Assembly (NCBI GenBank): GCA_951406725.2
Contig: OX597827.1
Coordinates: forward strand, 56,172,001-56,236,000
From: Octopus vulgaris
Lineage: Eukaryota
Direction of reading: 5' to 3'
Length of the DNA: 64,000 nt
Each line of letters opens with the position of its first letter. Position 1 is the stretch's first letter. The notes under the pieces were generated by a model that was not told the DNA's origin, made no database searches, and saw only the letters and a program-made list of their open reading frames with translations. Position numbers and translations under genes: made by a program. Below are positions 1 through 64,000 of the stretch, piece after piece.

Positions 1-623
1 CCATGGACACAATACAGCCCCTGTACAATGGGATATAAATCATCAAACATGGTAGCCAGCAACCTGTTTTCCTACAGACAAGGCTCAACAGTAATCTTAT
101 TGATAAAAGTTATTGATACTGGTATGGTTGTGTGGTAAGTAGTTTACTTTGCAAGCATGTGGTTTCAGGCTCAGTCCCACTATGTGGCACCTTTGACAAC
201 TGCCTCCTACTATAAACCCAGGCTGACCAAGGCCTTCTGAATGAATTTGGTAGACAGAAACTGTGTGGAAACCCATCTTGTGTGTGGCGGGGGAGTGCTT
301 GTGTGTGTTTTGTGTCTGTGTTTGTCCCTCACCACTGCTTGACAACCACTGTTGGTGTATTTACATCCCTGTAACTTAGCAGTTCGGCTAAGATACCAAT
401 AGAATAGGCACCAGGCTTAAAAAATAAATATTGGAGTTAATTCATTCAAGTTAAAATTCTTCAGGGTTATGACTGTCTAATGGCTGAAAGAAGTAAAAGA
501 TTAATTCAAAACAATGTGAATAAATAAGCATTATATATGAGAGAGTAATCTGAATGTTGAAGGGTTAAAAGTCTAAGAGACATTACTTTATTTTGGACTT
601 GGAAGATACAAAGGAAGACTTAC

Positions 624-736
624 TTCTTTATTTTCATTTCAATCTCATCCATTTCAGCATGTGATTTCTCCAGCTGCTCTATTTTATGCTGGTGGAAATC
701 GCCCATCTCAGCAAATGTTAAAATACTTTTCATTAT
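624..736 (-). CDS. CFAP43: CFAP43 exon (IMKSILTFAEMGDFHQHKIEQLEKSHAEMDEIEMKIK), last exon found in window
   Basis: Acceptor tatgacAG, donor GTAAGT; phase 0 in, phase 2 out; 99-bp intron to the previous exon; coiled-coil character matches the segment expected after the 836-1058 exon. Confidence 0.8.
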
Positions 737-768
737 CTGTCATAGTGCAGAAAACAGAAAAAGAAATG

Positions 769-800
<32 letters not shown>

Positions 801-835
801 CGACTGAAACCATTTCTCATTGCCACTAATCTTAC

Positions 836-1058
836 CTCTTCTTCTTTTTTAAGCTTATTTCTTCTTAACTCGCATAACTTTACCCAAGTATTTTGGTCTA
901 AGCCTTCTGGCTGTTGGCTGTCATTGTCAAATTCCTTAAGAGCAGCTGCAATTGAAGCATTCCCTTGTTGAGCAATCACAATTTTCCTTTGGTGATATAT
1001 GCTTTGCATCACAATGTCCCCAGATGGCATTGTATCTGGTGTTTTGAATTTATAAGCC
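836..1058 (-). CDS. CFAP43: CFAP43 exon (AYKFKTPDTMPSG...EFDNDSQQPEGLDQNTWVKLCELRRNKLKKEEE)
   Basis: ttattttAG / GTAAGA; phase 2 start joins ...KRPR of the 4140 exon; PEGLDxxxWxxxCxxRRxK motif recalled from CFAP43. Confidence 0.88.
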
Positions 1059-1205
1059 CTAAAATAATAGAAATGTTAGAAGGGAGGCAAAAGTAATCAA
1101 TCAGTTGAGTAGCCACAACAAAACCAAAAACTGACCAATGTATGTAAAAAAAAAAAAGGAAGAAATTTAAAGAGAATCTTTTACCATTATATGAAGAAAT
1201 TTCTA

Positions 1206-1772
1206 TTGGGTTGTCCGGGAAGTTTGTGCTGATTTTTAAAGGAAAGAAAAAGGTCAATAAATACTTGCCATTACATTTTTAATCAACCAAATATGAACCA
1301 TTTTGTTGCACAATGCATCTCCATCTTTCCTTTAACTTGAAAATACCTTCTTCCCAGAATTCAGGTGGTTTCATGGCAAAGAATTCATCAAGGTATCTTT
1401 TCACATCATCCAAGGAATTGAAATTTTTACCATTAAGACTATTCTGCAGAGACCTGAATAAGTGGAAATCCAAAGGAGCAATATCTAGTGAATATGGAAG
1501 GTGGGTTAACATATCCCAGCCAAGCTGCAGCAATTTTTGTCTGATTCCCAAAGCATCAAGTGCCGAAAAATGAACTTTCTTATCTTCCATTTTAAAGAGT
1601 TACAGAATTAACACAGACTATAGGAACATAAACCTTCTTCCACGAAAAGATAGCTTAAACTGTGCTCTAAATGGAGGTGTAGTCAAATCCTATTTTGTGG
1701 ACTCAACCATGTTCTAAAATAAGTCGAAAGGTAAGCTACTATAAATCAGCTTGAACTTTCCGGACAACCCAA
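1206..1772 (-). mobile_element. internally deleted mariner element with both TIRs
   Basis: TIRs ttgggttgtccggRaagtt...aactttccggacaacccaa flanked by TA; transposase C-terminus (HLPYSLDIAPLDFHLFRSLQNSL) at 1279-1590. Confidence 0.92.
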
Positions 1773-3497
1773 TATAATGTAAAGCACAAAAGATTTTTAA
1801 AAAACATCTAACAAATGTTTTATCTTATATTACAATTGATTTCCAAGTTTCCAACAGACAAATCACCGATCCACTACATTTCTAGCAACAATAGTGATAT
1901 AGGAGCATTAATTATCTATATGGACACTACACTTCATTATGCAACCATAATATACTACAAAATATGTTAAACATTTTATAAGTCAGTACTGTGTTCTACT
2001 GTGTTAGCAGTGCTATTACATCACTTGTTGCTGTTGTCTCTACAGAATTTTCTATAGAAATTATACACAGCACTGATTTTGTTACATCATAACAAAATCA
2101 GTGCTTAACAAGTGATATAGGAGCGTCTGAAACTCAATGCCAAACAAATAGTTCAAGGATCTTCACTAAAAATAAATCAGTTTTTCTGCTCAACCAAAGG
2201 GACAAGGATGCCTCTATCACAGCATGTAATGCTATAACAGAAAGTGTCAACTCTACCAGTAGGTTATGTAGTTGTCCAGAACTATGTAGAAAGAGAAACA
2301 GGCAGAAAGAGAAAGGCCCTATAGCCTGATATGATTGACTAGCATGAAGCTGCTTGCTTTATACCTCCTCATTTACACCACCTCTGTTGGTTGCCAGAAT
2401 ATTTGACTGTACTTCAAAGAGAAAAGAGCTTTCCATAGCAAGAAAATGCATACTTCAGCAAATCTATAACTTCTTGAGGAACTGGCACAACTCACTTTAT
2501 TTAATTCCCCCCACATCAAATGTAGAACCAATCACAACCTGGATTCATCCGGCTGACATCAAAAGTAGATCATCCTGTGAAATTTGTTCCTGGTTTACTT
2601 TATCCTATTGTATCCATGTACTCTGAATCCTTGATTTAACTTTGAAGTTCTGTTCTCCTCCTCGTTCTATCAGACAGCTTCTATCAACTCATATCTGCTC
2701 TGCCAAACTCCAACCACTGGTCCACAAACATGTTGTCTTCTCATCCTAGCTTTTCTGTAGCTATTACAATGCCTTCTGCTCCCCGGACATCCTGTATCTT
2801 ATTCCACTTCTAGTGAATTCCCCTTGACTTACTTAACTCTCTCCCTTGCATCATCGATATTTTGTTTACTCTCCTACTAGATCCTGCACTAGTAATTTTT
2901 CTACAATCCTTCCTCACCAGAATGCCCTCTTTCTGTACATGCTACCATGCTTATCATTTTTCCTGCAGTCATCTATGTTAAACTGTTCAAGAGGAATGTC
3001 TGTCGATCATGTCAATCTCATGGCACTTGGAGGTCAGCCCTGCAATGACTCTGAGCACAACCACATCCTTCAGAGCAAAACATTAGAAAAAAATGGTGCT
3101 CCTGGGATTGTAAAGTTGGATGTAATTGGACATGAGGAATAAATAAAATAACAAGGGATTACTAAGAAGTTCCTGGCTTTGGGTAAAAGAAAATACAGGA
3201 GAATCAATTAATTACGATTTTATTCAACATATTCCCCTCTCAGATTCATACGCTTATTGCAGAAGACCAGTTTTTCTAAGCCCTGTAAAAGGGGCTTCTA
3301 ACCAGGCCTTTTGTGATAGCCTTAAAGCCAGGAACTTTTCATGAAGAATTGGATTCTTCATGCCAACAATGCATCCTGTCACAGAGATCTTCTCACTCAT
3401 GAGTTTCTCACCAAGAACAACATATTGCTTTTATCAATTCAGTAATGAAAAATTAAATTATACCATTTAGAAAAATTACATATAATAGAAAGATTAA

Positions 3498-3620
3498 ATA
3501 TTTGTCCTCATCTTGTTTGGTGTTATTAACACAGTGTTTTGGCTGATATACCCTCCAGCCTTCTTCAGGTGTCTTGGGGAAATTTCAAACCTGGGTTCTC
3601 ATTCCTAAGGTATTTTTCGA

Positions 3621-3669
<49 letters not shown>

Positions 3670-3862
3670 GTTGTTATTATTGTTATTATTATTATTATTG
3701 TTCAGGTCACTGCTTGGAATCGATCTCAGAATCTTGGGGTTAGTAGCCTGCACTCTTAACCATTATGCCAACAGGCATATGGCATAGTGGTTAAGAGCAC
3801 AGGCTACTAACCCAAAGATTCCGAGTTCGATTCCAAGCAGTGACCTGAACAAGAATGATAAC

Positions 3863-3933
<71 letters not shown>

Positions 3934-4103
3934 TAATAATAATAATGATAATAATAACAACAACAACAACAATAATAATAACATCAAAAAATACCTTAGG
4001 AATGAGAACCCAGGTTCAAAATTTTCCCAAGACTCCCAAAGAAGGCTGGAGGGTATATCAGCCGAAACATTATGTTACCAACAAACAAGATGAGGACAAA
4101 TAT
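3498..4103. repeat. ~600-bp fold-back of a tRNA-like head, (AAT)n and hammerhead-like tail
   Basis: 3498-3770 is the reverse complement of 3780-4103 around a 9-bp spacer. Confidence 0.9.
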
Positions 4104-4139
4104 CCGTTGAATGTAGATAATGTAAATAATGTATCTTAC

Positions 4140-4315
4140 CTTGGACGTTTCCGGAATAGCTTGTAGAGAGTCTCTAGAAAAACCACAGCAACACCAAGGA
4201 ATTCATTTCTGAAACCCTTATCCAACTGTCTGTCTTCTAACAAAAGTTGTTCATATTTCACTCGATAATCTGCCATTCTTTTCTCGGAGTCTTGTACATG
4301 TTGAACAATGTTATC
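4140..4315 (-). CDS. CFAP43: CFAP43 exon (DNIVQHVQD...EDRQLDKGFRNEF...LYKLFRKRPR)
   Basis: ttttttccAG / GTAAGA; matches recalled CFAP43 EDKxxDRxFKKEF...LYKLFKRRPR. Confidence 0.92.
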
Positions 4316-5219
4316 CTGGAAAAAAAATAACATGGAAATAAATATTGAGAAATATATGGTTAGTTTCAAACAAAGCATTGATGTGAATGAAGACAAGGAA
4401 ATTGTGGGTGTTTTGTATACAATAAGCTCATTATTATTGTTGCTGTTATTATCATTGTCATTGAGTGAGAGAGCAGTGCATGCCATCAAAGTGACACTGG
4501 GGTAAAATATACGAAGCCCAATATACCCATCATGACTACCCATCTGATAAGCGTACACTAGGCACATGCATCACAACCACATGTGCACGACATGGTGATC
4601 TCATATCAAGATAAACAACGCATGACCTTGCAGGTGGGGCCCAGTTAGAATTTTCTTCTGGTCAAGTAGCCCATCCCGCTCAAAAGGTCCCTGAATAAGG
4701 ATTGTTTAAGGATGTTGAACAAACCACCCACGTTTCCGAAGGTGAATTATCCAAACCTCCAAGAATTCCTTTCAACACATAGCTATGATGCTCCCCCACT
4801 ACTTCTGCTCATGATCAGAGATGCACATACCGTCAGCCACTAAGGGACATGATCAACTGGTAAAGGTCAAACTGGTAAAGGTCAAATTTATGGTATTGAG
4901 CAGAATACTTGCTGTAGCCCATCTTTTATACCAAGACAAAACACTGTACATGATAACACTTCCAATCAGTTAAGATCAGAAGCCATGAGAGCCACTGTCT
5001 GGCACCTATTTATTATGATTCTTTGACTGCTGTGTCGCCATTTTTTGGTGTATTTCAACCAGAAAGAGAATAACAAGAGAATAACAAGCTACATAATGCA
5101 AAATTTTTACTTTTCAAAAATACCAATTCTAAAGGGTCGAAAAGAAAACAAGCCCGAGCAACGCTGGGCTATACTGCTAGTATATATATATACTATACAT
5201 GTTTGTCCAAGTGAATACA

Positions 5220-5277
<58 letters not shown>

Positions 5278-5362
5278 TGTATACACATGGACAAACACAT
5301 GCAATCATGTGCATTCCTACATGCACAGAAGTGCTATAAAAAGCACATGTATTATACATTAC

Positions 5363-5470
5363 CACATGAGTTCTGATGCTGTTCCTTTCCCAAATCAGAT
5401 GCTTTTCATAAACAGCAAATTCATCTTCCAACATCAGATTCATTTTGATACGGTTTAGCTTCAGTTCCTC
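5363..5470 (-). CDS. CFAP43: CFAP43 exon (EELKLNRIKMNLMLEDEFAVYEKHLIWERNSIRTHV)
   Basis: tttcaacAG / GTAATG; 108 nt, phase 0-0; completes the Q-EELK motif. Confidence 0.88.
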
Positions 5471-6465
5471 CTGTTGAAATGGCAAGAGAAGATTTATTGT
5501 GGAATTCATTTTCCATCAGACTAGAGATTATAGGATGAAAATCAGCAAAGAACACTGAAAGGATAGCTTTTTATCTTCTATCTTTTACTTGTTTCAGTCA
5601 TTAGACTGTGGCCATGGCATTTTTCTACCAGCTACCAGCCTGACAGGCCCTTTCAAGAACAGTCCTTTTCCTCTAAGCCATAAAAAGTTATCCGTTCATC
5701 CATCCCATCTTATTCACTCATTCAACTATTTCATCCGTCTAGTCATCTATCCATCCTCTGTCTATCTATATGTCTGCCAATCCATCCATCCATACACCCA
5801 TATATACACATTTACATACATGCATGCATGCATGCATACATACATACATACATACATACACACATACATAACTGCATACATACATGCATGCATTCATACA
5901 TAATTACATACATAAATACATACAGACAAACAGACAGACAGAAAGGTAGGCAGGCATGCATGTAGGCATGCAGGCAAGCACACAGGCAGGCAGATGTGCA
6001 TGTGTGTAAGAAGCTTGCTTCCTAACCACATGGTTCTGGGTTCAGTCCCACTGTATGTCACCTTGGGCTAGTGTCTTCTATTATATCCTCAGGCCAACGA
6101 AAGCCTTGAGAGTGGATTTGGTAGACGGAAGCTGAAAAGAAGCCCCTTGTATGTGTGTGTGTGTATGTGAGTGTATGTATGTGTATGTGTGTGTGTGTTT
6201 GTTGTGTATGCGTTTGTCCTCCAATATTGCTTGATAACTGGTGCTGGTTTGTTTACATCCCTGTAACTTGGCAGTTTGGCAAAAGAGATTGGTAGAATAA
6301 GTACCTTGCTTATAAAAAAATAAGTACCGGAATGGATTCATTTGACTAAAATAATTGTCAAAGGTAGTGTCCCATCATGGCCACAGTCTAATGACTGAAA
6401 CAAGTAAAAGATAAAACACACCACACCAATTTTCCGTCCCAGAATAAGCAAAGTGTTTAGCTCAC

Positions 6466-6585
6466 CTGATAGACTGCAATCAACACCTGGGTGTGTTTCT
6501 GAAATAATGCATTCACCAATTCATCGAAAGCTACCATTATTTCTTGAATGATCCCTCGTAATTTCTTCAGTTCACTCTCAAGACC
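6466..6585 (-). CDS. CFAP43: CFAP43 exon (GLESELKKLRGIIQEIMVAFDELVNALFQKHTQVLIAVYQ)
   Basis: ttttttacccAG / GTGAGC; 120 nt, phase 0-0; LExELKKL...FDE motif; absent from the ORF track. Confidence 0.9.
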
Positions 6586-6789
6586 CTGGGTAAAAAACGT
6601 AAGAAAGTGTAAAGGTAAATGTCACCTAATTATGGCAATAAGTTCAGAGGAGACCTAGCTCAGCCATCTATCATTGGCTCACAAGAAAAGAGATCTGATT
6701 CAGTTTGTCTCACAATTTCATCATTTTCCCTATATAAAAAATGTTGATTTAATCAAAATCTGTTAAACCAGATTCTCCTAAACTGCACA

Positions 6790-7570
6790 ATGTGGTTCTT
6801 TCTGCATCTTTCAGCAATATTCAAGGTCTCTGTACAAATTTTTCCATTCATCCAATCTTTTCTTCATTCAAACATTCCACATGTTCTTGCTCTCTATGAG
6901 GCAAATCTGGATGATTCTGTATGTAACCCTGATCTTAAGGTTGATGGTCATTTACCTCTATTATGTTTTGAATCTGATACTCATCTCCATGGGTTGACTG
7001 TTTATACACAAACAGATCTTCCAATAATCAGAGTGCCTCATCTTGAATCTGTAGATGAATTTTATATGTACTTTCATGTCTCTCAGTGGAGGCGTGTAGC
7101 TTAGTGATCAGGGTGTCAGCATCATGATTGTAAGGTTGTGGTTTCGATTTCTGGACTGGGTGATGCATTGTGTTCTTGAGCAAAACACTTCATTTCACTT
7201 TGCTCCAGTCCACTCAGCTGGCAAAAATGAGTAACACTGTGATGGACTGGCATCCAACCCAGCTGGGGAACACATACGCCATTGAAACTGGGAAACTGGG
7301 CCCATGAGTCTGGCTAGGCTTTAAAAGGGCACATTTATTTTTTTTTTTTTCATGTCTCTCACCTTTAAGTAACTTGCTACCTGTTTTTTCTTATAAAGAT
7401 TGCCTTCCTCTGACTCTTGTTTGCTTATTGAAGCTGTATTTGATGGTACAGATAGGGCCTTTGAGACCCACAGTTCAGCCAATGTGTGTATGTTAGGTGA
7501 TTTCCGTGCTCACCGTAGAAGCTGGTTACCTCATTCCCATTGAACTGACTAGCCAGAAGTTTTCTGTTCT
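6790..7570 (+). mobile_element. degenerate LINE (CR1/L2/Jockey-like) endonuclease fragment, interrupted by a SINE at ~7087-7335
   Basis: LALYEANLD...HGLTVY...LES, and later a LGDF-AH-like segment; tRNA-like SINE head in the middle. Confidence 0.55.
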
Positions 7571-7794
7571 CTCTGACTCATGACATACCCTCTAGCTATG
7601 TCACTGCAAAATGAAGAAAGACAAGTGAATCGGGGATGCCTGGGTGGGGGTGATAAGAGACCAGCCAACTCTGAGAAGTAGACAGCTCTATAATAGCAGT
7701 ATAAAAGGCAGGGAGAGGTGAAACAGCATGCCTGTGGTTCAAGGAACTTGAAATGTGTTGGTGAGTGACATATTTTTAATCAATTGGGTGACTT

Positions 7795-7833
<39 letters not shown>

Positions 7834-8032
7834 TGTGATCATGTGACCGACCAGGCCTCTACATATAATGCCTTGCAAGTGAATTTCGTAGAAGGAAACT
7901 GTGTGGAAGCCTGTCATATATGTTTGAGTGTGTATGTGTGCATATATATATATATATATATACAGTAATCCCTCAACTAGCGCAGGAGTTACGTTCCAAA
8001 TCACCCAGCAATATGTGAAAATCCATGAAGTA

Positions 8033-8715
8033 TTGGGTTGTCCGGAAAGTTTGTGCCGATTTTTAAAGGAAAGAAAAAGGTCAATAAATACTTGCCATTA
8101 CATTTTTAATCAACCAAATATGAACCATTTGAACCACAATGCATCTCCATCTTTCCTTTAACTTGAAAATACCCTCTTCCCAGAATTGAGGTGGTTTCAA
8201 GGCAAAGAATTCATCAAGGTATCTTTTTATGTCATCCAAGGAATTGAAATTTTTACCATTTAGACTATTCTGCAGAGACCTGAATAAGTGGAAATCCGAA
8301 GGAGCAATACCTAGTGAATATGGAGGGTGGGGTAACACATCCCAGCCAAGCTGCAGTAATTTTTGCAGTAATTTCTCAAAGAAACATGTAGTCTTGCATT
8401 ATCATGTTAGAAAACAACACCCTTCCTGTTGGCCAATTCTAGCTGTTTCTCTTGAATTGCTGCTTTTAACTCATCCAGTTGTGTGCAGTATTTCTCAGAA
8501 TTAATTGTCTGGTTACTTGAGAGAAGCTCATAGTAAAGAATCCCTTTCCAATTCCACCAGACACAAAGCAAGACTTTTGTAGGATGAAGACCCGCTTTTG
8601 GGGTGGGGTGGCTAAGGGTGGCTCATGTCACTTACTCCAGGATCGCTTTCTCTGAACATTTCGTTAGATAATCCATTTCTCATCACCTGTCACAATTTGC
8701 TTTAAAAATTTTTTG
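8033..8715 (-). mobile_element. second, truncated copy of the same mariner family
   Basis: Same TIR and near-identical 3' sequence; HPPYSLGIAPSDFHLFRSLQNSL; frameshifted. Confidence 0.9.
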
Positions 8716-9054
8716 TATCTTTGCTGTAAGGCTTCATCTCCACACGTACCAGCTTAATTCAATTTGTCCTTAGTCGAAAGACATCTGTTGTTATCTCCTG
8801 TTATTTTTATTGTATTTTTTTATTGTATTTGTATTTGTGTAACATTGTCCGTTTTTTCCGTCCTTGTTTTTGTATACATTCGCTGCTTTCTTCTAAGGAA
8901 TCTAATGCTCTTAGCTTAGTTTTTCCTTGGGGCTGGCCAGATTGGAGCAATCTCTAGAATAATCAGCTGAAATTGCGAGGATTATCTGGTGCTTGACTAT
9001 GTATATATATGTATGTATGTATGTATATATACATATGTGTGTGTATATATATAT

Positions 9055-11869
9055 GTGGGTAGATAAAGTAATTGAGGTAATCAGAGTAAGTGACAGAATA
9101 CTTAAGATTAGATTAGTGCTTCATCATAGTTTAGCAACCATTATATCAGCCTATGCTCCTCAGTCGGGGCTACCCGATGGACAGAAAGACCGATTCTATG
9201 ACACTCTACTGCAGACTACCTCATTGACGAACGACAGAGACCTTATCTTTGTGGCTGGTGACTTCAATGGTCACGTTGGACGACATGCTGGGGGCTTCCA
9301 TGGCGTACATGGAGGCTACGGCTATGGCTCCCGCAACGAGGAGGGAACCAGGCTGCTGGAGTTCTGCGATGCAAATAATCTTATGATTTGCAACACTAAC
9401 TTCAGGAAACCTACCAGCCACCTAGTCACTTACCAATCGGGCCAACATACCAGCCAAATTGACTACATCCTTACAAGGCAAAGGGAGAGATGGCTGCTTA
9501 TAAATGCCAAAACCTTCCCAGGTGAAGAATGTACCCCACAACATAGACTGGTAGTTAGTGACTTTAGGATCAGGACTAGGAGGACAACCAGAAGACGACA
9601 AATATGGAGAAGAAGGATCTGGAAGCTTAAAGATCCTGCAAATGGACAGAGATTTAGGGACATATTACTTGAAGCCTCTGACGAAGTAGAAGGGGATAGA
9701 GCATCACAGGGGGTAGAAGACAGCTGGACGTTTCTAAGGGACAACCTGCTGAGAGCCACTGACCAGATCTGTGGCTGGTGCAAAGTCCCCTCTCGACCTA
9801 GAATAACGTGGTGGTGGAACAATATTGTAGACAGGGCTATTAGAGAAAAGAGACAGGCTTGGAAGGTCTGGAAAAATGGGGGTAGCAGGGAATTGTATCA
9901 GACTGCCAAAAGAGAAGCTAGGAGACAGGTTTATTTAGCCAGAGGGGAAGCAGATAAGAAAAAATTTGCCAATGTTCTGCGCCGTGAGGACCAAAGACTG
10001 GAGGTGTTTCGTGTTGCAAGACAGTGTGTGAGAGAGAATCGTGATGTGGTAGGAGAGAAGTGTGTTCGCATGGAAGATGGTTCACTTGCGCTAAATGAGG
10101 ATGCAAAGAGAGAGGTTTGGAGATGCCACTATGAAAGGTTGCTGAATGAAGAAAATGAATGGGATAAAGAGAGTCTGCCGAATGTTGACCCAACAGAGGG
10201 ACCAGCTATCCGAGTTGATAGTTCTGTGGTAGCTAAGGCAATTAGAAGCATGAAGACAGGGAAAGCCCCAGGCCCATCAGGAATCACTGCAGAGATGCTC
10301 AAAATGTCTGGTAGTGTCGGCTATAGCCTAGTCACCCATATAGTTAATCAGGTGATACACAAAGGGGTCATACCCAATGACTGGTGTAGCAGTATAATAG
10401 TCAACTGCTACAAAGGTAAAGGTGATGCCCTAGATACAAACAACTACAGAGGTATCAAGCTGTTGGACCAGGTGATGAAGGTTACGGAGAGGGTCATAGC
10501 CCAACTAATTAGAGAGAGAGTTAGTTTAGATGAGATGCAGTTTGGGTTTGTGCCAGGGAAAAGTACTACTGATGCTATATTCCTGGTAAGGCAGCTGCAG
10601 GAGAAATACCTAGCCAAAGATAAGCCCCTGTACCTGGCTTTTGTTGACATGGAGAAAGCCTTCGACAGGGTCCCCCGATCCCTTATCTGGTGGGCAATGA
10701 GAAAACTAGGGATAGATGAATGGTTAGTGAGAGCTGTGCGGGCCATGTATAGGGACGCCGCTAGTAGGGTGAGGGTTGGAAATGAGTACAGTGAAGAATT
10801 CCGGGTAGAGGTAGGGGTCCACCAAGGCTCAGTACTCAGCCCCCTCCTATTTATCATAGTCCTCCAGGCAATAACGGAGGAATTCAAGACAGGATGCCCT
10901 TGGGAGCTCCTCTATGCTGATGACCTTGCTCTAATTGCTGAGTCGCTATCAGAACTGGAGGAGAAGTTTCAGGTGTGGAAACAAGGATTAGAATCGAAGG
11001 GCCTCAGAGTCAATCTAGCTAAAACCAAAGTCGTAATCAGTAGGAAGGTAGACAAATCACAAACACCTTCAGGTAGATGGCCCTGCTCGATCTGTAGAAA
11101 AGGTGTAGGTAGAAACTCTATAAGATGCACCAAGTGTAAGCTATGGACACATAAGAGATGCAGCAATGTCAAAGGAAGGCTAACTAGGAAGATGGTTTTT
11201 GTATGTGGCAGATGCTCAGGAACAATAAACACTGAAAATGCTCTGAGACCAACTTCTGTCACTTTCCAGGGAGAAAAACTAGAAATAGTTGATAGTTTCC
11301 GTTACCTAGGTGACCAAGTCAGCAGCGGGGGCGGGTGTGCTGAAAGTGTAACTGCTAGAGTAAGAATAGCTTGGGCAAAGTTCAGAGAGCTCTTACCTCT
11401 GCTGGTGACAAAAGGCCTCTCGCACAGAGTGAAAGGCAGACTGTATGATGCGTGTGTACGAACAGCCATGCTACATGGCAGTGAAACATGGGCCGTGACT
11501 GCTGAGGATATGCGTAAGCTCGCTAGAAATGAAGCCAGTATGCTCCGATGGATGTGTAATGCCAGTACTCACACTCGGCAGAGTGTAAGTACCTTGAGAG
11601 AAAAGCTGGACCTAAGAAGCATCAGTTGTGGTGTGCAAGAGAGACGTTTGCGCTGGTATGGTCATGTGGCGAGAATGGATGAAGATAGTTGTGTGAAAAA
11701 GTGCCACACCCTAGCGGTTGAGGGAACCTGTGGAAGAGGCAGACCCAGGAAAACCTGGGACGAGGTGGTGAAGCACGACCTTCGAACTTTAGGTCTCACC
11801 GAGGAAATGACTAGAGACCGAGACCTCTGGAAGTGTGCTGTGCGCGAGAAGACCCGGCAGGACAAGTGA
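9055..11869 (+). CDS. RTE ORF: partial APE endonuclease, reverse transcriptase and PHD finger
   Basis: GDFNGHVG, SQIDYIL, QHRLV (APE); NYRGIKLL, QFGF, FVDMEKAFDRV, GVHQGSVLSPLLF, YADD (RT); no stops. The first ~20 aa of the track ORF are microsatellite read-through, so the true N-terminus is missing. Confidence 0.93.
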
Positions 11870-12470
11870 GTCCACAACCCGTGGCCTTCTACATGGGATG
11901 GAGCCAGCCTACGTATGCATACCTTCCCTTCTTGGGACACAAAACTCTACTTGTGAAGACGTGTTGAGGCAAGTGAGGATCAGAATCGAAATCGATCAAT
12001 GGAAATTGCGGATGTGCTACCAGTGCCGGTGGCATGTCGAAACTCTGCTTGTGAAGACCCATTGAGGCAAGTGAGGATCAGAATCGAAATCGATCAATGG
12101 AAATTGCAGATGTGTTACCAGTGCCGGTGGCATGTAAGAGAACCTTCCGTTTCGCGACCATTGCCAGCACCGCCCCGTTTCGTGTTCGTTGCCAGCCTCG
12201 CCTGGCCCTCGTGCCGGTGGCACATAAAAAACACCATCCGTTCGTGGCCGTTTGCCAGCTCTGGCTGGCACCAGTGCGGGTGGCACGTAAAAAGCACCCA
12301 CTACACTCACGGAGTGGTTGGCGTTAGGAAGGGCATCCAGCCGTAGAAACACTGCCAGATTTGACTGGGCCTGATGAAGCCTTCTGGCTTCACAGACCCC
12401 AGCAGAACCGTCCAACCCATGCTAGCATGGAAAACGGACGCTAAATGATGATGATGATGATGATGATGAT
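9055..12470 (+). mobile_element. RTE-clade LINE, 5'-truncated, with repetitive 3'UTR and (GAT)n tail
   Basis: EN-RT frame, then a 3'UTR shared with many shorter copies in the window, the terminal stem-loop, and a (GAT)n tail at ~12446-12470; inserted in TA/TG microsatellite, antisense to the host gene. Confidence 0.95.
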
Positions 12471-12628
12471 GTGTGTGTATGTATTATATATATTAAAGAC
12501 TTGTTTTATTTATATTTCCTGAGCGCCATACTAATACAATTGTTTGTTTGTATTCCACCTGCCTTCGTCTTTTGTTTATTTCCGTAAACCTGCCTTCGTC
12601 TTTTGTCTATTTTCATAAAGCTTCCCGT

Positions 12629-12663
<35 letters not shown>

Positions 12664-13219
12664 ATGTATGTATGTATATATATATATGTATGTATATATA
12701 TACGTATGTGTGTGTGTATATATGTGTGTGTGTATGTATATACATTTATATATATATGTATATATATATAAATATATACGTATTATGCATATATATATAC
12801 ACACATACACACACACACACATATATATATACATATGTGTGTGTGTGTGTGTGTCTTTGTTTTTGTGTTTGTTCTCCACCACTGCTTGACAACTGGTGCT
12901 TGTGTGTTTGCATCCCTGTAATTTAGCAGTTCAGCAAAAGAAACCAATAGAATAAGTACCAACGTTTAAAATTAAAATAAGTACTGGGGTCAATCATTCA
13001 GCTAAAAGTTCTTGAAAGTGCTGCCCCAGTATGGCCACAGCTCAATGACTGAAACAAGGAAAAAAAAAATAAAAGATAGTCAAGAATATCTGTATGTGTA
13101 GTCAGGGCCAGCACTTGGAATGCAGGGCCAAAATTGTCAGTGGGGCCCTCTACAAAAGCTGAAGATTGACGTTTTGTGCTTCATGCAGTACACCAGTTTC
13201 AGCCAAAAAGTGTTCCACC

Positions 13220-13600
13220 ATTAGCCACAATGATATACTAAACATTCATCATAGTATCCTCTGCTCAAGTGTGTGTATAGGGTCCTCTCTTGTTGTGGTA
13301 CCCAGTTTGAACAAATCTGTCTTATTGGCCTAAAACCAGCCCTGTGTATAGTAGCAGCATTGTCAAAGATATAGGAGCAATACTCTGTTGTGGGTCTCAG
13401 CTGACCTTTGTAGAAGTTTAGTAGTTGTGGAACAGAGGGGCTAAAGTATTTTCTGGCTGCAAAGGGAAGATCAGTTTCGGCTAAGTTGGAGGATGCACAC
13501 ACACCAGGCTAGATCCCCAATAATGGTGAGGTCTAGCATTTCAAGTTATCAAGAGGGTTCTAGTTGCAAGCTGTTTATGATCATGTGGCAAAGTTTTTGA
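13220..13600 (-). mobile_element. degenerate CR1/Jockey-like RT C-terminal fragment
   Basis: QLLNFYKGQLRPTTEYCSYIF resembles LYKxxIRPxxEYCSxIW. Confidence 0.55.
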
Positions 13601-13665
13601 TAATGCTCTTTTAATATGTGCAGTAATAGCTAACTAAAAAGTTAAAGAACTAAGAATAGACCTAC

Positions 13666-13788
13666 TTTGCGATATTTCTCCCTTTCTTCATTTAATTCTT
13701 TCACTTTCCGTTCGTATTCTTTCATCATTTTCACTTCGTCCTCTGTCCATTCTTCTTCATTTGGTCCAACAACCGGCATCGGTATGTC
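13666..13788 (-). CDS. CFAP43: CFAP43 exon (DIPMPVVGPNEEEWTEDEVKMMKEYERKVKELNEEREKYRK)
   Basis: aaattccAG / GTAGGT; WTEEE...YEKKVKELNEERxKYRK is a hallmark CFAP43 segment. Confidence 0.93.
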
Positions 13789-14489
13789 CTGGAATTTAGA
13801 AAGGAAAGATGAAGCAAAAAACACTATTTTTATTTACTTCTTTTTTAGATCCCTCTTTCTATGTTGGTATGATGTGAGAGGGTGGGGGGAACATTAGAGA
13901 GGTAGAGGAAAAAAGATACAGAGAACAGAAGGAAAAGAAGAAAGAGGAAATGGTTTTGAAAGTAGAGACAGAGAGCAGAAGAGTTGTGAAAAGAGAAAAA
14001 TAGGTTGGAGAGTAAAGAGAGAACTTCAATGAGAGAGAAATGAGGGTATGTAAAAGTAACCAACATTACAATTATTTGATGTGAAGCAGACGTAAACCAG
14101 ATGTTAATGGTTTACAAAGTATCTGGTAGTCTACTTTTAAATCCTGAAAAGATGTATTTTTTGAAATGTGGGCATAAAGAAAATATCTTGTTCCCTGAAT
14201 GTATGTATTCATTAAAGGTTCTAAAGTATTTTAATAGATACAGTTTTTTTAGTGAACACACTGAACATTTTCTAGACCCATTAATATAGAGTCTGGATCA
14301 AGAGGGGATTTTTCATTTGGTATCAAAATTGGCCCCTTTGTCTTTAAGTTTCCAGATTAAAGCTGAAAGGGTTGAATGTCTCTTATTACGTTATCTAAAA
14401 TTTGAAAGATGGTTGTTATATCTAGATTTAAATTTTCCTTCCATAGCTTCTTCTTCTTCTTCATCATCATCATCATCATCATCATCACC

Positions 14490-14512
14490 ACCACCACCAC
14501 CACCACCATCAC

Positions 14513-14548
<36 letters not shown>

Positions 14549-14965
14549 TTAACGTCCGTTTTCCATGCTAGCATGGGTTGGACGGTTCGACAGGGGATCT
14601 GGGAAGCCAGAAGGTTGCACCAGGTTCCAGTCTGATCTGGCAGTGTTTCTACAGCTGGATGCCCTTCCTAACGCCAACCACTCCGTGAGTGTAGTGGGTG
14701 CTTTTTATGTACCACTGGCACAGGTGCGAGGCGAGGCTAGCAACGGCCACAATCAGATTGGTGCTTTTTACATGCCACCGGCACGGAAGCCAGTCAAGGC
14801 GGTGCTGGCATCGGCCACGTTCGGATGGTGCTTTTTACGTGCCACCGGCATGGAAGCCAGTCAAAGCGGCGGTGGCATCAGCCACGTTCAGATGGTGCTT
14901 TTTACGTGCCACTGGCACAGGGATCACAACTACAATTTCCATTGATTTTTGATGTTGGTGTACTT
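14490..14965 (-). mobile_element. RTE 3'-end fragment
   Basis: Reverse complement of the 12100-12470 3'UTR, with (CAT)n tail. Confidence 0.9.
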
Positions 14966-14974
14966 AACTCAATA

Positions 14975-15660
14975 GGTCTCCTCAAGCACAGGGTCGAAAC
15001 GCCTTTTTGGGTACTAAGGAAGTGGATATCTGCTAAGTGCAAGAATCTTCTACCTACATTTATGCTGACATTAAGGGAGAAGGCAGGGTGGGGATGGGTT
15101 GGGGTGGGGGGCAAACCATAAAACTTTCCAAGACCTATTCTTACTACTAGATGATAGAGGAGGCAGGTGAAGAAGATTTTATCAGCTAAAGCTGCTATCC
15201 TGTAGGGCCTTATAATAATGTGGGGTAGCCTTTTTGAATATTTCTTTAGAAGAAGAAAGGCATGTGATCCTACAGCTAATTTTTGGAATTAAGTTCTGAA
15301 ATACAATAGGTGAGTGACAGGAGTGTTTATTAATATATTTAAGGTTCTCGTTAGGTTTGTGGAAGGGCTTATAAGAATTAGCTTTAAGATCTAAGGAAAC
15401 ATCTAAAAAGTCAGATTTAGCTAGGTTAGTATAAATAGATACTTTAAGCCCTAAAGAGTTGAAGGTAGAAATTAATTGCTTTCTAAAGGAATCCATAGTA
15501 AGGCCATCACAACTGTGTGACACTGCTAAAGTATCATCACAGTATATACTGATGCTATGACCAGGAAGTTTCAAATTAAGATGGTTTAATATAAACCAAC
15601 TAAATAACATATATCCATGCTATTATATGAACCCATTGAGACACCAAATAATTCGCTTTG
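14975..15660 (-). mobile_element. Penelope-like element RT fragment
   Basis: IYCDD...LGLKVSI...DFLDVSLDL...YKPFHKPN..LKYI...SCH..., typical of the PLE RT/thumb region. Confidence 0.8.
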
Positions 15661-15753
15661 AAAATCTTTTTTTTTTATCCAAAAAGATCCATTATTGAAT
15701 AACAATGTGTATAGATAACAGCATCAGTTTACATCACACAAAAAAAAAGTCAC

Positions 15754-15924
15754 CTTCTTCAATTCATCTTCTTTTCTGATCTCAAGAACACCACCCATCA
15801 TGTCCATTATACCTCTTTCATGGGAATTGTCAGCTCTTTCCAGCCTTATACGCTCCTCTTCAATGCGTTTGGCTTCTTCTATGGCTTTTTTCTCCTCGGC
15901 AGTCAGGTACCTTTCAATTGTGAC
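15754..15924 (-). CDS. CFAP43: CFAP43 exon (VTIERYLTAEEK...DNSHERGIMDMMGGVLEIRKEDELKK)
   Basis: ttttgcAG / GTGACT; 171 nt; MDMMGGVLExxKED hallmark motif. Confidence 0.93.
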
Positions 15925-16049
15925 CTGCAAAATTTAAAGACGTGTGTAGTATGCAGGGGACTATCGTTAATTATACTGAATGAAACAGAGAGGTGAATGA
16001 GACTATAAACACTCAAGAAGAGAATGAGTATGTCTAGAAAGACATAGAT

Positions 16050-16695
16050 GATTTCAAAATTTGGCACAAGGCCAGCAAGTTCAGGGGAAGGGTAAGTCAA
16101 TTACATTGACCCCATTTTACAACTGGTACTTATTTTATTGACCCTGAAAGGAATGAAAAGCAAAGTCAACCTCAGCAGAATTTGAACTCAGAACATGAAG
16201 ACAGATGGAATGCCACTAAGCATTTTGCCTGGCATGCTAACATTTCTTATTTCTTTATTGCCCACAAGGGGCTAAACATAGAGGAGACAAACAAGGACAG
16301 ACAAAGGGATTAAGTCGATTACATTGACCCCAGTGTGTAACTGGTACTTAATTTATGGACCTCGAAAGGATGAAAAGCAAAGTCAACCTTGGTGGAATTT
16401 GAACTCAGGACATAACGGCAGACGAAATACCAATAAGCATTTTGCCTGGCGTGCTAGCATTTCTTATTTCTTTATTGCCTACAAGGGGCTAAACATAGAG
16501 GGGACAAACAAGGACAGACAAAGGGATTAAGACGATTACATTGACCCCAGTGCGTAACTGGTACTTAATTTATCGACCCTGAAAGGATGAAAGGCAAAGT
16601 CAACCCCAGCAGAATTTGAAATCAGAACGTAACAGTAGACGAAATACCAATAAGCATTTTACCTGGCGTGCTAGCATTTCTGCCAGCTCACCTCC
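16050..16695 (-). mobile_element. tandem array (about 3 units) of SINE family B (gcctttcatcctttcggggtcgataaattaagtacc core)
   Basis: ~205-bp unit repeated; B-box-like gagttcaaattcc; core resembles the Meta-SINE domain as I recall it (unverified). Confidence 0.8.
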
Positions 16696-16802
16696 TTGGC
16701 AGATGTAAATATTGAAACATTCCTCATCTTCAAAGGCAAGGTTTAAAGTCTGAAATTTCTTAATCTTAACTCTTTAATAGTTTTAAACCTAAAACTACTT
16801 AC

Positions 16803-17009
16803 TTCAGAATCATCGACTACAAAGGCCAATTCCGGTTTCTCCGCTACAGTAAATTTTGGAACGAGGACCTCTTCACCTAGCTGAAGGTCAGCTATGATCA
16901 CACTAACTCGCTTGTTCCTCTCTTTGATTTTGCCAATCTCTATTTCTTTGCGGTTATACAACTCATCAAACTCCTTGTTGAAGGTTTCCTTTATTTTGTA
17001 GATGATGCC
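16803..17009 (-). CDS. CFAP43: CFAP43 exon (GIIYKIKETFNKEFDELYNRKEIEIGKIKERN...EKPELAFVVDDSE)
   Basis: cattcccAG / GTAAGT; 207 nt, phase 0-0; FNxEFD...KERN...EKPE motifs. Confidence 0.92.
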
Positions 17010-17084
17010 CTGGGAATGATTTGGAAAACAGGAGGACTTACAGCAGTAAGAAGATTATATGTTAGTATGTATGAGTGTGTGTGT

Positions 17085-17273
17085 ATGTATGTATGTATGT
17101 ATGTATGTATGTATGTATGTATGTATGTATGTATGTATGTATGTATGTATGTATGTATGTATGTATGTATGTATGTATGTATGTATGTATGTATGTATGT
17201 ATGTATGTATGTATGTATGTATGTATGTATGTATGTATGTATGTATGTATGTATGTATGTATGTATGTATGTA
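17085..17273 (+). repeat. long perfect (TATG)n microsatellite
   Basis: Direct reading. Confidence 0.98.
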
Positions 17274-17777
17274 TTCTTTTGTTCTTTTATTTGTTTCAGC
17301 CATGCAGCTGTGGTCATGCTGGAGCACCATCGTATGTATGAATATATAGATATATGCGTATGTGTTTGTGCAAGCATGTGAATGTATATATGTGGTTGTA
17401 TGTGGGTGTGTATATGTGTGTAGGATACATTAGTAAAGGGATAGAGAGAGAAACAGTCAGACAGACAGATAGATAGACTGACAGACAGACAGACAGATAG
17501 ATTGACTGACAGACAGGCAGGCAAATAGACAGAAATAGAATCAGAGATACAGATCTAGTATGTGTGTGAAAGAGAGAGAAAGAAAGAGATAGTATTGTTG
17601 TGTGCATATATTTTCATTTTAGTTTTTCAAACGAGCATGCAATAAACACCAACACAAGCCCCACATGTTCATAAAACTGATGCTTTGTACTATATTCAGG
17701 GGCATTGAGTAATGGAGAGATCGATATCCTCCTGGATAGAGTACATCAGTGTATTCATATTGTGTTGTGGGCATATT

Positions 17778-17990
17778 AAGGGGTGCTGAAAACCTCCTGG
17801 TTTTGAGTAAAATAAAATGCAGGAGGATCCATTAATTATGATTTTATTCAACATATTCCCCTTTTAGATTCACACACTTATTGTAGCAATCCTTCAGTTT
17901 CTCTAAGCCCTGTAAAAGAACTCAAAACGTTGAGCCTCCAGCCAGGCCTTTCACAGTACTCTTAAAGCCAGGAACTTTGCAGCCCCTCCT
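17778..17990. mobile_element. ~210-bp mariner-derived MITE; related copies at ~3155-3340 and ~38000-38207
   Basis: Terminal inverted ggggtgctgaaaa..cctgg / ccaggaacttt.cagcccc; three similar copies in the window. Confidence 0.7.
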
Positions 17991-18027
17991 CATATAAATA
18001 AGAAGAACATGAGGGAATTTTAATAAC

Positions 18028-18119
18028 CTGTAACAGAATTATCTGTGATATCTTCTGGTCTCGACTGTGAAGCTCCAGTTGGTTATACAAGTATGCACTC
18101 TCACCACCATATGCAGAAC
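18028..18119 (-). CDS. CFAP43: CFAP43 exon (SAYGGESAYLYNQLELHSRDQKISQIILLQ)
   Basis: ttctcctccAG / GTTATT; phase 1 to 0; QLELHSRxxKIxQIILL motif. Confidence 0.92.
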
Positions 18120-18214
18120 CTGGAGGAGAAAAGAGCCATAAATAATAATTGGTTTCAGATTAAGGTACAGGGCCAGCAGTTTAGAGGGGAGTGAGGAAGT
18201 TGGGCCCATCTACT

Positions 18215-18625
18215 GAGCTGGCAGAAATGTTAGCACGCCGGGCAAAATGCTTAGGGGCATTTGATCTGCTTTTATGTTCTGAGTTCAAATTCCGCTGAGG
18301 TTGACTTTGCCTTTCATCCTTTCAGGGGCGATAAATTAAGTACCAGTTACGCACTGGGGTCGATGTAATCGACTTAATACCTATGTCTGTCCTTGTTTGT
18401 CCCCTCTGTGTTTAGCCCCTTGTGGGTAATAAAGAAATAGGTATTTGATCTGCTTTTATGTTCTGAGTTCAAATTCCGCTGAGGTTGACTTTGCCTTTCA
18501 TCCTTTCAGGGTCGATAAATTAAGTACCAGTTACGCACTGGGGTCAATGTAATCGACTTAATCCCTTTGTCTGTCCTTGTTTGTCCCCTCTATGTTTAGC
18601 CCCTTGTGGGCAATAAAGAAATAGC
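18215..18625 (+). mobile_element. SINE family B, tandem dimer
   Basis: ~183-bp unit repeated twice; opposite orientation to the 16050-16695 array. Confidence 0.85.
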
Positions 18626-18773
18626 TTGACTAGTACCTAATTCTATCAACCCCAGAGAGATGAATGGTAAAGTATCCCTCAGTGGGATTTGAATTCAGAA
18701 TGTTTGGAGCTAGAACAAATACCACAAAGTAACGCTTTCCAACACTCAAAGGATTCTGCCAATTTACTGCATC

Positions 18774-18839
<66 letters not shown>

Positions 18840-19240
18840 TAGGTGCAGGAGTGGCTGTGTGGTAAGTAGGTTGCTAACCAACCACATGGTTCTGGGTTCA
18901 GTCCCACTGCATGTCATCTTGGGAAAGTGTCTTCTGCTATAGCCCTGGGCCGACCAATGCCTTGTGAGTGGATTTGGTAGACGGAAACTGAAAGAAGCCT
19001 GTCGTATATATGTATATATATGTATATGTGTGTATGTGTCTGTGTTTGTCCCCCTAGCATTGCTTGACAACCGATGCTGGTGTGTTTACGTCCCCGTCAC
19101 TTAGCGGTTCGGCAAAAGAGACCGATAGAATAAGTACTGGGCTTACAATGAATAAGTCCCGGGGTCGATTTACTCGACTAAGGGTGGTGCTCCAGCATGG
19201 CCGCAGTCAAATGACTGAAACAAGTAAAAGAGTAAAAGAG
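18840..19240 (+). mobile_element. full-length SINE family A (tRNA head, ccttgggcaag core, internal TA/TG microsatellite, GTAAAAGA tail)
   Basis: A box tggctgtgtgg, B box ggttcagtcc. Further copies at ~117-500, 6005-6415, 27771-28183 and 58855-59170 (+), and 55935-56510, 56730-57125, 57210-57735 and 60825-61245 (-). Confidence 0.9.
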
Positions 19241-19848
19241 TAATAATAATAATAGCAAGAGCACCCAGAGAGCGCAAACCTCCGCCAAGGCAACACCGAC
19301 GTCCTCTCAATGATTAGCCGGAGATGGTCTTTAAAATGAGAATATCTGAAATAAACTTGACTGTTCTCACTAACAGGAATACTAAAAATGAACCCAACCG
19401 CTCTCAAAAATTAAGTAAAAAAAAAAACAGAAAAAATAATCCAGAATCCTTGTCCGGCACTGGATCAATCGCAAAATCTAATCAGTTCATGCCAGTCATG
19501 AGGCCAAACATCCCTGAAAGTTTCATTTGAATCCATCCTGCAGTTCGAGATATTTTGTCAACAGACAAACAAACAAACACAAGTGAAAACAATACCTCTA
19601 CCTTCACTAAGGTGGGGGCAATAATAACAACAATAATAATCATTTCTGCTATAGGTACAAGGCCTGAAATTTGGGGGAAGGGTAAATTGATTATATCGAC
19701 CCCAGTACTCAACTGGTACTTAATTTATCAACCCTGAAAGGATGAAAGGCAAAGCCGACCTTGGCGGAATTCGAACTCAGAATGTAGTAACAGACAAAAT
19801 ACTGCTAAGCATTTTTCCCCGGCAAGTTAACGAGTCTACCTACTCAAC

Positions 19849-19929
<81 letters not shown>

Positions 19930-19975
19930 AATCTGTTATCAATATAACGGGAAGAGAATTATCAGTTAAACTTAC

Positions 19976-20033
19976 CAAAACTTCCTGCAATTGCAGTGGA
20001 CATTTGCATCTCTTCTGCTCTGCTTTCAATTGT
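19976..20033 (-). CDS. CFAP43: CFAP43 small exon (TIESRAEEMQMSTAIAGSF)
   Basis: cttactaaAG / GTAAGT; phase 0 to 1, giving GSF-GSAYGG with the 18119 exon. Confidence 0.75.
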
Positions 20034-20594
20034 CTTTAGTAAGAGCCAAGAAATAAGAGAAATATACAAGCAAATTATTACAAGCTCCACAACATTGAAG
20101 ATGAAATTTATATAAACTTGGCTATAATAAAGGAAAATAAAAGAAAAAGAGAAATAACAATGAATATGGAATTAAGATGCTCAAATTTTTCCTCTTTCTT
20201 CCCCTTCTCTTCCTTTCCCTTTTTTTTCTTTCTTTTTTCCACCCCGTTATGTCAACTTCTGAGAGAAACAGAAACATCATCTGTAGTGATGATGAAGTTT
20301 TGGGGACTCTAAGAATTGAAACAGTCTGATGTTTAACCCTTTGACAATGGTTGGCACAAATATGCAATCACACTTTTGCTTGCCTACCCGCGGTTAACGT
20401 AAATATACAATGTAGAGCTGCCCTACAGACTTTTTAGCGGCTGACGTAAGTTTGCATTCGCTGTTGTGTACTTTATCTCCTGAGGTGCACGCGCTCGCCG
20501 TCCCATGCATTAGCTTAGCTATTTTAGATTACGTTCAAGTCATGAGACTAGCAGTAGACCAATGACATGCAGATTCTTTACATGCATAATACCG

Positions 20595-20822
20595 ATTTCT
20601 TTATTAACCACAGGAGACTAAACATAGAGAGGACAAACAAGGACAGACAAACAGATTAAGTCGATTATATCGACTCCAGTGCGTAACTGGTACTTAATTT
20701 ATCGACCCCGAAAGGATGAAAGGCAAAGTCGACCACAGCGGAATTTGAACTCAGAACGTAACGGCGGACGAAATACGGCTACGCATTTCGCCCGGCGTGC
20801 TAATGTTTCTGCCAGCTCGCCG
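20595..20822 (-). mobile_element. SINE family B, CpG-rich young copy
   Basis: Same core. Further copies at ~19640-19840, 27518-27730, 31620-31855 and 59170-59355 (-), and 37575-37780, 41963-42170 and 46315-46525 (+). Confidence 0.85.
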
Positions 20823-23800
20823 GTGCTTTGAGTTGTACCACACGCAAGCTATTTTCTGAACTTGAGCAGAATAACACGTGCATGTCATATTATGATAAAT
20901 AGCTTCACATAGTTCGTTTTCATAGATGTAAATGTATGATGCTATGTTATTGTAACAGTGAACGTAAATAGACGCGAGCTCGTTGGCACTTGTGTGTTTG
21001 TGTGGCCTCATTAGATAAAAAAAAAACCTGAGCAGTGTCTTGCATGCTTCGAGTAATACCGGCGTCAAGGGGTTAACATATGGATAGAAGAAAGTAGCCA
21101 AGTCATTTATTTTAGACTCTTTGGAACTATTTTTCAAAGGTGGTACTGTTATAATTATTGTTGCCTTTGTCCTTAGTGGCCAAAATATATTGAAAGGCAA
21201 TGTTGCACTGTGTTTGTGAATACATCTTTAGACCATCAGCCTCAATCCAGACAGACAGAACAAATTTTTTTTCTTCCTCTTTTGCTCTTTTCTTTTCTTT
21301 TAAACATACTCATGTAAGGACATGTTCTTGTGAACATTCATATTTATTTCTATATTCATTGACTGACAAATGTTCATATATGGTCATAAGTTCAAATGAT
21401 ATTACAGTTATTGCATCATGTTCCAAGGTAAAGCACTTCACTTTGCTTGCCAAAGCCTACCTTATAAGGCTGATGACTGGTTCCACTCTGACCTGAAGGT
21501 TGAGTGGTTCATAGTATAGAGAGACAGACAGACAGAAACAAAGAGAAATGGGGAAAGGAAATCAAGTAGCTGTAATAAAACAGATTATTTACTTTGACCC
21601 CATGTAATAATACAAGGTTGCAAAAATTAACTCTCACTAAAATGAAATAAAACAGTAAAACATAAAACTTCAAAAACATTTTCAAAAATTTTATAAGAAA
21701 AAATTTTAAATTCAAAATTTAAAATTCAAAATTCAACAATTATAAAGCTACATTCATACAGTTGAGATATTTAATAATAATGACAAAACATATTTTAATG
21801 TTGGTAATTAAAGCTAATACACAGAAATTTAACCCTTCAGCATTCAGATTACTCTGTAAAATGTAATGTTTATTTATTCACATTGTTTCAAATTAATCAT
21901 GAATTATCTTGTGACTTTAAGATTTCAATGATGTGATTGTTTATTTTTAGAATAACATTGTAGGGTAGGTGGGAGAGACTAGATCTGGTCAGTCTGGGCA
22001 TAAGGCAGATAGATTATTTAGGCTGGATATAGCTGGTTTTAATGCCTAAAGGGCTAAAATGGAAAAGAGCAACAGGGCCAATGGCTTGATTTGAACTTTA
22101 TATCTGTCATTTTGTCATTTAGAACAGCAGAAATACTGGGTAAATTATCCTTACAAGGCAGAAAAATTTATCAACAAACAGCCATGGGACTTGAACCCAC
22201 ATCCCTCAAGACTCTGGCTGAGTGTTTTACCATTAAGCTAAACTGCCCAAGGCTTGGAGGATGTGGGTTCGAATTTCATGGCTGTTTGTTAACAAATTTT
22301 TTCACCTTGTAAAGCTAATTTAACCAGCATTTCTGCTGTTCTAACAGAAATTCTGAGTTCGAAAAAATATCATCTTCTTGTTTGTATTGTACAATTCACA
22401 TTTCAATGCTTCTAATAAAAACAAATTGACCAGAGTTAGTCATAAATTTTTTGCCTGTTTATGTAGATCACATGTACCACACAGGACATATTTCCCTCGC
22501 ATCCATGCATTATATATGAGACATTTTCCCAAGTTTTTCCAACCACCATAATTACTTGGGATTTATGGAAAGCATGGAAAGGAAAGCATTATATTACCCT
22601 GAATATATGAAACAAGGGCTAACTAAAGGCTGAAAACAAGCATGGACATTTAGAACAAACTTATGAAAATACTTTGGATAGGCAAAGGGTTAAGACAACT
22701 ATTGATTTTTCTCACTTTGGGTGTAATACCAATTAAAAAGTTTCTTGCCTCACCCCATTAACTATGACAGCTCCCACTTTACTATCTGTTTTCGATGCAG
22801 CAAGAGTCCCTGGGCTTTTCAGTCCTTTGCTCCAAATACTTTTATATTAAAGAGAATCCGTTTTAAGTAGAAATGAAAGCAACATCTAACAAATGTACAT
22901 CTCACAAGATGTCTTATTCTGTTAGTTTTCAAGCCTCAGAGATGAAAGGAAGCTCAGAATGGACACATAACAGTTAAGGAGAAACATATATTTCACTGAT
23001 CAATGGCATAAAAAGGGTCAAATTCTGGTTTATTCACCCCATATAATCTCATAACTTAAAAAAAATTTCTTTTGAATTTTCAGAAAACTTTAACAAATCT
23101 GTGTTCTACACACAGGAATTCATACAATTATTAAAAAAATTTTTTTTTAAATTATTTTACCCCTGCCCTCCCCTATAAATCCTAAAAGTTCCACTCTTTT
23201 TCGAATTTTTTTTTTTAAATAAGAGGTTAATATTCTTAAACCAGAATTCCACTGTAAAAAGGTAACTGGTCAAATGGAGTGACCGATTTCTAAGTGGTGG
23301 TGATAGTGGTGATGGAGTAGTGGCAGTAGTGATGGGATTAAAGAAATGATAAGCCACATATGATGACATGCATACAGTCTCCAAGATGTACCATAGTTTT
23401 AACAAACAAGAATCAAAGATAAAAGCTGAAAATTCAAAGTAAATGTGTAGCATTGCATTAAACAAAGGAAGGGATTAAACTGATAACTAAATTAATCTGT
23501 TTCATTTTGGGATTTAGTTTGCAAGATAGTCAAGACTATTGAAAATGTTGCGAGACGCAATGAAAATTTTAGGAAAATAAAAATAAGAAATAAGTGGAAA
23601 TTTTACCGGTGAGTGTGTTACATTATAAGGCACAAAAAGAAAATGACTCTCCCCAGACACAACATAAATTAATCTGGTCATCATCTATTAAATATGCCAA
23701 CACAAACTACAGCATGGTGTATGGCGATGAGAATCTACAAGCCTTGAAGATAGGCAAAAAGCTAAAAGACGGTGAAAGCATAAAAAAGAGGCAGTGTGAG

Positions 23801-24300
23801 AAGCTGCATAGGATGAGGCTAGGTGAAATGCATTGAAAGAGGCACAAGCATGTAATATCTTTAGGTATTAGAAAATCTATTCAAGCAGACCTTGGGTTTG
23901 TCTTCAGCAACCTGGTAGTGTATTTGGTCCTGTTTAAATAGATGTACAGATAAGATACAAGTGGTTATAACAACAACAATAGCATCATGACCATTATTAG
24001 TTTATAGATGGAAATTGTCCCTTGAGTTGTTTTTTTTTTTTTATTATCTGAGATGTATGAAGAGCTGTATCTCTCTTATATGTGGTGAGAAGAATTTCTT
24101 ACAAAGACAGAAAATCAGAAAGGAATTTGTGAGAATTTCTTACAAAGACACAAGGTCAGACACAAGGAGGGGCAGAATTAGAAAACTCTATCGACCCCAT
24201 TACATCACTGAAACTTTTTTTCAACCCCAGAAGGATGGAAAACAAAGTTGACCTTGGAAGGATTTGAACTCAGAATGTAAAGAGCAGGAACAAATAAAGC

Positions 24301-24803
24301 AAGTGCCAGTAAGGCAATGCTGGTAATGATCACACTCGAACAGTGCCTTTTATGTGCCACTGGCTTCCGTGCTAGTGGCACATAAAAGGCACCATTCGAG
24401 TGTGATCGTTACCGGCATCGCCTTACTGGCACTTGTGCCCTTGCTAGTAGGGTGCGAAGAGCACCATCTGAGCGTGATCGTTGCCAGAGCGGCTAACTGA
24501 CTTCTGTGCTGGTGGCACGTAAAAGGTACCATTCAAGCGTGATCATTACCAGCGTCGCCTTACTGGCACCTGTGCTGGTGGCATGTATAAAAAAATTTGA
24601 GCGAGGTCATTGCCAGTACCGCCAGACTGGCCCCTGTGCCGGTGACATGTAAAAAGCACCCATTACACTCTCAGAGTGGTTGGCATTAGGAAGGGCATCC
24701 AGCTGTAGAAACTCTGCCAGATCAAGATTGGAGCCTGGTGCAGCCATCTGATTCGCCAGCCCTCAGTCAAAATCGTCCAACCCATGGAAAGCAGACGTTA
24801 AAC

Positions 24804-24860
<57 letters not shown>

Positions 24861-24868
24861 GGTGGTGG

Positions 24869-24917
<49 letters not shown>

Positions 24918-24965
24918 TGGATGGATGGATGGATGGATGGATGATGATGATGATGATGATGATGA
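24301..24965 (+). mobile_element. RTE 3' end with 5' inversion and expanded (GAT)/(GGT)/(GGAT) tail
   Basis: 3'UTR repeat units, terminal motif (palindrome partly deleted), tail. Confidence 0.88.
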
Positions 24966-25739
24966 TTTGTCTGCTGATCTAATAATTCTAGCAATCCATA
25001 ATGGTTTCTAACAGAGTTACATACAATATTACAATTTTCGAAGGAGAAGAAAGTTACTTAAATCTTTCCCAATACTTTGTTTTAACAAATCCTAAAAGGA
25101 TGAAAGACAGCATTTGTTGCAGCAGGATTTGAACTCAGAATGTAACGGGAAATAACTAAATGTTATAATTGCATGATCATTTTGTTTAATGTTCTACTGA
25201 TTTCCTGTCTAAATAAAAGCAAACAGTAGAATCTGAGGACACTAGTGATGTTCTGCATCAGCAAATAGTAATACAAACAGCCCAAAGAGTGGGATATGCT
25301 ATGTTAATGAAAAAGAGGAATCTAATGTTTAAAGAAGAACCTTAAATCAGAATAAGAGGAGTTGTTTAACTGTGTTACTGGAATCACAGATCTAGTATTC
25401 CACCAAAACATGTAAAAATGTCATCTCCCCCACCCAATAAATATATCTAACAGAAGCATTAGGCATTTGAGTAAGACTTGGTCTCCAAACTGTTGAATCC
25501 CTTCAAACCATCCAACTTATACCAGCATGGAAATGGATAAAAAACAATGACGATAATGCATCGTTGAGCATTTATATATATGTGTATGTATGTATGTACA
25601 TATGTATGTATGTACGTATGTATGTATGTATGTACGTATGTATGTATTTATGTATGTATGTATGTGTGTGTGTGTGTATATTCAGCTGGATGTCTGAAAC
25701 TTCTTCTTGGTTTTATTTCAAAGCCCTTGCCAGAGATGG

Positions 25740-26551
25740 TATCAACTGAGAAGAAGTTCCAGACACCCAGCTGAATACTTGACAGACACTGACTTTGCTG
25801 ACGACATCGCTCTTATCAGTGATTCTCTCTCCAATGCCCAGTCTCTTTTACAATCTCTCGAACAAGCCTCAAATTGTGTAGGTCTTTACCTCAATGAGGC
25901 CAAGACTGAATATATAAACAAGGCCTGTCCAACAGTGATTGCATCATCCATACTCTCAACAATGCGCCCTTAAATATGGTTTCTGATTACAAATATCTTG
26001 GGTCATATATATCATCATCTGGAAAAGACTTTCTAACTAGAAAGGGTATGGCCTGGTCAGCCTGTAATGACATGCATAAGATCTGGTCATCAAATCTAAG
26101 TAGAGACTTCAAACTTGAAATCTTCAAAGCCACAGTCGAACCAATTCTATTATATGGCTCAGAAACCTGGACGTTATCAAAGAAGCTTGAGAGGTAGTTG
26201 GATGGAACCTACACTCACCTCCTTATGAGAGCTCAAAATCTCTCGTGGAAGCGTCATCCAACCAAAATGCAAATATATGGTAAACTACCACCTGTGTCAT
26301 CTCTTGTGAAAGGTAGGAGAGTCCAGTTTGCTGGACATTGTTGTAGAGCTGAAAACGAGGCAATTTCTACTCTTCTCCTCTGGAAGCTATCTACTCGCAA
26401 CACCAGAGGGCACACACTCTCCTACCTTGATGTAATCTCCAGGGATACAGGTATCCAGCAACAGGACCTCCGTAATGCTATGATGGACCGTGAAGTCTGG
26501 CGTAGCATGGTAAATTCCATTGTCTCGACCATGGTCGAACAATGATGATGA

Positions 26552-26553
<2 letters not shown>
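25740..26553 (+). mobile_element. RTE-like LINE fragment of a second family (RT C-terminus to tail)
   Basis: DFADDIAL...GLYLNEAKTEY, YKYLGS, LLYGSETWT, FAGHC; frameshift and stop; short (GAT)n tail. Confidence 0.9.
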
Positions 26554-26592
<39 letters not shown>

Positions 26593-26596
<4 letters not shown>

Positions 26597-27062
26597 GGGT
26601 TGGACAAAATAATGGAAACACCTTAAAATTTCAAACAAATTTATTTTAATATGAGGTAGAACCATCTTTGACAGTAATTACAGCTTGAATTCTTTGAGGC
26701 ATGGACTCATACAAAGTTTGAATTGTTTCCAAAGGAATTTTTGACCCTTCTTCAACTAAAACAATCTCCAGTTCTTGTAAGGATGATGGTGAGGATATTG
26801 ACTCCTTACTTGTTTTTCTAAAATGCACCTTAAATGTTCAATAATATTGAGATCTGGGGACTGTGGTGGCCAGATAAGATGTTCAACACTAGAATGTTTC
26901 TCGTGCCATTCAGTAACAACTTTAGCTGTGTGAATTGGTACATTATCATCCTGAAAGATTGTGTTTCCTTCCAGAAACAGTTCCACAACCAAAGGATGAA
27001 TTTGATCAGATAAAATGCTTAAATTGTCTTGACTATTAATTCTGCCATGAAGGGAAACCATT
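26593..27062 (-). mobile_element. Tc1-like (DD34E) transposon 3' fragment with TIR
   Basis: FQDDNVPIH...WPPQSPDLNIIEHL; TIR-like caggggttggacaaaataatggaaacac next to (TA)n. Confidence 0.9.
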
Positions 27063-28246
27063 TGTGTGTATGTGTGTGTATATGTGAGGCCACGTATCTT
27101 TATACCAGTATACATACACAAACATATGTATAGGGAGAGACATGCAAATTAAATAAAAAGCATTTTCTTTCTCACAATATAAAATTCATTTTTCTGTTTA
27201 ATCTATTTCTAACAAATAAATAAAATATGTTACTTAAAATTCAAGAATAACATTTAAATATATATATATATGAAGCTAATAAATTACAACATAATTTAGG
27301 GGTAAAAAAATATGAATAGTAAAATACCTGGTTATCAATGTTAGAGTCTTCTCGATCCTAAATCCAGATATTATTGGAATGCATAGGAACAAAGAACATG
27401 CATAAGGTAATTATATCGGTATAAGATCTCAATTTTGTACATTTGTGTTAAAAGGTGTTAAAAGGCCAGAAGTAATACAGGAATGCATCTATATAAGTTG
27501 TGTGCAAGTATATATATATTTCTTTACTACCCACAAGGGGGCTAAACACAGAGGGGACAAACAAGGACAGACAAAGGGATTAAGTTGAATATATCAACCC
27601 CAGTGCGTAACTGGTACTTAATTTATCGACCCTGAAAGGAAGAAAGGCAAAGTTGACCTTGGCGGAATTTGAACTCGGAACGTAACGACATACGAAATAC
27701 GGCTATGCATTTTGCCCGGCGTGCTAACATTGTGAGCATGTTTGTGTGTGTGAGTGCATGTGTGAGAGAGCGAGGAGTGGCTGTGTGGTAAGTAACTTGC
27801 TAACCAACCACATGGTTCCGGGTTCAGTCCCACTGCGTGGCACCTTGGGCAAGAGCCTTCTACTATAGCCTCAGGCCGACCAAAGCCTTTTGAGTGGATT
27901 TGGTAGACGGAAACTGAAACTGAAAGAAGCCTGTCGGGTATATGTATATATATATAAGTGTGTGTGTTTGTGTGTCTGTGTTTGCCCCTCCCCCCTCCAA
28001 CATTGCTTGACAACCGATGCTGTTGTGTTTACGTCCCCGTAACTTAGCGGTTTGGCAAAAGAGACCAATAGAATAAGTACTAGGGCTTGCAAAGAATAAG
28101 TCCTGGGGTTGATTTCCTTGACTAAAGGCAGTGCTCCAGCATGGCCACAGTCAGATGACTGAAACAAGTAAAAGAGTAAAAGAGATATGAGAGCATGTGT
28201 GTGTGTGTGTGTGTGTGCGTGGGTGTGTGAATGTGCATGTGTGCAA

Positions 28247-28288
<42 letters not shown>

Positions 28289-29604
28289 GTGTGGTGCTCA
28301 ACTGGTACTTATTTTATTAACTCCAAAAGAATAAAAAGTAAAGCCGACCTCAGTGGAATTTGAACTCAGAACATAAAGACAGATAAAATGCCACCAAGTA
28401 TTTTATCCAACATGCTTAAAATCCTGCTTGCTCACTCACTGCCTCAGCCAGAACAAATATTGCAAGGTATTTTGTCTGATGCTCCAATGAAATAATCTCT
28501 TGTGAATGTAAATAACAATAAGGCTTTCTTTTCCTAAGAAATCTTTCATCAACATGGAACCTATACAAACATTCAACCTGCAAGAAATAACAACCAAATC
28601 TCTCTCAAATTACACTCAACTATCTTAAAACTGGGAAGGACGTGTTGGATATTGCTATACTGCATGACAATACTATCATCATCATCATCATCATCATCAT
28701 TTAGCGTCCGTTTTCCATGCTAGCATGAGTTGGACGGTTCAACTGGGGTCTGTGAAGCCAGAAGGCTGCATCAGGCCCAGTCTGATCTGGCAGTGTTTCT
28801 GTCAGTATTACTATATAAGAAAATAGGTAATACTATCTGAGACCTCCATCGGCCACGACACAGACCATGGGATTGCACCTAGAAAGTTACCCTCCCAGGC
28901 ACAAGTCCAGGCAAGGTTGTTTATGGATACTATATGGTAATACTATATGGCTATTCTATATAAGAAAATACGTAATACTATATGACCATGATATGTGATA
29001 AGGTTAAAGATAATACTTCATAGCTACATTATGCATGAAAAAATGATGGGATGATCACAGCTAGAGTATCTTTCATTACAAGATGGTTTAGTCAGAGTTA
29101 AACAACAATAACTACTATAACAACAGCAACAACAACCAACAGATTCCTGAAATAATGTGAATATCAGCTTTAGATAATGGATTGTTTAGGGTATCAATGT
29201 ATGAGTCCTAGTGTAGTGTATCTGGGACATAAGGGCTGGAAGATTTCATACTGAGAAGAGTTGAACTCGGCACAGCAAGCTAACACTGCAGCTTATAGGC
29301 ATGACTTGAGTTACAGTAGATGCAGATGTGTGGTTAAGAAGCTTGCCTTCCATCCACATGATTTCAGGTTCAGTCCCACTGTGAGGCCTCTTAGGCGAGC
29401 ATTTCCTACTATAGTCCTGGGGCCAACCTAAGCCTTGTGAGTGGATTTGGTTGACAGAAACTGAAAGAAGCCAGTTGTGTGTGTGTGTGTGCATGCGTGC
29501 GTGCATGCATTTGCATCTCCAAGCCTTTCATATATTTTTTGGTCAGCTTGTGAGTAAAGCTCAGTTGTGGTAATGTTGTTGTGGTGTAATTGTCTATTTT
29601 GTGA

Positions 29605-30110
29605 CATGTTACCAGCAGTGATCATTACCAGCGGTGATCGTTACCAGTGGTGATCGTTACCAGCGGTGATCGTTACCAGCGTCGCCTTACTGGCACTCGA
29701 GCCCAGTGCTAGTAGGGTGCTAAGAGCACCATCTGAGCATGATCATTGCCAGAGCAGCTATCTGGTCTCTGTGCCGGTGACACGTAAAAGACACCATTCG
29801 AGTGTGATCGTTACCAGTATCGCCTTACTGGCACCTGTGCCGGTGGCATGTGTAAAAGATTCAAGTGAGGTCATTGACAGTACTATCTGACTGGCCCATG
29901 GCCGGTGGCACATAAAAGCACCCACTACACTCTCAGAGTGGTTGGTGTTAGGAAGGGCATCCAGCTGTAGAAACTCTGCCAGATCAAGATTGGAGCCTGG
30001 TGCAGCCATCTGGTCCGCCAGCCTCAGTCAAAATCGTCCAACCCATGCTAGCATGGAAAGCGGACGTTAAACAATGATGATGATGATGATGATGATTATG
30101 ATGATGATGT
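29605..30110 (+). mobile_element. RTE 3' end preceded by a 16-bp tandem (gcggtgatcgttacca) of about 4 copies
   Basis: 3'UTR, terminal palindrome and (GAT)n tail. Confidence 0.88.
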
Positions 30111-30939
30111 AATGAAATAGTTTTATGAATTGTTTAATTGGATGAGCAGGAATAAAGAATTGTAGAGAGAAACAAGAAGAAGTGTGAGAGAGAAATAAGA
30201 GGAGAATAACAAGAAGTTGAAATGTTTAAAAAATGGCGGTGAAAAGAAGACTGGAGCAAGGAGAATGGATAGATGTCATTAGTTTTATTCAAGTTTCACA
30301 GATAACATTTACACTAAATTGACCATATTTCGTTCAGGAAATTGAGGAGGGGGCTTTATGTCTCATTTGAGTTCATTGAAGCATGTATGTAAACAAACAT
30401 GCTAGAGGTTAAATTGCCATTGACCTCAACCACGGCCTCCAGATGACATCAGAATCTCCTGCAACTCCTTTGGATGGTTTCCCTGTTTAAGTTGGTGAAT
30501 GCTGCCATAATCTTTATCATGGTGCTGTTTTTCTCACTTTGGTGCCCAACTGACCCTACTATACTGTGTAGTCAATAAAATCAAAAGCAAACAATGCTCA
30601 TGTGTGAAATTAAAATTATAAAATGGCAACAATTTACCTATCACACCCTGTATATATGTGAGTATGTTTGTGCATACATGTGTAAGTGTGTAGATATAAG
30701 TATGCTAGCTTATAATGAAGTATACAAAATTCGTAATTATACAAATGTAGGAATAATCTCATCCACTCCTCTTTTACTCTTTTACTCATTTCAGTCATTT
30801 GACTGTGGCCATGCTGGAGCACCGCCTTTAGTCGAGCAAATCGATCCCAGGACTTATTCTTTGCAAGCCTAGTACTTATTCTATCGGTTCTCTTTTGCTG
30901 AACCGCTAAGTGACGGGGACGTAAACACACCAGCATCAA

Positions 30940-32220
30940 TTCATTAACATAATGGCCAATATTATCAATGACCTCCTTCCAACAATCTATAGACTTCTTC
31001 ATACCAATTGTACAAAATTCTTTTGGTTTTGTACAAAAACTGTAGCAGGTGGGTAGTTTCCATTTATTGATATGTTTTAAGAACTAGTCTATCAAGATGA
31101 TTCTGTAAAGTTCAGAATAGGTTTTAATCAGATGGAGCAAGGTCCAGTAAATAAAGAAAGTGTGGAACTTTTTTACAACCAAGGTTTTCAATCTTTTCAG
31201 CTATGATCTTTGCTGTTAGAGGCCTTGTATTATCATGATCAAACACCAGTCAATCGTAGGAAACTAAAGTAGGTATTTTTTCTTTCAAAGCAGTGTTTAA
31301 ACATTATAACAGCTGCCAGTAAATGTTTGTTGCAATTGTTTCATTAACTGATAGTATCTCAAAGTGGATCACACCAAACACAATCCTACTAAACACTAAA
31401 CAACATTTACCTGGGATGGCTGCCCCTTAGTTTGTGGTTTAGCCAAGTCAATTCACCATCACTAAACTCCTTTTTCTTCTTTTTTTCTGCCTGCATCACT
31501 GAACATTCTTGCGAAAAAAATCCATTTTTCTTCAACTGTCACTAATATGTTCAAAAGTAGTGACATGCATTCATGTGTGAGCAGAGTAGCACAAATGTTC
31601 AAATGCATCACAGTTATTTTCTTATTTTGTTATTGCCCACAAGGGGCTAAACATAGAGGGGACAAACAAGGATAGACAAAGGGATTAAGTCAATTACATC
31701 GACCCCAGTGCGTAACTGGTACTTAATTTATCGACCCCAAGAGGATGAAAGGCAATGTTGACCTCGGCGGAATTTGAACTCAAAACATAAAGGCAGACGA
31801 AATACCGCTGAGCATTTCGCCTGGCATGCTAACGTTTCTGCCAACTCACTGCCTCACACAGCTATTTTCTGTCAAGTTATGGAGATTCCACTTTCCAAGT
31901 TTAGACACCTTTCCAAGCCATTTCAGATGCTGTTGAACTGTTGAATGGCGTGAATTCAGCTTCTGGGCTAATTTTTCAACCACAGCAGCACTATTTTGAT
32001 CAGGTTCTTGCAAAAGCAAGTTTTCATTAAATTGAACAGGGCAACCTATTCATGGAGCATTTTGTAAAGTGAAATAAAATTTTCTAAACCTTTCAAATCA
32101 TCTTCAACTGGTTCTTTTGTTTAAAGGAATCTTTCCCATAAACAACATGAATATTTTAAATTGCTTCTACTTCATTATTGCCTTTTCAAAATTTATAAAG
32201 CATTAGAAATGGAATCCTAC
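30940..32220 (-). mobile_element. highly degenerate mariner-like remnant with a SINE B insertion
   Basis: Fragmentary resemblance to mariner transposase motifs only; many stops. Confidence 0.35.
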
Positions 32221-33488
32221 CATAGACACCATGCCTAACAAACACTGAAGTGCAGAGCAGTCCTTTGGTCCATTGAGTCCTGCTAAACTATCCAATCCAT
32301 GTCAGTATAGAATATGAACATCATGATGATGATGATGACGATGATGACGACGATGATGATGATGATGATGATAAAGTATTATATGTCTTAAATTCTTTGT
32401 GGACATCTTTCACCTTTAAGTGGGGTCAAAGTAGTAACTGAACTGGCTAACTCATACTCTGTCATGAATGACCATGGGATTGCACCTAGAAAGTTACCCT
32501 CCGAGGCACAAGTCTGGGCAAGGTTGTTTATGGAAGACCAGCAGTCGCCCATGCATACTGCTTCACCTCTCCATGCCACTGATGTTATCTAAGGGAAAGG
32601 CAAAAGCCGATACAGCTTGGCACCATTTATAAATGTGCAAGCTCATTTATAAATGTGCAAGTAGCCGAGCATTTCACAGACATGTGTACCCTTAACGTAG
32701 TTTCCGGGGAGATTCAGTATGATATAGAGTGTAATAAGGCTGGCCCTTTGAAACAAAGGTACAAGAGAAAGAGGAAGAAAAAGTGAGAGAAAATTGTGGT
32801 GAAAGAGTACAGCAGGGTTCACCACCACCTCCTGCCAGAGCCTCGTGGAGCTTTAGGTGTTTTTGCTCAATAAACACTCACAATGCCCGGTCTGGGAATC
32901 AAAAACGCGATTCTACGACTGCGAGTCCACTGCCCTAACCACTGGGCCATTGTGCCTCCACTAACTCATACTGTAATGACATGAATTACTTGTTAACAAT
33001 TGTTCAAGGTCATTGTAACATGAACTGTTACCATTCAGATATTTTGAAATAACAAACAAAGCAGTTCAACTTACGGATATCAGATTTTTGGATATTACAA
33101 ATGGGATGACCCAACACTAACCTACTTCTACTGAAAACAATAACTCACATCAATTCTATATAGATATCAGTTACAAATACTAACACGAAAGTTATAAGGA
33201 ATCCAAAACATGTTATGTCGCATTCCTGTACTTATTCACTAAATTCTCATAAACTCCCCAAATTGAATATCTTTTTATCCTTTTATTTGTTACAATCATT
33301 TGATTGCAACTGTGCTGGATCACTGGCTTGAAGGGTCTTAATCAAAGAGACCCTAGGACTTTTTTTATGACCAGTGCTCATTCTGTCGGTCTCTTTTACC
33401 AAACTGCTAAGTTTTGGGGACTAAACACACCTGCATCAGTTGTCGAGTGGTGGTGATGGTAGCAGTGGTGGTTGACAAACACAGACGT

Positions 33489-33566
<78 letters not shown>

Positions 33567-34011
33567 TCACACACGACATGCTTTTTTCAGTTTCCTTCTA
33601 CCAAATTCAAAGCTTTAATTCACCACAACAGAATTTCAACTTAGAGCATAAAAAGTGGTGAACTTTGCCTTTCATCCCTCCAGGGTCATTAAAATAAATT
33701 ACCTGCCAAGTACTGACTGTGGTTGATGGTTTCAACTAATCCATCCCTTCATATTTGTTGGCTTTGTGCCAAAATAAGAAGCCATAGCAGAATTATTTAC
33801 ACACTGGACAAAATGCTTTGCAGCATTTCTTCTGGTTTTATGTTCAGAGTTCAAATCACACTAAGGTTGATTTTTACCTTTCAGTCTTTTGAAGTCTTTT
33901 GAAGTAAGTACCAGCTGAGCTCTAAAACTGATGTGATTAACTGTATCCCCCACTACTAACATCACCACCAGTGCCACCACAATTTCTGGCCTTGAGCCAA
34001 TAGTAGAAAAA

Positions 34012-34039
<28 letters not shown>

Positions 34040-34045
<6 letters not shown>

Positions 34046-34340
34046 CACCATCCGATTGTGGCCGTTGCCAGCCTCGTCTGGCCCCCGTGCCAGTGGCACA
34101 TAAAAAGCACCATCTGATCGTGGTCGTTTGCCAGCCTCGTCTGGCACCTGTGCAGGTGGCACGTAAAAAGCACCCACTACACTCATGGAGTGGTTGGCGT
34201 TAGGAAGGGCATCCAGCCGTAGAAACACTGCCAGATCAGACTGGGCCTGGCACAGCCTTCTAGCTTCCCAGACCCCATTGAACCGTCCAACCCATGCTAG
34301 CATGGAAAGCGGACGTTAAACGATGATGATGATGATGATT
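34040..34340 (+). mobile_element. RTE 3' end
   Basis: Two 3'UTR units, terminal stem-loop, (GAT)n tail. Confidence 0.9.
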
Positions 34341-35776
34341 ATTATTATTATTATTAAGGCAGCAAGTTGGTAGAATCGTTAGCACACTGGACAAAATGTG
34401 TGTGTGTGTGTGTGTGTGTGTGTGAGTGTTCACGCGTGCACAAGCATGTGTGTGTGTGTGTGTGTGTGTGTTAAATTCAACTCCAGATTTTTTCAGCTGC
34501 CTCACATATATATAAAAGTATGAATTTTTTAAAATAAGAATTCATTCATGATGAATCCCTGAAAGGTACAAAAGCACTAAATAGCTTTTGTTCAAATCTA
34601 GACTGCCTTTATTTCCTTAATATATACACATATGTATACATATTACACAAGTATACATACATACATACATACATACATACATACATACATACATACATAC
34701 ATACATACATACATACATACCTTGTGCCTATAGTAGAAAGGATTAATTATTATTATTACCAAAAGTTTATCATTTAAGTATATATGAACATGTCTAGATA
34801 TGCAAGTATATGCATGAGAAGACATACATAAAACAAAACATATGAATCTGCATGTATATATACATAAAAAAATACCCTGTTGATGTTGTTGAAATTCCAA
34901 TGAAGGAGCCTTGGATCTAGGTTAGAAACTGGCTCTTTCTCTATTGGCTAGAAATCTTGAAATAAAATTGAATAATGACATACATACATCTGATGGATTC
35001 TCTCATCATGAACAACTAATGAGGGTTCAGTAAAATAAAGTGGTAATCATGTTCTATGGACACGACTTGTCTCTTGAGGCCTACCAGGAAGACAGGTTGG
35101 TTCCTCTCGAATTCTTTATAAACTATTAAATATATCTCCTTCTGTGTATATATATATACTACCAAACAAACATGATTTTTATTGAACTTCTAATACTTTT
35201 TGTTGAATATTTTCTTAAATACTTTCCTGTAAACTGTTTTTAACATTTTCTTATTATTATCAAAGAATGTATATAGGTATTTTAATACTTTTGTGACAAC
35301 CAGTACTTAACACAAAAAAAGCTTATACAAAGCTCTACATTTTACTTTTGACAATCTTTTTCTAAAAAAAGTGAAACCGGTCAAGTGAATAAACATCTTT
35401 AAAATTGCATTTTCAAACCTTCTTTCATGTATGTGCGTGTGTGTGTGTGTAATTGCACAGATGTATGTATGTATGTATGTTTGCATGCATACACACATAC
35501 TGGGTTTGTATGTCAATTGGTAAACTAAATAATATAAGAATTGTTCAATAAAGTCTAATACTATGATTTTATTGTATAAAATCATAGTATAAGATACTCA
35601 ATAATAGCAATAATAAAAGTAACAATAACAATAGGAACAACAACAATGACAACAACAACAACAGCAACAACTTTTTCTAGTCATAACTTTTGTTGTTAAA
35701 AAAGAACTATGAAATAATATATATAAAAATAAAATATAACATAGACAAAATATATAGTTCCAATAAGTAGCTTCAC

Positions 35777-35815
35777 CTCATCTTGTATACTTTCTATTGA
35801 ACCAAGCATATCTAC
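35777..35815 (-). CDS. CFAP43: candidate CFAP43 micro-exon (VDMLGSIESIQDE)
   Basis: tatgcttccAG / GTGAAG; 39 nt, phase 0-0, in unique sequence; no conserved motif to confirm. Confidence 0.45.
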
Positions 35816-36065
35816 CTGGAAGCATAATAAACAGAAATATATTTTACATACAAGCATACATACATACATGTACACTTATATACAAACATATGTACAAAAA
35901 GAGGGAATTATACAGGTAGATATGTGTATATGTATACACATTCACACACACATTAGTAAATGAAGGTATGACTGCATGATTGAGAAGTTCACTTTCTAAT
36001 GTATTAATTTACACATATATGTATATATGTATGTATATATGTATATATATATTTATATATACACA

Positions 36066-36103
36066 TATAGATAGATAGATAGATAGATAGACAGATGGAT
36101 ATG

Positions 36104-36181
<78 letters not shown>

Positions 36182-36239
36182 CGGATGGATATAGATAGAT
36201 AGATAGATAGATAAGATAGATAAGATAAGATAGACAGAC

Positions 36240-36323
<84 letters not shown>

Positions 36324-36357
36324 GGATGGATATAGATAGATAGATAGATAGATAGAT
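36066..36357 (+). repeat. (GATA)n microsatellite, internally duplicated
   Basis: Direct reading. Confidence 0.97.
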
Positions 36358-36871
36358 ATCTGAGTATGTATGATTGTGTACAGAAGAATATATTAATCGA
36401 TGAAATTCCAACTAAGTCTGACTCACATTTTATTACTTGCAATTTTTACAATTTTATATTGAAATAAACTAGTACTTTCATGCATTATACACTTGTCAAT
36501 GTTCACATACATTCACATACTTCTCTTGTACATGCACACGTATACACACATATACTCACACAGAGTTGAAACGCTGTTTGATTTTTCTTTTCAGCACTGA
36601 ATGTTCACCATCCACCTAGTTTGCCATCACCCCTTTCTTCCTTATTCCTCTATCATCGTTTCCTTTCTCTCATTCATGTGTTGTGATGGAGAAAAACACA
36701 AGAGTATTATTATAGTAGCTAACAATTTTTAATAGTTTTCGAAACCAGAAGGCAGATGAAAGATTAAATCATAAAGAATGTAAGTGAATTAGATTTTGCT
36801 ACTTTCAATTTAATTTAAGCTTGATGAAAAGAGTTATTAAATGCTAATTATAAAGTAATGAAATAACTTAC

Positions 36872-36922
36872 ACTTTGTGAACCACTAGCTCTGGATATTA
36901 ATTCAAATATCTCTTGGTTAAA
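36872..36922 (-). CDS. CFAP43: CFAP43 small exon (FNQEIFELISRASGSQS)
   Basis: Strong pyrimidine tract ttcttctctatgttcAG, donor GTAAGT; 51 nt, phase 0-0; position fits the xxxEIxE segment. Confidence 0.7.
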
Positions 36923-38495
36923 CTGAACATAGAGAAGAAAGAAGCCATTATTATAATTGTTATATGTTCAGAGTAGACAAATATTAAAGGTGTTTTCAGT
37001 GCAAAGGTAGGTAAATAAGGATTTGTAATATATCGAACCATAGAGACACCACTCTCTCTCAAAGACTATGCTCAGAGGAGGAATTGAACCCAGGACTGCA
37101 GACTAATGACTGAAACAAATAAAATTTGTTTCAGACAAATGACTGAAACAAATAAAAGAGTAAAAGAGTAAAAGAGTATATAATGAGTTCAAAATTTTAT
37201 AGAAAAGGTTATTCTTTAATTTTTGTAAGAAATATAGTCAATTGCATTTATCTAAGTATTTAATTGATTCTATTTTATTGGCTCTGCAGGGATGACAAGC
37301 TAAGTCAACCCTATAAGGATTGGGAAGCTAACTCTAACAGTTACTCATCTATGTCATTCATAGATTAATTACTAACTAATCATTTTATACATTTTTATCT
37401 ACCAAAACAGGTTCCATTATTTTGTTTTTCTTCTTCAACCACAAATTTAAAGTGATTAGTGATTATTCCAGTCAAAGCAGTCTTATATGAGAAAACTTGT
37501 AAAATTCTGCAGAGTTCAGATTTTTCACTTACACTTGGCCCATGAAACTGCTAATATTAATTTCCTTCTTAGACAGTAAGCTGGCAGAATCATTAGCCTG
37601 CTGGGCAAAATCCTTAGCAACATTTCATCTGTCTTTATGTTCTGAGTTCAAATTCTGCCAAGGTTGACTTCGCCTTTCATCCTTTCAGGGTCAATAAAAT
37701 AAAGTGAGCACTTGGGTTGATGTATTCAACTTACCTCCTTCCCCAAAATTACTGGCCTTGTGCCAAAATTTGCAATCAATATCAATTTCCTTCTAACTCT
37801 TCTAAACCTCAACACTCTTTCAGCTGAGATTCAAATCCATCATAGCCCCTCCCCAATCTTATTAATCCAAGTGTTGTCACTAACTTCCACAGAACAGAGT
37901 CCTTAACAGACACAATATGAGAACAGTGTGACTGGAATACTTTAACTTTCTCAATTCTCAAAACTAGTTTTGTTCCATGAAATAGGAAGACTCTGGCTCT
38001 ATCTGAAGAGTTCCTGGCTTCGGGTAAAAGAAAATACAGGAGTATCAGTTAATTATGATTTTATTCAACATATACCCCTCTCAGATTCACACACTTACTG
38101 CAGTGATCCTTCAGTTTTTCAAAGCTCTGTAAAAGAACTCAGAAGGTTGGCTCTCCAACCAGACCTTTCGTGATACCCTTAAAGCCAGGAACTTTTCAGT
38201 GCCTCCTTGTATACTCCATTTGTGTCTTTGACCAAAGTGTTACAGTAATTGTTGAGCAGAGCAACCAAATATGTTCACAAGGACCTGCTTCCCTATTCAA
38301 CTATATTCTACTGTTTTTAGCTAACTTATGAATCTATATTAGTGTTATCTCTGTATTCTCAGTCAACATTTGAATTTATTCTATGTAACCAGATTCACTT
38401 GTAAACTCTTAAATGTACCCCATCCTCTTTTATAACTATTCCATTCCCGTCCTCAGTTTAATAAGTAAAGAAATAAATAAAGGCATATTACAAAC

Positions 38496-38612
38496 CATAT
38501 CAACTATTTTCTCAACTTTCCGTTTGTTCTCAACCCTTTGCAGTAGCTCCAGTTCTTCTTTTGACCTTTCAATCAGGGGGAAATTTTCAACTTCTAGAGG
38601 AATGAGGAAGGC
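38496..38612 (-). CDS. CFAP43: CFAP43 exon (AFLIPLEVENFPLIERSKEELELLQRVENKRKVEKIVDM)
   Basis: ttctttcctcAG / GTTTGT; VENFP..R..EEL motif. Confidence 0.88.
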
Positions 38613-39977
38613 CTGAGGAAAGAAGAAAGTACAATATTTAGTGACAATTGATGAAACAAATACTGCAACATCCCTCTACTTATAGATCATACAAAAGAAT
38701 TTTGGGAATCCAGTCATCTTTCATGTCAACATGTCCTACCCATGTACAGTGAATTCTCAGCAGCATGGAGATATCACATTTTTCAAAGATTTTGACATCT
38801 GCTATCTTATCTTGCCATTTTATGTTGCAGATATTGCGCAGAGAGATCTTAGGAAAAGAAGTTATTTTTTATTAAACATAAGTAATCCTGAAACTTCTTG
38901 ATATCACCTTGTATTTTGTTCATGTGCTTTCTCTTGAACTCATTGGAAGACAAAAATCATATCAACAGTGCCTCTCCCAGCCTGAAATCCACACTGGGAT
39001 TCAGGATATATTCTTTTCTGTTAATTGTTTCAGTCATATACATATATACGACAGGCTTCTTTCAGTTTCCGTCTACCAAATCCATTCACAAGGCTTTGGT
39101 CGGCCCAAGGCTATAGTAGAAGACACTTGCCCAAGGTGCCATGCAGTGGGACTGAACCCGGAACCATGTGGCTCGTAAGCAAGCTAATTACCACACAGCC
39201 ACTCAAGCTGTTTATTACATGTTTATTGATGCAGTTTATATATATATATATATATTATATATATATATATATATCATCATTTAATGTCCCCCTTTCCGTG
39301 TTGGGTTGGATTGGATGGTTTGAACATGTATATGTATAAGTACACACACACACATACACACACACATACATACATACGTACATACATACATACATACATA
39401 CATACATACATACATACATGATGGCTGTCCACTCGTGACCGAGGAAGACCATTGCCGACCTTCAGGAACATTGTGCGCTCTAGGACTAACTTATATTTTG
39501 CATTTGCAGCTCCGTTGGTGGCTAATGAGCCCAGCTCTTGACAAGCATACACGACTTCAAACATTGCAGACCAAGCTTTCCCCATTCACTATACGAGCCG
39601 TGCGCTTTTGCGCAGCTCGCTTAAGTTCTTCATGCTGGATACGTGCTCTCTCAAGAGTGTCGATCCCCTCCTTAACCTGTTTCCTCCATCCGCGGCGACG
39701 ACAGGCATACATACATACATACATACGTACATGAATACATGTTGGTAATAAGTGTTTATTATGTACCCAAAGGAATTCAATTCAGCTTGTTAGAGAGTGT
39801 CTCATTCCAAATAGCAATGCTCTATTTAAGATATAAAATTTAATGCCACAACTTTGTGGTCAGTACCATTTCAGAATTGAATGTCTTGACCATCAGAAAC
39901 AATGTACTGACTATTGTCCACTTCTGCTAACTGTAACTTTTGTTAATAAAGATTGGAAATTTAGACAAGGATATTAC

Positions 39978-40082
39978 CTTTAGGGATCGGCCCTTGACAA
40001 ACATTTTATCATAGCATTCTTCTTTAATTTTCTCTTTGACAAACAATTTAGTCAGATTTTCATATTCAGTGTTTTCATATAT
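39978..40082 (-). CDS. CFAP43: CFAP43 exon (IYENTEYENLTKLFVKEKIKEECYDKMFVKGRSLK)
   Basis: tttcttttctAG / GTAATA; IKEECxxxMxVKGRxLK motif. Confidence 0.92.
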
Positions 40083-40134
40083 CTAGAAAAGAAATAAAGC
40101 AATCTATTGGATTGTTTCAATGTTTTGCTTCTCC

Positions 40135-40323
40135 TCATTCAACATCGTCATTGACATTGCCGTCATTCTCACTGTCGTTGTCATTGTCATTGTGTCATTG
40201 TTGTCATTGTTATCATCATCATCATCATCAACATTGTTATCATCATCATTATCAACATCATCATCATTGTCATCATGGTCATCATCATCCTTATTATTGT
40301 CATCATGGTCATCATCATCATTG

Positions 40324-40365
<42 letters not shown>

Positions 40366-40855
40366 ACATAGTCATTGTTGTCAACATCATTATCAACATT
40401 GCCATCATCATCATCATCATCAACATTGTTATCATCATCATTATCAACATCATCAACATTCATCATCATCATCATCATCGTCATCCTTATTATTGTTGTC
40501 ATCATCGTCGTTGTTGTCGTCGTTGTCATCATCATCAACATTGTTATCATCATCATTATCAGCATCATCAACATTGTCATCATCATCAACATTGTCATCA
40601 TCGTCATCATCATCCTTATTATCATCTTCATCGTTGTCGTCATCGTCATCATCATCATCATCATCAACATAGTCATCATCATCATCAACATAGTCATCAT
40701 TGTCAACTTCATTATCAACATTGTCATCATCATCATCATCAACATCATCATCATCATCATCATCAACAGCAACAACAACAACACTCTCATCCTCATCATC
40801 ACCATCAACATTGTCATTATTGTCTTCATCAAGAGCATTATGATCAGCAATGACA
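40135..40855 (+). repeat. compound (CAT/CAA/TGT)n trinucleotide tract
   Basis: Direct reading; explains the multi-frame low-complexity ORFs here. Confidence 0.95.
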
Positions 40856-41520
40856 TTTAAGAACTGTTTGTTTCTTTTGTTTGTTTTTTTCATTCTGGTA
40901 TGAGGTCTATTCATCACAATCTTTTATCTGTCAGGACCAGATTTGACCAAGTCACTTCTTATTTATAATATATTCCTTCACATTCCTCCTTCATTTGAGC
41001 TCTTCACTGTGTGTTCACATCATTTAATAGCTAACCATGTTATCAAGGACTTTGATCTATTAACACTTCGTTTAAATCCACCACTCCTAGAAACACAGCC
41101 CACAGTAGCTACACAGACATAAATCCTTGTTGTTTGACGATAGGACAACTCTAATTGAGCAGACTTATGATCAAAGGTATCCCAGTCATGACTGTTCTGT
41201 TTATTTTGTTACTCAGTATGTCTTTTTTTATTGTTGTTGTTGTTGTTCCTGCTGTCGTTGTTTAACTTTTGGTAAATCCAGATTAGGCAAACCAATTAAC
41301 AAAGACATTTCAGGCACAGATCTCACTGCTTTTTCATAGACAGAATCTAGAACTACATTAGCTGATGTGTATTATCTTTATTTAAGATGGTAGAGTGTAA
41401 GTGATTTCAAGGAGATTTGGTTACTGTTTCTAGCAGAGCAAAAAACTGCATAAAGGCATTCATATCCATCAGAAAAATTTTTGAAAGAGGGAGAGGAGAG
41501 GGGAGTGGTGGTGGTGTTGG

Positions 41521-41551
<31 letters not shown>

Positions 41552-41766
41552 AGCAGTAGCAGCAGCAGGGAAGGAGTAGGAGGTGGTGGTGGTAGTGGTG
41601 GTGGTGGTGGTGGTGGTAGTGGAAGAGGAGGCAGAGGAGAAAGAAGTGGGAGTAGCAGAAACAGCAGCAGCTGTAGTAGTAGTAGTAGTAGTAGTAGTAG
41701 CAGCAGCAGGAGGAGGAAGAGGCAGAGGAGGAGGATGATGACGACAGCACATCAACAAAGACTTAC

Positions 41767-41892
41767 CTTCTGAATGGCTGCTTCGCCATCAGCTTGAAGA
41801 CGTACTTGCTCCTCAACATCTAAATCAAATTCATATTGCTCCAGCTTCTCAATATCTGGACGGTTGTCATTAGCCTTGAGCATATCTTGTAC
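41767..41892 (-). CDS. CFAP43: CFAP43 exon (VQDMLKANDNRPDIEKLEQYEFDLDVEEQVRLQADGEAAIQK)
   Basis: gtttttAG / GTAAGT; IEKLxxxEFxLDxEE motif. Confidence 0.92.
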
Positions 41893-42179
41893 CTAAAAAC
41901 AGAAGCAAACGCCCACTTTCATGTAAAACAGGACACAGCAACTACTACTACTACTACTCTAATAAGGTGGTAAGCTGGCAGAATTGTTGGAGTATCAGAG
42001 AAAATGTCTAGCAAGATTTCTAAATCCTGAGTTTAAAATTCAATTAGGGGTCACCTTAGCCTTTCATCCCACTAGGGTGAGGAAAATGAAGTACCAGTCA
42101 AGTATTGAAGTCAGTGTAATCAACTAACCTCTTTCTCCTAAAATTGCTGGCCTTGTGCCAAAATTTGAGACAATTATTA

Positions 42180-42870
42180 CTAAAGCTTTTAGACGCTACT
42201 TTTCCAAGGATGTCACCCTGAGGTTTAGTGACAACAAGTCTTATCAAATCTCTAGAAACTTTCTTAAGAATATTCCAGAATCCAGGATTGCACTTTCCAG
42301 CAAGTGAACAATCGAACCACAATTCCAATACCCTTCAGCCTCTTAAACAGCAGTTTTGGTGAACTAATTACTACAGGAACAATTGCTAACTTCATTTTCC
42401 AGTCTCTTCACCTCTCTCTGGCTAAATCCTGATATTTCTTAATTTTCCCAATTTCTTTCATATCCACTCCATTATCATGTGGTATTACAAAGCCACTGCA
42501 CTTACACTGTATTTTCTTTTCATTGGTCTCCTACAATCACATCTGATCTTCTTGCATCAATAGTATGGTCAGTCTATATGAAGAAATCCCATAAAATTCT
42601 GTAATTAATATTCTCCTTCAGACCCTATGGCTCATGTTCATGCCACTTTTTTGTTACTTTGAATCCACACACTCACCTAACATACCAATTAGTTCTTTTA
42701 TCAACACAGTCATGCCTGTACTAATATTCCCTTTTCTACAGATTCTGCGTTTGCTCTCTGACTAAGTTTTATCTTTTGCCTTTATCAAACTACTTCAAAT
42801 AGACTGTTCCTGGGCAGCTGTAAAAAGTGATTTGGTTTCTTTTCGCAAATTTCCATCTATCGGTCATAAC
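42180..42870 (-). mobile_element. degenerate RLE-type (R4/Dong-like) non-LTR C-terminal fragment
   Basis: Minus strand reads roughly WDF.I.TD..IDARR.D.IV and KE..K..KY..LA.E...L.K....VPVVI, with frameshifts. Confidence 0.55.
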
Positions 42871-43054
42871 CAGTGTTCTTTACTTCCTCAGTTAGTTACA
42901 AGAATTGGCCATGTAATTTGTTCTCTTTCCAGCTATTTGTCTCATTGTTCTTTCTTCAGTTCTTGAATTCTCCTACTGTTGCAGTTGAAAATAACTTGAG
43001 ATATTGTTTTTCAATGAAGACCAAATTATTATTGAATTTTTATTTATGCAAAGA

Positions 43055-43630
43055 ATGGAAAAAACTTAAGGAAGTTACCAACTTCAAGTACCTTGGTGCT
43101 TAGACAGAATGTAATGAAAAAGACTTTGCCGTGTGGAAGGCACTTGCTTAGTGTATGTCACAAATTGCATAATATCTGGCACATGAATTAAAAATCAGAT
43201 TGTTTGTCTTCATAGTAGAATCAGTTTAGTTATATGGTACTGAAACTTGGACCCTCACCAAAAAGTTTGAAAAACAAATAGATGGCTGCTACATAAGAAT
43301 GTTAAGAATGGGATCAGAATGTTACATGGAGAACTCATTTAAACAACAAGCAGCTTTTTCCAGATCCACCCAAAGTGACTGAGAAGATTCAACAGAGAAT
43401 AGTAAGAATTACTGGCCATTACTTCAGGCACCCAGAAGAACTTGTGTGTCAACTGGTTTTATGGCAGTCAGTTGAAGGAAGAACCAACAGAGGAAGAACG
43501 CGTCTAAGCTATGGGGACAACTTGCTTCAGGACAGTGAAATGGCAAATATCCTCAAATTAAGAACATGCATAGAGGACCATGATGGATGGTATGTTTGCA
43601 TGAAATCAATGAAGCTTCTGGGAGGATGAC
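43055..43630 (+). mobile_element. old RTE-like RT C-terminal fragment
   Basis: VTNFKYLG, LYGTETWTLTK, RITGHYFRH, GRT. Confidence 0.75.
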
Positions 43631-43776
43631 CCAACTAACTATTATTTATGACAGAAGTCTGTCATAAATATGACATAAACATATGAAGCATATCTTGAAA
43701 TATGACAAAACTGTTAAAAAATAAAAGCAAAAACGAAAACATGATCTATTCCATATTTTGGTAATGTACTGTTATA

Positions 43777-44220
43777 TCATCATCATCATCATCGTTTAAC
43801 GTCCGTTTTCCACGCTAGCACGAGTTGGACGGTTTGACCGGGGTCTGGGAAGCCAGGGTCTGCACCAGGCTCCAGTCTGATCTGGCAGTGTTTCTACAGC
43901 TGGATGCCTTTCCTAACACCAACCACTCCACAAGTGTAGTGGGTGCTTTTTACGTGCCACCTGCACAGGTGCCAGGGGGGTCCGGCATCGGCCACGATCG
44001 GTTGGAGCTTTTTATGTGGAAGCCAGCCAAGGCGGCGCTGGCAATGGCCACGTTCGGATGGTGCTTTTTATGTGCCACCGGCACAGAAGCCAGTCGGGGC
44101 GGCGCTGGCATCGGCCACGTTCGGATGGTGCTTTTTATGTGCTACCGGCACAGAACCAGTTGAGGCGGCGCTGGCAACAGCCACGTTCGGATGGTGCTTT
44201 TTATGTGCCACCGGCACAAA
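43777..44220 (-). mobile_element. RTE 3' end with about five ~60-bp UTR units, ending ~20 bp from an exon donor
   Basis: Repeated cacgttcggatggtgctttttatgtgccaccggcac. Confidence 0.9.
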
Positions 44221-44242
44221 AAAAAAGAGTTAGGGTATTTAC

Positions 44243-44320
44243 AGTTTGTCGTATCTTAGAAACTGCATCTTTTATTTTCTGTTTCTCTTCTGATATTTCT
44301 CTCTCTTTCTCGTCAAGAGC
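44243..44320 (-). CDS. CFAP43: CFAP43 exon (ALDEKEREISEEKQKIKDAVSKIRQT)
   Basis: ttttgttctgcAG / GTAAAT; 78 nt, phase 0-0, coiled coil. Confidence 0.82.
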
Positions 44321-44412
44321 CTGCAGAACAAAAGAAAAGCAATAAAGATGTATACATTAACGATTTCTTTATTTCAAATCTTAATAAAAACGATTTCTTT
44401 GTATTTAATAAC

Positions 44413-45720
<1,308 letters not shown>

Positions 45721-45763
45721 ATAATTTTGAATTTCTATGTACCACTTTTCATATTCCATGTAC

Positions 45764-45931
<168 letters not shown>

Positions 45932-45936
45932 GTATG

Positions 45937-45973
<37 letters not shown>

Positions 45974-46553
45974 CAGAGCTATGTGATTAAGAAATTCACA
46001 ATCACATAATTTCAAACTCATTTCCACAGTATATTTCCACCTTAAGGCATGTGTCTTCTGGTATATTCCCAGGCTGAATAAAGCCTTGTGAGTAAATTTG
46101 GCAAAAGGAAACTCATCCGAAAGAAACCTAGCATGTATATATACATGTGTGTATATGTGTACATGCATATATGTATGTATGTGTATGTAATATGTATGAG
46201 TGTGTGTGTACGTGTGTGTGCGCATGTGGATGTGTGTGTGTGTGTGTGTGAGTTGATATGACAAAAAGACAAAGGTGATGATAATAGAAATATTATTGTT
46301 ATTATGTTGAATATTAAGGTGGCAAGCTAGCAGAATCATTAGCATGCCAGGCAAACCGATCAGTGGCAATTCATCTGTTCCTACATTCTGAGTTCAAATC
46401 CTGCCACGGTCGCTTTTGACTATCATCCTTTCAGAGTCAATAAATTAAGTACCAGTGAAACACTGGGGTCAGTGTAATCAACAAGTCACCTCTCCCAAAA
46501 ATTCAGGCCCTGTGCCTTTTGTAGAAAAGACTGTATTGAATCTGTAAACTTAC

Positions 46554-46601
46554 TATTTTTCTCTGAGTATCCAACCATGTAATTGGCGTATTTTCTGTGA
46601 G
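46554..46601 (-). CDS. CFAP43: CFAP43 small exon (LTENTPITWLDTQRKI)
   Basis: ttccaaacatgcAG / GTAAGT; 48 nt, phase 0-0; supplies the Trp expected before the first coiled coil. Confidence 0.75.
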
Positions 46602-46878
46602 CTGCATGTTTGGAAAGAAAAATAAAGACTGAATGTAAGAAATTTTTACAGAAATGTGAGGAAATTGGCATAAAGTGATAATAAATCTTATATGATACAC
46701 GGATGCCGGGGAAATGTATCCAGTGTATCAAAATATGAAAATAAAGTTTTATATTACTCACAACGTATGAAACAAAAACTAACAAAAAATCTGAAAAAGA
46801 GCATGGACGTTTAGGATAAACTAATGAATATGCATTGAATGGGCAAACTTCAGAGAGTCTATGCTTTGCTTTCATTTA

Positions 46879-47772
46879 TGAGGTGGTATCAAAAAGTTCC
46901 CAGACTATTCTGGGATCTTTTCGGTTTGACCGGCAGTTTTTTAAAATAATTTCCACGTAACTAAACACTTTTAAACTTCATATACTGGTAGAATGTGTTT
47001 ATAAAACATCTTTTCTCTTGGTTTTATTGAGAAAATTCTGTAGTTTGTAAGACATTTGTTGTTGTTTTTTCTTCAATTTCCGCAAGTTCAACCAATCAAT
47101 GACATCTATTGAGGTGAAAACATTCTGTGCCGTATGAATATGTCCCTCGTTTAAGAAACAGATTGGGTTTATTTACATTTCTGAAGAAAAAAAGATACCC
47201 TTTCCCCCTACCCCTAACCCTAACTAACCCTAATTCTAACCCTAACCCTAAAACAGATTGAAATGCAATAGATCGATACTAGGGTCATAATTATTGGTGA
47301 CAATTTCATATGACACCGCTAGAAAAAACTGCCATTCAAATCAAAAAGATCCCAACAGAGGGCAAAACATGGTTGCATGCACAGTGACAGCTAGCAGTGA
47401 CCGTGATGAGGCAGTGTACCAAGTGACTGCAATTTTGTCATAGACAGGAGGTTGGAACAAAGAGCCATTGTAAAATGTTGCATTAAACTTGGGAAGTCTG
47501 CTACAGAAACATTGAGCATGTTTTGGCAAGCTTATGGTGATGAGACAATGGGTCATATGCAATATTTCGAGTGGCACAGGTGTTTCAAAAGCAGAAGAAC
47601 ATCCCTGGGAGATGATGAGCGATCTGGAAGACCTGTCACAAGCATCACCCCTGGAAATATGGCATTGTGCATTGAGAATTCACCCCCCCCCCCCCCAGGG
47701 CCAGACTGTCTATCAAGAGTTCTACTGTGATGTCTTGAACCATCTGAGGGAGGTCATTCAACAAAAGCGACC
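46879..47772 (+). mobile_element. mariner 5' remnant (HTH region) interrupted by a MITE
   Basis: TIR-like gaggtggtatcaaaaagttcc; EQRAIVK.C.KLGKSATET...AYGDE...FEW...FK.....DDERSGRP. Confidence 0.85.
46912..47353. mobile_element. 442-bp MITE-like element with ~30-bp TIRs and an internal (CCCTAA)n patch
   Basis: gggatcttttcggtttgaccggcagttttt ... aaaaactgccattcaaatcaaaaagatccc. Confidence 0.8.
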
Positions 47773-47935
47773 AGGCGTAGAAGTGGTTGTGTGCTAAGTA
47801 GCTTGCTTACCAATCACATGGTTCCGTGTTCAGTCCCACTGCGTGGCACCTTGGGCAAGTGTCTTCTACTATAGCCTCGGGCCGACCAAAGCCTTGTGAG
47901 TGGATTTGGTAGACAGAAACTGAAAGTAACCCGTC

Positions 47936-47975
<40 letters not shown>

Positions 47976-48131
47976 TGGCAGGGCTGGCCTGCTAGGTAGC
48001 CGGCCAGAATGCTAAAAGAAGACCATCAACGATCAAACTACAAGGGAAATTCTCTAGAGGAAGAATTCAGCGAACACCAGAACCAACTTTGGCGGGCAGG
48101 ACATATGAAAAATTAAATAAATAACAGACTT

Positions 48132-48209
48132 AAATGCATACCTCGGTTTCGGTCTTAACAAAAGAATTACTTGCATAATTCAAGTGTCCGTGACTTCATC
48201 AGTACATTT
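48132..48209 (-). ncRNA. type I hammerhead ribozyme motif
   Basis: AAAUGUA-CUGAUGA-aGUC-loop-GACc-GAAA-CC-ga-GG-UA-UGCAUUU: 7-bp stem I, canonical core, GUA cleavage triplet. Confidence 0.72.
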
Positions 48210-48613
48210 GGTCCTCGAGATGCAAACCGCAAGACCAACCCCAGCTCTCTGTGTCAAGACAGACACGTGCTTAGTCTTACTGATTACATCGGGAATAAAA
48301 TTTCAAATGTCTTGGCTCTGGCGCGCTGAGAGACTCCTGAAGCGAAGGGCTGCAATGAATAATTCACTGCGGGTAGTGCTTACAACTAGGGAACGTATTT
48401 ATTTAAATATTTAAAAATTGAGGGAGATAAATTAATATTAATTTTAATATCAATTTAAAACCAGTATTCCAGCATTCAAAAAATCTGAGGAGTCAGAGAA
48501 AATTCAAATATATGTGTATATTGGCAGGGCTGGCCTGCTAGGTAGCCGGCCAGAATGCTAGAAGAAGACCATCAACGATCAAACTACAAGGGAAATTCTC
48601 TAGAGGAAGAAAC

Positions 48614-48937
48614 ACAAAATTTAGAGGACTGACCACTAAAAGGGGACAGCCTATATGCTAAACATAGATGTCAAATTGCCATTACCACGAAGAATATGTT
48701 CTCAAAAAAAATCTCAGCAAAAAAACAAAATATAAAAATAAGCAAGGCAAATGAAAATATACAAAATAAAAAACCGATTTTTTATTTCGTATATTTTCAT
48801 TTGCTTTGCTTATTTTTACATTTTGGTTTATTGCTGAGATTTTTTCTGAGAACACATTCTTCATGGTAATGGCAATTTGACATCTATGTTTAGCATATAG
48901 GCTGTCCCCTTTTAGTGGTCAGTCCTCTAAATTTTGT
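48614..48937. repeat. 324-bp near-perfect fold-back
   Basis: Arms of ~160 bp, loop of ~5 nt. Confidence 0.95.
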
Positions 48938-49022
48938 ATATAACACAATTTTTAATCTTCAGATTTTTTTAAATATACTAAGCCACTGGTTTTAATTGAT
49001 TAATATCAGTTTCTACCCTTAT

Positions 49023-49057
<35 letters not shown>

Positions 49058-49220
49058 AGAGTCCCTCCTAGCGTGAGGCATCTATATGTGATAGTGCCCT
49101 CTATATAATATAAATAAATAAATTTAAAAGAAAAAAATTGATGGCTTTTTTTTCTCTTATGAAGTTTTTCACGCTAACTACTTGATAAATTCTTATGAAG
49201 ATTTCATCCTATATTTAAAT

Positions 49221-49267
<47 letters not shown>

Positions 49268-49523
49268 TTGTGTCTGTGTTTGTCCCGCCAACATTGCTTG
49301 ACGATCGATGCTGCTGTGTTTACATTCCCGTTACTTAGCGGTTCGGCAAGAGAGACTGCTAGACCAGAATAAGTACTAAGCTTACAAAGAATGAGTCCTG
49401 GGGTTGATTTGCTTGACTAAAGGCAGTGCTCCAGCATGGCCACAGTCAAATGACTGAAACAAATACAAGAATAAAAGAAAAAAGGAATAAATGCATCATA
49501 GAATAAATGATTACAAAACTTAC

Positions 49524-49805
49524 ATTCATCTCTGGACCTGGTACTCCAATGCTATGTAGCTTCATGCACGCTTTGCTCTCTTTTTTAGCAAGGTGAGGTT
49601 TCATGTTGATGGTCGTTTGATGAAATTCCTTTGTAACACGGCTCTGATGTTTGGTCAAAAGTTTGTGTTCATGATTGATTTTATAGCAAGAAGCAGTGCC
49701 ATCATATGCAGTGACCAGAAGGAACTGACAATCCCATGACAGAACGATAGTCTTCACACCTTTGTTGTGATGGTCATGTGTGACTGAGGTGAGCTGAATT
49801 TTACT
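49524..49805 (-). CDS. CFAP43: CFAP43 exon, last WD40 repeat plus linker (SKIQLTSVTHDHHNKGVKTIVLSWDCQFLLVTAYDGTASCYK...)
   Basis: tttcaacAG / GTAAGT; 282 nt open; H...GV...S.D...L.....DG WD40 pattern. Confidence 0.85.
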
Positions 49806-50035
49806 CTGTTGAAATTACAAGAAAATTCAAAAACAAAATTCAAACTATCACCACCACCACCACCACCACATATTTATATGTTGTTTTGCATGTTTATATA
49901 TTTGGACATGTGTGTGCATATACATATATGCGCATTTGTATTTTTTTTTTCATATATGTATGTGTATTTTATGTGTGTTAATAAGTACATATATATATAT
50001 ATATTTGTGCGAGTGTTCAGATGCAGATGTAAATT

Positions 50036-50084
<49 letters not shown>

Positions 50085-51393
50085 CGAGCAAAACACCCCC
50101 TGTCCAATGGACGGTGCTGAGTTATCAAACATTTAAACCAAATTTTCTCAAAACAACTTGTCCAACCATCGCATAGGCCTTCCCTTTGAGAAACACTGAT
50201 TTAACCTAAATTTGAGACACCAGCAAAAGAAGAAATAAAGATAGACATTTTTTCTATTCCAAAGAAAAACGATTTTATTCATTTTATCGATCGCATTGTC
50301 ACCCGGAATCAATTTTTGTAATTTTTTCAAGACTTATACACGCCCTGATACCGTCGGTATCTACATATCAAATTTGAGCGCAATCGGATGGTGGATGCCT
50401 GAGATCACAGAAGACACACACACAGACAGACAGAACGGATTTTATATAATAGATTATATTATATTATATTTATTTGCATGCATACATGCGTGCATACATA
50501 CATGCATATGCGCACACACACATATGTAGGCAACTAAACCAGCAACCCTACCAGGCTTATTTGTAAGGAGGGTGGTTTTTCATTGGACACCCTGCAGGAC
50601 AAAAGACAAAAACTGTCATGTATGTATGTATGTATGTGTGTGTGAGTGTGTGTACGTATGTCTGTGAGTGTGTGTACATATGTATGTGTGTATGTATGTG
50701 TATGTGTGTGTGAGTGTATGTGTGTGTCTGTGTGTATATATGTATGTATGTTTGTGAGTGTGTATATGTATGTATGTGTGTATGTGTGTGTATGTGTGTA
50801 CATATGTATGTATGTTTGTGAGTGTGTATATGTATGTATGTGTGTATGTGTGTATGTGTGTGTATGTGTGTGTGTGTGTATGTGTGTGTATGTGTGTGAG
50901 TGTATGTGTGTGAGTGTGTGTGTGTATGTCTGCCTGTGTGTTTGTGTGTGTGTGTGTGTGAGTGCATGTGCGTTTGTGTGCATGTGTGTGAGTATATGTG
51001 CAGATTGTTATGTTTTGTTTTATGTATGTCTTCTCATGCATATACTTGCATATCTAGACATGCTTATATATACTTAAATGATAAACTTATGGAAGTTTTT
51101 TTTTTATGTATGTATGTATGTATGTATGTATGTATGTATGTATGTATGTATGTATGTACGTATGTATTTCAACCATGGGTATTGGTGAAGGATTTAAACA
51201 CCAACAAAAATCTAAAACCCCAGTACTCTTCATACCAGGTCCTTTGCACCAAATTATAGACAATCCCTTATCACCATAACTACCAGAAAATGTAATGAAC
51301 CCCTGATTAGTCTAATGTAACAACCAGCAATGCTATTGTTCACAAATGGAGATATAGAAGAAGAAAAATAGTAAAATGGTCTGAAAGAATTAC

Positions 51394-51534
51394 CAGATCT
51401 GCCCATAGAAAGGCATGGATGGATCCATCTTCACCAGCCATTAGTAGCCATTTCTCATCAAAGCTAGTACATAGGCAACAAGCAGAAAATTGGTGGAATG
51501 GGAATCTCTTTGAAATTTCCCATCCAATGCCCCG
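51394..51534 (-). CDS. CFAP43: CFAP43 exon, WD40 repeat (RGIGWEISKRFPFHQFSACCLCTSFDEKWLLMAGEDGSIHAFLWADL)
   Basis: ttaattttatAG / GTAATT; 141 nt, phase 0-0; S.D.KWL...G.DG.I WD40 pattern. Confidence 0.85.
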
Positions 51535-51573
51535 CTATAAAATTAAAATAAGCAAAATTAGATGATATGTAAG

Positions 51574-51639
<66 letters not shown>

Positions 51640-51742
51640 ATAACAATATAGGGTGAAATTAATTAATTTGGAATAATTATTAATTTCACCAAGTAGATTT
51701 CGGCATGTAAAAGCCCCATTCAAGGAAGGTTTAAGTAATACT

Positions 51743-52006
51743 AAGTAATTAAGGGTTTAGCAACGATTTGCCTCACCACACACCGAATTTAGAAATAGCA
51801 GTCAAAGTGTTATGGCTATTCTTTCTACTTAAAAGGGAGATCCCAGTAAAACCACAGCACTTAGAACAATTTGTTGTTTGCCTTTTAAGTGCTGTGGTTT
51901 TACTGGGATCTCCCTTTTAAGTAGAAAGAATAGCCATAACTCTTTGACTGCTATTTCTAAATTCGGTGTGTGGTGAGGCAAATCGTTGCTAAACCCTTAA
52001 TTACTT
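51743..52006. repeat. 264-bp near-perfect fold-back between (TA)n tracts
   Basis: Arms of ~124 bp, spacer of ~16 nt. Confidence 0.95.
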
Positions 52007-52126
52007 TGTATATATATATATATATATAGTTAATCCAAACAAGAAAGCACAAAAAAAACACAACAACGCGAGGACATGGAACAAATATAGTATTATTGGA
52101 CGCTCAGGAAAGAAGGAAAGAAGGAG

Positions 52127-52163
52127 GGCATAACATTTCGAGCAGAGCTCTTCGTCGGAAACA
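52127..52163 (-). ncRNA. degenerate minimal hammerhead-like motif in a PLE-like terminal repeat (~52030-52240)
   Basis: GUUU-CCGACGA-A-GAGC-ucu-GCUC-GAAA-UGUU; stem I is not intact in this copy. Confidence 0.45.
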
Positions 52164-52519
52164 TAGGTGAAGGAAAGATCCAGAGAAGGGAAGACAGAGG
52201 GAAAAAAATCGCCAATGGTACACACGAGGTCACAATGTGCAGTATGTCTATTTGGGGGGTTGTAAGCATAGCTGTGTGGAGATGGTGGATATGCATGCAT
52301 GGTTGTGTGATTAAGAGGCTTACTTCCTAACCATGTGATCTTGTGTTCAATCCCACTGCATGGCACCGTGAGTGAATATCTTCTACTATAGCACCAGATA
52401 AATCAAAGCTTTGTGAGTGGATTTGGTAGAGGGAAACTGAAAGAAGTCCATTGTGTATATATGTATGTGCTTGCATGAGTTTGAATGTGTGTGCGTGTGT
52501 GTGTGTGTGTGTGTATGTG

Positions 52520-52550
<31 letters not shown>

Positions 52551-53734
52551 ATGCATGTATACCTGTGTCTAAGCATCATGCATGTATACCTGTGTCTAAG
52601 CATCACGTGATGGCTGTAAACAAGCATCACTAAATACACAAGCAAGGTGGTTCTTATTCATTTCCAGTCTTCCACGAAAAACATTTCTAGCTCAGAAAAA
52701 CTTTCCAGGAAACAGTTGAGGGTTGGCAAAAGGAAGGGCATCCAGCCATAGAAAAATTTACCTCAACAAATTCCATTTGACCCAGGAAAGCACAGGAAAT
52801 GATGAAGATGAACAATTTTATCTTACAACAGCTCAACTTGTTGGTCCAGGACCAAGAAATTATATTATTCCACTTTAATAATTTTCTTGTAAATTCCATG
52901 GGTCCTGCTGGTCTTTATTATTATTAGCAGTAGTAGTATTGTTGTGCTTACTGTTGAGGAGTCCCATTTAGGAAATAAATTTATCCAGTCTTGTACCATG
53001 TAAAACTATGACCACCATTCAGAATTGAGAGTAACTTGATAGTATGTGCCATGTTTTTGCTAATTATTTTATGTGCATGTATAGTCGCAAGCAGTCATAG
53101 ATATCTCTTGGCCCTCCTACCCTTGATCTAGCAGAACGTCCTGTATTGTAGCAGCTGGTGGGAGAGAGACAGAAGGTCACTCCAGCACCTGGCTTAATTG
53201 ACCCTGAAAGGCAATGTTGTCTTCAGCGGAAGCACATGGGGCACAGAGAATGGAAACAAATATTGCAATACATTTTATCTAATGCCACAACAATATCCTT
53301 ATTCAATCAGGGCTGTCTTAATAATTTTGTAGTGTTTGCATTGGATGGGAAACAAACTGCATTTTTAGGAGAGACAGTTGATAGTTCTGAAGGAATTAGG
53401 CACTTGAGGTTTATATATCTACTTGTTTTTATTTCTGTCTTCCTATTTTTCATATTTCAATGGCTTAATCCATGCAATGATAACAGCACTATTAAAATTA
53501 TTACCTTTGAAGGTTTTTATTCCTGTGCTGGCCACTTGATAAGTTTGATATTTAAATAACGATCTTATCCTGGGCTTACCTTTGGTTTCACATCCACAAA
53601 GCACTTAGCTTTACGGCGCATCATCAGATCCCAAAACCCAAAGGTAATCTCATTGACTGGCCTATTCTAACTTTTATATTATATACTGCTCTGTAACTTA
53701 GAGTGTGCTTTTTTTTATTTATGTTCTACCGACG

Positions 53735-53767
<33 letters not shown>

Positions 53768-53934
53768 TGTATGTATGTATGTATGTATGTATGTATGTAT
53801 GTATGTATGATGTATGTATGTATGTATGTATGTATGTATGGGTGTGTATATATATATATATATATATATACACATACACATATATATATATATACATATA
53901 TATATACATATATGGGTGTATGTCTGTGTGTGTG

Positions 53935-53979
<45 letters not shown>

Positions 53980-54616
53980 GTGTGTGTGTGTGTATGTGTG
54001 TATGTATATATCTATATACACAACAGGTTTCTTCCAAGGCTTTGGTTAGCCCAAGGCTATAGTAGAAGACATTTGCCATAGGTGGGACTGAACCTGAAAC
54101 CATGCAGTTAAGAAGCAAGCTTTTTACCACACAGTCACACCTGCAATAAGTTTTCCAGATTTTTTTAAACCTAAATACTAAGTCCATGCATTATTCATAA
54201 GAACTCAGTGTTACCCATGTTTGTCTAATCAGTTACATCACCATATACAGAAAGCATGGCTGGAAGTAAGCTAATTGTCCAAGCTAAGAGATGAATAACA
54301 AAGAGCTGAAATCATTATAAAAATGTAGTACTTTCCTATGATAGTGACAATATATTAAATATTCAATACAACTGGCAAGTTATTCTGAGTAATTACTGCC
54401 ATCAACCCTCAGTTTGGAAGATGAAATGTAATACTTTCATACTGGAAATGCTGCTACTTTAATTATTTAATACAAACATTGAATGAATAAATAGCTAATA
54501 GGAACAATACATAAATACTTCCATAATCAAAACAGGAATATAAACTAAAAACTAAATACTTTCCTTGAAATACTGTCATTATCATGATGAACTATCACTA
54601 TCTCTGTTACTACAGT

Positions 54617-54943
54617 TACGGAGATGTACTTGCATAGCAAGTGATTTGATCTGAGATCGTGTGCTGAAACGAAAACAATTGCAGCGTGGAAGGTGTTTGT
54701 AAGCCATTTAAGAAACACACAAAAGCCGTTCGATTCACTTCAATATTTAAGTTTAATTTGTCAAAATATTTTCGTCGCTTTAAGACCGCGACCTGTTCAC
54801 TGACAAAAATCTGTGCTGAGATGAACAGGTTGCGGTCTTAAAGCGACAAAAATATTTTGACAAATTAAACTTAAATGTTGAAGTGAATCGAACGGCTTTT
54901 GTGTGTTTCTTAAATGGCTTACAAACACCTTCCACGCTGCAAT
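54617..54943. mobile_element. short fold-back (PLE-like) insertion with target-site duplication
   Basis: ~125-bp inverted arms; tgttactacagt duplicated at 54605-54616 and 54944-54955. Confidence 0.85.
54757..54807 (-). ncRNA. minimal hammerhead ribozyme with G3:C8 variant core
   Basis: UUUGUCA-GUGAACA-G-GUCGC-ggucuuaaa-GCGAC-GAA-AAUAUU-U-UGACAAA. Confidence 0.65.
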
Positions 54944-55490
54944 TGTTACTACAGTGTTTCCCTGAAAATAAGACCTGGCCTTATACTCTTTTACTTGTTT
55001 CAGTCATTTGACTGTGGCCATGCTGGAGCACCACCTTTAGCTGAGCAAATCGACCCCAGGACTTATTCTTTGTAAGCCTAGTGCTTATTCTATCAGTATC
55101 TTTTGCCGAACCGCTAAGTTACGGGGACATGAGACATTTTTTTCTAGGATTTCATTACTCACAATTAGTGGTGTGCATTGTACACAACTGTATAAGGTAC
55201 AAAAATCGCTTTTGAATTTGCTTTTAATTTCAAAGAAACATTAATTTATTCAAGGTATTTTACACAACAATTATAATAAATCTGACAAAACACTTCATTT
55301 TCCTGGATTTCATAACCCATAATTAGTGGTGTGTATAATACACGAGTGTATATTATATTATGAATGAGTTAAAATTTCTTCTGTAGGATTTTACAAAATT
55401 TTTAAAGTTTAATTTTTATGCAATTCCATAACTACTATTATGAGGTAAAATTAATACCAGAAACCAAAATTACTCATCAATCAAAATATA

Positions 55491-55627
55491 AGGTTGTCCC
55501 AAAAGTTCGTAGAAAGTCTTGGAAAATAATGGTCTTTATTTTGAGGAATAATTTTTGTTGTTTTTGTTAGTACTTGGCGAGTAAAAATTCAATTTTCGCA
55601 AGTGTTTACGAACTTTTGGGACAACCT
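55491..55627. mobile_element. ~137-bp mariner-type MITE
   Basis: TIRs aggttgtcccaaaagttcgt / acgaacttttgggacaacct, related to the TIR of the 1206 element. Confidence 0.85.
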
Positions 55628-55713
55628 AATATATGCATGCTTTATTTTCTTAACTAAGATTGTGGTTAGGATAGTCAAGGAAAAATCAATAAATAAAATT
55701 CTTTAAAATATAC

Positions 55714-55895
55714 CTCTGACTCAGCATCAAATTTGTAAATTATCTGTGCAAGTTCTTGAGACTTCTTGAATGTAGTATAGATATGTTCATTTATAGCTAC
55801 CAGCCCTCTACCAGGATATGTGAGTAGAAGCACATTCATAAAAAGCTTATCGTTGTCGAATATACTCATTGAACTTTGATACTTATCCTGAAATT
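55714..55895 (-). CDS. CFAP43: CFAP43 exon (FQDKYQSSMSIFDNDKLFMNVLLLTYPGRG...YKFDAESE)
   Basis: catttcAG / GTATAT; phase 1 to 0, compatible with both neighbouring exons; unique sequence. Confidence 0.7.
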
Positions 55896-56134
55896 CTGAA
55901 ATGTTGATGAAAAAGTAGTTATTATTTTTTTAATTTTTTACTTGTGTCAGTCATTAAGACTGCTTTGAAGAATTTTATCGACCCCAATGCTTATTAATTT
56001 TTTTTTTTTTTAAAGCTTGATACTTATTTTATCGGTCTCTTTTGCCAAATGGCTAAGTTACGAGGATGTAAACACACCAACATTGTTTATCAACCAGTGG
56101 TGGGGGAACAAACACATACACAAAGACACATATG

Positions 56135-56177
<43 letters not shown>

Positions 56178-56264
56178 CTCTATGTATGTATGTATGTATG
56201 TATGTGTGTATGTATATATACATATATATATATATATACATATAGCTATCTATCTATCTATCTA

Positions 56265-56374
<110 letters not shown>

Positions 56375-57450
56375 ATGGGCTTCTTTCAGTTTTCATCAGT
56401 CAAATTCACTCACAAGGCTTTGGTTGGCCAGAGGCTGTAGTAGGAGACACTTGCCCAAGGTGTCACGCATGGAACCATGTGGTTAGGAAGCAAACAGCCA
56501 CACCTGCACCTACTTATAGAAATAGGATCAATGAGACTATTCAGTTAGAAAATAAAAAATCCTACAGATTTACATTTTGCCCACCACTCTACATATTATC
56601 TACTAGCAAGGATTCAGTACTTCTTTGTCCAACTGTAATATACTACCAAGTATCTTAAAGGTTTATACAAGTCAATATTGGGCTTTACTTTTGTGTTAGA
56701 AGTGCGATGTTTTCATTTCTAAGTTTATCTCTTTACTCTTTTACTTGTTTCAGTCATTTGACTGCGGCCATGCCGCCTTTAGTCGAGCAAATCGACCCTG
56801 GGACTTATTCTTTGTAAGCCCAGTACTTATTCTATCTGTCTCTTTTGCCGAACCGCTAAGTGACGGGGACGTAAACACACCAGCATCGGTTGTCAAGCAA
56901 TGCTAGAGGGACAAACACAGACACACAAACATATACACACACATACATATATATACATATATACGACAGGCTTCTTTCAGTTTCCATCTACCAAATCCAC
57001 TCACAAGGCTTTGGTCGGCCCGAGGCTATAGCAGAAGACACTTGCCCAAGATGCCACGCAGTGGGACTGAACCCGGAACCATGTGGTTGGTTAGCAAGCT
57101 ACTTACCACACAGCCACTCCTGTGCCTATCTCTACAGATTTTCTATAGAATTTAGAGCAAATGCTGAAAATTACAACATAAATGTAATTTTCAGTACTAC
57201 ACTAAATCCTCTTTTACTCTTCTACTTGTTTCAGTCAGTTGGCTGTGGCCATGCTGGAGCACTGCTTTTAGTCGAGCAAATCGACCCCAGGACTTATTCT
57301 TTGGAAGCCTAATACTTACTCCATTGGTTTCTTTTGCCGAACCGCTAAGTTACGGAGACGTAAACACACCAGCATCGGTTGTCAAGCAATGCTGGTGGGG
57401 GACAAACACAGACACACAAACATATACACACACATACATATATATATATA

Positions 57451-57539
<89 letters not shown>

Positions 57540-59619
57540 ATGTATATATGTATATATATATACATTTATACAACGGGCTTCTTTCAGTTTCCGTCTACCA
57601 AATCCACTCACAAGGCTTTAGTCAGCCCAAGGCTATAGTAGAAGACACTTGCCCAAGGTGCCACATGGTGGGACTGAACCCGGAACCATGTGGTTGGTAA
57701 GAAAGCTACTTACCACACAGCCACTCCTGTGCCTATCACACAGAAAATCTATAGATAAACTTAGAAAGCTCTATATATATGCATCTTAAGCACATAGATT
57801 ATGTGAATACTACTTGATGCTACCACATTGATAAGCAAGCCAGAGTATTGAACAACTTCCATAGTCAGTAAACTGACACGCTATAATATAAATATTTCTG
57901 CATTCAATTTGAGCAGGTTTCTTTGAGAGAGTTCTCAAATGGGCTAGATGTCTGCTACACAAGAGTGCTATGAATGACCCTAAATGTGAAATGGTAGCAA
58001 CCTGTGACAAACGAATGCCTTTATGGAGACCTGCTGAAAGTTAGCGAGAAGATCAGGCAAAGATGGCTGCGACTATCTGGTCACTGCATGCACCACCCTG
58101 AAATGGGGTCATCCAAATTAGTTTTGGGGAACCTACTTCATGGTGAAGAAGAGGAAAATGTTGTCACACATCAATGTGATCGTAGCCAATGGCCTGGAGT
58201 GTATCCAGGACATCAAGGCATTGGTGTTGGACCAAGAAGTGTGGTGGGTAGACTTTGTTGCTGCAACCTGGGTTGGGACTCAGTCATACAAAAAACAAAA
58301 ATGAGATTAATGAAGGTTATTCATTCTTCTGGATGAATACCCTGTGGATGGACATCACCAAGCTTTCCTGTGAGGAATATTCTGTTGCTTAAAGTAACTG
58401 AGACACTCTCTGATATTAGTGAACAGCTAATGTCCCCTTAGAGAGAACCACTTTGTTATGAAACCAAGTGCCTATACAACATCACTATTTTGGGATTATT
58501 GGGGCAAAGAACTCTTATAACACTGACTAAATTACTTAAACAAGACAAAGACATTTTAATGAGGGGTTTTAAAGCAAGACTAGGGAACAGTGCTGGATTT
58601 AGAGCAAGTAGGGTCCATGGACAGTTAGGTTTTTGGGAACCCCTTATGATTTTGCTAATTCAAAGCATAATAAAGAAAACCTCATTAAATTTACAGGCCC
58701 TAAACAGTTTGAAGAGGGCTCAAAAAATTAAAAGAGAATTGGTAGATTCAGAGGGACTCAGATTTAATGGCTTTTAAAATCTAAATGGACCCAATAAATC
58801 AAAACAGAGCTCAATAATTTTAAAAGAACTCTATTGGATTTTAAAAAATTAAACAAGGCGTAGGAGTGGCTGTGTGGTAAGTAGCTTACTTACGAACCAC
58901 ATGGTTCCAGGTTCAGTCCTACTGTGTGGCACCTTGGGCAAGTGTCTTCTATTATAGCCTCACGCTGACCAAAGCCTTGTGAGTGGATTTGGTAGACAGA
59001 AACTGAAAGAAGCCCATCGTATATATATATATATATATATATATGTGTATGTACATGTCTGTGTGTCTATGTTTGTCACCCCAACATCGCTTGACAACCG
59101 TAACTTAGCGGTTCAGCAAAAGAGACCAATAGAATAAGTACTAGGCTTACAAAGAATAAGTCCTGGGGTCAATTACATCGACCCCAGTGCATAACTGGTA
59201 CTTAATTTATTGACCCCGACAGGATGAAAGGCAAAGTTGACCTTAGCAGAATTTGAACTCAGAACGTAGTGGCAAACGAAATACTGCCAAGCATTTCGCC
59301 TGGTGTGCTAACGATTCTGCCAGCTCGCTGCCTTTTCTGCCAGCTCACCGCCTTCATGCCATGCATGTTTTCTATGAAGTGATGAAGGCACTTCTAATGC
59401 ACTAGGAAATTGTTCTATGATATCAACCATCAGATATTACTGAAATATATGAGTCAATAATGGAGGAACCCTAGGAAAAGATTTCCACTAGATCCTAAAT
59501 CAGTAAATCCAGCAGTCCTGAAGGAAATGTGTGAAATGTTCATCATCCAGCCTCTTGCTACACCATAGAGTTTGCTTGCAGTTAGTGCTACCATCAAAAC
59601 ATTACAAAATAGAAAATCA

Positions 59620-60265
59620 CCTCCTTGAAGGAGGATGTTTATCAGCATAAGATCTCTTGATCATTACATCACAGAGGTGTGGAACCAGGAGTATTTACTT
59701 CGATACTGGAAGGCTGCTCATATCATTACTACCTGTTAAAACTAGGAAGATAAATCTGTTTCTTCAGTCAGTAAGGATATAGCAAACATGCCCATTGTTG
59801 AGAAGGTCATAACTAAAACCTTGCTCAAGAGACTAATTCAATCAATATTGGGAAACGTTTTGGAAAACATCAGACCAGAGTTGCAGTGTAGATTCCACAA
59901 AGCACAAGGCCCACTCAACATAATCTTTGTTACAAAGCAGCTTAAGATAAATGCAGGAAGTAACCAGCTTCTATTTGTCAAAGTCTTTTCACACCATAAA
60001 TAGAGAACTTCTACAAGAAATTCTCAGAAAGTTTGGTTCCTCACCCAAATTTGAAAATCTCTAAACAACTTTCACACAGTGGTTATGGCTTGAATTATTG
60101 TTGGAAGGCAGAAATCTAAGCTGTTCAGTATGAAAATTACATAAATTCTGTACTGTTTAATATCTTCTCTTTCTGTGTGACCACACTAATATGCAGAAAT
60201 ATGGAAAAGGAGATAGGGGTTATTACAAACTTCTAGCTTGACAGGAACATCTTCAAAATCAGAAA
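59620..60265 (+). mobile_element. old RTE/BovB-like RT fragment
   Basis: Degenerate W..A.I, PELQC.F.K...IF..KQL and LRKFG segments. Confidence 0.55.
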
Positions 60266-61036
60266 TAGCTTGTACCAGTCTAAAATTATTTATTTTAGAA
60301 GAGTTAGAATTTTTTAAACATAAAATCAAGTTCCAAAGGGATTTTAAAAAAAAATACTATTAGCTTCATTCTCAAGGAGCTACTAGTCAATAAAAATAAC
60401 AACTGAAAAAAAAACTGCATTACTTATTCTGTGAGGGATCAACCAATGACTTAGAAATGAAATTAAGCCATTGAGAGAACTGCTATGAGATTGCTTGACC
60501 ACAGAAGAAGGAAAACAAATAAAAATCATCAAAATGAATTAAAAAATTTTTTTTTTTTAAATAAAAATAGTGAAGATTAAGAGCTTCTAACAATGCAAAG
60601 AGGAAAAAGTTTAATAAACTTTATATATTTCAGACACAAAAGTCAATCATTGGAAGTAAACAGACAAGAAATGTTGAAGAATTATGAACATGGTCAGTAT
60701 CAGATAAAGACTAACATTTTTTGACTGTTTACTCCTGATGATGGTGTTTTGTGCCTGAAATATATGAAGTTCATTAACTTTTAAGCATTCAGATTACTCT
60801 GTCAAATGTAATGCTTATTTACACTTTTACACTTTTACTTGTTTCAGTCATGTGACTGTGGCCATGTTGGAGCACCGCCTTTAGCTGAGCAAATCGACCC
60901 CAGGACTTATTCTTTGTAAGCTTAGTATTTATTCTGTCGGTATCTTTTGCCGAACCGCTAAGTTATGGGTATGTAAACACACCAACATTGGTTGTCAAGC
61001 GATGTTGAGGGGAGAAACACAGACACACATACAAAC

Positions 61037-61085
<49 letters not shown>

Positions 61086-61611
61086 TACAACAGTCTTCTT
61101 TCTATTTCAGTCTACCAAATCCACTCACAAGGCTTTGGTCGGCCTGGGGCTATAGTAGAAGACACTTGCCCAAGGTGCCATGCAGTGGGACTGAACCCAG
61201 AACCATGTGGTTCATAAACAAGCTACTTACCACACAGCCATTCCTACGCCTAAATGGTTTATGTCCACAGAGGGACTCGAACCCACAACCTTCATATTAC
61301 TTCTAAGGTTGACCATGGCTTATCTTCTGACTTCAAGATTTCAATATGATTGTCTATTTTTAGAATGACAATGTAGGGTAGGTGCAAGAGGCTGAACCTG
61401 GCCAGTTTGCACAAAGCACAGAATATTTGGCCAGATATGACTGGTTTGAATTTTAAAAGGCTAAACTTTTCATTTTTGCACTCTAAGAAGCTCTCTGTCC
61501 TCACTATAGTGTTTTTTTACATCTTTATCACAATGTTTCAAACAAGCTTTAACACTCTTCATAAAAAGGAAAAAAATTACTGATGCGCAGTAATGAGACA
61601 CCTAAACTTAC

Positions 61612-61755
61612 TATCTTTGAAGTTTGGTTCCAAATAGAAAAATATAAGTTTATTGAATTCTGTTTCTTGTTCCACATAGTCAGATGCAGCAGAGACATAA
61701 ACCTTGACACCAGCAGCACTCTCTGTGACAATAGACAGTAACAAGTTGGGCATTT
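61612..61755 (-). CDS. CFAP43: CFAP43 exon (MPNLLLSIVTESAAGVKVYV...LIFFYLEPNFKD)
   Basis: Long T tract then ctttatAG / GTAAGT; 144 nt, phase 1-1, joins the 55895 exon in frame. Confidence 0.65.
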
Positions 61756-61835
61756 CTATAAAGCCAAAAACAAAAACAAAAAAAAAAGTTATCAATGAAA
61801 CCAGAGTTCAGAATGTATAATTAACTAATTAACTA

Positions 61836-62841
61836 CAGTAAATCCTCGAGTATAATCCGCATTTTTTCCCTAAAATTTAAAGGTCAAAATCCCTAGTGCG
61901 TACTATATACGAGGTTAAAAATGAAAAATGTTTTCTAAGCAATGTCCGAGTCTCTATTTACTGTCCGGCAATGTTTATTCAGACGCATTTTGTGATGTTG
62001 GGCGCGAAAATACCTTAAGCTAAGCCTGAAAGCAATGAAATCATAAAAGAATCATCCATAACTTGCAGTAAGCAACATTTATTAAACGTTATTACTCTTA
62101 TTACTGTTATTTCTTTATTTTCTGCAAACAAAATGCACAAAAAAAGTTACACGTTTGCATTATGTTATATATACATAGAGGAGCTCCCAATCAATCAAAT
62201 CAATCAAATCAAATCAAATCAAACCAAATCAAATTAGATGAACATCAATGGAATTTGTACCACAATGGTACCAGTGCCGGTAGCACATAAGAAAACCATC
62301 CGAACGTGACCGTAGCCAGTACCGCATCGACTGGCCTCCGTGCTGAGGGCACGTAACAAACACCATCCGAGCGTGGCTGTTCGCCAGCCTCGTCTGGCAC
62401 CTGTGTCGGTGGCACATAAAAACACCATCCGAGCGTGGCCGTCTGCCAGCCTCGCCTGGCACCTGTGTCGGTGGCACATAAAATCACCCACTACACTCTC
62501 GGAGTGGTTGGCGTTAGGAAGGGCATCCAGCTGTAGAAACACTGCCAGATCTGACTGGCCTGGTGCAGCCTTCGAGCTTGCCAGACCCCAGTTGAACCGT
62601 CCAACCCATGCTAGCATGGAAAGCGGACGTTAAGCGATGATGATGATGATGATGATACAATAATAATAGGGGATGTTACCGTATACATTTTTACAAACCA
62701 AGGACATTATAATGACCTCCTTGACTCAAGTTAGAGAAGGGGTGCATATTATACACAAGGTTTAGGTTTTCCAGAGGTACACCACCCAAAAAATCCTCTG
62801 CGTATTATACTTAAGGGCGGACTATACTCGAGGATTTACGG
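61836..62841. mobile_element. pogo/Tigger-like non-autonomous DNA transposon with a nested RTE 3' end (~62185-62656)
   Basis: TIRs cagtaaatcctcgagtata / tatactcgaggatttacgg flanked by TA; nested copy has UTR units and a (GAT)n tail. Confidence 0.85.
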
Positions 62842-62958
62842 TAAACGAAAAGTTGCAGTTTATTCAGGAGATTACTGATGTGGACTCATATTGGCATAAT
62901 CATTTTGATATGTTTGCATTTTCTCAATACAATAGAATTGAGAATCTTTTGTGATTAC

Positions 62959-63009
62959 CTGTGGCAATACCACAAGCCTGTTGTCTTACTACAATAGATT
63001 CCATTGAAC
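62959..63009 (-). CDS. possible upstream CFAP43 exon (SMESIVVRQQACGIAT)
   Basis: Good donor CAG/GTAATC and matching phase 1, but the acceptor lacks a pyrimidine tract. Confidence 0.25.
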
Positions 63010-64000
63010 CTTGTGGTGTGTGACCAATTAAAGCACTTAATGTTGAATTGATGTTTTTCTCTTTCTTTCTTTCTTTCTTTCTTCCCCTTTTTCCTCTTTT
63101 TTTCTTTTTTTTTTGCTTATGTTTGTGTTTTCTTTGGTTTGGAATTTTTATTTTAATGTGGTTTTGTATTAAAAATGCATGTGCCTTTGGTGATTTGTGA
63201 TGATATCTGATTAATGACATACATGCATCTGAACCGCAGATGGTTTATGAAAGTTGTTTTAGCTGGGGAACTGTCAACATAACTCTTTAAAAATAACAGG
63301 CCTGTGAATGTGGGTTAACACTGTTTTTTAGCAGAGTCACAGGAGTACAAAGTTTACAGAAGATAAGCTCAAACAAGTTGAAGCTAATGAACACAATCTT
63401 AACCAATCGGCATGCAGCTTAGGTGTCATGCTTTGATGAGCATGGTAAAACAGTAGACATTGACAGCTCTTATTTTAGAAACATTTTAACCAATCAGAAA
63501 GAGTGAGAGAGGATTTGGCTACAACCAGATTTTGAGAAATATCTGATACTATAAGCCAATGTCCTCATCTTAAATATCCTTAAATGAAATTTAGTGCAAA
63601 TTTGGATTTATAATACTGTCAGTATTACTACAGTTTTTAAGTAACATCAAACTTAAATCAATATTGATACTATTCATCTTCATATTATTGTCCATTCAGA
63701 ATGGGTTTAAGCTTCTCAATAAAATTCTTTTCTCTTACTCATCTTCTAATTTACTTAAAGTCTGTAAAGAGGGATATCAAAAAACTCTCCTTATTGCATG
63801 TTTCTAAATGATCACCTAATACGATCTGAAAGGCATTAAGGTCTCTGATTTGTTGCTGGTAGACTTGAGTTCATTCCAATAATGAGTTTCCTGTCTGGCC
63901 AATATATCACCGTGACCAACCAGGCAATCAGATGTTGCTACACATTGCTGGTCACAATGTGCTTCGCATTGTTTTAGCCTTCAAATGGCGCCACCCTGCT

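Follow-up and report, generated by a model that had tools for sequence, protein, structure and literature searches.

The window analyzed here, a 64,000-nucleotide stretch of Octopus vulgaris DNA (GCA_951406725.2, contig OX597827.1, positions 56,172,001 to 56,236,000), contains at 47962-48611 a short repeated element that lies in an intron of a CFAP43-like gene. The bounds of this intron (44321-49517, minus strand) are approximate and come from tblastn of P0004 and the Pfam entry CC_Cfap43. CFAP43-like exons flank the element at 49518-49823 and 44231-44320, both on the minus strand, which confirms the sense orientation to the host transcript proposed in a first-pass annotation made from the sequence; this orientation to CFAP43 carries no evidence of function. 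Across the window (623-61759, minus strand), the gene gives at least 18 exon matches, at 67-100% to P0004. Also in a CFAP43 intron, a stop-free frame of 968 amino acids with endonuclease, reverse transcriptase (RT), and PHD-like matches (8963-11869, plus strand) is apparently an intact ORF of an RTE-type LINE.

Structure of the repeated unit

Read on the minus strand, the element has the order R-U-R. A second, 5'-truncated R copy (48508-48611), corresponding to a pseudo-LTR, is joined without a linker to U, the unique and non-coding part of the unit (48066-48507), and this is followed by R copy 1 (47962-48065), the 3' terminal segment found by repeat search, whose AU-rich tail merges into the (TA)n microsatellite target visible in the sequence at 47937-47961. 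This microsatellite is the tail of a SINE-like repeat (47790-47936) that ends in (TA)n and has 15 matches in the window, this one included; a tRNA-like match at 22176-22247 may be a SINE head. Thus, the element adjoins (TA)n on the left, and on the right it adjoins another repeat. The two R copies form a direct repeat of 104 nt, 98% identical and spaced by 546 nt, whose core is the repeat of about 95 bp at ~47973 that had been noticed before. By these coordinates the locus comprises 1.19 units of 546 nt, bearing out the partial tandem of about 1.2 copies described earlier, with a single hammerhead. The 546-nt unit has a GC content of 39%, and a subterminal GC-rich hairpin predicted near the 3' end of the element (47984-48007, minus strand) recurs in the second R copy.

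The 442 nt that separate the R repeats hold no ORF and thus no RT plus GIY-YIG ORF. When 10 of the 24 listed stop-free pieces of at least 25 amino acids in the unit were compared with Pfam at E ≤ 1, none gave a match. The longest frame (97 amino acids, plus strand) was rejected as a gene: in a search of 1.84 billion representative proteins its best single stretch reached 26.6 bits, and its three summed-repeat matches were all to bacterial Ig/Fn3 repeat proteins. The absence of a credible ORF, as first noted, is therefore upheld. A tRNA search of 47000-49500 gave none, and a scan for promoters and terminators of the bacterial type, ill-suited to animals, was also empty. By eye, a pyrimidine tract ending in CAG and resembling a splice acceptor is seen just past the R-to-U junction (48487-48505, minus strand), and it is echoed in the neighboring family described below; PLEs (Penelope-like elements) have 5' introns.

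A type I hammerhead with a Penelope-type irregularity

The minus strand of U contains a type I hammerhead (48132-48209; descriptor search and folds), letter for letter as first described. Stem I pairs 48209-48203 with 48138-48132 (7 bp) and is prolonged by a 4-bp extension. The core CUGAUGA (48202-48196) is followed by an extra A and by a long helix II region of 45 nt (AGUC, 37 nt, and GACC), then by GAAA (48150-48147), CCGAGG, and UA, with a stem III of 1-2 bp closed by a CGAG loop and a predicted cut between 48139 and 48138. The motif lies ~175 nt before the 3' end, outside the 104-bp repeat. It is the sole match of the window with a stem I of at least 5 bp, and with a relaxed descriptor, matches were obtained in 14 of 200 dinucleotide-shuffled 64-kb windows for this stem length and in 2 of 200 for a stem I of at least 7 bp. 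Both the direct repeat and the hammerhead motif are real, beyond chance. The Rfam models, suggested earlier as a check, did not detect it, there being no hammerhead family in the whole window at the gathering score or in 46500-50000 at E ≤ 10; the miRNA matches obtained at E ≤ 10 correspond to a 324-bp hairpin and to TA repeats and fall well short of their gathering scores. A second, weak hammerhead-like match (~53560-53630, minus strand; stem I of 4 bp, core from 53627) is probably due to chance, with matches in 25 of 200 shuffles.

The A-C apposition at the base of helix II had been taken as a defect, with a G-C pair predicted in the family consensus. No such pair was found. A48195 is kept in four contigs from three runs (X12#9, X6#18, X6#17, and X9#25), and three of the four also cover and keep C48151, although these contigs carry 11, 7, 1, and 1 differences, respectively, all at listed positions other than 48195 and 48151. 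Therefore, the A-C site is the state of the family. It fits the Penelope-type extra nucleotide after A9, since the PLE hammerhead consensus in PMC4209133 is CUGANGAH-G...C-GAAA-N-loop-N-UH, in which the base after A9 is unpaired and G10.1 pairs with C11.1. This assignment is made from the sequence and would require one bulged C in helix II, the alternative register being the A-C apposition; precedents for a bulged helix II are described there for D. virilis and Oikopleura. The two active-fold registers lie 5.5 and 2.6 kcal above the local minimum. As for the core, conservation across copies had been expected, and in agreement with this, the variants listed (40 of 86) leave the core unchanged except at N7 (48198), a free position.

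In the upper part of helix II, the folds predict a 7-bp hairpin with a GCAA tetraloop of the GNRA type (48164-48181, minus strand), where a variant at 48167 keeps the pair as G-U. Helix III is self-complementary around a central GA/AG, with calculated energies of +1.8 kcal/mol for the monomer hairpin versus −6.6 kcal/mol for the self-duplex, as expected in this model for dimer-type hammerheads. Folding of the full dimer did not favor the double hammerhead (−292.1 versus −293.5). On its own, the hammerhead region shows no greater stability than its shuffles (z 0.18), and the hammerhead strand of the whole unit folds better than shuffles both as a linear (z −3.4) and as a circular molecule (z −3.7), the circular fold of the other strand giving a z of −1.2. 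A long-range helix predicted between 48301-48329 and 48067-48110, with pair probabilities of 0.8-1.0, would enclose the hammerhead domain (48067-48329, minus strand), and its pairing is kept in the three variants listed for it. For 26 listed variants placed on the fold of the hammerhead strand, a pair is kept in 12, broken in 5, and not involved in 9; on the other strand the counts are 4, 7, and 15. However, the support of these variants for the fold is weak because all the pair-keeping changes are one-sided wobble changes, with no two-sided compensatory change among the variants listed (from 40 of 86 rows), and because the fold was itself derived by prediction from the copy in the window.

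Copies of the unit in sequencing runs

Part of the unit is present in 20 of 24 listed runs (11 studies, four organism codes), and eight runs contain half or more of its words; none of the 24 is on record as RNA. The contigs of four runs (X1, X6, X9, and X12; three organism codes) were aligned to 48066-48775, a stretch of 710 nt of which about 160 nt belong to the neighboring family, and they covered 30 of 30 bins in each run. Run X1 alone gave 2,042 contig pieces on this stretch, being 386 at 99% identity or more, 490 at 95-99%, 762 at 90-95%, and 404 under 90%. Hence, the sequence is not single-copy but multi-copy, as the earlier reading implied, and the unit has many diverged copies in several related species.

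The contigs are short, and none of them spans the 710-nt stretch. Nonetheless, the middle of U is crossed unbroken by X12#9 (48123-48447), X6#19 (48247-48408), and X9#27 (48231-48327), at a depth of 29-45, single-variant pieces having a depth of 4-12 there. The R-to-U junction is bridged by X12#10, X12#11 (48419-48544), X9#29, and X9#30, and the U-to-R junction is found in all four runs, so both junctions are bridged. Because contigs join the whole ORF-less unit through the middle of U, the unit has been amplified as an ORF-less form, and the independent amplification proposed before is supported in three runs. In X6 and X12, other copies terminate at 48508 next to (TA)n, matching the left end of the window copy, and therefore the 3' end of the family is fixed. 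The bias toward (TA)n is observed in the window copy and in loose ends of two of the four runs, among 24 of 239 rows listed. The depth ratios between R and the middle of U, 1.3-4.2, are confounded by related families.

A joint from 48611 to 48066, found in all four runs, was considered as proof of multimers or circles and discarded, being the U-to-R junction present in the window at 48065/48066. The label "RNA?" of run X12 is a guess and was not used as expression evidence. Run X6 has loose ends, 178 and 255 nt long, that depart from the unit at the two borders of 48259-48327, which suggests that this segment may be a module common to another repeat family. Outside these runs, the exact motif had no match in viral contigs, where the degenerate core pattern gave five matches, in none of which a fitting stem I or III could be seen by eye; prokaryote genomes and phage records gave no match, and the single match in metagenomes is an unrelated GC-rich bacterial coding sequence, a product of chance.

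A neighboring family with a similar 3' end

To the right of the element lies the 324-bp hairpin (48614-48937), then 94 nt, and then another (TA)n. Its left arm is an inverted, 5'-truncated copy of the 3' end of a second family (48614-48773, minus strand), and a direct copy of this 3' end, together with about 94 nt resembling the start of U, occupies 48778-49031 (plus strand) and ends at (TA)n 49030-49057. The arms are 160 nt long and 94-95% alike. The right arm plus the 94 nt align to the minus strand of 48400-48611, comprising the end of R, the junction, and the start of U, with a score of 58, which is reached by 1 of 1000 shuffles and compares with 50 for the best of 1214 other window stretches, in an alignment that is AT-rich and modest. 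Further copies of this family have their end at 48614, bordered by (TA)n or by other flanks, and copies also continue past 48774 into different sequence. A palindromic MITE was rejected as an explanation of the hairpin since four X9 contigs continue past 48774 with other sequence. Instead, by its sequence and by analogy, the hairpin is read as a second PLE-like family that would be related to the first, in an inverted truncated arrangement and with the same (TA)n microsatellite target. An inverted, 5'-truncated arrangement is described for PLEs in PMC8969392 and in PMC8557442. Loose ends also include families with ends that look intermediate between those of the unit and of its neighbor, which suggest further sister families with similar 3' ends.

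Discussion

The unit is probably a non-autonomous, ORF-less Penelope-like retroelement, a dispersed mini-PLE targeting (TA)n. Its features of the PLE type are the partial tandem with a 5'-truncated pseudo-LTR (pLTR) copy, the fixed 3' end, the AU-rich flank, and the hammerhead near the 3' end, and PLEs are known for partial tandems, for inverted truncated copies, and for a preference for (TA)n (PMC8969392; PMC8557442). The kinship to PLE pseudo-LTRs and retrozymes put forward in the first-pass annotation is thereby supported. According to a 2026 preprint (10.64898/2026.07.22.740005), this class is equated with the animal non-LTR retrozymes.

Such a mini-PLE would be mobilized in trans by an autonomous PLE, whose RT and GIY-YIG endonuclease would act on a transcript longer than one unit. 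Target-primed reverse transcription would begin where a (TA)n target is nicked, with priming probably assisted by the AU-rich end of the element itself. Synthesis would proceed through a full unit and 104 nt into the following one before stopping, leaving R-U-R. Stem III appears in the folds too short to fold well alone, and the ribozyme would cut mainly as a dimer. The intronic copy, a solo insertion carrying a single ribozyme, is probably neutral for CFAP43. Because there is only one ribozyme, the locus cannot release a monomer or circle by double cleavage, and because two units are not present here, the element was filed as a retrozyme-like non-autonomous PLE and not as a proven retrozyme.

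A comparison with PLE pseudo-LTR hammerheads (Cervera & de la Pena 2014, PMC4209133) shows the consensus core, an enlarged helix II, a tiny, self-complementary helix III suited to dimers, and an AU-rich downstream flank in both. However, the octopus unit has no RT/EN ORF between its repeats, its stem I has 7 bp and is extended by another 4, against 4-5 bp in min-HHRs, its helix II is far longer and GNRA-capped, and its loop III is only quasi-palindromic (central GA/AG). The non-autonomous Chlamys/MRC1 elements described in PMC8557442 (Craig et al. 2021) share with it non-coding units that form pLTRs, inverted 5'-truncated copies, and microsatellite targets. There, Octopus Naiads are listed with a (TA)n preference, and, unlike the octopus unit, Naiads and most Chlamys elements are described without canonical hammerheads; four short motifs of the locus are absent from the supplement file of that work.

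The non-LTR retrozymes of animals are described in PMC7229834 (Cervera & de la Pena 2020) as short repeats that code for no protein, carry type I hammerheads, and are expressed as circles of 170-400 nt. By its sequence, the octopus unit resembles them in being short and non-coding, with GC below 50%, a type I hammerhead, and a head-to-tail junction. In the available portion of the 2026 preprint (Li, Clavereau & Pollet), families span 51-972 bp with many solo copies, a range that includes the 546 nt of the octopus unit. There, 24 of 57 Xenopus families are homologous to PLE pLTRs and 21 of 22 matching elements are PLEs; that same text names no mollusc. In contrast, the octopus locus has one hammerhead, where membership of the "active" class of that preprint takes two units in succession; at 546 nt the unit exceeds the circles of 170-400 nt; and its ribozyme has the extra base of the PLE type and a 45-nt helix II instead of the canonical 4-bp helix. 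A type I hammerhead in a repeat of ~500 bp is also found in the pDo500 satellite of Dolichopoda crickets (PMC2837043), where it can act singly or as a dimer; nevertheless, pDo500 is a satellite making up about 5% of the genome, whereas the octopus copy is a dispersed intronic insert of 1.19 units. Finally, plant LTR retrozymes have a type III hammerhead in each LTR, unlike the type I motif of the octopus, which lies outside the 104-bp repeat.

An alternative that we regard as unlikely is a classical non-LTR retrozyme, in which two hammerheads of a dimeric or multimeric source would free a 546-nt monomer, ligated into a circle and reverse-transcribed for more than one round, the 1.19-unit insert of the window being an offspring copy. 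Both junctions are bridged in contigs, so that the family graph closes into a 546-nt circle, and the absence of a linker at the R-to-U junction of the window, the stable circular fold (z −3.7), and precedents in coral, mussel, and axolotl (PMC7229834) point the same way. Nonetheless, a single R-U-R insert already has both junctions, and the closed graph proves neither multimers nor circles. Moreover, the 3' end is fixed and not permuted in X6 and X12, the ribozyme is of the PLE type, the unit exceeds the 170-400 nt of the circles in PMC7229834, and only one of the nine predicted dimers tested in the 2026 preprint was cleaved.

A variant of the circular scheme, speculative to a similar degree, is that of a young and abundant family, probably of octopuses, replicating via a 546-nt circular RNA whose internal AU-rich junction would in every case be the site of priming by nicked (TA)n. 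If true, this would account both for the constancy of the 3' end and for an insert of 1.19 units that shows no seam. The hammerhead would then be an unusual one, with its family-wide A/C irregularity, a 45-nt helix II capped by a GNRA loop, and a helix III self-dimerizing through GA/AG. According to the circle hypothesis, copying a ribozyme-made circle for more than one round gives rise to PLE pseudo-LTRs, and the family with its diverged sisters would offer a natural test of this origin.

Less probable still is that an ordinary coding PLE left its pseudo-LTR and ends here, with the ORF lost at this locus only. The depth at 48402-48449 and in R is greater than in the middle of U, and X6 contigs leave U at 48327 and 48419 with long unrelated ends, relatives thus sharing parts of the unit. 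However, the middle of U is unbroken in three runs, at a depth of 29-45 versus 4-12 for single-variant pieces, which makes the ORF-less form itself multi-copy, and none of the 10 scanned pieces has a protein trace. A dead-relic hammerhead, or a repeat of the SINE-like or satellite type that another enzyme, such as that of an RTE, would have moved, is very improbable, since the core varies only at N7 among the variants listed (40 of 86), 47000-49500 contains no tRNA, and partial tandems and inverted truncated copies are traits of PLEs and not of LINEs or SINEs, even though the base of helix II is irregular, the local fold is weak, an intact RTE-like ORF is present in the window, and Naiad PLEs thrive without canonical hammerheads (PMC8557442).

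The mini-PLE favored here appears to belong to a new, undescribed family of an already known kind, that of non-autonomous PLEs or animal retrozymes. The literature search found no report of a cephalopod retrozyme, its scope leaving aside Repbase, most subscription journals, and several supplements that may list cephalopod families. One more hammerhead family is ordinary in itself because thousands of hammerheads are known from PLE ends and retrozyme repeats in many animal genomes. The octopus unit, however, stands clearly midway between a PLE end and a retrozyme and, being short, lends itself to easy tests of what PLE hammerheads do, an open question in the field.

Other traces of mobile elements are scattered in the window. 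A frame of 145 amino acids (15182-15619, minus strand) presumably looks like the C-terminal half of the RT of a Naiad-type PLE, an assignment that received no support from Pfam or from a homolog search. Relics of Mariner/Tc1 elements are also present, with an HTH_48 match at 47449-47607 (plus strand) and a DDE_3 match at 26756-27148 (minus strand).
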